64,000 nt of DNA from an uncultured cyanobacterium. Its GTDB lineage: Bacteria > Cyanobacteriota > Cyanobacteriia > PCC-9006 > JAAUQQ01. The notes below the pieces were generated by a model. That model worked only from the letters and a program-made list of their open reading frames with translations. It ran no database searches and was not told where the DNA came from. Location: contig OY970368.1 in NCBI GenBank assembly GCA_963718615.1, positions 5,184,001-5,248,000 of the forward strand. Reading direction: 5' to 3'. The translations under genes and the position numbers were made by a program. Positions 1-64,000 of this stretch are shown one piece after another. Position 1 is the stretch's first letter. Each line of letters begins with the position of its first letter.

Positions 1-28
1 TCAAATTTTAGGACAGCAACGTCTGAGT

Positions 29-568
29 TTGGTGGGCAATGAGCAATCGTTGATTCCAGCGGCCAATCGGTTGCTCCTACAAACCGCAGAACGTCTTGCT
101 ATTTTGCCCTGCCATTACTGTCGCTTGGTCTACGACGAAGATGTTGTGGTCTTTGAGGTCATGCTGGCGACAACGGCTGAGTTATCTCACGATCCTCGCT
201 CTTGGCTCATCCGGCTAGCACGGGATATTCGCCTCAATTTAACTGAGATTGGTGGCTATCTCCAAACCCAGTCAAGTTCCGATCGAACCGTTACCCAACT
301 ACGGCTGGAGCTGCCCCTCAGTAAAGTGCTCTGGATACCTAAACCAATCCAAGAAGCAGAACCCCCAGAAGGATTGCTGCCGCTATCGCGGCGGGAGCGG
401 GAAGTTTTGTCACTGCTGGCGGAGGGACTGCGCGATCGCGATATCGCAGAACGGCTTTTTATCAGCGAAAGCACGGTAAAATTTCATATTAATAATAGCT
501 TGACCAAACTTCAGGCTAAAAATCGTTATCAGGGGATTTATCAAGCAACGCTGCGCGGATTGCTTTAG
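29..568 (+). CDS. LuxR-family C-terminal HTH transcriptional regulator (5' end probably outside window)
   Basis: C-terminal LSRREREVLSLLAEGLRDRDIAERLFISESTVKFH is a LuxR/GerE HTH; the frame appears open to the window edge. Confidence 0.85.
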   Translation: MVGNEQSLIPAANRLLLQTAERLAILPCHYCRLVYDEDVVVFEVMLATTAELSHDPRSWLIRLARDIRLNLTEIGGYLQTQSSSDRTVTQLRLELPLSKVLWIPKPIQEAEPPEGLLPLSRREREVLSLLAEGLRDRDIAERLFISESTVKFHINNSLTKLQAKNRYQGIYQATLRGLL

Positions 569-801
569 GAACAAACACTTAATTCTCGTTCCTTAGATGG
601 CATTGGGGTTGGATTGTCTATTTACAGGAAACAATCTGTCAAGCAAAGCTGATATTGTCTTTGTTTTCAAAACAATCCATAATCAAGATAGGGTAAAATG
701 AGCGCAACGAATTCTCCAAAGATGCTGAATCTTATTGTTTGAAGCTTATCGTTTGAACTGCCTTTACCCTGACGATTGATCCGCTCTGGAGGTAACTTTT
801 A

Positions 802-1539
802 ATGATTACAATTCGTCCTGCGGCTGAACGCGGTGCTGCAAACTTGGGTTGGCTCGACACTCGTCATACGTTCTCCTTTGGCAACTACTATGACCCAGCC
901 CACATGGGATTTGCCAGTCTACGGGTCATTAATGAAGACAAGGTGCTTCCCGGTCAGGGATTTCCCACCCACGGTCATCAAGACATGGAAATTGTGACCT
1001 ATATTCTCGAAGGCGAATTGGAGCATCGGGATAGTATTGGCAATGGCTCAATCATTCGCCCCGGCGATGTGCAACGCATGAGCGCAGGCTCTGGAATTCG
1101 GCACAGCGAGTATAATCCTTCCTCCGAAAACCCAGTGCATTTGCTGCAAATTTGGCTGTTACCAGAAACCACTGGCTTGGCACCGAGCTATGAGCAAACC
1201 CATTTTTCGCAGAGCGATCGCCAAGGTCAATTGCGATTGATCGGCTCCCGTGATGGCCGTGAAGGTTCTGTCACGATTCACCAGGATGTTTCACTGTATG
1301 TTGCTCGGCTCACGGCTGAAGAAAAGGTGCAATATCCAGGGCAAGATCCAGGACCAGATCCAGGGCAAGCGGGGGAAGGCGATCGCAAAATTTGGGTTCA
1401 AGTGGCCCGAGGGATGATTACACTCAATGGCCAAACGCTGTACGCTGGAGATGGTGCTGGCATCAGTCAAGCGCAACAGCTTGAACTCGTGGGTCAATCC
1501 GATCATGCCGAGTTCTTGCTGTTTGATATGGCAGCCTAA
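802..1539 (+). CDS. Pirin-family (YhhW-like) cupin protein
   Basis: [32 protein letters not shown] and [11 protein letters not shown] metal motifs; RBS GGAGG upstream. Confidence 0.93.
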
Positions 1540-1597
1540 TCCCGCCAGCAAAATCAGCAAGAAGAGAGCCCAGGAAGATAGCCCAGGAAGATAGCCC

Positions 1598-2008
1598 ATG
1601 AGTCGCCCATCCATCGATTATCCCATTGTCTTTTTTGATGGAGAATGCGTCCTATGCAACGGCTTTCTGGACTGGATGATGGCGATCGACCATCAAGCTC
1701 AGCTCCGGGTTGCACCCCTCCAAGGCGAAACCGCGACCCAGCTCTTGCCCCCTTTACCCCATCAGCCGGAAGACTGGTCGATCTATTACCTCGACGAGCA
1801 AGGGTTGTATGCTCAATCTGATGCAGTCCTGCGGATTATGCGTCGATTGGGCGGAATTTGGGAGGTCCTGAGCTGGGGAGAGGGGATTCCCCAGCCCGTG
1901 CGAGATGCGGTTTATCGCCTTGTGGCCAGTAATCGCTATCGGCTTCTGGGCAAACGGGAGACCTGCCGATTGCCCAGCAAAGCAGAAAAAGCAAGGTTTT
2001 TACCCTAG
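1598..2008 (+). CDS. DCC1-like thiol-disulfide oxidoreductase (DUF393)
   Basis: FFDGECVLC (DxxCxxC) and YRLVASNRY motifs. Confidence 0.9.
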   Translation: MSRPSIDYPIVFFDGECVLCNGFLDWMMAIDHQAQLRVAPLQGETATQLLPPLPHQPEDWSIYYLDEQGLYAQSDAVLRIMRRLGGIWEVLSWGEGIPQPVRDAVYRLVASNRYRLLGKRETCRLPSKAEKARFLP

Positions 2009-2013
2009 CGCTT

Positions 2014-2652
2014 TTAGGCTCGTAAAGATTGCCCCGCAACTGCGGCAAACACCAAAAACAATGCTCCCCCCAGGGCTGTTAGCGTCTGCTCCGAGAGGTG
2101 ACCACAGACCCAGCGACCGCAAACTACGGCGATCGCCGCACAAATCCCATGGCCAAGGGTTCCCCCAAAAATCACGCTGAGGGCAGGATGATCTGCGGCT
2201 AAAGCAATGGTGGTGAATTGAGTGCGATCGCCCCACTCTGCCACAAAGACCAGCGAACAAGCCTCCAGCATAATCGCCAGCGGCCCTGTGCGTTTTAGTT
2301 TTGCCTCCGCCGCTGAAACGGCGGCAGCGGCCTCTTCCATTTCATCATCACTCGACCTCTGGGGAGCCATTCGCCAAGCATCGTAGAGCAACTTCAAGCC
2401 AAAGGCTGCAAACAAAACAATTTCTGCAACCTTGACCCAATACTGGGGCAACAACGTTGCCGCCTGCCCGAAGCTTACTGACAGAACCGTCATCGCTGCT
2501 AAGGCGATCATGGCTCCCGCAAAGACCCAGCGGCGCGGATGTTTGGTCGCCAGTAGCGCCCCAATCAAAAAGGTCTTGTCCCCCAACTCAAACAGGGTCA
2601 TGGCCACCAAAGACTTGGTAAACCCTGTCAAAAACACCGTGCTATTGAACAT
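2014..2652 (-). CDS. TMEM165/GDT1 (UPF0016) family Mn2+ transporter
   Basis: Two E-phi-G-D-(K/R)-T motifs (ELGDKT, EWGDRT); start placed at the ATG of MFNSTVF rather than the longer ORF start at 2736. Confidence 0.9.
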   Translation of the reverse strand: MFNSTVFLTGFTKSLVAMTLFELGDKTFLIGALLATKHPRRWVFAGAMIALAAMTVLSVSFGQAATLLPQYWVKVAEIVLFAAFGLKLLYDAWRMAPQRSSDDEMEEAAAAVSAAEAKLKRTGPLAIMLEACSLVFVAEWGDRTQFTTIALAADHPALSVIFGGTLGHGICAAIAVVCGRWVCGHLSEQTLTALGGALFLVFAAVAGQSLRA

Positions 2653-2772
2653 ACAAACGCTTCGCTCTGTAACGCTAGGAGGCGGCAGGGTAACAGAGTT
2701 AAAGATTGCAAACCCAAATATCTGACATTTGGCCAAGACACTCCACTCCGTCCACCCAAACCGGTGAACATC

Positions 2773-2922
2773 GTGAAGGTCTCGCTTAAACTAACGCATT
2801 CGCTTAAAACAAAGGTCTAAAGATCCTGTTCCAAACGCCTTAGCATGCTCTCAACCAGGCTCATCGCCAGTATGTTGATTGAAAGCCGGGAATCTGAAGA
2901 TTACCGAAACTACTCCCCTTCA
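2773..2922 (-). promoter_or_regulatory. yybP-ykoY manganese riboswitch
   Basis: Minus strand reads AAGGGGAGTAG...TCAACATACT...GCGAGACCTT, the yybP-ykoY consensus blocks, directly upstream of a UPF0016 gene. Confidence 0.85.
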
Positions 2923-3132
2923 AGAGTTCAATTCTACAGGATCCTCACCTATTCTTCCTAATCCAAGCTGAAAGATTTCCTAAGCCACCTCAACCCGTGA
3001 TTTTGGGGTTTTGGACTTGGCTTGAACCTTGATCAGCATTTGCTCCACCTGGATCCCCAAGAAACGTCCCCCAGCTTCGAGCATATCCAAATCCTCTTGA
3101 TCCCAAGCATGGGGAAGGGTATCGATTTCAAC

Positions 3133-3900
3133 TCACGAACTCCTACTTTCGCTGGTCATCACTAATGCTTTGGGGCGGGCCGTGGGTTCATTGACCAAAG
3201 GTTCGCGGGAAATGCGCATGAACCGAATTGGCCGAGGAGATTTGAGCAGCGCAATCGGAATTTGTAAGACAACTTCTCCGGTGGATGTCGAGTTGAATTG
3301 ACCACAAAGAACTTTTTGCTCTGGTGTAAATGCCCACAGATGATAACGTTCGCCTTCAGGCAACTGCGGTAAGTTTTGCAGCGCCACCCAAGCATTGCCG
3401 GATTCCAAATCTAAGACCACGCTTCCCGTTGCAGCCTTCGCGACCTGAGTTCCGTGGAGCACAAAGGCTTGGGTTTTTGATTCCTGGAGCGCAGCCACCG
3501 TTGTATCCAGGAGCGCCAAGCGATGGCGCAACACGTAGTTGTTCCAGCTTAGCCCTAGGGTCAAGGCTACAAGCGCTGCGATCGCCCCCCAAATTCCCCA
3601 AGTCATCCCCCCATTCAATCTGCCCTTCGGCCCACTCTGATTGATTCCATTCCAGCTTATTTTTTTTGAGCCCGTTGCTTCTCGGCGGGTCCCTGCCGCC
3701 GCCAAAATCCTCGCCTTGAGCGTTACCGGAGCTGGTTCACAAGCGTCATAGGCGATCAAGCCCACCATGGATTGCAGGGTTTGAAGCTCCCCCTCCAAGG
3801 CTGGCTGGGTCTGCAACCGCTGCTCCACCGCTGCTTGGTCTTCTTCGGTGAGCGACCCTAGGGCATAGCCGATTAATAATTCCCCAGTGCGCTCGTCCAT
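3133..3900 (-). CDS. Anti-sigma factor, RskA family (copy 2)
   Basis: N-terminal GYALGSL...E..E, one TM helix, C-terminal LQNLPQLPEGERYHLW RskA domain. Confidence 0.85.
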   Translation of the reverse strand: MDERTGELLIGYALGSLTEEDQAAVEQRLQTQPALEGELQTLQSMVGLIAYDACEPAPVTLKARILAAAGTRREATGSKKISWNGINQSGPKGRLNGGMTWGIWGAIAALVALTLGLSWNNYVLRHRLALLDTTVAALQESKTQAFVLHGTQVAKAATGSVVLDLESGNAWVALQNLPQLPEGERYHLWAFTPEQKVLCGQFNSTSTGEVVLQIPIALLKSPRPIRFMRISREPLVNEPTARPKALVMTSESRSS

Positions 3901-3941
3901 AGTCCTACCCCTCTATCTCCTCTATAGGCTTAGCATGCCTC

Positions 3942-4721
3942 CTAACTTTCAGTCATCAGCACAACATTCTCCTGGGGCGATCGCGGCAATTCTCCCCGCT
4001 TCCCTCGTACCAATCGCATCGAAACCAGTTCACTGGTATATAAAGCTGGATTAACAAAGAGATCTGCGATCGCCGTTTCCCCAGCCTCCACCGAAATCTG
4101 GCCACAGATAATCGCTGAATCTTCCATTATTGCCCAGAGGTAGTAGGTTTCATCCTCGGGCAACGGTACCAGCCGTTGGGCCACCAACAAAACTCGACCT
4201 TGGGTTTCATCGATCACCACCTTAGCCGAAGCCTCAGACGCAGCTTGAGCGGGGTTGGCCACCAACGTCAGGAAGTGGGCTTCCTCAGGGATATGGGCTT
4301 GGGTGGCTTGGACCGTAACCAACTGATGACGGAGACGATAGTTGTCTAATCCAAACCCTAGACCAACCAACAAACTAGCCGCAGCAACCCCCATGGACCA
4401 GCGATGCCAGGAAGGTTGAGGCGATCGCTGCTGGCTCACCAACGCCTGAGGTCGGAGGGCGCGCTGTATACTCCGTTTTGCGAGGGCACGTGTCCCAGGT
4501 GCCGTCCCTTGAGCCGATGCCAGAATTCTCGTTTTTAGGGCGGCTGGAGCCGGTGGAGTGACCTCGCCATGGGCCACTAAAGCTAAGGTTTCTTGCCATT
4601 GACGAAGTTCCTGACGCAGCCACGGCTCATTTTCTAAACGCTGCTCGATCGCGTAGGTTTCTTCCGGCGATAGAGACTGGAGAATGTAACCGATTAACAA
4701 CGACTCAGGATACTCAGACAT
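3942..4721 (-). CDS. Anti-sigma factor, RskA family (copy 1)
   Basis: GYILQSLSPEE...PAPAALKTRILA, TM helix, LVPLPEDETYYLW. Confidence 0.85.
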   Translation of the reverse strand: MSEYPESLLIGYILQSLSPEETYAIEQRLENEPWLRQELRQWQETLALVAHGEVTPPAPAALKTRILASAQGTAPGTRALAKRSIQRALRPQALVSQQRSPQPSWHRWSMGVAAASLLVGLGFGLDNYRLRHQLVTVQATQAHIPEEAHFLTLVANPAQAASEASAKVVIDETQGRVLLVAQRLVPLPEDETYYLWAIMEDSAIICGQISVEAGETAIADLFVNPALYTSELVSMRLVRGKRGELPRSPQENVVLMTES

Positions 4722-4823
4722 GGATTAGGAGGAGGGGATAAAGGGGATTAGGGCAAAGAAAAGAACTAACATAAAGTTTATTAAGGGTGGAAAAGGCGTT
4801 AGCCGCTAAAAGACAAAATAGCG

Positions 4824-5375
4824 CTAGATCAAATCATGGAGATTTTTCCTCAACTTCGTAAATCCAAGGCGAAACCAGCTTTTAACGGTACCCAGAGGAA
4901 CCTGCAGCCGCTGAGCAATTTCGGCCTGGGTTAGACCCTCGTAATAGGCCAGTTTCAAGGCTTGACGCTGTTGCTCCGGTAACTCATTCAAGGCGGCTTG
5001 CACACGACGAGTCGTTTCGTCCTGGACAACGTTTTCCAGCGGTTGATTGGGAAACTCCTGTCCGATGTCCCCTCGAATCCAGCGCTGGGCGGTGCGTAGG
5101 GCTCCTTGACGCGATCGCACCCGGTCCAAAGCTCGCGAACGAATCGTCAGCAACAAAAAGCTTCTGAACGAGCCGCGTGCTGGATTATAGGTGCAGTGAT
5201 TCCAGAGGTTGAGAAAGACTTCTTGGACCAAATCTTCCGCTTCCTGGCGCTGCCCTAAAATTCGCAAGGCCAAACCATACATGACGTCCCCATAGCTATC
5301 GTAGAGCGACCCTAGGGCTGAGGCATCGCCTGCCTGAAGCGCTTGAACGATGGCTTGTTCAGAGGTACGGATCAC
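4824..5375 (-). CDS. ECF sigma-70 factor (SigK-like)
   Basis: Region 2 AEDLVQEVFL; region 4 LAYYEGLTQAEIAQRLQVPLGTVKS. Confidence 0.92.
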   Translation of the reverse strand: MIRTSEQAIVQALQAGDASALGSLYDSYGDVMYGLALRILGQRQEAEDLVQEVFLNLWNHCTYNPARGSFRSFLLLTIRSRALDRVRSRQGALRTAQRWIRGDIGQEFPNQPLENVVQDETTRRVQAALNELPEQQRQALKLAYYEGLTQAEIAQRLQVPLGTVKSWFRLGFTKLRKNLHDLI

Positions 5376-5595
5376 AGATCAGCGTCGTATGGATTTTCCA
5401 TAGTTTACCTTGCCTCAGTCAGCAAGACCGGACTTATGGGTTGCGACTTAACTTTTGTTAATTGGATAGCGTTTCTTCACCTCCTTACGGTACTAACGCT
5501 TTTAACTATAGATACGGAGCATCCCTTCATTTAGATCACCCCTGGTCAATCCCATCTCAAAATCCGAGATTTACGAGGTGATGAGGTCACAAGTT

Positions 5596-6945
5596 TTACT
5601 GAGCCAAACCCACATCCCAGCGATCGCGATGTCGTCCAATCGTGACTTGCTCCGCTAGACGCTGCTCGCACAACCGTAGAAGGTCCGCCGTGAAGAGTTG
5701 ACGGGAGGGGAGGCGATCGCCCAGGGCAAGGTGTCGAACCAAGGTCAGGCTGGTGTAGATCGCGATCCGTTGCCGCAAGGCCGTGAGTTGGGCAGGGGTC
5801 ATCTGGGGGGTTTGCAAATCGAGGAAGCTTTTGAGAAAGCGATCGCCCACCGGCTTAAGTGCCAGGGCATAGCCAAGGGTCCGCACACCCTGTTCGATTA
5901 AGTAGCCCAGAAAATTTCCCACATCTACGGCTGGATCACCTAAACAAGCCAGGTCCAGATCAAGAAAATAGAGCCGTTGGCCCATTCGTAGCACCTGATC
6001 CGCAGAAAAGTCGCGATGGATCAACCCTGAAGGGCCAGGGGATAAATCCCAGTCCAATCGATACCCCAACCGGTGACACTGCTCCCACAGGGCCAAAATA
6101 CGAGGCTCCCACTCGGGATGGCGTTGCGCAAGGCGACGCAATTGTTGGTGCAAAACCCTAAATTCCACCCCCAAATCATGCTGCTGAAGCTGCGGCCACA
6201 AGGAGGGCAGCGAGGTCCTATGTCCCCGTTGGGGACTCAAATGTTGTCCATCTAAGGGCGTCTGGTGGAGCTTGTGCAAGGCTTTTGCCATCTGCCGAGC
6301 AAGCAGCATACCGCTGGGTCCCGGCAAAATTTCAGTGACTTCTGTACCGGGAATCCGACGCTGCACCCACTGATTAAAGTCCGCAAACAATCCTAGCGGT
6401 TCGGGAACACTGATCTCATCCAGGCTCTGGTCATCAAAACCCGAGAACCAAAGCGCTCGCTGGATTTCATAACTGCGACGATCCAAACCTTTCGCACGGA
6501 TCTTGCCTAGAACATCGTAGGACCAGCCTGGAGCATCCGGATCAATCCAACGATATTCCACTAAACAGCGCCGACCCGGTTTATGCCGACAGATCCAAAT
6601 TCGCTTTAGAATCTGGGGCTGAGCTTCGCAGTCCGATGCTAATTCATGGGGAAGACTGCGAAACGGCAACGAGCCTTCAGCCTCGGCATTGTGGTAGAGC
6701 TGCTGAAATTGCTGGAGCACCTCCTCTGGATTCACTGCCGCTTTAAGGGTGAATAATGCCGGGTCAGATTGAGCATTGAGGGGATCCAGAATTGCAAGAT
6801 TGGGGGCGATCGCCCCAAAACAAGGGGAGGAGATCGGGGGCATCTCCTGAGAACCAGCGGTGGTGTCAAAGGAGCTTTTAGAAGTCGATAAATGGTGCAT
6901 ATAAACAATACGAAGTCTGTTAAAACTTGGATCACAACAGGGCAA
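5596..6945 (-). CDS. Aminoglycoside-phosphotransferase (APH/choline kinase)-family kinase
   Basis: Brenner motif IHRDFSADQV, LDLD, GDPAVDVGNF; the exact start is uncertain. Confidence 0.8.
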   Translation of the reverse strand: MPCCDPSFNRLRIVYMHHLSTSKSSFDTTAGSQEMPPISSPCFGAIAPNLAILDPLNAQSDPALFTLKAAVNPEEVLQQFQQLYHNAEAEGSLPFRSLPHELASDCEAQPQILKRIWICRHKPGRRCLVEYRWIDPDAPGWSYDVLGKIRAKGLDRRSYEIQRALWFSGFDDQSLDEISVPEPLGLFADFNQWVQRRIPGTEVTEILPGPSGMLLARQMAKALHKLHQTPLDGQHLSPQRGHRTSLPSLWPQLQQHDLGVEFRVLHQQLRRLAQRHPEWEPRILALWEQCHRLGYRLDWDLSPGPSGLIHRDFSADQVLRMGQRLYFLDLDLACLGDPAVDVGNFLGYLIEQGVRTLGYALALKPVGDRFLKSFLDLQTPQMTPAQLTALRQRIAIYTSLTLVRHLALGDRLPSRQLFTADLLRLCEQRLAEQVTIGRHRDRWDVGLAQ

Positions 6946-7289
6946 TTGATCGCCAGTTTCAGCCTAAGAACAATCTATGGATCCAATTTTCTCAAGGCCC
7001 AGTCGTCTTTACAAGGAAATTCAGGAGGCCATTTCAAAGAAAAATTATTTCCCAGTGATCCAACTAGAGCTTGACTCCGTATTAACAGCAGAACATCGCC
7101 CAACCCGTGAGTGAAATCTTCCCTTTATAGCTCTAACTCGGTGGCCCAAAAACTCTAGAGCGAGTAGAGCTCAATTGGATAATGACACTAGAGATTGCCT
7201 AGAACATTGCTTATCACAAGCATTTTCTTATCTCGGCAATCCCGTTTGGCAATTCTGTCAAGTAGCCTTTTATTTCTGTAGAGAACATC

Positions 7290-7472
7290 ATGAAAACGAC
7301 TCAAAAGCCCTCACTATTCACTAAAATCACTCCTGAAGAAGCAACGTTAATTAACGGTGGTCGTCGCGGTCGTGGTGCAGATGATGGCCCAGGCCACGAT
7401 GCAGGGGACGACAAAGGCGGTCGCAGAGGCGGTCGCGGTCGCGGCACAGATGACGGTCCCAATCATCGCTAA
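7290..7472 (+). CDS. Double-glycine leader precursor peptide (60 aa)
   Basis: Leader ...LFTKITPEEATLINGG followed by a 36-aa G/R/D-rich core; immediately upstream of a C39 transporter. Confidence 0.75.
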   Translation: MKTTQKPSLFTKITPEEATLINGGRRGRGADDGPGHDAGDDKGGRRGGRGRGTDDGPNHR

Positions 7473-7682
7473 GTAACTGCGGTGAACAGACTTAATTCCT
7501 AACTATTCTAAGGCAATGTGTAATTCGCGATCTGTGAGAGATTACAACCGGTCTAGGCAGTTGAAATAGACCTCGTTCTCTTGCATGGACCAGTAACTCT
7601 GATTGGGAAAGATTACACATTGCTGTTACATACCGCTATGACACACCATCGTTAAAAAGCAATTCAGACCCTCACTTTAGCG

Positions 7683-9833
7683 TTGACTATGGGTTATGCC
7701 AACATCTTGCAGTATAGCGAAGAAGACTGTGGTGCAGCTTGCTTAGCAAGCATCGCTCAACACTATGGCCAGTTCTTCAGCCTCAACCGTGTTCGTGCCG
7801 CCATTGGCACGGGTCAATTGGGTACAACACTGCTAGGATTGATGCAAGGAGCCGATAGTCTAGGCTTTCAGGCAAGAACCGTACGAGTTTCTCCAGATAT
7901 TCTCGATTGGCTTGATGAGATTCCCTTACCCGCCATTCTCCATTGGCAAGGCAACCATTACGTTGTGTTTTATGGGAAACGGGGCAATCAATACGTCATT
8001 GCTGACCCCGCGATTGGCATCCGCTTTGTCTCTAGACAAATCTTGCTCAAAGACTGGAGCCAAGGCGTTACACTCCTCCTAGAGCCGGATCCGCTGCGGT
8101 TCGCGGAGCAACTCGGCGATCGCCCCCAAAGCCTCATCCGGTTTCTACAACCCGCATGGCAGTATCGCGGTTTACTGATTGAAGCGCTGGTTTTAAATCT
8201 CTTCATCGGTGGATTTGCCTTAGCATTGCCCTTGGTCATTCAGGTTTTAACCGACGATATTTTGGTGCGGGGCGATCGCCTACTTTTGGCACGCATCGGC
8301 ATTGCTTTTGTTGTTTTACAGGGGCTCAGCAGTAGCTTAGAGTGGATTCAATCCCAACTCATTGCCCATTTCGCCCAGCGCCTCGAACTTAAACTAGTTC
8401 TTGAATTTTCCCGTACTCTGCTGCGGCTGCCCTTAACCTATTATGAGTCCCACCGCAGCGGTGAAATTGTTAGCCGTTTGCAGGATATTCAAGATATTAA
8501 TCGCTTGATTTCTAAAGTCTTGATTCGATTGCCCAGTCGATTTCTTGTGGCGTTAGTTTCTTTGGGCGTCATGGTCCTGTACAATTCAGCGCTCACGGGA
8601 GTTGCAGTGGCGATCGCGCTCTTCATGTCCTGCTCAACCCTAGTTTGCCTGCCAACTCTGCGGCGCAAAATGCGTCACTTGCTCACCCTTGAAGCGGAAA
8701 ATCAAGGCATTTTGGTTGAAAGCTTTAAAGGGGCCATGACCCTAAAGACCACTGGCGCTTCACCGCAGCTTTGGGACGAGCTCAACATCCGATTTGGGCA
8801 GTTAGCCAATCTAACCTTCCGCACGCTACAGATTAACATTCTCAATCGTAGTTTTTCTGGATTCGCCTTTGGCATCGGCGATATTGCGCTCCTCTGGTTT
8901 GGAAGCCAGTGGGTTTTGAGTGGAGACCTAAGCATTGGGCAGTTGCTAGCCTTTATGGCACTCACCGATAATTTTCTAGCATTTATTGATTTTGGTATCC
9001 AGTTTCTAGATGAGTATGTGCGAGTTAAAGCATCGGTTCAGCGGCTCTCAGAAGTTATTGATACTCCCCATGAGGCTTCATCCCAAGGCGGTCAAGCTCG
9101 GGCTCAGATCTCTTCAAGTGCAGACATTATTTGTGCAGATCTGAATTTCCATCATCCAGGTCGTCCCGAGCTTTTGAAAAATCTTTCGGTTAAGATTCCT
9201 GGCGGTAAAGTCACAGCTCTAATTGGTCCATCCGGCTGTGGCAAAAGTACTTTAACAAAATTAATCACTCAACTGTATAGTCTCCAATCCGGCAGCATTC
9301 GGGTAGGTGCCTATCGCCTTGGGGATCTACAACTAGACAATCTCAGACAACAGATTATTCTAGTTCCTCAAGATGCTCATTTTTGGAGTCGAAGTATTCT
9401 AGAAAACTTCCAGTTTTCGCTCCCTCATGCGAGCTTTGATCAGATTACAAAAGTCTGTCGAATTGCCGAAGCGGACGAATTTATCCAACAACTTCCCCAT
9501 GGCTATCAAACCATCCTAGGAGAATTTGGAGCTAATTTATCCGGTGGACAACGACAGCGGTTAGCGATCGCCCGCGCCCTCCTCTTCGATCCACCCATTC
9601 TCATCTTAGATGAATCGACAGCGGGCCTCGATCCGGTCAGCGAAGCCCATCTCCTCAATCAATTGCTCGCCCATCGACAGGGCAAAACCACATTATTAAT
9701 TAGCCATCGTCCCTCCGTCATTCAACGGGCAGATTGGGTCATTTTTCTAGAGCAAGGTCAACTTAAATTTCAAGGACCCTTGCTGGATTTACAGCGCAAT
9801 CCCGGCGCAGCAGCGAAGTTTGTTGCGCGATAG
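7683..9833 (+). CDS. Peptidase C39 domain-containing ABC transporter (PCAT)
   Basis: QYSEEDCGAAC (catalytic Cys), HYVV, IADP; TM domain; GPSGCGKS, LSGGQRQR, ILDE. Confidence 0.95.
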   Translation: MTMGYANILQYSEEDCGAACLASIAQHYGQFFSLNRVRAAIGTGQLGTTLLGLMQGADSLGFQARTVRVSPDILDWLDEIPLPAILHWQGNHYVVFYGKRGNQYVIADPAIGIRFVSRQILLKDWSQGVTLLLEPDPLRFAEQLGDRPQSLIRFLQPAWQYRGLLIEALVLNLFIGGFALALPLVIQVLTDDILVRGDRLLLARIGIAFVVLQGLSSSLEWIQSQLIAHFAQRLELKLVLEFSRTLLRLPLTYYESHRSGEIVSRLQDIQDINRLISKVLIRLPSRFLVALVSLGVMVLYNSALTGVAVAIALFMSCSTLVCLPTLRRKMRHLLTLEAENQGILVESFKGAMTLKTTGASPQLWDELNIRFGQLANLTFRTLQINILNRSFSGFAFGIGDIALLWFGSQWVLSGDLSIGQLLAFMALTDNFLAFIDFGIQFLDEYVRVKASVQRLSEVIDTPHEASSQGGQARAQISSSADIICADLNFHHPGRPELLKNLSVKIPGGKVTALIGPSGCGKSTLTKLITQLYSLQSGSIRVGAYRLGDLQLDNLRQQIILVPQDAHFWSRSILENFQFSLPHASFDQITKVCRIAEADEFIQQLPHGYQTILGEFGANLSGGQRQRLAIARALLFDPPILILDESTAGLDPVSEAHLLNQLLAHRQGKTTLLISHRPSVIQRADWVIFLEQGQLKFQGPLLDLQRNPGAAAKFVAR

Positions 9834-9871
9834 GGACCGACCAAACGCTTCAGAGTAGAGGAAAGCAAATT

Positions 9872-11221
9872 ATGCCGCTGGCTCCAGAATCTTCTCCACC
9901 GCCCACACCCTTGACAGATTGGCTCAGCAACTCAGCACCATTACAACGCAGTGAGTTTCTGCCCAGCGCAAGCTGGTCCTTGCGCCTGGGGGGACTGGGG
10001 CTAATGGGAGTCGTCGTGTCCCTGTTGGGTTTGGCCACCACGATACCCTATTCCAATGCAGTCCTAGCAACTGCAACCGTGCGACCTCGGGGAGGGGTTC
10101 AGCAGATTCAGGCTGCTACGACCGGCGTGGTAACCGCCCTTGAGGTTCAGGAAAATCAGCAGGTTACAGCGGGTCAGGTTCTGGTTCAAATCGATACATT
10201 GGAGCTGGAGCGCGATCGCCAAAGCCTTCAACTCAAAATCCAATCCACCGAACAACAGTTGCAGGATCTTTCCAAGGAGGCCCTGGATCTAGAAAAGCAG
10301 TTTGCTGCTCAACAAAATTTTCAGACCCAACGGGAGAGCTTGGGTCGAACTCAACTCGCCCAGGCCCAGGGGCAGCAGCAAGCCCAACACCAGATTGCCC
10401 AAAGCGAATTGGCAGAAGCCATGGCACTGTTAGACCTTGCCCAAGAAGAACAGCAACGCTACGAAGAGCTCACCCAGGCTGGCGCAATCTCTCAACTCCA
10501 ATTCCAGGAAAAGCGACAGGCTTTTAAAGTTGCACAGGCTCGGGTCGCCAAAGCCCGAGCGATCGCCCAACCTCCCATCCATGCCTTAGCCACAATCCAG
10601 GCCGAAATCAACCAAGCCCAAGCCGAAGGCACCGTTCAGCTCGATAGCCTACGCCAAGCCCAACAAGCCCTCCGGCGGGAAACTCATCAATTGCAAACTC
10701 AACTCCAAGAACATCGTCAAAGCCTTCAACACCTGGAAAGCCAACGCAGATCGCATCAAATCAAAGCGCCCAGCGGAGGCACCCTGCTCCAGTTTACCCT
10801 CCGCAATCGCGGCCAAGTGGTCCATCGGGGGGATACCATAGGCCAGATTGTTCCAGCAACGGACTGGGTTATCCAAGCACGAGTGAGCCCTGAGGCGATC
10901 GCCCAGATTAAACGCTGTGATGCTCCTAAGGCTACGCGCCATCGCTGTACCGAGGGACAAGCCCAGGTGCGAATCGATGCCTATCCCTATCCCGAGTACG
11001 GGACCATGGCTGGCTGGGTGACCGAAATCGCCTCAGATACCCAACAATCTCCAGCAGGCAAGGCTTATTACACCCTGACGATTGAGCTAGCGGAACCTGC
11101 TTTCCATCGGCACGGAAAACGCTACCCGTTGCAAGCAGGGATGACGGGCACTGCTGAGTTGCTAGGCCCACCGGAAACGTTATTGCGATTTTGGCTACGC
11201 AAGGTCCGACTGTGGGTCTAA
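9872..11221 (+). CDS. HlyD-family membrane fusion protein
   Basis: N-terminal TM helix, lipoyl-like half motifs, long coiled coil, AYPYPEYG, LQAGMTG. Confidence 0.92.
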   Translation: MPLAPESSPPPTPLTDWLSNSAPLQRSEFLPSASWSLRLGGLGLMGVVVSLLGLATTIPYSNAVLATATVRPRGGVQQIQAATTGVVTALEVQENQQVTAGQVLVQIDTLELERDRQSLQLKIQSTEQQLQDLSKEALDLEKQFAAQQNFQTQRESLGRTQLAQAQGQQQAQHQIAQSELAEAMALLDLAQEEQQRYEELTQAGAISQLQFQEKRQAFKVAQARVAKARAIAQPPIHALATIQAEINQAQAEGTVQLDSLRQAQQALRRETHQLQTQLQEHRQSLQHLESQRRSHQIKAPSGGTLLQFTLRNRGQVVHRGDTIGQIVPATDWVIQARVSPEAIAQIKRCDAPKATRHRCTEGQAQVRIDAYPYPEYGTMAGWVTEIASDTQQSPAGKAYYTLTIELAEPAFHRHGKRYPLQAGMTGTAELLGPPETLLRFWLRKVRLWV

Positions 11222-11225
11222 GTTT

Positions 11226-12827
11226 TCACACCACCCCTGACGCAATCATCTGAATGGCCTTGGGCAGGGATGGATCAAAGCCCCCAAAATCCCAAGAATT
11301 GCGGTCCTGGGGATCGGTCAATGTCAGTTGGTTGGGCACCAAGGTGACGTAAACAGCTTTAGCGTTGGGATTGACCCGCTGGCGATAGTCGGCTAGGGCT
11401 TGGCTCGGATGGCGGCGTCCAGCCCAGGATTCACAGTCGGTCCAGAAACAAAAGACATCGGCATGGAAACGATGGGCGATCGCCCAGTCATAGGCCACTG
11501 AAGCATCGGTCCCGCCAAAGTTCTGATCCTGGGCTTTCTGCATCGCCGAGGCGAAGCTATCGCGGGCCGTAATGCCGAGGTCTTTAAACTGGGTGGAAAA
11601 ACCGCGAATGGCGTAGTGATGCTCGGCTTTTGCCGTGGCTAAGGCCAAGGTTGTGGCAATTTCGCAACAGGTGAGGCCCAGGGACGTCACCTGATAAAAC
11701 CCCATGGAACCGGAGATATCGATCGCGTGCAGGAACACCTTGCCCGTTGGCTCCACAACTTCAAAGGAGAGCTCTAGGGCCTGGTCCAAAATATCGACAA
11801 TGCGGGCGATCGGCACCCAAGTTTTAGAACTGCGGCCCAGTTTGCCGCCGGACTGATAGGTCTTGAGCGCTTTGAGAATCTCGATGGGGTGAATCCGTGC
11901 CTTGCGCAGGGCATGGCGATCGCACAACCGTTTCGCCACTTGCTTGAGCTGTTTGCCCTTGTGGGACTGCAATACGCCAATTTGGGTGAGGGACCCGAGG
12001 TTGCGGAGTAAGGCTCCGAGGGGCATCTCTTGAAACAGCAACTGCCAGGCTTCAACATCCATCTGGCCGACGGGCGCGATCATTTCGTGGGTGAGTTTGC
12101 CCTGGGCGATCGCCTCCTTCGTCAGTTTGGGCTGGCGCTTGACCCGCTCATACCACCAAATCTGGGTCATCGCTTCAGACGGCGGTTGTGCAGGCACGAT
12201 ATCCCAACCTTGGGTCACCCACTGAAACAAGGCTTGGTGTTGATCGCTCACGGGTTTGGCATGCAGTAAGCGCAGGGCATCGCGATGGCAGAAGCCATGC
12301 CGTTGTTGATATTTGAGCAGTTGATAGGCCAATTGTTTGGCATTGGGCTGGGAAAGCCAAGCCTTACCGCATTCCCGCACGATTTTGCCAAAGCCCCGCG
12401 TCGATTTGGTGTAGCTCAACCACTCGTAGAAATGGCTGCCGGTGCGAACCACTTGCAAAAACACCTCGGCAAAGGCTTGCTTAGCGGCGTGGGATTCGCC
12501 CATGGAGAGGAGCACAAGGGCAAAAATGGGCGCACTGTTGTTGATCGCACGACCATCGCTAGCGTAGACAATTTCCTGGGCGACGCGCTGGGGATCTTCG
12601 TCCACGCAACGCCAAACGGCATCGACAAAATCGTGGGTGAGTTCGCGCTTGTCGGCATAGAACGAGCCTTGGGCGGTCCCCAGGAGCAAGCAGCGGCGCA
12701 GGTGTTGCCAGCGATCGCTCTTGAACCCATATCCCCCTGATCCAGCCTTGATCATCTCGGCTTGGCGACCGGGAATTGGCTGGGTTTGGGGCGTAGTTTG
12801 GGGGTTGAGATAAAACTGATAGGTCAT
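11226..12827 (-). CDS. rsr: Ro60/Rsr TROVE-domain RNA-binding protein with vWA domain
   Basis: GGYGF...LRRCLLLGT..GSFY N-terminus, ALLRNLG, RIHP, vWA MIDAS AIDISGSM, GGTD, FWTD. Confidence 0.92.
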   Translation of the reverse strand: MTYQFYLNPQTTPQTQPIPGRQAEMIKAGSGGYGFKSDRWQHLRRCLLLGTAQGSFYADKRELTHDFVDAVWRCVDEDPQRVAQEIVYASDGRAINNSAPIFALVLLSMGESHAAKQAFAEVFLQVVRTGSHFYEWLSYTKSTRGFGKIVRECGKAWLSQPNAKQLAYQLLKYQQRHGFCHRDALRLLHAKPVSDQHQALFQWVTQGWDIVPAQPPSEAMTQIWWYERVKRQPKLTKEAIAQGKLTHEMIAPVGQMDVEAWQLLFQEMPLGALLRNLGSLTQIGVLQSHKGKQLKQVAKRLCDRHALRKARIHPIEILKALKTYQSGGKLGRSSKTWVPIARIVDILDQALELSFEVVEPTGKVFLHAIDISGSMGFYQVTSLGLTCCEIATTLALATAKAEHHYAIRGFSTQFKDLGITARDSFASAMQKAQDQNFGGTDASVAYDWAIAHRFHADVFCFWTDCESWAGRRHPSQALADYRQRVNPNAKAVYVTLVPNQLTLTDPQDRNSWDFGGFDPSLPKAIQMIASGVV

Positions 12828-12945
12828 ACATTCCTCCAGCCCTTTGGGGCAAGGCGGCGTTGTGGGTTTGCCGCTGTTGCCTCCAGAGTAGGCGCGGGAG
12901 CTTCCCCTAGGCGACTCCCCTCTCGCCCAGCCGGAACGCTTGCCA

Positions 12946-13409
12946 TTACGGGCATTTCAGGGGAGGGGAGGGCGATCGCAGTTGAGGGAGTACCCGAACT
13001 TTCTGGGTTAAGTGCGCTCCTGATTTTCTCATCCGGCGACTTTGCGCCAAAACAACGCAGACAACGCCGTTGGTTTTCAGGTGAAGGCCAATGAGGATAG
13101 CCATGTCTACCAAGCAGACGAGACCATCACCCTGTCGCAGAACATCAGGTACCACCCTCTTCAGCCGCCGCGTAATCATTTGAGCCTTGACCCACTTGCC
13201 CGCCATCAACCAATCCCAGAGGACATCGCTAAAAAACTTGACCCAGCCGGGATGCGACCCAAGCATCTGCTCGAAAGAACGCATCTGATCCACACAAGCA
13301 TCAGGGGAGCATCGGTCAACAACTGCTGCCACAAGATTCAACTTTTTTCTGAAGACGACCCAACTCCCAAACCAGACGACTCATCCCTCTTCATAGAGTC
13401 TGCACTCAT
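12946..13409 (-). pseudogene. Hypothetical gene, apparently frameshifted at an A6 run
   Basis: Strong RBS AAGGAGGTGA before ATG 13409; the 23-aa ORF would join ORF 12946..13341 if one A were added at about 13345. Confidence 0.4.
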
Positions 13410-13459
13410 TGCGAGTCACCTCCTTATAGGCTACGGATGCCGATTGGCATCCTCCATTG

Positions 13460-14398
13460 TTATTTCAGCAACGTTATTTCAGCAACTTCAAAAGTTGCGT
13501 CTGACTTTGCCAAAGCTTCACTCGCCCCGTCTTGTAAACCTTCGCAATAAACGGAGCCCGATTCCCCAGCGCAAACCGCTCCATCCGCGCCAAACTCTCC
13601 ACAAAAATCGCCGCCATCTTTTCCCGAGTCAAATTTCCAGATGCCAAAATAAACACCTTGGCACCCGAATGAGCAACGGCCAAAACACGCTGCCCGATTC
13701 CGCGACTCAAACCAAATCGCCGCATGAATTAGCTTCGATTGACAGTCATACTCCTCAGCAAGGTCATCAATCGAATCCCCGGCGTCATACAGCTCTGCAA
13801 TCACATCCGTTGGAATGCCCGTTCCAGAAATCACTGGGCGTCCAAACGAAACCCTCGGGTCAATCGTTAGTGGCTTCTCCAATGGCTCAATATCAGGTAA
13901 CGTCTGCACCATGGGGAAAAGACGCTCCGCAATCCCCTCCTCATTCCAATCAATCCGCGTCAGCAAATGCCGAAGGACATCACGCATGGCCAACTGTCCC
14001 GATCGTGACGCATTAATCAAATTGCCAAACGACTCTACAAACAAATCAACCCCATCTGTCTGGAACTCAACCCGAGCCAGGGGGTGTTCCATCACCAACT
14101 GCTGACTCACATAGTCCATCGCCTCCCGCACCTTATCCAAGCGAATGCGATGAGATTGGCGAATCACGCGAAGCACATGGGCCTCAATCAGGTTGATAAA
14201 GGAAAGCTGTGAATGCTGATCACTAGGCCGCTGAATGATAGCCGGGAGTGCCTTGGAGCCGTTCTTCGTGGGATATGTACGACCCTTCAGCCAAGTACGA
14301 AGTGTTGGCACCGGAATCTGAAGGTAGCGAGCTACGTCAGCCACCGCATAAACAGGGGCGTGATGAACCTGATTGCTCCAATCTAAATTAGGCGACAC
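13460..14398 (-). CDS. DUF433/VapB45-like antitoxin (native stop lost, reads through into the toxin remnant)
   Basis: HTH YAVADVARYL, LSFINLIEAHV, IDPRVSFGRPVISGTGIP (DUF433). Confidence 0.8.
   Translation of the reverse strand: MSPNLDWSNQVHHAPVYAVADVARYLQIPVPTLRTWLKGRTYPTKNGSKALPAIIQRPSDQHSQLSFINLIEAHVLRVIRQSHRIRLDKVREAMDYVSQQLVMEHPLARVEFQTDGVDLFVESFGNLINASRSGQLAMRDVLRHLLTRIDWNEEGIAERLFPMVQTLPDIEPLEKPLTIDPRVSFGRPVISGTGIPTDVIAELYDAGDSIDDLAEEYDCQSKLIHAAIWFESRNRAACFGRCSFGCQGVYFGIWKFDSGKDGGDFCGEFGADGAVCAGESGSVYCEGLQDGASEALAKSDATFEVAEITLLK
13474..13690 (-). pseudogene. C-terminal remnant of a VapC45-like PIN toxin
   Basis: AKVFILASGNLTREKMAAIF...RAPFIAKVYKTG resembles a VapC45 C-terminus; the N-terminal half is missing. 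Confidence 0.6.
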
Positions 14399-14481
14399 GC
14401 TCTCAACTTCCCAAACAGTCTTTCCATTCTACCCCGGTTGAGTGCTTCTCATTGGCTGGTGAAGCCATCGACTGAAAAATA

Positions 14482-14685
14482 TTAAGAAATGACCAAACCC
14501 AGCTTCGCCAAAAGCTCCTCAGGGGAAACATTCTGCGACTGCCCCCGGTGACGCCCCTTCTTGCGCGCCTCAACCGGAATATCCGACAACTTGAGTACCG
14601 GCAAAAGCGTTGCAGCATTGAAAGCCTCGATATCGCGAATCAGCTCCTCCAACAATTCTAGGCGAGTAAAATGGTGATGTCTCAA
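14482..14685 (-). CDS. Small hypothetical protein or gene fragment
   Basis: ATG overlaps the Uma2 stop (ATGA coupling); no family recognised. Confidence 0.3.
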   Translation of the reverse strand: MRHHHFTRLELLEELIRDIEAFNAATLLPVLKLSDIPVEARKKGRHRGQSQNVSPEELLAKLGLVIS

Positions 14686-15278
14686 AGTCGATTCTCGGCA
14701 TACCTGTAAACCCGGCCCAGATTCAGCACCAGTGGCGGATGTAGATGGCCTAGCTGAATTTCTAGATCAGTTTCCTTGCCTAAATAGAAGTTCTTAATCC
14801 AGTCATTCTCTTGACGCTGATAGACCGTCACCATCACTTCAGTCTGCGACAAAATCAGATAGGTCTGTAGCGAATCGATCGCCAGATACTTTTCCCGCTT
14901 TTCTCCCTTATCCTTCCGCGCCGTGCTATCCGAAAGCACCTCCGCCAACAGCACAGGTGACTCCTCATACAACTCCGAATATTCTTCCCCACAAGCCAAC
15001 ATCACATCGGGATAAGCAGAATTATCCTTCTCATTAAGCCGCCGCTCCCGATCAATCCGCACCTTAACGTCTGCCACGTACAGGCGACAGCCCGCTTCCT
15101 TCTGGCGGTCAATCTCCGTAAACAGCCCCAGCGCAATCAAATTATGCGCCTTCGTCCCACCTGTCATTGCCACAATCTGGCCATCCAGCAGCTCATACTT
15201 GAGCCCCGTTAGCTCTTCCAGCTCCAGCAATTCCTCAAAGCTGTAAAGTCTTTTAGCATCTGGTAATGCACTGTTCAT
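14682..15278 (-). CDS. Uma2-family (DUF820) endonuclease
   Basis: KYELLDGQIVAMTGG, YPDV, EVLSDST..KD...K...Y. Confidence 0.9.
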   Translation of the reverse strand: MNSALPDAKRLYSFEELLELEELTGLKYELLDGQIVAMTGGTKAHNLIALGLFTEIDRQKEAGCRLYVADVKVRIDRERRLNEKDNSAYPDVMLACGEEYSELYEESPVLLAEVLSDSTARKDKGEKREKYLAIDSLQTYLILSQTEVMVTVYQRQENDWIKNFYLGKETDLEIQLGHLHPPLVLNLGRVYRYAENRL

Positions 15279-15427
15279 GGATCGTTCCCAACCAACAGCT
15301 CTAAACAACCTAGCGATTTCCAAGTCTTATTATCGCTCTTTCTCTTGATGATCCGGTTAATCAGATCATCGGTAGTCCAAATGATCAGGGTAATGGGATC
15401 ATCATGAACTCTTTCCGCCCTGATTTC

Positions 15428-15961
15428 CTAGATCGCTTGCCACTCGCGTAAAACTAACCGGCATTGCAGGCATTGGATTCGCGCTAGGAGCGATCGCACA
15501 CCGCTCTCATTGGCGGGATAAGCGGCTTCGAGGTATTCCGGTAAGACTATTGCATCGGGGCGAATCTGGGCGATGTAGCCGTAGAGCTTTTGGTTGGAGA
15601 AGGAACTGTTGATGGGCCAACCTTCGGTGTTGAGGGGGGTGAGGTGATCGATGGCGGGGGCGGGGAGGCCGAGTTCTCGCTGGAGGATGGCGATCGCCAC
15701 GGACTCGCGATCCTGTTCCGCCGGACAGCGCCCACCGGGGAGATCGAGGGTTGCGGTGCCAAGGCCAGGGCGATAGACGGGCGGGGGTAGGAGGATTTGT
15801 TGGTTTTGCAGGGGTAGAACGATGAGGGAGTCGGCTTTTTCAATTCGCCAGTATTCGTGGAGGGTACCGTTGGGGTCTTGGAGGTGTTCGCCGATGAGGG
15901 TGAGCCATTTTGTTTGGAGGTGGAGGAGGCGGTTTTGGAGGGTCCAGGGTTGGGGAGGCAT
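15428..15961 (-). CDS. NUDIX-fold hydrolase (degenerate Nudix box)
   Basis: YRPG....LDLPGG...AILQRELG. Confidence 0.7.
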   Translation of the reverse strand: MPPQPWTLQNRLLHLQTKWLTLIGEHLQDPNGTLHEYWRIEKADSLIVLPLQNQQILLPPPVYRPGLGTATLDLPGGRCPAEQDRESVAIAILQRELGLPAPAIDHLTPLNTEGWPINSSFSNQKLYGYIAQIRPDAIVLPEYLEAAYPANESGVRSLLARIQCLQCRLVLREWQAI

Positions 15962-16123
15962 AGGAATAGGGAGATGATGGAGATCGAGATCACAGGGCGA
16001 TCGTGGATCTAGTATTTATCCTGAAGTATAATAAGACTCAGTGTATATAGTATGACTCCAAGCAAGAGTCTTGACGGCAGCTTCTATATTTTCATCATCG
16101 AAAGATAGAACAAAGACACTACT

Positions 16124-17491
16124 TTGAAGCATAGGTCATACACCATGGTAAATGTCATCAGCGGTAGTTTATCTGAGGTGCTGCTAGAACTTCCTAGTGA
16201 CGCTAAAGAGCCGGTTGTTTGTCAATTATTTTCGGGTAAGCTTCTGAAAGCTTTAGGATTTGGAGATCATGAGGTTTATCCTGAGTATAAAACAGGGAGC
16301 GGGCAAAAATCTGTTGATAGGGCGGCAAGAAAAAATCTAGATAACAATGACCTATTCATTGCTACAAAAAAAGATCCATATTTGCTAGTAGAGCTAAAAG
16401 GAAGAGATATCAATTTGAGCGACGGCTCGGCACATTATCATTCAACTGTTAGACAGCTCAAAGGCTACATGCTTGATGTTAATTGCAAATCTGTAAAATG
16501 GGGAATTATTACAAATTCTTGCCATGTTCAACTATTTAGAAAGCATGGAAAAACTATTTACCCGGCAACCAAGTGCATCGCATTAAGCGTTGACAATATC
16601 GAAGAAGAAGTTAGAAAAATACGAGATAAGATTGACAACCCGAAAAAAGCTTTAACAGTCGCCATTTACAATAATAAAGGAGGCGTTGGCAAGACCACGA
16701 CGACAGTGAATCTTGCTGCGACTTTAGCTCTATTTGGCAAAAAAGTTTTGGCAGTTGATTTTGATCCAAATCAACACGATTTAAGCAATTCCTTGGGGTT
16801 TAAGTTAAGCGAAAATTCTGTTTCAAGTGCTTTAGAATCAAAAGATATAGATATTCTCTCAACCATAGAAACCTATTCTTTTAAAACTAGAACACCTGGA
16901 CTTTCTCTTACCTTTGATATTATTCCAGCAGACCAAAGGCTTAAAAAAGAGGGTGAAAAGTTTCTAAGTAACTACCCTAGAAACCTACTATATCGTAATC
17001 TTGAAGCCGCAAGAGAAAAATACGACTATATCATTGTAGACTCGCCACCTAATTGGACAATTTTTAGTCAACTGGCAGTCTATGCTGCCGATGTAGTTCT
17101 TATTCCAGCTAAGCATAATAACGTTTTCTCTCTGGAAAATGCGGCGATCGCCATGAAGAATTTTATTCCAGAAACACAAGAGCGAAAATCAGATGGAACA
17201 CCAGTCGCACTACCTATCTTTTTTAATGGTGAAAGAACTACTCCTCCACAATTGAGCGCAGCACAGAAGGAAATCAACAATATTCTTAAGACAGCAAAGC
17301 AGGAAGGATTTGATCTGCTACCCTACTTTTACTCTAGATACACGAATTCACAGAGAAACCTATATATTCCTCAAATACCAAGTTATGCCAACATAGCCAG
17401 TGCTGCCTTTTCTCGGGTGCCAGCCGTTTATCGTGATCGTGCTGCCCACGAATACTACAAAAACTTAGCAAAGGAATATTTTTTACAATGA
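16124..17491 (+). CDS. HsdR_N-like (PD-(D/E)xK) domain fused to a ParA/Soj-family ATPase
   Basis: N-terminal PEY...VD...VELK...QL..Y...WGIITN; C-terminal NNKGGVGKTT, DFDPNQ, YDYIIVDSPP; AT-rich; start may be the ATG at 16145. Confidence 0.75.
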   Translation: MKHRSYTMVNVISGSLSEVLLELPSDAKEPVVCQLFSGKLLKALGFGDHEVYPEYKTGSGQKSVDRAARKNLDNNDLFIATKKDPYLLVELKGRDINLSDGSAHYHSTVRQLKGYMLDVNCKSVKWGIITNSCHVQLFRKHGKTIYPATKCIALSVDNIEEEVRKIRDKIDNPKKALTVAIYNNKGGVGKTTTTVNLAATLALFGKKVLAVDFDPNQHDLSNSLGFKLSENSVSSALESKDIDILSTIETYSFKTRTPGLSLTFDIIPADQRLKKEGEKFLSNYPRNLLYRNLEAAREKYDYIIVDSPPNWTIFSQLAVYAADVVLIPAKHNNVFSLENAAIAMKNFIPETQERKSDGTPVALPIFFNGERTTPPQLSAAQKEINNILKTAKQEGFDLLPYFYSRYTNSQRNLYIPQIPSYANIASAAFSRVPAVYRDRAAHEYYKNLAKEYFLQ

Positions 17492-18177
17492 AAAACATAA
17501 CTGATATCGGTAGCTTGATGCATCTATATTTAGATGAGATTGATCCTGGGGAAGGCACTGATTGCCCCGATTTTCTCATCAAAGCATCAGCTCAAATACT
17601 CAACCAAAAAGATGAAAGAAATTGGCTACCCGTCATTGTTAAAGAGATTGCTGAAGATCGCTATGAGGTGATTGCAAATTCATTTGTCTATGCGATCGCC
17701 GAAGCAGCGGGTCTAGAGAGAGTTTGGTGCATTATCGCAGATGACAGCGAGAATACAGCCTTAATCAGTCGAGTATTAACTGGTGAGGAAATTCCTAAGA
17801 TCAACCTTTCTAAAGCCTCAAGAGATGAAATTGTAGCAGCTTTAGAATATCTAGCTCAGCAGCCTGGAAGTCTTCTAAAATCTGTGAAAGTCTCAATTGC
17901 CGCTAATCGAATTGATGAAGCTCCTAGGCAATATTGGAAGAATTTTGATGCGATCGCAAACTTAAAATGCGGAATCACGAGAGGGAAAAAACTAGATGCT
18001 TTGAAAAAGGTTTTCTATTTAACCCCTCAGCCTATGCCTGACACAATTTCTGATCCCAAGATTTTAGAGACTATGACGATTACAGATCTAAAAGCCATGG
18101 CAAAGAAACGCAAGATTGTGGGTCTTAGCAAAATGAAAAAGGCCGATCTGGTTAATGTATTAAGTCAAGCTGAATAG
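17488..18177 (+). CDS. ParB-like N-terminal / Rho-termination-factor N-terminal domain protein
   Basis: NWLPVIVKE...YEVI (ParB/Srx-like); C-terminal MTITDLKAMAKKRKIVGLSKMKKADLV (Rho_N); ATGA coupled to the ParA gene. Confidence 0.65.
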   Translation: MKNITDIGSLMHLYLDEIDPGEGTDCPDFLIKASAQILNQKDERNWLPVIVKEIAEDRYEVIANSFVYAIAEAAGLERVWCIIADDSENTALISRVLTGEEIPKINLSKASRDEIVAALEYLAQQPGSLLKSVKVSIAANRIDEAPRQYWKNFDAIANLKCGITRGKKLDALKKVFYLTPQPMPDTISDPKILETMTITDLKAMAKKRKIVGLSKMKKADLVNVLSQAE

Positions 18178-18196
18178 TTCAGCCTGCCATCAATGA

Positions 18197-18323
18197 GGGA
18201 GTAGAACGGGAATCGAACCCGCACCTCGACGGACAAAGGGGGAAAGAGCTTTACAGAGCGATAACCCTCCATCCTACAGCCCTTACGGGCAAAATTGCGC
18301 TCTACCGTTGAGCTATCCACTCC
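18197..18323 (-). ncRNA. tRNA-like RNA 2 (putative Y RNA)
   Basis: Acceptor GGAGUGGA/UCUACUCC, D arm GCUC-AACGGUA-GAGC, T arm GCGGG-UUCGAUU-CCCGU; enlarged centre containing GGGCUGUAGGAUGGAGGGUUAUCGC. Confidence 0.75.
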
Positions 18324-18359
18324 ATAAGATATCGAACGAAAATCGAAAGAACACTGAGG

Positions 18360-18484
18360 CGTGGCAGGGAGGATTCGAACCTCCGACCTCCCGCTTAACA
18401 GGCGATAACCCTTCTTCAACGACCCTCGCGGATAAATAAGTGAATCAGGGGGTTTAGGCGCTCTAGCCTCTGAGCTACTGCCAC
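18360..18484 (-). ncRNA. tRNA-like RNA 1: tRNA-Asn(GUU) cloverleaf with a 52-nt insertion (putative Y RNA)
   Basis: GUGGCAG/CUGCCAC acceptor, D arm, CC[insert]CGC-CUGUUAA-GCGGG, T arm GGAGG-UUCGAAU-CCUCC, G73. Confidence 0.8.
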
Positions 18485-27774: not shown

Positions 27775-28086
27775 TTATTCGGAGTCTTCGTCGGGCCAAT
27801 GGTGTTGTAGGCGCTCTAGGATGCCATCGGTGTAGGTTTCTGGGTTTTGGCACAGATCGCGTAGGGCCTCTTGCAGGCGTTCGGCTTGCTGGTCGCGATC
27901 GCCCTCTGGGGGGTCTCCGGGGGGCAAAGTGCCGGTGGCTTGCATACAGATGAGTAGGCTGGTGAGGGCTTGCTGGCGCTCTAGGGTGCCGGGGGGATGT
28001 TGGAGGCTGCGGTTGAGGATCTGGTTGAGGGCGGCTTGGGTTTCTGGGGTGTTGGCGCTGGGGCGTTTGGGTCGGAAGAGGGACAT
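27775..28086 (-). CDS. Hypothetical protein (copy 1)
   Basis: Paralog of 28548..28859; reading frame conserved between the copies. Confidence 0.6.
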   Translation of the reverse strand: MSLFRPKRPSANTPETQAALNQILNRSLQHPPGTLERQQALTSLLICMQATGTLPPGDPPEGDRDQQAERLQEALRDLCQNPETYTDGILERLQHHWPDEDSE

Positions 28087-28254
28087 GGGTGGGCTAGCGC
28101 AAGAGGGTTGAGGGGTGAATCTGGATGTTAGATTCACTACTTGTAAGTATTTCTCTGGGCTAGCGACCTATGCGGGGAAGATTTCCTTTGGGTTGCTTCC
28201 ACAATAGGGTTGTAGGGACATGGCAATGTGTCACGCGCTGTAAGGTTGTACCCC

Positions 28255-28521
28255 GTGGCACTGACGGGCATTTTCTTTAAGGAGGCGTTTTGTTTTAATC
28301 GCGCTGAAACTAAGGCTCTAACGCCGCTTGTGCCGATGCTGTTGCTGGGTCATCTGGCTGGGGTGATTCAGCCGGGTACGGAACGGGTGCTGTTGCTGGT
28401 TTTGGCGGTTTTGTTTGGGGTGTTTGCAGGGCGTAAGACGATTCAGGAGATTCCGTCGGATATTGGCGATAAAAGTGTGTTTGAATACCTCAAGGCTCAG
28501 GCACGGTCGGCCCAGTCTTGA
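28255..28521 (+). pseudogene. Duplicated 3' half of the DUF2301 gene
   Basis: Near-identical to 27469..27720. Confidence 0.85.
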
Positions 28522-28547
28522 TGTTGGCTGGATCCGGGTTGATTGGT

Positions 28548-28859
28548 TTATTCGGAGTCTTCGTCGGGCCAATGGTGTTGTAGGCGTTCTAGGATGCCAT
28601 CGGTGTAGGTTTCTGGGTTTTGGCACAGATCGCGCAGGGCGTCTTGCAGGCGTTCGGCTTGCTGGTCGCGATCGCCCTCTGGAGGGTTTCCGGGGAGCAA
28701 GATACCGGTGGCTTGCATACAGATGAGCAGGCTGGTGAGGGCTTGCTGGCGCTCTAGGGTGCCAGGGGGGTGTTGGAGGCTGCGGTTGAGGATCTGGTTG
28801 AGGGCGGCTTGGGTTTCTGGGCTGTTGGCGGTGGGGCGTTTGGGTCGGAAGAAGGCCAT
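28548..28859 (-). CDS. Hypothetical protein (copy 2)
   Basis: Near-identical to copy 1. Confidence 0.6.
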   Translation of the reverse strand: MAFFRPKRPTANSPETQAALNQILNRSLQHPPGTLERQQALTSLLICMQATGILLPGNPPEGDRDQQAERLQDALRDLCQNPETYTDGILERLQHHWPDEDSE

Positions 28860-28998
28860 GGGTGGGCTAGCGTGAGAGGGTTGAGGGAGTGAATCTGGGT
28901 GTTAGATTCACTACCTGTAAGTATTAAGAAGAAGTCAATAGACTTTCAATGGCATTTCACTTAACCTAAGATATCGTTGGCGATCTAGTAGAGTAAGC

Positions 28999-29144
28999 AT
29001 GGACCTCAATTTCCTCAGTGCCCTTGAACTACGCCAGATCTGCTACTTTCTGACCATCGTAGACAACGGCAACAACTTTAGCCGAGCCGCAGAATGCTTG
29101 TATGTCGAACAGCCACCCCTGAGTCAGCGGATTCGTACTCTCGA
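28999..29144 (+). pseudogene. LysR-family regulator 5' fragment fused to a CRISPR repeat
   Basis: LELRQICYF...NFSRAAECLYVEQPPLSQRIRTLE is a LysR HTH; it runs directly into repeat sequence. Confidence 0.8.
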
Positions 29145-29240
29145 ATTCAATTGGTTTCCCCAGCGAGTGGGGAGTGTGTCTTCTAGTCCATCGCACGTAG
29201 TCGTCTTGAGGTTTCCATTCAATTGGTTTCCCCAGCGAGT
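29145..29240 (-). CRISPR. Detached mini-array: 2 truncated repeats and one 36-nt spacer
   Basis: Same repeat as the main array; spacer at 29175..29210. Confidence 0.85.
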
Positions 29241-29319
29241 AAAGCGCTATACAATAACAACAGTTGAAAATAATGATATTGACAGTCTGTCCTAAAATCA
29301 GACGGCTTTTATCTTTGGA

Positions 29320-29418
29320 AATAAGGAAGATTTACCTCAAATCAGCATTGAAGATTATCAAATCAAGCTTTTAGTGTTTAGCCTAGATAGCTTAGAGGTC
29401 GTAGAATGGAGAGACTAA
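29320..29418 (+). pseudogene. XisH C-terminal remnant
   Basis: ...EDLPQISIEDYQIKLLVFSLDSLEVVEWRD* overlaps the XisI start, as in xisH-xisI pairs. Confidence 0.6.
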
Positions 29419-29756
29419 CTGAGGAACAATTGGCTACGTATCGAACTTTGATTGAGCAAGTCATTCATCATTACAGCAAGTTCAAGCCGATTATTGGTGA
29501 TGTAGAACGAGAAATATCATTCGATCGAGAACGAGATCATTATCATCTTTTTACGCTCGGATGGAATGGCCATCAAAGAATTTATGGCTGTTTAATTCAT
29601 ATAGATATTCGAGATGGAAAAATCTGGATTCAGTATGATGGTACGGAAACTGGTGTGGCGAATGATCTGGTGGAGAGGGGTGTGGATAAGCAGCAAATTG
29701 TCTTGGCATTTCAGTCGGAAACTCTACGTCGGTATGGTGAGTTTGCGATCGTTTGA
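29406..29756 (+). CDS. xisI: XisI-family protein
   Basis: FDRERDHY...GW...RIYGCLIHIDIRDGKIWIQYDGTE...IVLAF. Confidence 0.9.
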   Translation: MERLTEEQLATYRTLIEQVIHHYSKFKPIIGDVEREISFDRERDHYHLFTLGWNGHQRIYGCLIHIDIRDGKIWIQYDGTETGVANDLVERGVDKQQIVLAFQSETLRRYGEFAIV

Positions 29757-29843
29757 GTGGATGGTTGAGTCAGTATTGTCGTTTTCATTCAATGGGTGGC
29801 GTTGCTGAATCGAGGGATGTATGGATTTGCGGCGATCGCCAAC

Positions 29844-29872
29844 GTGGGTACATGGCAATGCCATGTACCCAC
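29844..29872. repeat. REP-like palindrome
   Basis: GTGGGTACATGGCA-A-TGCCATGTACCCAC; a half copy GTAGGGACATGGCAATG lies at 28212. Confidence 0.65.
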
Positions 29873-29900
29873 CAAATTCATGCCTAAAATCAGCAATGCC

Positions 29901-32900
29901 CAATTGGTTTCCCCAGCGAGTGGGGAGGACTAAACCACAGCGCCGTAATTGACTACGCATTAGGTGTTTCCATTCAATTGGTTTCCCCAGCGAGTGGGGA
30001 GGTAACAGTTTGTAACGGAGGGTTTACGACCATGAGCTGTTTCCATTCAATTGGTTTCCCCAGCGAGTGGGGAGCAAGTCTGTCATGGGAAAATTGTACT
30101 CAAATGCAATTAGTTTCCATTCAATTGGTTTCCCCAGCGAGTGGGGAGAGGGCGGTAACTTCTTCGTGAATTACTGCCGAGAGATTGCCGGTTTCCATTC
30201 AATTGGTTTCCCCAGCGAGTGGGGAGCGGAGAACAGGCACAAGCTTGCTAAGCCCACACTTAGTTTCCATTCAATTGGTTTCCCCAGCGAGTGGGGAGGA
30301 TCAAGCCCGCCGCTGCGTTTGTGCAGTACGTTCAGTTTCCATTCAATTGGTTTCCCCAGCGAGTGGGGAGGACGTTAGTATTCAAGTTATTACGGCAAAT
30401 ATCTAAGTCCGGTTTCCATTCAATTGGTTTCCCCAGCGAGTGGGGAGGGTGTATGGGATGTAGATGTCCAAGACCCTGGATATAAACAGTTTCCATTCAA
30501 TTGGTTTCCCCAGCGAGTGGGGAGGCGCGGGCGAAAGTGTCACACCATACCGATGTCCGTCGTTGAGTTTCCATTCAATTGGTTTCCCCAGCGAGTGGGG
30601 AGGTTTCTCTGTTTTGTAGCTCAGGATGCGGCACTTCTGACCTAGTTTCCATTCAATTGGTTTCCCCAGCGAGTGGGGAGGTGACGCTGGTTACAAGGTA
30701 TTGATGCGGATGTTATCCGTTTCCATTCAATTGGTTTCCCCAGCGAGTGGGGAGGAAACAGCATTCTTACGATGGCTAGCGCGGTTAACTGCCGTTTCCA
30801 TTCAATTGGTTTCCCCAGCGAGTGGGGAGGCTTCGCAAAATCGATACAGACATAAACTCTCTGTATGTTTCCATTCAATTGGTTTCCCCAGCGAGTGGGG
30901 AGGCTTATCCCACTAGCGCGAAAGTGAAAGTTGATCCAATACGTTTCCATTCAATTGGTTTCCCCAGCGAGTGGGGAGGCAAAACCTACCAAGGAGAAAA
31001 AAGCCGGTGTGAAGGTTTCCATTCAATTGGTTTCCCCAGCGAGTGGGGAGGTTGGAAATGCATTCCCGCTGGAATAACTCCTGCTGTCTAAGGTTTCCAT
31101 TCAATTGGTTTCCCCAGCGAGTGGGGAGGCCCAAAAGCGCAGCACCAACAGCCCCGTAAACAAGTTTCCATTCAATTGGTTTCCCCAGCGAGTGGGGAGG
31201 CCTTTAAGGACCAGAGCAAGACCGGACGAGCGATGAAAGCGTGTTTCCATTCAATTGGTTTCCCCAGCGAGTGGGGAGCGCCAAGGATGCTCGGGCTCAT
31301 AGTTTTCATGAAACGCCGAAGTTTCCATTCAATTGGTTTCCCCAGCGAGTGGGGAGGCCAGGTGCAAAACAACAAACCCAAATACACCCCAAGGAGTTTC
31401 CATTCAATTGGTTTCCCCAGCGAGTGGGGAGGCACGTACGCTTTATCTTTGCCCTTACCGGCCCCTTGTTTCCATTCAATTGGTTTCCCCAGCGAGTGGG
31501 GAGTTGAATTAAACGGTTTTGTTTTTAATAATATTTCCCGGTTTCCATTCAATTGGTTTCCCCAGCGAGTGGGGAGAACTAAGAGTTCTTTTCGAGACAC
31601 CCTCGCATCTGTATCGGTTTCCATTCAATTGGTTTCCCCAGCGAGTGGGGAGCCTGAGGGTGGGGCGCATGAATAAAAATTTCATCACCCTAGTTTCCAT
31701 TCAATTGGTTTCCCCAGCGAGTGGGGAGTACTTTACTTTACCGAGGTTTTTACCATGGCTATTCCTGGTTTCCATTCAATTGGTTTCCCCAGCGAGTGGG
31801 GAGGCCAATCACCTCGCCGAGCCCTATCTCGAATCCCAATTGATGTTTCCATTCAATTGGTTTCCCCAGCGAGTGGGGAGCCGATGACTGGGGCAATATC
31901 CCGATGGGGTACTGCCGGTTTGGGTTTCCATTCAATTGGTTTCCCCAGCGAGTGGGGAGTCCAGTTCAGACTAGTAAAGGGTATGTGGACAACTAGTTTC
32001 CATTCAATTGGTTTCCCCAGCGAGTGGGGAGCCACGGGTACACCAGAGAAGTTACACCGGACTCTTGAGTTTCCATTCAATTGGTTTCCCCAGCGAGTGG
32101 GGAGTCGTCAGAGCATCCAGCGTTAGGCCCAGCGTCAGCATCGTTTCCATTCAATTGGTTTCCCCAGCGAGTGGGGAGTATAAGTAACCAACGAAGTTTT
32201 TTTGATGACCTGAGGTTTCCATTCAATTGGTTTCCCCAGCGAGTGGGGAGAATCGCTTCTCTGGCGATCCGTGTTGATGGGCTGACGCCAGTTTCCATTC
32301 AATTGGTTTCCCCAGCGAGTGGGGAGCCAGTGGGAAGCGATCAGCCTGCGGCTTTGCCAATGGGCGTTTCCATTCAATTGGTTTCCCCAGCGAGTGGGGA
32401 GATACTCGCCGCCTACTGGAGCAGACGAGAACGGAGACCCTCTGTTTCCATTCAATTGGTTTCCCCAGCGAGTGGGGAGATAATAAGGAACGTCTCCATA
32501 TACTAGAGTCTTTATGTTTCCATTCAATTGGTTTCCCCAGCGAGTGGGGAGAAAATAACTGTTGACATTATTGCTGATATCAGCAAAGTTTCCATTCAAT
32601 TGGTTTCCCCAGCGAGTGGGGAGTGTTTACGGGACAATTATTTGTAGCGTAGGGGATAAAATGTTTCCATTCAATTGGTTTCCCCAGCGAGTGGGGAGAA
32701 GATTGTGGATTTAGTCTGTGTCAGGGTCGTTAGCATGGTTTCCATTCAATTGGTTTCCCCAGCGAGTGGGGAGTGACGAAGTTGACACGCCTTACTTGCC
32801 TGAGGTGGCATCCGACGGGTTTCCATTCAATTGGTTTCCCCAGCGAGTGGGGAGAATGGGCTTCTGCGGGGGGTCTACGGGCATTGTAGCTAGGTTTCCA

Positions 32901-35303
32901 TTCAATTGGTTTCCCCAGCGAGTGGGGAGGGGCAACTGCAACCACAGGCACCGAACCCGATCTGAGTGTTTCCATTCAATTGGTTTCCCCAGCGAGTGGG
33001 GAGACGTAGATATGAAGCTTAAATTCTCGAAACCTGATGTTTCCATTCAATTGGTTTCCCCAGCGAGTGGGGAGCAAAGGTATGGATCGCCCATCCATTA
33101 CCCAAGTATTTTGGTTTCCATTCAATTGGTTTCCCCAGCGAGTGGGGAGTCGTTTTTTCAAATGCTTTATTCTCGGCAGATAGATAGTTTCCATTCAATT
33201 GGTTTCCCCAGCGAGTGGGGAGTTACCCTATCGAATCTTTAGACGAGCTCGAATTTAGCGACATCGTTTCCATTCAATTGGTTTCCCCAGCGAGTGGGGA
33301 GGCTGTCGATTGATGCCCCGCCCCGCATTGCCCAAGTGGTTTCCATTCAATTGGTTTCCCCAGCGAGTGGGGAGTTACTGCTGCTGCTAATGCGGTCGTA
33401 GTGAATGCACTTGTTTCCATTCAATTGGTTTCCCCAGCGAGTGGGGAGCGATTACATTCCCGGCGATAGCTTTCTGTGTCGCTTCCTCAAGTTTCCATTC
33501 AATTGGTTTCCCCAGCGAGTGGGGAGCCTTTTGTATTGGGCCACGATGCATTTCGCCATGTAAAGTTTCCATTCAATTGGTTTCCCCAGCGAGTGGGGAG
33601 TCAATAGGTACAAATAGGGTGTTTTTTAAGCCTTGGCAAATGTTTCCATTCAATTGGTTTCCCCAGCGAGTGGGGAGGATGACAAAGCATCTTTACCGTT
33701 TAACGTCTCCCATGTTTCCATTCAATTGGTTTCCCCAGCGAGTGGGGAGTCAAAAAGGTGGGGCTTACTTTCTCCAATCTGGTGGCCCTAGTTTCCATTC
33801 AATTGGTTTCCCCAGCGAGTGGGGAGTATAGATGATAAGGATACTCCATCGTTTACTGTAGTTTCCATTCAATTGGTTTCCCCAGCGAGTGGGGAGCTGA
33901 AGGTATCCAAAAGTGGTGAGATCAGGATGATGGTTTCCATTCAATTGGTTTCCCCAGCGAGTGGGGAGAGGTTGTGTACCTAACTTTAAATCTAACAAAC
34001 TATAGTTTCCATTCAATTGGTTTCCCCAGCGAGTGGGGAGTTAATAAGGATAGACTTAAATAAATTTAAACCTATAAACGATGTTTCCATTCAATTGGTT
34101 TCCCCAGCGAGTGGGGAGAAAAGACAAGCTAAGCAAGTTGTAGAACAAGCCCTAGTTTCCATTCAATTGGTTTCCCCAGCGAGTGGGGAGCTACGTCTTT
34201 TTCAACAAAGGGTTAGGACTACCCGAAGTTTCCATTCAATTGGTTTCCCCAGCGAGTGGGGAGTCACCAGAAAAGCTAAGAATAGACAGGAAAAAAGACA
34301 AGTTTCCATTCAATTGGTTTCCCCAGCGAGTGGGGAGGGTAGTTGTATTTTTATATGGAAATGTTTTATATGTATAGTTTCCATTCAATTGGTTTCCCCA
34401 GCGAGTGGGGAGTTACAGGAACCGGTCAAGTCAACGAACGGTAAGAGTTTCCATTCAATTGGTTTCCCCAGCGAGTGGGGAGCAGCAACCGCCCCGGCCC
34501 CCGACTTCAAGTTGCCAAGTTTCCATTCAATTGGTTTCCCCAGCGAGTGGGGAGGCGACTCGTCTGGCAACTTTATAGTGTAAACACCCTGTGTTTCCAT
34601 TCAATTGGTTTCCCCAGCGAGTGGGGAGCCGTATTGAGTCTTTTCTTTCTTTCGGCAGGTTTAGTTTCCATTCAATTGGTTTCCCCAGCGAGTGGGGAGT
34701 TTGCAATCGATCTTGACCAAACCGACCCGCCGGTTTATAAAGTTTCCATTCAATTGGTTTCCCCAGCGAGTGGGGAGGCTAAACGAATCAATCAGGTTGA
34801 GAGATTTGTGCAAAGTTTCCATTCAATTGGTTTCCCCAGCGAGTGGGGAGACTGTTAGTGGCTAAGCTGCCACTAGATAATGTTACTGTTTCCATTCAAT
34901 TGGTTTCCCCAGCGAGTGGGGAGAGGATATTATCATGAGTTTAGATACCAGAATTAACGAAGCGTTTCCATTCAATTGGTTTCCCCAGCGAGTGGGGAGG
35001 AAAACGCGATACAAGGATGCTGATGTGGCACCTCTACGTTTCCATTCAATTGGTTTCCCCAGCGAGTGGGGAGTTGGCAGTCACGCTCTGAGCCGCTACA
35101 CCAGCGGTTTTGTTGTTTCCATTCAATTGGTTTCCCCAGCGAGTGGGGAGAAAAACTTATACTCAATAAGTAATATCTTTTTACCATCACTAGTAGTTTC
35201 CATTCAATTGGTTTCCCCAGCGAGTGGGGAGGTGGTGGCAAGATGGCCAGAGAGATCGGGTGATTGAGTTTCCATTCAATTGGTTTCCCCAGCGAGTGGG
35301 GAG
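29901..35303 (-). CRISPR. CRISPR array, leader-distal part (~72 full repeats and 1 partial)
   Basis: 36-nt repeat GTTTCCATTCAATTGGTTTCCCCAGCGAGTGGGGAG (+); minus-strand form ends ATTGAATGGAAAC; spacers ~34-45 nt; counted by hand. Confidence 0.98.
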
Positions 35304-35528
35304 TAGTAGGTTTTGTGGATGTTTCCACCCGAACGATACGAAGTTGTTAGACGACAATAGCATTGGCGGCTGCTCGACATTTCCTGGCGGGAGTTGTCGC
35401 GAAAGCGTGGCTTGGATCGTGAGACAGACGTGAGACTTTGACAGCTCACTGGCGTGGCGATCGACAAAAAAAGACACTCATAGGGTCCCCCTGGAAAGAA
35501 AGGACTCTAACGAGTGTCGAGAGTAATA

Positions 35529-37304
35529 ATGTATCAACAGCGAGTGTACATGAATGCAAAGGAGCATGGCCTGTCGCAGCAAGATGCGGCAGCGGTGGCG
35601 GAATTTTCGGTGCGAACCGCGCAACGAATGGATGCCAACGAGTGGCAGCAGGGGAGTGGAGAGGGCACCGGGGTGCGGACCCGGCCAGATCCACTCAACG
35701 GTCTTTGGGAAGCCGAACTAGAGGCGATGCTGCGAGCTGAGCCAAGACTGAAACCGACGACGTTATTTGAGCATTTGCAGGACAAATATCCGGGTCAATA
35801 TCCGCAAGTGCTCAGGACGCTTCAGCGGCGAGTGAGAACCTGGAAAGCACTGTATGGTCCAGCTCCCGAGGTGATGTTTGAGCTGCGTCACGAGCCGGGG
35901 GTGCAAGGATTTTCCGACTTCACCGAACTCAAAGGGACGGTGGTGACGATAAATGGAAAGCCCTATGAGCACTTGATTTATCACTACCGCTTGGGCTACA
36001 GCGGCTGGTCCTACGCGGAGTTAATCGAGGGGGGTGAAAGCTTTGTCGCCCTATCCGAAGGATTGCAGAATGCCCTGTTTGCCTGCGGCGGGGCTCCAAA
36101 GCAGCATCGCACCGATAGCCTGAGTGCGGCCTATCGAAATCTGGGTGGGAAGAAGACCAAACCGCTGACGCGCTTGTATGACGACCTGTGTGAGCACTAT
36201 CGGTTGCAACCGACGCGAAACAACCGGGGAATCGCCCACGAGAACGGTTCTATTGAAGGCCCCCACGGTCATCTGAAGAACCGCATTGTCCAAGCGATGT
36301 ACCTGCGCGGCAGCACCGACTTCGCTAGCGTCAGCGACTATCAAGACCTGCTCAATGACTGTGTGGCCAAGCTCAATGCCCAGCATCAGGATAAGTATGA
36401 GCATGAGAAAGCGCATCTCCAGGCGTTGCCCAAATACCGGGCTGCGGACTACGAACTCCTCACCGCTAAGGTGAGCAGCAACAGCACGATTGATATCCGC
36501 TGCATGCTCTACAGCGTGCCGTCTCGCTTAATTGGCCGGTCCCTGGAAGTGCATCTGCACCACAACCGCCTGATGGGCTACCTCGAAGGCCATGAAGTGT
36601 TCAGGTTGAAACGGATTCGTTCTACTGACAAGGACAAGCGGCGCGCCCGCTCGGTGGACTATCACCATGTCATCGAAGGGTTGCGCAAAAAGCCCTTGGC
36701 CTTCCTCCACAGCACCTGGCGAGAGGACCTCCTGCCCAATGAGCGCTATCACCAACTCTGGAAACAGCTCCAGGCTGGCTTTGAGCTTGATTCTGCCGCC
36801 GTGCTCATGGTCGAAGCCCTCTATATTGCGGCGACCCAAAACAAGGAAGCGGCGGTCGCTGACTACCTCTTCCCAGAGATTGAGGCCAAAACCCTCACCC
36901 TCTCAAGGCTCAGACTCCATTTTCAGTTGCTCACCAAACTCGAATTCCCCACCGTGAATGTCCAACAACATGACCTCAACGACTACGATGCCCTTCTGTT
37001 CACCCACAGCAGCGTCATCCCAGATGCAGAACCAGAGCTCGTCTCAACCGGAGCTGAGCCCTTACCAAAGCCTCAGCGCTCAGCTCAAGCACCTGCGCTT
37101 ATCCCATATGCTCAACCACTGGGAGACCTTGGAGCAGCAAGCCATGCGAGAGACCTGGTCCTACGCGCAATTTCTCTTGGCCCTGTGCCAACTCGAAACA
37201 GACCGCCGCAAGGCTTTGCGCCTCCAAAGAGCCATCACCGAAGCTCAACTGCCCAACGCCAAAACGGTTTCCAATTTCGATTGGACACACCTGCCCCTGG
37301 TTAA
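35529..37304 (+). CDS. istA: IS21 transposase IstA
   Basis: DFT, HRTDSLSAA, HENGSIE DDE motifs; YSVPSRLIG. Confidence 0.92.
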   Translation: MYQQRVYMNAKEHGLSQQDAAAVAEFSVRTAQRMDANEWQQGSGEGTGVRTRPDPLNGLWEAELEAMLRAEPRLKPTTLFEHLQDKYPGQYPQVLRTLQRRVRTWKALYGPAPEVMFELRHEPGVQGFSDFTELKGTVVTINGKPYEHLIYHYRLGYSGWSYAELIEGGESFVALSEGLQNALFACGGAPKQHRTDSLSAAYRNLGGKKTKPLTRLYDDLCEHYRLQPTRNNRGIAHENGSIEGPHGHLKNRIVQAMYLRGSTDFASVSDYQDLLNDCVAKLNAQHQDKYEHEKAHLQALPKYRAADYELLTAKVSSNSTIDIRCMLYSVPSRLIGRSLEVHLHHNRLMGYLEGHEVFRLKRIRSTDKDKRRARSVDYHHVIEGLRKKPLAFLHSTWREDLLPNERYHQLWKQLQAGFELDSAAVLMVEALYIAATQNKEAAVADYLFPEIEAKTLTLSRLRLHFQLLTKLEFPTVNVQQHDLNDYDALLFTHSSVIPDAEPELVSTGAEPLPKPQRSAQAPALIPYAQPLGDLGAASHARDLVLRAISLGPVPTRNRPPQGFAPPKSHHRSSTAQRQNGFQFRLDTPAPG

Positions 37305-37872
37305 CCCTCTCCCGATTCAAAAACTCGCCACTGAACCCCAGTGGATTGATGACGCCCAAAACTGTCTCTTCTTCGGACCTTCTGGGGTCGGCAAAACCCA
37401 TCTGGCCGCTGGCATCGCTCGTGCCGCCCTGGAAGCGGGCAAGCGCGTCAAATTCTTCTGTGCCACCACCCTGGTGCAGTATCTCCAAAAAGAAAAGCTT
37501 CATCTCCAGCTTCAGCCTGCCCTGAAAAAGCTCGACCGCTTTGACCTCGTGATCATTGATGACCTCGGCTATGTCCAAAAATCCGAGGCAGAAACCTCCG
37601 TTCTCTTTGAACTCATTGCCTATCGCTATGAGCGCAAAAGCATCATGGTCACTGCCAATCAGCCGTTCAGTGAGTGGAACTCCATCTTTGGTGATTCCAT
37701 GATGACCGTCGCCGCCGTTGACCGCCTCATTCACCATGCGGTCATTCTCGAAATCAAGGCGGACAGTTTTCGTAAACGCTCCGCTCACCAGCGCTCTGAG
37801 AACTTGAAGGCACTCCCGGCAAAATCCTCTGAATCTGACTCCCAAACATCGACACACCAGAAGCGATCTTAG
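36958..37872 (+). CDS. istB: IS21 helper ATPase IstB
   Basis: GPSGVGKT, IIDDLGY, AAVDRLIHH; true start is probably ~37024. Confidence 0.92.
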   Translation: MSNNMTSTTTMPFCSPTAASSQMQNQSSSQPELSPYQSLSAQLKHLRLSHMLNHWETLEQQAMRETWSYAQFLLALCQLETDRRKALRLQRAITEAQLPNAKTVSNFDWTHLPLVNPLPIQKLATEPQWIDDAQNCLFFGPSGVGKTHLAAGIARAALEAGKRVKFFCATTLVQYLQKEKLHLQLQPALKKLDRFDLVIIDDLGYVQKSEAETSVLFELIAYRYERKSIMVTANQPFSEWNSIFGDSMMTVAAVDRLIHHAVILEIKADSFRKRSAHQRSENLKALPAKSSESDSQTSTHQKRS

Positions 37873-37982
37873 ATTGTCGTCTTGACCTGAGATTGCCGCT
37901 TCTCATTTCCTTTTGCCAATTCAGTGGGCTCCCCGCCTTCTAATTGTCGCGACAGGCAAATGTCTTGACACTTGATAACGAA

Positions 37983-40420
37983 GTTTCCATTCAATTGGTT
38001 TCCCCAGCGAGTGGGGAGACGTAACCCAGAGAACGGATTAACAGAGGTAGATGCAGTTTCCATTCAATTGGTTTCCCCAGCGAGTGGGGAGTCGAAGCTT
38101 TCACGATCACGGGCGGCGGCATGGACAGCGGTTTCCATTCAATTGGTTTCCCCAGCGAGTGGGGAGCCGGGGCCGTCGTCGAAACCATCCAGGAGGACGC
38201 CTACGAAGTTTCCATTCAATTGGTTTCCCCAGCGAGTGGGGAGATCATAAACTTTCAGAAGGGCCAAAAAGTCATCGTTGATTTGGTTTCCATTCAATTG
38301 GTTTCCCCAGCGAGTGGGGAGGTAAATCAAGCCATGCTCGATGAAACGATGTCGTCCGGGTTTCCATTCAATTGGTTTCCCCAGCGAGTGGGGAGAGTTC
38401 ATGCGAAACAGCCACAACGCGCAAATCATTTGTGTTTCCATTCAATTGGTTTCCCCAGCGAGTGGGGAATTGAAAGCTAAGGGGATGTTACCGAGCAATT
38501 TCGCTCGGGATGGGTTTCCATTCAATTGGTTTCCCCAGCGAGTGGGGAGTGTTGCAATGGTACCGCTGCAACATCTGCCAACCACGACCGTGTTTCCATT
38601 CAATTGGTTTCCCCAGCGAGTGGGGAGTTTAGATAATTTTGTGAGGCTGAATAATGAAAGTATTGCCGGTTTCCATTCAATTGGTTTCCCCAGCGAGTGG
38701 GGAGCAAAATTGTGGATCCGGATTCTTTTGTTACGTCGAGGTTTCCATTCAATTGGTTTCCCCAGCGAGTGGGGAGAGCTAGTTAAGTTAATGGACTCGA
38801 TGTAAACACTAATACGTTTCCATTCAATTGGTTTCCCCAGCGAGTGGGGAGCTGATGGGTGATGACCGGGCGTTCCGGGCATTAGGATTGGTTTCCATTC
38901 AATTGGTTTCCCCAGCGAGTGGGGAGAGCTCAACAGTGCCGACGATCCGAGCCCCAGGTTACGACGTTTCCATTCAATTGGTTTCCCCAGCGAGTGGGGA
39001 GCCAGGGAAATACGTAGTTAAGGTTTCAGATACCACTAATCTAGTTTCCATTCAATTGGTTTCCCCAGCGAGTGGGGAGGTGACAGGTCCTCCCGCGCGG
39101 ATAGATCACCCAGTTCCAGGTTTCCATTCAATTGGTTTCCCCAGCGAGTGGGGAGTCAGCCCGATGGATACCTTAGTCAAAGCGCTGTATAGTTTCCATT
39201 CAATTGGTTTCCCCAGCGAGTGGGGAGAAAAAGGTAGAAGAGTTACAGGCGGCGCTAGACACAAGTTTCCATTCAATTGGTTTCCCCAGCGAGTGGGGAG
39301 TTAAAAGGAATATAGTTGTCGATGAGCCCACTACGAGTTTCCATTCAATTGGTTTCCCCAGCGAGTGGGGAGTTGATGTGTCGTTATCGCGCGCTAGCGC
39401 GGAGTACGTTTCCATTCAATTGGTTTCCCCAGCGAGTGGGGAGGTTTTACGCGGAGTTTCTTTCCGATACTTTAATGCCCCAGTTTCCATTCAATTGGTT
39501 TCCCCAGCGAGTGGGGAGGAACTAGTCTGTCTACTTGAACAAGCTCTAGTTCTAGAGTTTCCATTCAATTGGTTTCCCCAGCGAGTGGGGAGTGTTCAGC
39601 TTTCTTTAGTTGTAAGGAATTAGCTACAGTACGGTTTCCATTCAATTGGTTTCCCCAGCGAGTGGGGAGAAGCATTAACAGCCGGTAACCTATCCTCCCC
39701 GGTTCGTAGGTTTCCATTCAATTGGTTTCCCCAGCGAGTGGGGAGTTTAAATGCAGCCGTGGTAATAGCGTCAGAAAACCACTCTAAAGTTTCCATTCAA
39801 TTGGTTTCCCCAGCGAGTGGGGAGACGCCCGCTGCATCCGCTAAATCGGCTGTGTTCCAGCCGTGTTTCCATTCAATTGGTTTCCCCAGCGAGTGGGGAG
39901 CATTGCTTGTTGAGCTTCTGGATCTTCGTTGTGAACGTTTCCATTCAATTGGTTTCCCCAGCGAGTGGGGAGTAGATTATTATCAGCCACAAGAGAAACT
40001 GATGTTGTTTCTAGTTTCCATTCAATTGGTTTCCCCAGCGAGTGGGGAGATTTGCCATTGCCGCATTGCAGGCTGGCATACAGGGGCAAGTTTCCATTCA
40101 ATTGGTTTCCCCAGCGAGTGGGGAGCTGGGTGTAGATTACAACACATCTAACCTTCCTGAGGAGGTGTTTCCATTCAATTGGTTTCCCCAGCGAGTGGGG
40201 AGAAAAATGGTCTTTGGGGTGTCTGGACGGTCCCAGGAGGTTTCCATTCAATTGGTTTCCCCAGCGAGTGGGGAGCCCCAAAGCTTGATCAAGTTCGCAG
40301 CTCAACAGTGCCGGTTTCCATTCAATTGGTTTCCCCAGCGAGTGGGGAGTTAGAGGAGCCCCGGAGCTGTACGGAGAAGCCCTGGTTTCCATTCAATTGG
40401 TTTCCCCAGCGAGTGGGGAG
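37983..40420 (-). CRISPR. CRISPR array, leader-proximal part (~33 repeats)
   Basis: Same 36-nt repeat; one variant ending GGGGAA at ~38434. Confidence 0.98.
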
Positions 40421-40602
40421 CCCCCCCATTCTAGCCCCCTCTAGGCAAGGATTTCAAGCCCCCAGCGCGAGCCTCAAGCCGCCCAGAGCCAAAAGCCCCC
40501 CGCCCAAGCCCACAAAAAAGCCCAAAACCCTCACCCAGCATACCATCGAGCCTCCCAACGCAAAAACAACATCCCAGCCCCCTCCCCCCCAGCCTCGCAC
40601 CC
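40421..40602 (-). promoter_or_regulatory. CRISPR leader
   Basis: Non-coding segment between cas2 and the first repeat; degenerate repeats are at the opposite end of the array. Confidence 0.65.
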
Positions 40603-40881
40603 TCAAATCACAATCGACCCCGACGGCGAACTCAACGGCACCCCACCCCAAATCTCCACCTGATCCCGCGTATGACTCGACATCGGATAAAACCGCACCG
40701 AATCCTCCGGCAACTTCACATATCGCCCCAACTTTCGCTTCAATTCCTGATACTTTTTAGCCTCCAAACAACACTCAAAAACACTAAACTGCACCCGCCT
40801 GCCATAGCCCTCCAAAACATCAGCAACCTTCTTCCGACGACGATTACAAGAAACATCATAAACCACCACATACAACAACAT
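40603..40881 (-). CDS. cas2: CRISPR-associated endoribonuclease Cas2
   Basis: YVVVYDV...YGRRVQFSVFEC...DSVRFY. Confidence 0.95.
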   Translation of the reverse strand: MLLYVVVYDVSCNRRRKKVADVLEGYGRRVQFSVFECCLEAKKYQELKRKLGRYVKLPEDSVRFYPMSSHTRDQVEIWGGVPLSSPSGSIVI

Positions 40882-40893
40882 CAGTCCCACCCC

Positions 40894-41886
40894 CTAACGA
40901 ATTTGATAAGAGCGATAACTGCGGTGGTGATTCACCACACAATCCCGAAACACCTTCACCTGCTCATTCAACACCCCCCAACGCACCGACCTCACCCCCG
41001 GACTCACCTCAATCTCCTCCTCCATCCGCCGCACAAATGCCTGTAAATACTTACGCCGCCCCGACCCATTTAAGTAACATCCCCCCTCCGCCGACACCGT
41101 AAAATCATCCACCGCATCCATCATTCCGCGATTAATCAAATACAAAACCAACGAATCCACCACCGGAGCCCGAAACCCCTCCAACAAATCCGACGCCAAC
41201 GCCGCATGGCGCTCCGTCCCCTGATGCAAACAAGCCTCATAGGGATCCAAGCCCTGCATCTCAATCAAACACAGCAAATGGTTCCAGAGAATCTGATAGC
41301 CAAAACTCAGCATCGCATTCACCGGATTGCGCGGCGGACGCTTCGATCGCTCTCCAAAGACAAAATCCGGATGATCAAGACAAACATCCAACACCCCAAA
41401 ATAGGCCGAAGCCCCCGCCCCCTCATAGCCCATCAGCTCCGGAATCGACCTCGCCCGCAGCGCCTGATTACAAGCCATCTCCAACCGACTAATCGCCTCC
41501 ACCAACGCCTCCTGAGGCCGTCGTCGATGCTGCCGCTGCAAAACCGTCCGACTATTGCGCAACTTCGCAAACACCAACCGCTGAGCAATCTGCAACCGCC
41601 GTTCCGGGCTCAGCTCCCGCTGCAACCGCGCCAACTGCCGATAGCCCCGCGCCAGCGGCAACACCCGCCCATAGCAGCGCCCCGCCGACGAGAGATAGGC
41701 GATCGGCACATCCCGCTCCAAACAAGCACAAATCAACTGCGTCGTCAGCTGCGATTTCCCCAAAACCACAATTTGCTCAATCGACGGCAACGGAATCCGC
41801 TGGGCCTCATCGCCCTGCTTCAGCACCATCTGCTCCTGCTGAAGCGACAGATAGCAGCCATGCTGGGTAATATAGATAGTTTTCAT
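40894..41886 (-). CDS. cas1: CRISPR-associated integrase Cas1
   Basis: MGYEGAGASAYF, RPPRNPVNAMLSFGY, LASDLLEGFRAPVVD. Confidence 0.95.
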   Translation of the reverse strand: MKTIYITQHGCYLSLQQEQMVLKQGDEAQRIPLPSIEQIVVLGKSQLTTQLICACLERDVPIAYLSSAGRCYGRVLPLARGYRQLARLQRELSPERRLQIAQRLVFAKLRNSRTVLQRQHRRRPQEALVEAISRLEMACNQALRARSIPELMGYEGAGASAYFGVLDVCLDHPDFVFGERSKRPPRNPVNAMLSFGYQILWNHLLCLIEMQGLDPYEACLHQGTERHAALASDLLEGFRAPVVDSLVLYLINRGMMDAVDDFTVSAEGGCYLNGSGRRKYLQAFVRRMEEEIEVSPGVRSVRWGVLNEQVKVFRDCVVNHHRSYRSYQIR

Positions 41887-41932
41887 AAACCTTAGACTGA
41901 GAGATCTTACCTTTCTCAATCAAGGCCAAAGC

Positions 41933-42196
41933 TCAAAAATCGGGAAAGGAAAATACTGACTTTTTGGAGCAATAGAACAGATTTTCTTCGACGCAATTGC
42001 AGACCGTAAAGCCGTGAAGGTATTGAGACAACAAGTGCTCCCTGAGCCAACGGTGAAACTGACGGAATAGAGTTGTATCATCCATTTCCCCCCGGTTGTA
42101 GATCACACGGATGGGGCGATCGCTCAATACAGCCAGCAGGGCCTCATAGCCTTCCCAGCTCGTATCATAGAGCATCAGTCGCTCCGTCTCTGGCAT
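41933..42196 (-). pseudogene. Uma2-family remnant with internal deletion
   Basis: Uma2-like N-terminus (SWEGYEALL...RVIYNRGE) joined directly to a C-terminal-like DDTTLFRQFHRWLRE. Confidence 0.6.
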
Positions 42197-42252
42197 TCAG
42201 TACCGTTTTACCTGAGGACTGAGGAGTATGGTTGGATAATTTTATGAGTAGG

Positions 42253-43734
42253 TTAGAGTTGAGCGATCGCCTCTTTTAACTCTCGATGGATCTCAGCCAT
42301 AAAACTTGCTGCTTCTAAGGAATCAAACGATTGCCCCGTCACAAAATTCAAACAAGACAACACACAACTTTGCCAATCAGCCTCATTCTCCGTCTTCCAA
42401 GCCCGAAAAACCTCCTCCTTCTGTAAACCCTCAATTGTATGAAACGCACTATTACGCTGATCTTTTGCCTCCTCCCATACAATTTGGATCTTGCCATGAG
42501 TCTTCCAATTGGTTTTCTCTTGTCTTAGTAACTCGTATAAAGGGTCACCAAATAATCCGATATTTCCATACCTCTCAAGTTTCTTCTGATTGGGCTCTGA
42601 CAATTCAGTTTTATAGTTATCGAAGACCGTCAAAATTGAATCCTTTAACTGCAATCCAAATCTAGGATGTTCTTGGATGTGGTTACTATATTCACTTTTT
42701 GCCCAAGCCAGAATTGTTCCCTCTAACCCCCGAAAGCTATGGAATAAAGCTTCTACTGTGTTTTCCTGCTGTAACCGGACCCAAGCTAGATAAGCTGACT
42801 CATATCCCAACCGCCACCAAGGAAATGAATTCTTTGCAATCACATTGCCCTTCACGAGCTTATTCTTAAACTTATGAAACTCTGCATGATTCCACTCGAT
42901 CGCCGCATCTAGCAGCACCTTGATCCGCTTTTCCTTGGATTCCCTCGTATCTAAATACCGCCCCAATAACCGCTCTATCCCCGAATAGTCATAGCGTTCG
43001 AGCAGAGCCTTCACCTCCTGCAACCGCAATGCACTCAAATAAGTAGAACCCTCAATCACCCTAGTACGATCGGGCCGATACTCATTACTCACTAAAAACT
43101 CAACGCGATCTTCAAATTTCGCCAAACAAGAAAACTGAACCGCTGACGAAATAGCTGGAGTCCCCGCCTGATGACTCACAAATACCTTCTGTGGCTCCAC
43201 CTCAAACTTCAGCATCCCAATCTCCCGACGAACCACCTTCAACACCGCATCCCAATCATCTAGCCCCTCATCCAAAGAATCCGGAAACAAAACCAACTGC
43301 GAGATCTTCGCCGCTGGTAATAATGACTGCAAATACTGAGACACGATCGGATATAACAAGCAAGTATCCTGCCAATAAGGACAGCGATAGCTTTCTCGGC
43401 TCTCCTCCTCAAAAATATTACTTTGGTCACTCGTCAACACGACAATTTGATTAATCGATTCCGTCGGCAGCTTTTCACAGAATTCCTTCAAGAGTGGAAA
43501 TTCTAACTGTGGCTTTACCTCTTCTTCTAGTTCTTGATACGCAAGCCCCAGAACCCTAGATGCTATCCGATAAGGAACTCCATCATCATCGTCTGTACGA
43601 CTTGGCTCAAATCGTTTACGTTCGATATTGTAAATCGATCGCTTTATCTGTCGATGCCAATCCGGCCAGACATCCGCATCTCGAATTTGAACATCACTAC
43701 TTCCCAGCGTTACGAGCCATAGAGCCATGAGCAT
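42253..43734 (-). CDS. Type III ancillary CARF-HEPN ribonuclease (Csx1/Csm6-like)
   Basis: LVTLGSSDV, TSDQ, QDT and SHQAGTPA CARF-like motifs; C-terminal RNSAFH (RxxxxH). Confidence 0.75.
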   Translation of the reverse strand: MLMALWLVTLGSSDVQIRDADVWPDWHRQIKRSIYNIERKRFEPSRTDDDDGVPYRIASRVLGLAYQELEEEVKPQLEFPLLKEFCEKLPTESINQIVVLTSDQSNIFEEESRESYRCPYWQDTCLLYPIVSQYLQSLLPAAKISQLVLFPDSLDEGLDDWDAVLKVVRREIGMLKFEVEPQKVFVSHQAGTPAISSAVQFSCLAKFEDRVEFLVSNEYRPDRTRVIEGSTYLSALRLQEVKALLERYDYSGIERLLGRYLDTRESKEKRIKVLLDAAIEWNHAEFHKFKNKLVKGNVIAKNSFPWWRLGYESAYLAWVRLQQENTVEALFHSFRGLEGTILAWAKSEYSNHIQEHPRFGLQLKDSILTVFDNYKTELSEPNQKKLERYGNIGLFGDPLYELLRQEKTNWKTHGKIQIVWEEAKDQRNSAFHTIEGLQKEEVFRAWKTENEADWQSCVLSCLNFVTGQSFDSLEAASFMAEIHRELKEAIAQL

Positions 43735-43737
43735 CCT

Positions 43738-45405
43738 CTACCAAAGTTGTTTAAAGTCTGTTTCTTGATCTAAAAACTTGAGGAAATTCTGTACAGTTTG
43801 CTGCTGTTCAGTCCCCTGGACATGGGGAAACATCGTCAACAGCTCCACATATTGCCCAGTCTCCCGCCAAATATTCTTACCCTCAGCAGTCTTTCTAATC
43901 TGAAATCGCGGATACATGCGATGCCAAAGTCGGCCTATTTTCCCCATCTCTCCAGTTAAGTCTGATTTTTTAATCGTCTTCTCTCGGGCATAATTTCTAT
44001 GCAACCAGTCGATTGCCACACTGTCCAATTCATCCTCCGCAATCCTCCCCCAAACTTGGACATTCCCCTTTCGCCAAGCTTCTCGGATTCCAGCCTGTGG
44101 TTGACCTGGATTCTGTAACCACGAAAACTCAGCCCCTTTCTGTACAAAAACATCTAAGAACTTAGTAATACCCGTCATCTCATCGTTCCCCGGTGAAATA
44201 TAAAACGGGTGCGATCGCTTTAGAAACTCCCAGTGACATCCAATCATCTGGTCCTTGTAGTTAGGACAAAACAATCGATGGTCCGCCCGTCGCCAAGATT
44301 TACCAAACCCCCCCAGCAACATTGCAAATTTCATTAGCCGCATAACAAAAGCCTTTAAATCATCCTGCTGAGCCTGGGTCAGGTTCAATCGCATGAGCAA
44401 AATATCCAGCCTCGCATCTCCTGTTTCATAGATTGGGGCAATATTTTTCGGATTGGTTTCGCTCTTCCACCAATCCACCTCTAAAGCAGGTGCATTAAAG
44501 GCGATACCTAATAGCCCCACTGTCGCCTCTTCCCCCTTACCAATTCCACCCCAAAGGAGTTTCGTCATCCGCTCAGCCGTTGCTTCATCCGTAATTCCGC
44601 TAAATAATCGTCGCGTATGTCCACGCAAAGTCGCTTTGAACAAATTAGGTCGAAACTCACCATCGGCGTAGCGATCGATCTGCCGAGAAGCCATGCCCTG
44701 ACCCGATAGACCAAAACCAACAAGTTTATTTTCCGTATGGGTTGCGATCTGTCCATAGCCAGCACTTACCCGAGAACCAATACCTTGCTCTAGCGCTACT
44801 TGCCAGATATCCCAGACTGTTTTCCATTGTTCTTGAGAGAGCTCTTTTGTACTAGAAATACCAAAGACGAACATAGGCTTGTAGAGAGAAATCTGGATAA
44901 AAGCACCATTGCTTTTCTCTCCATCAAGCTGCCAATTTTCCTGGGGATGAACAATATCCACCAGAGAATTCTTTAACCATTCAGTATTTTTGGGATAGCC
45001 TCCATGAAAGCGCAAACAACCGGGATGTAAATCTCCATCGTTCCCCTCACCACCGCAAAATTCTAAGACTTCGCTGGGTGAACAAAGACGTTTACAGGCC
45101 CGCAAAAAAGCTCCCTTCATGCTAGATCCTGGGAAAAAGGCCCAACCACGCTCCCCAATCACTGGACGGATGACACCTACATCCTGCCCACTATTCGTTA
45201 CCATGCGCCAGGGAAAGCGATAGGTTCGTGTTTGAATATGGGGATCAAACTGCGGTACTTGACTAATATCACAGGCTTCTTGCCATTGTTTTGCCCAGTC
45301 ATAGGCTTGTTGCCGATTAGCCTTTGGAATCAATCGTTGAATCTGCGATCGCCCCTCAACCTGGGCCTGAAACATTAAAGGTACTCGCTCATACTCTGAT
45401 GGCAT
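43738..45405 (-). CDS. Cmr6-Cmr1-like double RAMP (Cas7 fusion)
   Basis: Two RAMP units: PGSSMKG...GIGSRVSAGYG and FKATLRG...LGGFGKSWRR. Confidence 0.8.
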   Translation of the reverse strand: MPSEYERVPLMFQAQVEGRSQIQRLIPKANRQQAYDWAKQWQEACDISQVPQFDPHIQTRTYRFPWRMVTNSGQDVGVIRPVIGERGWAFFPGSSMKGAFLRACKRLCSPSEVLEFCGGEGNDGDLHPGCLRFHGGYPKNTEWLKNSLVDIVHPQENWQLDGEKSNGAFIQISLYKPMFVFGISSTKELSQEQWKTVWDIWQVALEQGIGSRVSAGYGQIATHTENKLVGFGLSGQGMASRQIDRYADGEFRPNLFKATLRGHTRRLFSGITDEATAERMTKLLWGGIGKGEEATVGLLGIAFNAPALEVDWWKSETNPKNIAPIYETGDARLDILLMRLNLTQAQQDDLKAFVMRLMKFAMLLGGFGKSWRRADHRLFCPNYKDQMIGCHWEFLKRSHPFYISPGNDEMTGITKFLDVFVQKGAEFSWLQNPGQPQAGIREAWRKGNVQVWGRIAEDELDSVAIDWLHRNYAREKTIKKSDLTGEMGKIGRLWHRMYPRFQIRKTAEGKNIWRETGQYVELLTMFPHVQGTEQQQTVQNFLKFLDQETDFKQLW

Positions 45406-45827
45406 TACTTTTTCTCCTTACTCTTTGGTTTTTTGTAACGCTGCGTCCACCAAACTAAGCTGTCACATAATTCAATTAAAATCGCTAAAGCAACCTTACG
45501 CTGCTCAATATCAAAACCCCAGAGCTTTTCAGACATTGCTTTGATTGAACTCGTATCTTTGAGATTTATCTTTTCATTCGGCAGTTTTATGCCTGCCTGC
45601 TTCATGATCTTGCACAGTTCATCCCAGGTCGCCTTCCAAAACTCCGACTTCGCCTGCTCTTCATCTTTCTTGCTCTGGGCCAGTCGCAAATGCTCACCCC
45701 AAAAGCGCTCTAAGCCATAGGGCGTCGTCATTCGCATTTTATGACTTTCACCCAAAACCTCGCGATCGCGAAACTTCAGCACCAAATCATGGGCTACACG
45801 ATCAATCTCATACATTTGCCAACTCAT
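45405..45827 (-). CDS. Cmr5/Cas11 small subunit
   Basis: Small helical protein between the cas7 genes; YGLERFWGE. Confidence 0.65.
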   Translation of the reverse strand: MSWQMYEIDRVAHDLVLKFRDREVLGESHKMRMTTPYGLERFWGEHLRLAQSKKDEEQAKSEFWKATWDELCKIMKQAGIKLPNEKINLKDTSSIKAMSEKLWGFDIEQRKVALAILIELCDSLVWWTQRYKKPKSKEKK

Positions 45828-46651
45828 GCTGCTACTCCTGCGCCCTTTAGCGTGATCATGCAATTTCCAAAGCCGATTGACTCCAAACCTCCCAGATAAA
45901 TCTCACCACTCTGATTCTTAGCTCCAAAAGGCTGCCAGGATTTCGAAGTATCTCTGGTTTCACGAATCGCGATCGGGAACACCATGATCGTTCCTTCCGG
46001 CAGTGCTTCCGTATTAAAAAAGCCCCCACCATCTACCCGTTTCTCCTCGTCTAGCAATCGCACCCGACTTTGACGATAGAGCGCCATGTCATGAATCATC
46101 CCAATTTCATCATCCCCAACCACCACTGCTGGTAGTTCTTCTCCATCAGGGAACCATGCCTTCAAATTCTCAGTTTTCTTCAGCTCTAAAAAGCCAAAGT
46201 TGAAAAACAGTTTTTTCTTATTCTCAACATTCATAGTCTTGAGTGTTGACGAGCCTGTATATGCCTTAGGGACAGTTGCCGCTTTCATCTCACCACCGAC
46301 AATACGCTGGTATCGTTTCAACAGCTTTGGTGAACTCACCCAAACCACCGGCTGCCCAGGGCAAAACACCGGCAACCATACCACAGAAGCATACTCAAAC
46401 TTGACGACTGATTCCGTTGTAGAATTCGACTCTCCGGTTTCTGCAGGTGCACCGTACCAGTGGTTGACATCACCTTCATCCTGTCGCATTTCCGATCGAA
46501 ATCGACCCCGAATCGAGCTACCTGGAATAATCCCCGTTTGGGTAAACTGATCGCGAAAAATTAAATTTAGGTTACCGCTTTCTTCCCCCGCTGTTGCACC
46601 CACATGCAGTGGTGCAAGGGCTTCAATAATGCCATAAGCGCGTTTGTACAT
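45824..46651 (-). CDS. cmr4: Cmr4 (Cas7) RAMP
   Basis: PLHVGA, IPGSSIRG, EALPEGT, LGGLESIGFG. Confidence 0.88.
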   Translation of the reverse strand: MYKRAYGIIEALAPLHVGATAGEESGNLNLIFRDQFTQTGIIPGSSIRGRFRSEMRQDEGDVNHWYGAPAETGESNSTTESVVKFEYASVVWLPVFCPGQPVVWVSSPKLLKRYQRIVGGEMKAATVPKAYTGSSTLKTMNVENKKKLFFNFGFLELKKTENLKAWFPDGEELPAVVVGDDEIGMIHDMALYRQSRVRLLDEEKRVDGGGFFNTEALPEGTIMVFPIAIRETRDTSKSWQPFGAKNQSGEIYLGGLESIGFGNCMITLKGAGVAA

Positions 46652-46663
46652 GTTCCTTTCTCC

Positions 46664-47683
46664 TTATGTAAGACCTTGAATTGCCACCGGAAGGCACAAA
46701 CCACAGCCCAAATGCTTGAGCGGAAACCCCTCCCGAGGAAACCACTCCTCCGGAAATTCCCACCATGTTTTGTCTAAGGGTTCCTTCAGCGCATACACCG
46801 TCCCCGCTGGAACACCATAGCGCCCTCGCCCCAATCTTCCTCGCTCTGTCGCTCGATGCCCAATCCGATAACGAAACGGCACGGGCTTATCCGTTAACGT
46901 TTGCATACCACCACGCGGAAATGCTTCATGCTTCGGATAGCGATAGGACAAGTTCTTAGAACCCCATACTCCCGGCGTAATCAGGGCAAATGCCTTCTGG
47001 ATTTTGGTATTCAGCAACTTGTTAATTTTGCTTTCCGGCGCGATCGCTTGACTGCTAATCTCCACCATATGCCCCTCCCCTCCAAAGCGATACCACCCAT
47101 CAGGGATTGCATGGGTAGATAGATACACCAGGCAACTATCCTCATCCATCTGCACTGCACTTTCTAGAAATAAACCATCTTGTTCCAAAACATGACGCTG
47201 TTCCTGTTGCATTTGAGGATGTAGAAACGTCAGAGGTAGCCAAGGAACTTTCTCCGCTGATTCCTTACGAATTTGCCGGGTTGATTGACTCCAAGAATCA
47301 ATTCGCTGCCAGCGATACTCTGCCTCTAGCTCTTGCTTTTTAGGATCTGAATCGCGCTGCCACTTGCGCCGCTCATCCAGTCGCCACTCATCCTCATCCC
47401 CCTGGGCGATAATACGATGTCTGGGAATTGGCACATAAAACGATTCTGCATCTTCCAAAGACTTCGCCCAAAATGGCCCAGCGACATGGAGCTGATACTT
47501 CAGCGTTTCATGGTCAGCAATCTCCATCTGCTTATTCGCTCCAAAAAATAGGCCCGCTAACGTTGCCGCATCTGGAGGAAACTTCGCACCCGACCGCCCG
47601 ACTAAGTTATCCGGTGATAGAAAAGCACCTGCACTGCCATATAGCAGTCCCAAGGGCATCACCGTAATCAAATATTTGAACAT
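46664..47683 (-). CDS. cmr3: Cmr3 (Cas5) RAMP
   Basis: FPP...TLAG, RFGGEGH, LITPG, VPAGTVY, LGCG. Confidence 0.85.
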   Translation of the reverse strand: MFKYLITVMPLGLLYGSAGAFLSPDNLVGRSGAKFPPDAATLAGLFFGANKQMEIADHETLKYQLHVAGPFWAKSLEDAESFYVPIPRHRIIAQGDEDEWRLDERRKWQRDSDPKKQELEAEYRWQRIDSWSQSTRQIRKESAEKVPWLPLTFLHPQMQQEQRHVLEQDGLFLESAVQMDEDSCLVYLSTHAIPDGWYRFGGEGHMVEISSQAIAPESKINKLLNTKIQKAFALITPGVWGSKNLSYRYPKHEAFPRGGMQTLTDKPVPFRYRIGHRATERGRLGRGRYGVPAGTVYALKEPLDKTWWEFPEEWFPREGFPLKHLGCGLCLPVAIQGLT

Positions 47684-49218
47684 AGTTGCCATCCCACTTG
47701 GACTAAATCATCCACCCACTGCACAATCGCGGCATCCTCACTGTCTCCCACTACCGCCGACAATCTAGGAATTTCCTGTTTCCATCCTTCAAAATACAAA
47801 TCCAGCATCGATTCTGCCAAGGCACGATCGACCGAGCATTTGCCGACATCTTGAAAGCGAATGGCGTGACGGAACTTCAAATAAGCCCAGTCCTTATACA
47901 AATGGGTCCAATTACGACTGTCATCTCGTCCACTATAGCGATCGAGAACTTTCAAGCAATCCCAGGGACAGGTCCATTGCACATACTGGCCACTATTAAA
48001 TACCACTCGAATCGTGATGCGATCGCGCCCCTTTAGTTTCGAAAGCTTTTCTGCTTCTCGACAATGCTGAAGAATATCCCGCTGTGGTACTCGATTGGCT
48101 GCCCAGACAAAACCCATACTGACATTGATTTTCTGTTTATGGGTTTTCCATTGTTGTTTAAATTGCTTAAGCCATGTAAATACTTCTTTAACCAAATCTT
48201 GTGTCGTTAAATCGTTGTTATAAATAACTCCAAGAAAATCATCACCCCCCGCATAAATTACCCGTCCAAAACTCTTAGGGAACGATGATTTAAAGTCTTG
48301 CCCCCAGGCTCGCATCGCATGACTAAACGCCTCCTGTGCCGTATTATCATTTCCGATCGCCTTCAGCATCGCTCCCACTTGATCCCCATCTCCCATAAAC
48401 CAACCGGTCCAGTTTCCTGTTTCCCGATTAATTTCCGTAAACCCTTCATCTAACTCCTTCAATCCAATTTTTTTCGCGAGTGGCGCATATGTAATTAAAC
48501 GCTTAGCTAATTCTGGAATACTTAATCGTTCATTGGCAGCAATAAACTTGCCTTCGATGGCTCGCTCGTCTACCGGCGTGTCTTCGGCACGATGTTGACT
48601 TGGATTATCGAGAACCCAAGCTAATTGGCGGTAGAAAGTCTTGAGTTCCTGGGCTTCCTGCGAATTCAGCGATCGACCTGGCTCCGAGTTAAAAGCCCCC
48701 AAACCATGCCAAGCGATCGCATCCGTTCCTGTCAGACTCGAACTTTCCCCAATCCAGTTCACCCCCACCCAGTCCCGTCTTAACTTGCGTTGCTCTAAAT
48801 CCACCATGGCAGCATTTGGAGAACAACCCTGTCCCCAAAACACCTCCCAACTATAGCGGTGGCACTTTTCCCATTCCTGCTGCCAACAAAAAGCGTCTAC
48901 GGGAAAATCAAGCTGTTGTTCCAGCCATTTTTGACAGTTGATAAGAATATCACGCCAAGCTGCCGTCAAAGTATTGCTAACAACATTACGGTTGAGATCG
49001 CCCATAACCAAAATCCGGTTTGGCATTCCCTCTTGCACATGAATTAATGCCGGAGAAATGACTCGACAACCATCAATCTCATCAATTGCTTGCGCAATCT
49101 TCTGACTCAAATACGACAGAATCAACGAAGCCCCGTATAGATCCCGCAACTTCCGCGATTTCTCAATAAAGCCCTGCACCGGAGCAAAGCTAATGGCAGT
49201 ATAGACAACAGACGACAT
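47668..49218 (-). CDS. cas10: Cas10/Cmr2, HD-less, cyclase motif intact
   Basis: PVQGFIEKSRKLRDLYGAS, MGDGD, IYAGGDDF. Confidence 0.92.
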   Translation of the reverse strand: MSSVVYTAISFAPVQGFIEKSRKLRDLYGASLILSYLSQKIAQAIDEIDGCRVISPALIHVQEGMPNRILVMGDLNRNVVSNTLTAAWRDILINCQKWLEQQLDFPVDAFCWQQEWEKCHRYSWEVFWGQGCSPNAAMVDLEQRKLRRDWVGVNWIGESSSLTGTDAIAWHGLGAFNSEPGRSLNSQEAQELKTFYRQLAWVLDNPSQHRAEDTPVDERAIEGKFIAANERLSIPELAKRLITYAPLAKKIGLKELDEGFTEINRETGNWTGWFMGDGDQVGAMLKAIGNDNTAQEAFSHAMRAWGQDFKSSFPKSFGRVIYAGGDDFLGVIYNNDLTTQDLVKEVFTWLKQFKQQWKTHKQKINVSMGFVWAANRVPQRDILQHCREAEKLSKLKGRDRITIRVVFNSGQYVQWTCPWDCLKVLDRYSGRDDSRNWTHLYKDWAYLKFRHAIRFQDVGKCSVDRALAESMLDLYFEGWKQEIPRLSAVVGDSEDAAIVQWVDDLVQVGWQLCSNI

Positions 49219-49414
49219 TAGTAATCGTACCCAGTCACTACGAGTAATCTCTGAACACAGAGTAACAGTAGTCACCAGCATCAGGCTAGAGAAAAGACAA
49301 TATTCTTAAAATAAGTCTAACTTACTCAAAAACTTACTTTACAGGACATTCAACTCCTATACTCTAAAACATTATTATTGCCTTTTCCAAATCTGGAAAA
49401 CCTATCTGGAAACC

Positions 49415-50614
49415 ATGCCACGACCGCCGGAGCTCCATCCCCATAGCGATCGCCCCGCCTTCACCCGCCTAATGTTGCTCATTGCTACATTAGTCCAGTA
49501 TCCCGGCATCGGCTGCCCAGACCCAGACCCCCTTTCAAACTCAAAACAGCATCACAATGCCCTGGCACTAGTGCGCGATCGCCTCCTACAACTCGCCGCA
49601 GAACTCAAACTCGATCTCCCCGCCTACTCCGTCCCCATCCTGCGCAAAGACCTCGAAACCCTACGAGACTATGGCATCCTAGAACAGCGGATGTACCGCT
49701 GGGGCTACTATTTAGGAACCGGAGCATTAAACCGCGAGGAACTGGCTGCGGCCCTCACCGCCTTGGCCACCCAGGCGAAAATCCAGGGCGATCCACAACT
49801 GCGTTCTATGTACCAACAACTTGAGCGTCGACTGCGAGGCTTGTACCCCACATCAGACCCAGCATCAGCCCAAACGTTGGTCTATCCCATTCGCTCCCAA
49901 TTGGATCAGCTCATTATCCATACCGACCCAGAAGAACTGCGGCGCTTGGGCCATTACCAAGAAACCCTCTTTGATCACTTAGAACAGGTGGAGCAGGCGA
50001 TCGCCCAAGGCCAAGCCCTAGCGTTGTATCAGCGAAGTACACCCTACAGCAGCGGCTCCCTTGGTCCCTATCAGGTTTTTCCGCTTCAGTTGCTCTACCA
50101 TGAAATCGCTTGGTATCTGCTCTATGAGGAATGTGAAACAGAGCATTTAGCGATCCGGCGACTCGATCGGTTATCAGCTCAGATTCAGCTCCTTCAGGGC
50201 GTGACGCGATCGCAGATGGAGCAACTCGCCAGCTTAAAGTTGGCCAAGCGACTGTTGCACGATGGCTGGGGATTGTTTTTAGGGAAACCAGAACCACAGC
50301 GCCTAGAGCGCTTAGGGCAGGCGGAGTTCCGGTTGGTCAAGGTTCGTTTTTTTGAGCAAGTGGTGCAGTTTATTGTGGAGGGGGAACGGCGGCATCCCAA
50401 ACAGCGGATTCGGCTAGGACCAAAGGATGAGGCAGGGCGATTGTTGTTTGTGGATTATGAGGTGATGTTGCCGGAGCGATCGCTCCCAGAATTCTTTCGT
50501 TGGGTCAATCGTTTTTTTGAACAGGCCCAAGTTTTAGCCCCAGCAGATTGGGTAGAACAATATCGTAAAAACCTAGAAGTTATGGGACAACATTACGGGC
50601 CTATGTCAGGATAA
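49415..50614 (+). CDS. WYL-domain transcriptional regulator
   Basis: N-terminal HTH (LRKDLETL), PLQLLYHEIAWYL...RLDRL; divergent from the cas operon. Confidence 0.88.
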   Translation: MPRPPELHPHSDRPAFTRLMLLIATLVQYPGIGCPDPDPLSNSKQHHNALALVRDRLLQLAAELKLDLPAYSVPILRKDLETLRDYGILEQRMYRWGYYLGTGALNREELAAALTALATQAKIQGDPQLRSMYQQLERRLRGLYPTSDPASAQTLVYPIRSQLDQLIIHTDPEELRRLGHYQETLFDHLEQVEQAIAQGQALALYQRSTPYSSGSLGPYQVFPLQLLYHEIAWYLLYEECETEHLAIRRLDRLSAQIQLLQGVTRSQMEQLASLKLAKRLLHDGWGLFLGKPEPQRLERLGQAEFRLVKVRFFEQVVQFIVEGERRHPKQRIRLGPKDEAGRLLFVDYEVMLPERSLPEFFRWVNRFFEQAQVLAPADWVEQYRKNLEVMGQHYGPMSG

Positions 50615-50809
50615 AACTGCATCCATACCCACACACTACCTTGCGGGTTTAAGTCTAAATTCAGGCTGGCTCGTCATTTTTGATCAGCGTTCCAATTTGC
50701 CACCTGTGAGTGAGCGCACAATCTATGATCTGGTAACCCTAGACAGTGGCAGAACCATTACGGTTATTCGGGGCTGATCAAAAATGCCTTAAGTTCTATG
50801 TCTTAAGTT

Positions 50810-51703
50810 CTATGCCTTCAACGTCTCGGCAAAAAACGCAACGGTTTTCTCCCAAGCGTCCATCGCAGCTTCAGCGTTATAGCGCGTACCGGAAGGATTC
50901 GCAAAGGCATGGTCCGCGTCTTCATAAATGTAGATTTCTGCGGGTTTATTGAGATCCTGCAAGGCCGCTTCAAAGGCTTTCACATCGGCGACCGGAATTC
51001 CCTGATCTTGGCCTGCAAAGAATCCGGCGATCGGCATCTCTAGAGTCTCCAGTTTTGCCTGATCCGTCACCACCTGACCGTAATACATGACCAGTGCATC
51101 CAGATCTTGCGGCAGCAACAATCCCGTCCGCAAGGACCAGCCCCCGCCAAAACACCAGCCAATCGAACCGACTTTCGTCGCCTGTTGTGCCGTCGTCAGA
51201 TACCCATAGGCCTGCTTGAGATTCTCCTGGGCTGGCTCCGGCGTTTGCATCACCGACTGCATCAGCGTCCGGGCTTGATCCGGTTGTTCTGCAACTTGGC
51301 CGTTGTACAAATCCACCGCGAGGACCGTATAGCCCTCTCCCGCTAGTCGCTGGGCGATCGCCCGAATATTATCATTGAGTCCCCACCATTCATGAATCGC
51401 AATGATCGCCGGGAGGGGCTCTGTCGCAACCTCGGGCTTGGCCAGAAAGCCCTTGACGACTTGGTCACCAATAGTTGCGTACTCGACTTCTTCTGTGGTG
51501 ACGGGTTGAGCTGGGTCCATCCTGGAAACCTCCGTTGCTATGGGTTTGTCCCCTTGGTGCTCTTGGGCCATGCGATCGGTCAGCGTGGCTTCTGGCCTGG
51601 GGCTTTGGGCCTGGGTGGATGCGGGGCCGCAGGCTTGGAGAAATAGCGTGGTGCTGAGGGCGATCGCAAATAAACCCACCAGCCAAGACCGTAAACGAAA
51701 CAT
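50810..51703 (-). CDS. Dienelactone hydrolase family lipoprotein
   Basis: HEWWGLN, GWCFGG, HAFANPSG; lipobox LQAC. Confidence 0.9.
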   Translation of the reverse strand: MFRLRSWLVGLFAIALSTTLFLQACGPASTQAQSPRPEATLTDRMAQEHQGDKPIATEVSRMDPAQPVTTEEVEYATIGDQVVKGFLAKPEVATEPLPAIIAIHEWWGLNDNIRAIAQRLAGEGYTVLAVDLYNGQVAEQPDQARTLMQSVMQTPEPAQENLKQAYGYLTTAQQATKVGSIGWCFGGGWSLRTGLLLPQDLDALVMYYGQVVTDQAKLETLEMPIAGFFAGQDQGIPVADVKAFEAALQDLNKPAEIYIYEDADHAFANPSGTRYNAEAAMDAWEKTVAFFAETLKA

Positions 51704-51845
51704 GGTTAGTCCTCCCTAGACTAAAATATGAACCTTGGGATGTTTCCGCTAGGTTCGAGCGCTTTGTTTTTTGCTGCGCCCTTTGTACCCTAGCAAGGCT
51801 GCCTGAGGAAATAATCTATCTCTCAGGAGTGATTTGAAATTTCCT

Positions 51846-53324
51846 ATGACCTTTGCCAACCTGGGCCTCCGGGCCGAATTACTTCAGGCGATCGCCGACC
51901 AAGGCTACACAACGCCCACACCCATCCAACAGCAGGCCATCCCGGTCGTCCTAGAGGGACATGATGTCTTGGCCGGGGCTCAGACCGGCACAGGCAAAAC
52001 CGCTGGCTTCACGCTGCCCTTGCTCCAGCGGCTGATGGCCAACGCCCCAGAACCGCGCAGTGCTGACTCCCCTGGGTCTCCGAAGCGGTTGCCTAGCCGT
52101 CCCCCGATTCGTGCCTTAATTCTGACCCCGACCCGTGAGCTCGCAGCCCAGGTGGCCGAAAATGTCAGTCTTTACAGTCAGCATTTGCCGCTGAAATGTA
52201 CGGTGATGTTTGGGGGGGTGAATATCAATCCCCAGATGGCGCGGCTGCGGCGGGGAGTGGACATTCTGGTGGCGACGCCGGGACGCTTGCTTGACCATGT
52301 GGGACGGGGGACGGCGGATCTATCCCAGGTGGAGATCTTGGTGTTGGATGAGGCCGATCGCATGCTCGACATGGGCTTTATCCACGACATTCGCAAAATT
52401 CTGGCCCTCTTACCCAAACAGCGGCAGAATTTGCTGTTCTCGGCGACGTTTTCTCGGGAAATCAAACAGCTCGCTGATGGCTTTTTGAAAGACCCGGTAA
52501 TGCTAGAAGCGGCGCGGCAAAATACCGCAGCGGAAACGGTGGAGCAGGTGGTTTATCCGGTGGATCGCAAACGCAAACGGGAATTGCTTTCCTATCTGAT
52601 TGGCTCCCGCAACTGGGATCAGGTTTTGGTGTTTACGCGGACCAAGCACGGGGCCAACCGCTTGGCCCAGCAACTGGAAGAGGATGGCTTGCGATCGGCA
52701 GCCATCCATGGCAACAAGAGCCAAGGGGCTCGAACGCGGGCCTTGGCTGGGTTTAAGGAGGGTGCAGTCCGGGTGCTCGTAGCCACGGATATTGCGGCGC
52801 GAGGGCTAGATATTGACCAGTTGCCCCATGTGGTCAATTTTGAGTTGCCCAATGTGCCGGAGGACTATGTGCACCGGATTGGTCGCACCGGGCGAGCGGG
52901 TCATGTGGGGGTGGCGGTGTCGCTGCTGTCCTCCGATGAAACTAAGTTTATGCAAGATATCGAGCGGTTGCTAAAGCAAAAGATTGAGCGGGAGACGATT
53001 CCGGGGTTTGAGCTCAATTCCATGCCTTCTCGGGGAGAGGGGGATGAACGGGAGCGATCGCCCGACCGAGACTATCCCCGCCGAGGCCCCCGCACCGGTC
53101 GCAGCGATAAACCTCGCCATGCGGAAAAACGTAGCACGAGTGCCCCACCGCGTGAAAAAAATCATGCTGAAGCGCAGGGGACAGCAAAAGCCTCGCCCAA
53201 AATTACCCCCAAATCCGGTGCACAACCCAAGCCGAAGAGTCGAGGTTCTGAAGCGAATTATTCTGGGGAGATGCAGCCTAAGGCACGGCGGCGATCGCGT
53301 CCTACAGGTCGGAAAGCCCACTGA
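51846..53324 (+). CDS. rhlE: DEAD-box RNA helicase, RhlE-like
   Basis: [34 protein letters not shown]. Confidence 0.9.
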
Positions 53325-53491
53325 GTAAAAGGGTGATCAAAAAACAACAAGAAGGAGTAAAGGGTTAGTTTTCGTGAATCCACTTAGTGAGTTCGTTCCG
53401 GGTCTTAAACTGAGTGGATTCACACCATAACCCAGCTAGGATCTGGTTGATAAATTGCCTCCAACACACCCAGCCCCAAAACCAATGTCAT

Positions 53492-53802
53492 TTAAGGTCG
53501 CTGAAGACGATAGGATGCGAGAAGTTGCTCTACAAGACCTGTAGAGACTCGAAAAGATGTTTTTTGCAGGTTCACAATCGCCGTTGGAAAATCCAATAAA
53601 CCAGCAAGCCCCGCCTGGTAAAGAATGCCAAGGGTGCCAGTTATAGTAAGTTTATAGCTTTGCGCCGCGAGTCTAGCATCTAGGTCGTCAATGATAATAA
53701 GCTGTGATTGGAGGGAAACTGCCAGTGAGATGGCTTCACATTCCCCGTCACACAAATTCGTCGGCAAATTTTTATGGGTGAAGTATCACTGATGATGATC
53801 AT
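53492..53802 (-). pseudogene. DUF3368 PIN toxin with internal deletion
   Basis: Start MIIISDTSP at 53802 is joined out of frame to the C-terminal GECEAISLA...IIDD...GTLGIL. Confidence 0.75.
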
Positions 53803-54076
53803 GCTGATTGATTACCTGGGCGATCGCTTGAACATCGTTTTCAACCTCTTCTAAGGTGTAAGGAAGATAGGCTTCATACTGCTTGAGAAAAGCATCCGTC
53901 GCGAGGCGAGAGGGAAACTGAAGCAGACGTTGAACCTCTGTAGCAGTCATGAGACGTGCCTTATAAGCCTCAACCGCCACAGCTTCGATGGCTCGACGAG
54001 ACAGTGCATCCGCATGTCCCTGAAGGCGCTGCTCTAAATCCTGGGGAATGGGAAGGGTAATTTGCATGGCTTGCAA
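53786..54076 (-). CDS. UPF0175-family antitoxin
   Basis: MQITLPIP...AVEAY...YTLEEVENDV; upstream of the DUF3368 gene. Confidence 0.75.
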   Translation of the reverse strand: MQAMQITLPIPQDLEQRLQGHADALSRRAIEAVAVEAYKARLMTATEVQRLLQFPSRLATDAFLKQYEAYLPYTLEEVENDVQAIAQVINQHDHHQ

Positions 54077-54197
54077 GTCTAGACGCGAAGTCCGGCATTA
54101 TTCTGGGATATTTCCATTGTCCTACACCAACCCAAAGCTGGCCACAGCGATACAATAAACAGGCATCGTCACCAAACTTTACCTTCTGCCCCTCCCT

Positions 54198-55043
54198 ATG
54201 CGCCGCTTGTTTTCCCGCCTAACCGCTTTCTGTCTGAGCTTACTCTTAGGCATTTTGGTGGGCTGCGGGGTTCCTCAACCTGCCCAGGCCGCTAGCCCTG
54301 ATCCAGAACTGCAAGCGATCTACCAAGACCTGGGTAACTTGTATCAGCAAGCCATGGTCGCCACCCAAAGCGGCGACTTTAACCAGGCCGAAGCCCTCTG
54401 GACCGAGGCCATCGAGCGCATGCCCAGCAACCCCGCAACCTGGAGCAATCGAGGCAATTCGCGGGTGAGTCAGTTTAAGTTGGAGGAGGCGATCGCCGAC
54501 TTTAATCAGGCTGTGGAATTGGCCCCGGATCAACCGGATCCCTATCTCAATCGCGGGACCGCCTGGGAAGGGTTGGGGGAATGGGATCGGGCGATCGCCG
54601 ACTACAACAAAGCCTTAGAAATCGCCCCTGATGACCCGATCGCCCTGAATAATCGTGGCAATGCCCAGGGCGGAAAAGGCGATTGGGAAGCAGCATTAGC
54701 AGACTTTCATCAGGCCGCAGAACTAGCACCGGGGGTTGCGTTACCCAATATCAACTATGCCCTGGCGACTTATCAGCTAGGCGATAAGCAAGCCGGAACT
54801 CGGTTTATTCGCAACTTGGTTCGGCGCTATGGCCAAGCAGCAGATCCTCGCGCCGCCTTGACAGCGGTGTTGTGGGACCAAGGCATGCAGGGGGAAGCGG
54901 AAAGCAATTGGGTGGCGGCGATCGGCTTGGATAATCGCTATCGGGATCTGGATTGGGTAGCCCATATTCGCCGTTGGCCACCGGTTTTGGTCCAAGCGCT
55001 GGAACGGTTTTTGAAATTGGAATCGGTTCCCCAAAATTCCTAA
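54198..55043 (+). CDS. TPR-repeat protein with signal peptide
   Basis: Repeats WSNRGN..AIADFNQA and YLNRG..AIADYNKA. Confidence 0.9.
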   Translation: MRRLFSRLTAFCLSLLLGILVGCGVPQPAQAASPDPELQAIYQDLGNLYQQAMVATQSGDFNQAEALWTEAIERMPSNPATWSNRGNSRVSQFKLEEAIADFNQAVELAPDQPDPYLNRGTAWEGLGEWDRAIADYNKALEIAPDDPIALNNRGNAQGGKGDWEAALADFHQAAELAPGVALPNINYALATYQLGDKQAGTRFIRNLVRRYGQAADPRAALTAVLWDQGMQGEAESNWVAAIGLDNRYRDLDWVAHIRRWPPVLVQALERFLKLESVPQNS

Positions 55044-55049
55044 GCGAGA

Positions 55050-55547
55050 ATGCTTAATCCTATGGTGCATCTGCCTGACGATTATCAGCTCCGACCTGCC
55101 CAAGCCGAGGATTTACCAGAGATTCGGCGGTTGGTTTTATCGGAATGGCTGGATCCAACCCAATTGCAATGGCAACAGTTTTGGGTCATTGTCACCCGCC
55201 CAACCGGTGAAAGTTTCACCCCAGCACTCATCGCCTGCGGCCAATTGCGGTCCTTTGAAGGTGCCCAGGAATTGGGCAGTGTGGTCGTGCGCAAAGATCT
55301 GCGCGGGAAAGGATTAGGCAGCGATTTAATTCAGCATTTAATTGCCCAAGCAACCCAGCCATTGTACTTAGAATGCTTGGGCAAAGGTCGCACTAGGTTT
55401 TACGAGCGGTTTGGATTTGTGCCCGTGCGGTGGGGAGCGTTACCGCGATCGCTCCGGTTCAAATTTGGCCCCTCGGCGATCGCCTCCCAAGTGCTACGCC
55501 TCCCCATCACATTGATGCACTACTCTCCACTCACACCCGGCTCATAA
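55050..55547 (+). CDS. GNAT-family N-acetyltransferase
   Basis: VVVRKDLRGKGLG, FYERFGF. Confidence 0.85.
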   Translation: MLNPMVHLPDDYQLRPAQAEDLPEIRRLVLSEWLDPTQLQWQQFWVIVTRPTGESFTPALIACGQLRSFEGAQELGSVVVRKDLRGKGLGSDLIQHLIAQATQPLYLECLGKGRTRFYERFGFVPVRWGALPRSLRFKFGPSAIASQVLRLPITLMHYSPLTPGS

Positions 55548-56664
55548 GATACTGGCCGTTACCGTTATACTCACCCTCACAGGTCGAAAAAATGGTTCCA
55601 GTCAGCAGGAGATAGAACCGCCATATTCGGCGGAATTTAGCGTAGTCCATGCCATAGTCTAGAGCACAAACGCTGTCTTGAGCATCATCAAATCGCTGCA
55701 ACCACACAGTCAAGGTTTTGTGATAATTCATCCCATTCATGTACCACCGGTTAACCGTTTTGAGATCGCGGCTATGGCTGGGAACAGCATCATAATTCCA
55801 GTAGCGACCGTGGGGGAAAATGTATTTGTGCGTAAAGCCAGACGACATTGGGTTGGGGATACGGGCGGTAATGATATGAATGAAGACTTTACCGTCGGGT
55901 TTAAGCAAAGAGGCTAGCTTTTGAAAGGCATTTGTGAGATTACCCACATGACAAAAGACGCCAATAGAGAGAATCTTATCAAATTTCTCATCAAACTCTA
56001 CCTCGTTCAAATCGCCTTCATACAAGCTAAACCGGCCAGAACTTAGGTAACTCTCCGGATCTTGCATTTTGTGACGCATGTATTCGCACTGTTGATGGCT
56101 TAGGTTCAGCCCGGTAAAGCGAACATTGGGAAACTTAGACAGGATATAATTGGGTACGCAGCCCCAGCCACAGCCAAAATCTAAAATGTGGTCGCCATCG
56201 CGGATTTCAAACCGTTCAATGATCTGATCGATCATGTGCATTTGGGATTGCTCTAGATCGATCGCCCCACGCTCCCAAAACCCAGTGCTGTATTTGGGAT
56301 AAATCACTGGCCAGTCTCCCAACATACGATTTAGCAACGCTTGAGGCAAGTCATACTGCACCTTCATCAGTTCTGTTGAGGATTCAGCCAAATGCTCAGA
56401 TTCCTGGAGTACCCACTCATAGGGAGCCAGCAAAGCGGGGCAATGTTGAAACAAAATGGGCATTGACTGGTGGATCAACGCCCGAAAGGCAGAATCTGAG
56501 ATTTCTAAACCATTGATATAAGCTTCTGCCAAAGCCATTTGAGCCCCATTGCAAGCTCTGGCCATGAGTCGCGTTGCTTGGTAGGCGATCGGATCCTTAA
56601 GGTTGATATCTCCAACAGCGGGGATATGCTTTTGGAGACCTGATAGTAGATTCGTAGAAGTCAT
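55531..56664 (-). CDS. Cyclopropane-fatty-acid-synthase-like SAM methyltransferase
   Basis: KYS..FW, ILDFGCGWG, YIFP, FRRIWRFYL. Confidence 0.85.
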   Translation of the reverse strand: MTSTNLLSGLQKHIPAVGDINLKDPIAYQATRLMARACNGAQMALAEAYINGLEISDSAFRALIHQSMPILFQHCPALLAPYEWVLQESEHLAESSTELMKVQYDLPQALLNRMLGDWPVIYPKYSTGFWERGAIDLEQSQMHMIDQIIERFEIRDGDHILDFGCGWGCVPNYILSKFPNVRFTGLNLSHQQCEYMRHKMQDPESYLSSGRFSLYEGDLNEVEFDEKFDKILSIGVFCHVGNLTNAFQKLASLLKPDGKVFIHIITARIPNPMSSGFTHKYIFPHGRYWNYDAVPSHSRDLKTVNRWYMNGMNYHKTLTVWLQRFDDAQDSVCALDYGMDYAKFRRIWRFYLLLTGTIFSTCEGEYNGNGQYLMSRV

Positions 56665-56744
56665 TTTGGTTTCTCTAAGCTCAGAAAAAACTCAGCGAAC
56701 AGACCACGAAAGACATCAACTTGAGAAATATTGGGCTTGTAACC

Positions 56745-56772
56745 ACTCAAGTGCCATATATGGCACTTGAGT
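56745..56772. other. Perfect 28-bp palindrome in the intergenic region
   Basis: ACTCAAGTGCCATATATGGCACTTGAGT. Confidence 0.8.
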
Positions 56773-56823
56773 CATCATCCACAGTATGGGGCTTAGTATA
56801 ACAAGCCTTTTATTTCTCGATGA

Positions 56824-57741
56824 TTAAGAATCTACCGATGTTTCTACAGCAACTGAAAACTCCAAATGCTGATTTTCTGTATTTTTGTGCCGAGCACGCC
56901 CCAGCAGCTTCGCCTCACTGGGCACCTTGATATGGGAGGCCAACGAGACCGACTCCAGCCCCTGGATCAACCAAAACGTAGGATCCGGTAAATAGACCAC
57001 TTTGCCATCCCGAATCGTAATGCCATGGCGGCAGGAGGCTTGAAAAGCATGATGAAGATTATGCCAGCCTTCACCGACAGTTAAAAACGCAACAAACCCA
57101 TTATTGCGGCTGTGGTCATCGGTGATAAAGGGCTGATCCCCCACCAAATGCGCCAGGGAATTAACCGTTTGAATCCCGTGAAACAGTAGGGTTGTACTGA
57201 GGAAAAACGCACCGAGATATTCAAGTCCCCCGATGCCATAGGACAGTAACCCCAAAGCCACCAGTGGGACAAAGTGAAGGCGATCGAGCGTTTTTAACAC
57301 CCTGTCATTTTCCACATCCATCGGCAGCTGCGCCGGGAAAAATTGACGGGAGAGCAGCCACCCCCCCTGAGCCCAATAAAATCCCTTGCCTCCCGCAGCC
57401 GGAGCATGGGGGGAGTGGGGATCCAGCTCCGTATCGACCTGTTGGTGATGGACCAGATGATGAGCCTTCCACCAGCTCGGCCCCATTTGTCCTGCGGCAG
57501 CGGCCAAAACACACCCCACCCACAAAACGCCAATCGGCGCTTGGTAAGCCCGATGGGTCAGTAACCGATGGTAAACCGTGCTGGTGGCCAAGGCGCGAAT
57601 GACATACAGCAGCACTATCCAGAGAACAGCCCCCCAGGAGAGGCCCGTGAATAACAGCAGCAGTGAGCCGAGATGACTGACAATGATGAACGTTGGGCCT
57701 AAAAGGTAGGAAACCAACGTGAGTGTAGAGTAATGCCTCAT
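56824..57741 (-). CDS. Membrane fatty-acid desaturase (delta-9-like)
   Basis: His boxes HRLLTH, HHLVHH, HNLHH; DPHSP. Confidence 0.9.
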   Translation of the reverse strand: MRHYSTLTLVSYLLGPTFIIVSHLGSLLLLFTGLSWGAVLWIVLLYVIRALATSTVYHRLLTHRAYQAPIGVLWVGCVLAAAAGQMGPSWWKAHHLVHHQQVDTELDPHSPHAPAAGGKGFYWAQGGWLLSRQFFPAQLPMDVENDRVLKTLDRLHFVPLVALGLLSYGIGGLEYLGAFFLSTTLLFHGIQTVNSLAHLVGDQPFITDDHSRNNGFVAFLTVGEGWHNLHHAFQASCRHGITIRDGKVVYLPDPTFWLIQGLESVSLASHIKVPSEAKLLGRARHKNTENQHLEFSVAVETSVDS

Positions 57742-58137
57742 GATTAATTTTCTACGGTGCCTCGACGGATAAGAGAGCAAAAAACGAAAACGAGAAAGAC
57801 AATGGACAAAGCTCCCTAGATGCTAGGCATCAGAATAAAGACAGGAAAGGTCAATGGGCGTCAGGTTTTATTGAAATAGTGATATGCTCAAAACCCTCAA
57901 AACCCGACCCTATCAGTCAATATAGCGAACTCGGTGTACTCCTGTTGAGGCTGGCCAGCGCAAGATAATCAAGGTTCAGCCCTAGGGCCGAGGCTTACTG
58001 CGCGTAAACACCTGCCAACCAATAAACAGCGCAAAGGCACAATAGCTACCGAGGGCTAGGGCATCTTGCCAATGGGTCAAAAATCCGGGATGCAGGGGTT
58101 CCATGGGAATAGCGATCGCTCATACTCATTCATAAGA

Positions 58138-60343
58138 TTAGGCCAATGGCGCGGTGGCGACAATCCAGGCGATCGCCCCCTCCAAAACCCGCTCCTGCCC
58201 CACCCATTGCCCAAACTGTGCCTTGACTTGCTGCAACGATTGCGGCGATAGGTGCTGAGCCAAAAGCGACCCGTAGCTGCGCGATCGCCCATCAAACCAC
58301 CGCTCCACCAAGGCCTCTGTCACCCGCAGGGGCACCGCCGTCCGCTCCACCGTCACCGTGATCGCTAACCCCGCCCGCTGAAACCAAACCTCCAACTCCG
58401 CCACCCCCCAAAATAACGAGACGTCTTGGTCATAAAACATCGACTCCGCCCTTCTGGAGCTGCTTCAGCAACTTGGAGTCAGTCTCCCGATTGTCTAGCC
58501 AAGCCGATAGCCGTTGACCCAACCGAGGCACATTTTCCACTAGGACACACCGTCCCGCTGGAGCCAGCAACGCTGAAATTTCCTGCACCCTGGCCGCTGG
58601 GTTTTCCAACCCACTCAAGCCATTGCGCCCCACAATCCGCTCAAACACAGGCTGGGGCTGAACGTCCTCCGGTTGGACTCCGCCTTGCTCCTGTCTCACG
58701 TCTACCCCAGGCCGGAGCAACTCGGGCAAATCCAGCGCTTGCTGCCGCAACTGCTCCGCCTCCGCCTCCGTTCGCACCCAGGCCCAAACCCCTCCCTCCG
58801 GGACCCGACGCAGGGCCTCCCAGGTGAGTAAACCACTACCGGCATTCATGTCCAAAACGCGGTGATGGCGTTGACATTGGGTAAGTTCGAAGAGGCGATC
58901 GCGCACCCCTCCCAACCGCTCCCCCGACTGCCCCATCGCCCGCTGCAACCACCGATCCGCCTGACGATTCACTGGCCCAAAACTCAACACCTCCGGAATC
59001 CCCAAATCCCCATCCGCAAGGGCTGCAATCTGAGCCTCCCGCCGCTGACTAATTTGCATCGCCAACCGACCTTCCCAACCCTGATCCGCAGGCTGATAAA
59101 ACGCCTGTCCCTGTAGCCCATTCGGCAAATATTGTTGCGCCACCCAGTGGTCCCGGTAGGCATGGGGATATTTGTAGTTGGCCCCATGGCCAAAGCTGTG
59201 TTTGTCGCGGTTGCTGTCCTTGAGGTGATTGGGAATATCCTCGGCGCGCTCCTGCTGAACGACCTTGAGCGCCTCAAAAAAGCCCATGGTGCTGTTGGAT
59301 TTTGGGGCATTGGCCAAATACAGAGTTGCCTGGGCCAGGGGATACTGCCCCTCCGGGAGGCCAATGCGATCGAACGCTGCCGCACAGGCCATCACCACGC
59401 CCACCGCCTGGGGATCCGCTAGGCCAATATCCTCGCTGGCCAGAATGATCAACCGCCGAAAAATAAAACGCGGGTCCTCACCGCTATAAACCATCCGCGC
59501 CAGCCAATAGAGCGCCGCATCAGGATCCGAGCCCCGCACACTTTTAATCAAGGCACTGATCGTATCGAAATGGGCATCTCCCTCTTTGTCATACAACACA
59601 GCTCGCTGCTGGATCGATTCCTCCGCCACTTCCAGGGTGATGGAAACCTGGCCATCGGCAGCGGGTGGCGTGGTTTCCACCGCCAGTTCTAGGGCATTGA
59701 GCAGGGCGCGGGCATCGCCGTTGGCCACATTGACGAGATGATTGCGGGCGTCGGGGGTGATTTGGACCAGGCGATCGCCATACCCCCGCTGCGAATCCGC
59801 CAAAGCCTGATCCAAAACCCGCTGCAAATCTGCATCCTGAAGCGACTGGAGCTGGAATAGACGCGATCGCGACACCAGCGCCTTATTTACCTCAAAATAG
59901 GGATTTTCCGTAGTTGCACCAATCAAAATAATCGTGCCATTTTCCACCCAGGGCAAAAGCGCATCCTGCTGGGCTTTGTTAAACCGATGGACTTCATCCA
60001 CAAACAAAATCGTGCGCTGACCAAAACGGCCCCGGTGATCCTGGGCGGTGGCGATCGCCTCGCGAATCTCCTTAACCCCCGCCAGCACAGCATTAATGGC
60101 GATGAAATGGGCTCGGGTTGTATTGGCAATAATCTGAGCTAGGGTGGTTTTGCCCGTACCGGGGGGACCGTAGAAAATCAGCGACGAGAGTTGGTCGGCG
60201 GCGATCGCCCGTCTCAACAACCGACCCGGCCCAATAATTCCATCCTGCCCCACAAACTCATCCAGCGTACGGGGACGCATCCGAGCCGCAAGCGGGGCAT
60301 CGGTTTGGCTGAGCTGATGGCTGTGGTGCTGAAAGAGGTCCAT
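58138..60343 (-). CDS. rarA: RarA/MgsA AAA+ ATPase with C-terminal methyltransferase-like extension (1-bp frameshift at ~58450)
   Basis: [34 protein letters not shown]; ORF 58138..58440 continues it in another frame. Confidence 0.88.
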
Positions 60344-60393
60344 GGGGCAGGATCACAGCGTGCCCGCTGTAGCGGCAGTTCCGTTTGCCTAGC

Positions 60394-64000: not shown

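Follow-up and report, generated by a model that had tools for sequence, protein, structure and literature searches.

A probable Ro60-associated Y RNA of non-permuted, tRNA-like shape in a two-unit cyanobacterial array

Bacterial Y RNAs have been described in a handful of species, and those of cyanobacteria come from predictions only. YrlA (RF02553) is a Ro60-bound RNA whose tRNA-like domain is arranged in a circularly permuted order, the T arm preceding the D arm, with a closed acceptor stem-loop and a Ro-binding stem made by the two ends of the RNA (Chen et al. 2014, RNA 20:1715, PMC4201824; the portions covered here). According to the same source, the acceptor stem of the M. smegmatis YrlA comprises 7 bp, and the RNA is an RNase P substrate to which CCA is added, indicating that tRNA-type processing of a Y RNA happens. 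Few YrlAs were reported there for cyanobacteria, some of them 'with a longer acceptor stem', and the YrlA-II seed alignment (supplementary text 2) contains rows for Calothrix, Stanieria and Gloeocapsa. Each of these cyanobacterial rows starts with GGNCGAA..GAGGGTTATCG and ends with ..TCCTTGTTCA, the interior consisting of a T arm, a 3' acceptor strand (often with CCA), a spacer, the next 5' acceptor strand and a D arm. In the seed file, the motif aligns with CGGUUAYC of actinobacterial YrlAs. Because the YrlA-II rows hold GNCGAA...GAGGGTTATCG, the loci and the motif considered below are already in print as YrlA (PMC4201824). A model cited in a structure preprint derives YrlA from dimeric tRNA transcripts (10.1101/312249). 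The preprint also mentions the b7a-tRNA (Burroughs and Aravind 2016), a predicted, closely tRNA-like RNA linked to RNA-repair genes and said to adjoin rsr, the Ro60 gene, occasionally.

We analysed a stretch of 64,000 nt from an uncultured cyanobacterium, hereafter the window. A sequence-only reading had proposed that a tRNA-like RNA (RNA 1) is followed, 36 nt downstream, by a second one (RNA 2) with an 8-bp acceptor stem, a D arm and a T arm, which carries the same internal motif in a different fold. All three elements are present on the minus strand as described, and the minus-strand sequence also bears out the motif (GGGCUGUAGGAUGGAGGGUUAUCGC), the CUGUAA loop, the 10-bp helix with a downstream strand and the length of the spacer (18324-18359). 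The two RNAs and the parts of RNA 2 are located as follows.

18360..18484, minus strand: RNA 1, a type-A unit (defined below), 36 nt upstream of RNA 2
18198..18323, minus strand: RNA 2, a type-B, tRNA-shaped, Y-RNA-like unit of 126 nt, from G-1 to position 73
18316..18323 (5' strand) with 18198-18205, minus strand: acceptor stem of RNA 2, 8 bp including G-1:C73
18299..18313, minus strand: D arm of RNA 2 (GCUC, AACGGUA, GAGC), from the Rfam tRNA alignment
18279..18290, minus strand: GNRA-capped hairpin of RNA 2 (GCCC, GUAA, GGGC), separating the D arm from the extended anticodon arm
18277..18278, minus strand: UG of RNA 2, replacing the conserved CG (GNCG of the YrlA motif) and pairing with CG at 18227-18228
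18265..18274 with 18231-18240, minus strand: long helix of RNA 2, 10 bp including G-U, formed by GGAUGGAGGG and CCCUUUGUCC
18248..18264, minus strand: anticodon-like tip of RNA 2, UUAUC followed by a stem-loop (GCU, CUGUAA, AGC)
18251-18256, minus strand: CUGUAA loop of RNA 2
18206..18222, minus strand: T arm of RNA 2 (GCGGG, UUCGAUU, CCCGU), from the Rfam tRNA alignment

The Rfam tRNA model (RF00005) matched RNA 2 over its full length at 18198-18322, with 41.4 bits against a gathering score of 29 and an E-value of 2.3e-05 for the whole window (model positions 1-71). The acceptor pairing of RNA 2 with itself is complete (8/8). In the Rfam alignment, 69 nt occupy the place of the anticodon arm, where the GUAA hairpin is followed by UG and then by the 10-bp helix, which encloses UUAUC and the small stem-loop. 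This helix, GGAUGGAGGG paired with CCCUUUGUCC, also appears in the minimum-free-energy fold, and GGAUGGAGGG ends in a conserved AGGG; the folding energy of the single sequence is only mildly below that of shuffles (z -2.18). A canonical 5-bp anticodon stem with a 7-nt loop is absent from RNA 2, whose tip consists of 3 bp and 6 nt as compared with 4 bp and 7 nt in relatives, and the letters of its CUGUAA loop are not conserved among them. ARAGORN called no tRNA in the window in default mode; in intron mode it called both RNA 1 and RNA 2, with arbitrary anticodons. Other long intron-mode 'tRNAs' in the genome (146, 107, 98 and 102 nt) look like false calls.

RNA 1 has a tRNA-Asn-like body with complete acceptor pairing of its own (7/7) and an insert of about 52 nt that separates the D arm from the anticodon arm, which is intact; its anticodon and T arms are 83% identical, over 41 nt, to those of the genome's own tRNA-Asn gene. 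RNA 1 and RNA 2 have AGGGUUAUCGC in common. The 11-mer AGGGTTATCGC occurs twice in the window versus no copy in 100 shuffles, and the 10-mer alone is not rare across the genome (10 copies versus about 11 expected). The decisive evidence against a chance repeat is the conservation of whole units in other cyanobacteria, as the comparisons below indicate; no further copies of the units were found in the window's own genome.

These features raise the question of whether the units are decoding tRNA genes with an intron-like insert, spliced to tRNA-Asn or tRNA-Tyr. RNA 1 without its insert does resemble tRNA-Asn(GUU), and the intron mode of ARAGORN calls both RNAs. The insert, however, lies between the D arm and the anticodon stem and not in the anticodon loop, type-B units lack an anticodon stem at the canonical place, and the loop triplets differ among orthologues (GUU, GGA, UAA, UCU, UGG, GAA, GUA and UUC). 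The genome also has ordinary tRNA-Asn and tRNA-Tyr genes, and the conserved part of the units is the insert and not the tRNA identity. We consider a decoding role scarcely credible, the least probable of the alternatives weighed here.

When 60 relatives were searched at the DNA level, the two-unit region turned up in eight other genomes, from different families, and in relatives the units form tandem arrays of 2-5 directly upstream of rsr. We built a covariance model of type B, designated R1, with RNA 2 among its seeds; RNA 2 scored 110.5 bits, within the 96.7-126.2 range of the seeds, of which it is itself one, and RNA 1 scored 31.1 bits. For a census of linkage, 151 genomes of the class were searched with R1 and, separately, with the Ro60 protein. 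Long R1 matches (119-128 nt) occurred in 24 genomes of this sample, every one of them Ro60-positive. Ro60 was present in 28 of the 151 genomes and units in 26 of these 28; in two Ro60-positive genomes (G133 and G150), the units upstream of rsr were recovered by an unfiltered search. As for the remaining pair, the contig of G001 ends inside rsr, and in G105 rsr is a fragment carrying a stop codon. R1 matches of at least 119 nt were absent from all 123 Ro60-negative genomes; these gave many matches of 72-74 nt, which are ordinary tRNAs, and one of 94 nt in G099.

In all 23 other genomes for which the distance was taken, by hand, 20-328 nt separate rsr from the closest unit, which lies upstream and on the same strand. 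In a tblastn search with the window's Ro60, 20 of 26 cyanobacterial loci showed an orthologue next to the units, and the other six loci measure at most 958 nt; the orthologues beside arrays elsewhere show 60-73% identity to the window's Rsr. The sequence-only reading had staked its claim on the motif recurring in RNAs near other cyanobacterial Ro60 genes. The motif was present in RNAs beside rsr in 26 of the 26 assessable Ro60-positive genomes, so the absence that would have told against the claim is not seen.

A scan of a genome collection with a sequence pattern returned at least 120 matches, and among the matches listed all nine loci with two or more were cyanobacterial (Nostoc, Pseudanabaena, Iningainema, Dendronalium and a Leptolyngbyaceae genome); the pattern is loose, and the scan gives no census. 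From 100 non-cyanobacterial pattern loci (L156 and L157 left out), R1 retrieved only four ordinary tRNAs of 72-74 nt, indicating that these pattern matches arose by chance. Likewise, R1 gave no match in a 'Synechococcus' locus (L123) and recognised none of nine pattern matches on viral contigs.

The tight association with rsr bears on the idea that the units serve a partner other than Ro60, for instance as tRNA decoys for an EAD4-NACHT protein or an anticodon nuclease. An EAD4-NACHT-HEAT gene does lie beside the array in the window (19242-22181), as well as in loci L055, L009, L016 and L013, and the units have anticodon-like loops. A NACHT neighbour was nevertheless seen in 4 of the 26 cyanobacterial loci, many of which are too short to show one, as opposed to Ro60 in 20 of the same loci and in all 26 assessable genomes. 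In addition, Ro60-negative genomes lack long matches (0/123), and the loop sequences are not conserved. Such a partner in place of Ro60 is very improbable. Judged by conservation and by the covariation described next, RNA 2 is a real and conserved unit under selection.

The units have in common a module composed of a short hairpin, usually GNRA-capped, followed by NCG, a helix, UU and AUCG. The helix pairs AGGG with CCYU, AGGG being the end of its 3' strand, and in most units AUCG opens a stem of 4-5 bp with the 7-nt loop CUNNNAA. The units differ in how the AGGG strand is paired, and this defines two types. In type A, represented by RNA 1, it pairs with an upstream CCYU strand, so that the module projects sideways from between the D arm and an anticodon arm in its usual place. 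Type B, represented by RNA 2, lacks the upstream strand and pairs AGGG with a downstream CCCU; here the module prolongs the anticodon arm in a straight line, and the hairpin sits where the D and anticodon arms meet. AGGGUUAUCG is invariant in the 35 type-A units, as is GGUU in the 23 type-B units.

Covariation supported both folds. In the 23 type-B units, 91.4% of the alignment cells expected to pair were paired, versus 38-47% when the partners were slid, none of 500 shuffles reached the observed value, and both partners changed in 22 of 35 pairs; having been fitted to the model, this alignment leans towards the structure. The long helix was 90.6% paired, with both-side changes in six of its seven pairs; one position showed UA 13 times, AU 5, CG 3 and UG 1, and another CG 7, UA 7, UG 4 and GU 1. 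Both-side changes also occurred in six of eight acceptor pairs (97.3% of cells paired) and in three of five pairs of the T stem, and the hairpin was 98.6% paired. The tip stem fits the family poorly (61% of cells paired), and many relatives, unlike RNA 2, have AUCG/CGAU with a 7-nt CUNNNAA loop at the tip. In the 35 type-A units, from a plain MAFFT alignment, 95.5% of cells were paired versus 44-52% with slid partners. Their acceptor, D, hairpin and T stems covary, the hairpin with both-side changes in three of four pairs, and the helix is conserved and hardly covaries (one of nine pairs). Tertiary contacts expected of a tRNA body were also preserved. The Levitt pair 15:48 is G15:C48 in 34 units and A15:U48 in 26, with no exception among the 60, and a D-loop GG goes with a T-loop UU in 51 of the 60 and a D-loop AG with a T-loop UG in 7, leaving two exceptions.

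The covariation and conservation in types A and B indicate that the occurrence of one motif in two folds is real and selected. The sequence-only reading was supported in part: RNA 2 is another tRNA-like RNA whose copy of the motif is folded differently, and the downstream pairing is kept by covariation across 23 relatives. As for the further suggestion of a protein-binding role, the motif is a candidate element conserved in both bodies, and some of it is structural, AGGG being a helix strand and AUCG, in most relatives, the 5' strand of the anticodon-like stem. To judge from these comparisons, each unit is complete and has an acceptor stem, a D arm, a T arm and tertiary pairs of its own in addition to the conserved module.

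Read in the manner of Chen et al. (2014), the functional RNA would instead be a circularly permuted YrlA spanning RNA 1 and RNA 2. Its 5' part would run from the insert of RNA 1 through the RNA 1 T arm to the RNA 1 3' strand; the spacer and the 5' strand of RNA 2 would close an 'acceptor' stem-loop, followed by the RNA 2 D arm and the Ro60-binding stem. The YrlA-II seed treats the Calothrix, Stanieria and Gloeocapsa loci in this way, and the paper notes longer 'acceptor stems' (PMC4201824, in the portions covered). Set against our units, a YrlA-II row is one unit's 3' half joined to the next unit's 5' half. A weak match of the Rfam YrlA model indeed covers the RNA 1/RNA 2 junction (18299-18388), with 17.3 bits and thus far short of the gathering score of 69, and no canonical YrlA was found near rsr in the window at E-values up to 5. 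When 20 cyanobacterial loci were searched with Rfam, 16 long units were called as full-length tRNA and none of the loci yielded YrlA.

Pairing across units allowed a closer comparison. In arrays of like units, 17 of 30 junctions would allow at least 6/7 acceptor pairs between one unit and the next, and the type-A helix performs equally with its own or the next unit's strand in 11 of 16 comparisons, the strands being nearly identical between units. In the window, by contrast, the 3' acceptor strand of RNA 1 has only four bases complementary to the 5' strand of RNA 2 (by eye), and the permuted closing stem is impossible at A-to-B junctions (7 of the 30). Neighbouring 5' strands differ at 78 positions, and at only 29 of these (37%) could the 3' strand of a unit pair with the next unit, which is the chance level when G-U is allowed. 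The unit finder demanded at least six of seven own acceptor pairs, and it missed 17 motif sites near arrays; the counts of own pairing (7/7 in 59 of 60 units, and 78 of the 78 positions) are therefore not independent tests. The units' own acceptor stems do covary, CCA is encoded after the stem in 24 of the 60 units (40%), and the first and last units of arrays are complete. The minimum-free-energy fold of the RNA 1-RNA 2 dicistron consists of two separate domains. Moreover, RNA 2 lacks the upstream CCYU strand with which a Ro-binding stem would be made with RNA 1, its helix being closed within the unit and covarying. We regard a permuted RNA as the functional product here as unlikely; the monomers are probably the mature form.

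The window departs from its relatives in the distance between the array and rsr, as the following features illustrate.

11226..12827, minus strand: rsr (Ro60), 533 aa, with TROVE and Ro60 vWA domains (Pfam)
12833..12850, minus strand: rsr leader hairpin (GCCC, CAAA, GGGC) with UG and GGAGG after it, immediately ahead of the rsr start codon
12853..18195, strand not applicable: lineage-specific block between the array and rsr, a 5.3-kb insertion
18486..18660, minus strand: first copy of a conserved upstream element (about 150 nt), before RNA 1, a possible promoter or operator

RNA 2 is on the same strand as rsr and 5,371 nt away from it, which exceeds the 4-kb reporting limit of Chen et al. Similarity to loci L010, L009 and L055 breaks off near 12852 and picks up again near 18196, and the intervening block contains DUF433/HTH, Uma2, ParA-like and ParB_N/Rho_N genes (Pfam). 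Separation of the array from rsr by an insertion was seen in the window's genome alone. A second copy of the upstream element is found inside the block, before rsr (12853-13012), and the element also aligns with regions upstream of arrays in L012, L013 and L016. With copies before both, the array and rsr may still share their regulation; a promoter scan found no sigma-70-like promoter on the right strand ahead of RNA 1 or rsr. RtcB is encoded two genes after rsr in L055, and no RtcB gene was found near rsr or the array in the window.

All 20 rsr leaders examined contain a hairpin shaped like that of the units. It lies 10-25 nt before the start codon and is followed by YG, which is UG in five leaders, and by Shine-Dalgarno purines, so that hairpin and YG resemble the hairpin plus CG of the units. 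The leader hairpin suggests that Ro60 may autoregulate rsr.

Given the insertion, the window's array could be a decaying relic cut off from rsr, with RNA 2 no longer functional. The 5,371 nt that separate it from rsr do contrast with the 20-328 nt of all 23 other genomes. Besides, the column of the conserved C in NCG holds C in 22 of the 23 type-B units and U in RNA 2 alone, and its tip stem is shortened. The change from C to U nevertheless keeps a U-G pair, a UG shared by five rsr leaders at that place. All four arms and the long helix of RNA 2 are intact, its R1 score falls inside the range of the seeds, to which it belongs, and the differences between its acceptor stem and that of its closest relative, L010, are compensatory. 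The upstream element has also been kept before both the array and rsr. Decay of RNA 2 to a non-functional state is improbable, and somewhat more so than a permuted product.

Taken together, the evidence favours, with a probability of roughly three in four, the view that RNA 2 is a unit of a two-unit, Ro60-associated Y RNA array of the YrlA lineage, in a cyanobacterial form that is non-permuted and tRNA-shaped. The more general statement, that RNA 2 is a Ro60-linked Y RNA of the YrlA lineage, is highly probable. Under the preferred reading, the array would be transcribed as a single precursor from the conserved upstream element. RNase P, together with RNase Z or exonucleases, would cut this precursor like a pre-tRNA into monomers of about 125 nt, which would be given CCA or left with an encoded CCA. 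The module would then bind the Ro60 ring, and the tRNA-like body may act as a handle for a tRNA-binding partner, as has been proposed for YrlA.

A wider reading is possible and falls short of probable: cyanobacterial Y RNAs in general would have tRNA topology, tRNA-like maturation from arrays, CCA ends and a portable Ro60-binding module wired in at least two ways, as in types A and B and also in class-II-like and D-arm-less bodies. If so, the permuted YrlA of other phyla would derive from read-through across such arrays, the rsr leader hairpin would be a copy of the module hairpin placed over the ribosome-binding site, and Ro60 would repress its own translation unless titrated by Y RNAs.

Should the preferred reading of RNA 2 as a non-permuted array unit be true, its tRNA shape and tRNA-type ends would change the RNA species to be sought in Ro60 pull-downs, and the array would represent a surviving intermediate stage in the descent of YrlA that has been proposed from dimeric tRNA transcripts. 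The candidate Ro60-binding element is narrowed to a small module with two wirings, easily tested by mutation. The finding also matters for annotation: the units are missed by the default mode of ARAGORN and by the Rfam YrlA model, and are called tRNA by Rfam.

The units share acceptor, D and T arms with ordinary tRNAs (RF00005), including the genome's tRNA-Asn, and differ from them in a conserved insert of 52-69 nt, in an anticodon that is not conserved and in linkage to rsr. The likeness to YrlA, within the portions of the sources covered, extends to location on the same strand as rsr, often in several copies per locus, to tRNA-like D and T arms with conserved tertiary pairs (G15:C48 or A15:U48), and to a GNCG(AA) motif followed by ..GGUUAYC.. 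and an anticodon-like stem. The full GNCGAAN0-1G motif is absent from RNA 2, where GCUGUAG stands in its place; in the other type-B units, CA, AA or AC comes after GNCG, and the full motif occurs in some type-A units only. The cyanobacterial YrlA-II predictions are closer still, being the same kind of locus with the same letters (GAGGGTTATCG, T arm and D arm) beside rsr, in Calothrix, Stanieria, Gloeocapsa, Nostoc, Cyanothece and others (Table S1 of Chen et al. 2014).

As far as the portions covered here go, the YrlA-II account of Chen et al. (PMC4201824) mentions neither complete monomers nor the type-B wiring nor an encoded CCA, and we found no description of non-permuted or type-B cyanobacterial Y RNAs in the literature covered. 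In the M. smegmatis YrlA, cleavage opens the closed stem-loop of a permuted RNA, whereas the cyanobacterial genes already have the order of a tRNA. In RNA 2, unlike in YrlA, the D arm precedes the T arm, the RNA's own ends form the acceptor stem and the module sits in the anticodon-arm region. Within the literature covered, what is new relative to YrlA is the non-permuted tRNA topology that these gene sequences imply, together with the type-B wiring of the module.

Directly upstream of rsr, the Ro60 gene, we found a hairpin with the pattern UUGCCC, NNNN, GGGC, then C/U-G, then GGAG, located 10–25 nt 5' of the Ro60 start codon in all 20 loci (the window and, in other genomes, loci L009–L016 and L055–L128). 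In form, this leader hairpin duplicates the RNA units' own hairpin together with its CG, and it adjoins the ribosome-binding site of rsr; it may be a site for Ro60 autoregulation.

In the window, the tandem RNA array is separated from rsr by a lineage-specific 5.3-kb block (12853–18195), which was not found in the 23 other genomes compared. Sequence alignment also identified an upstream element of ~150 nt, with the pattern AAAGUUCGGGU ... GCCUAYUCUGG ... CAACAGC, present in two copies in the window and also found in L012, L013 and L016, 5' of their arrays. The element contains a covarying inverted repeat and may represent either a promoter/operator region or another RNA.

Features of the region between the array and rsr, and of the array's 5' flank (window coordinates)
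12833–12850, −, leader hairpin, directly upstream of rsr
12853–13012, −, upstream element, copy ahead of rsr
13460–14398, −, DUF433/HTH_66 gene, in block
14682–15323, −, Uma2 gene, in block
15428–15961, −, ORF of 177 aa, in block
16124–17491, +, ParA-like ATPase with HSDR_N_2 domain, in block
17488–18177, +, ParB_N/Rho_N protein gene, in block
18486–18660, −, upstream element, copy ahead of RNA 1
19242–22181, +, EAD4-NACHT-HEAT (STAND NTPase) gene, divergent neighbor of the array

The EAD4-NACHT-HEAT gene is a divergent neighbor of the array not only in the window but also in four related loci, L055 (5157–8192), L009, L016 and L013. Gene content 3' of rsr varies between loci, including RtcB two genes downstream (L055, 790–1971, −), or, after rsr, genes for a Band_7-FHA protein (L058, 10052–11143, −) or a NADAR-domain protein (L060, 5591–6031, −). 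Ordinary tRNA genes adjoin or neighbor some arrays (L062, 8114–8281; L060, 10152–12766).

Nostocales loci contain an extra unit of ~110 nt directly 3' of rsr, such that units occupy both flanks of the gene (L098, 9946–10054; L101, 9936–10044; L092, 9947–10056; L080, 6188–6297; L113, 6185–6294). The module common to the units is likewise held by further tRNA bodies, which are class-II-like with a long variable arm, carry an extra hairpin or are devoid of a D-arm (L014, 1316–1454; L064, 7292–7428; L144, 475–610; L113, 8149–8289; L152, 42–178; L155, 403–541; L167, 660–747).
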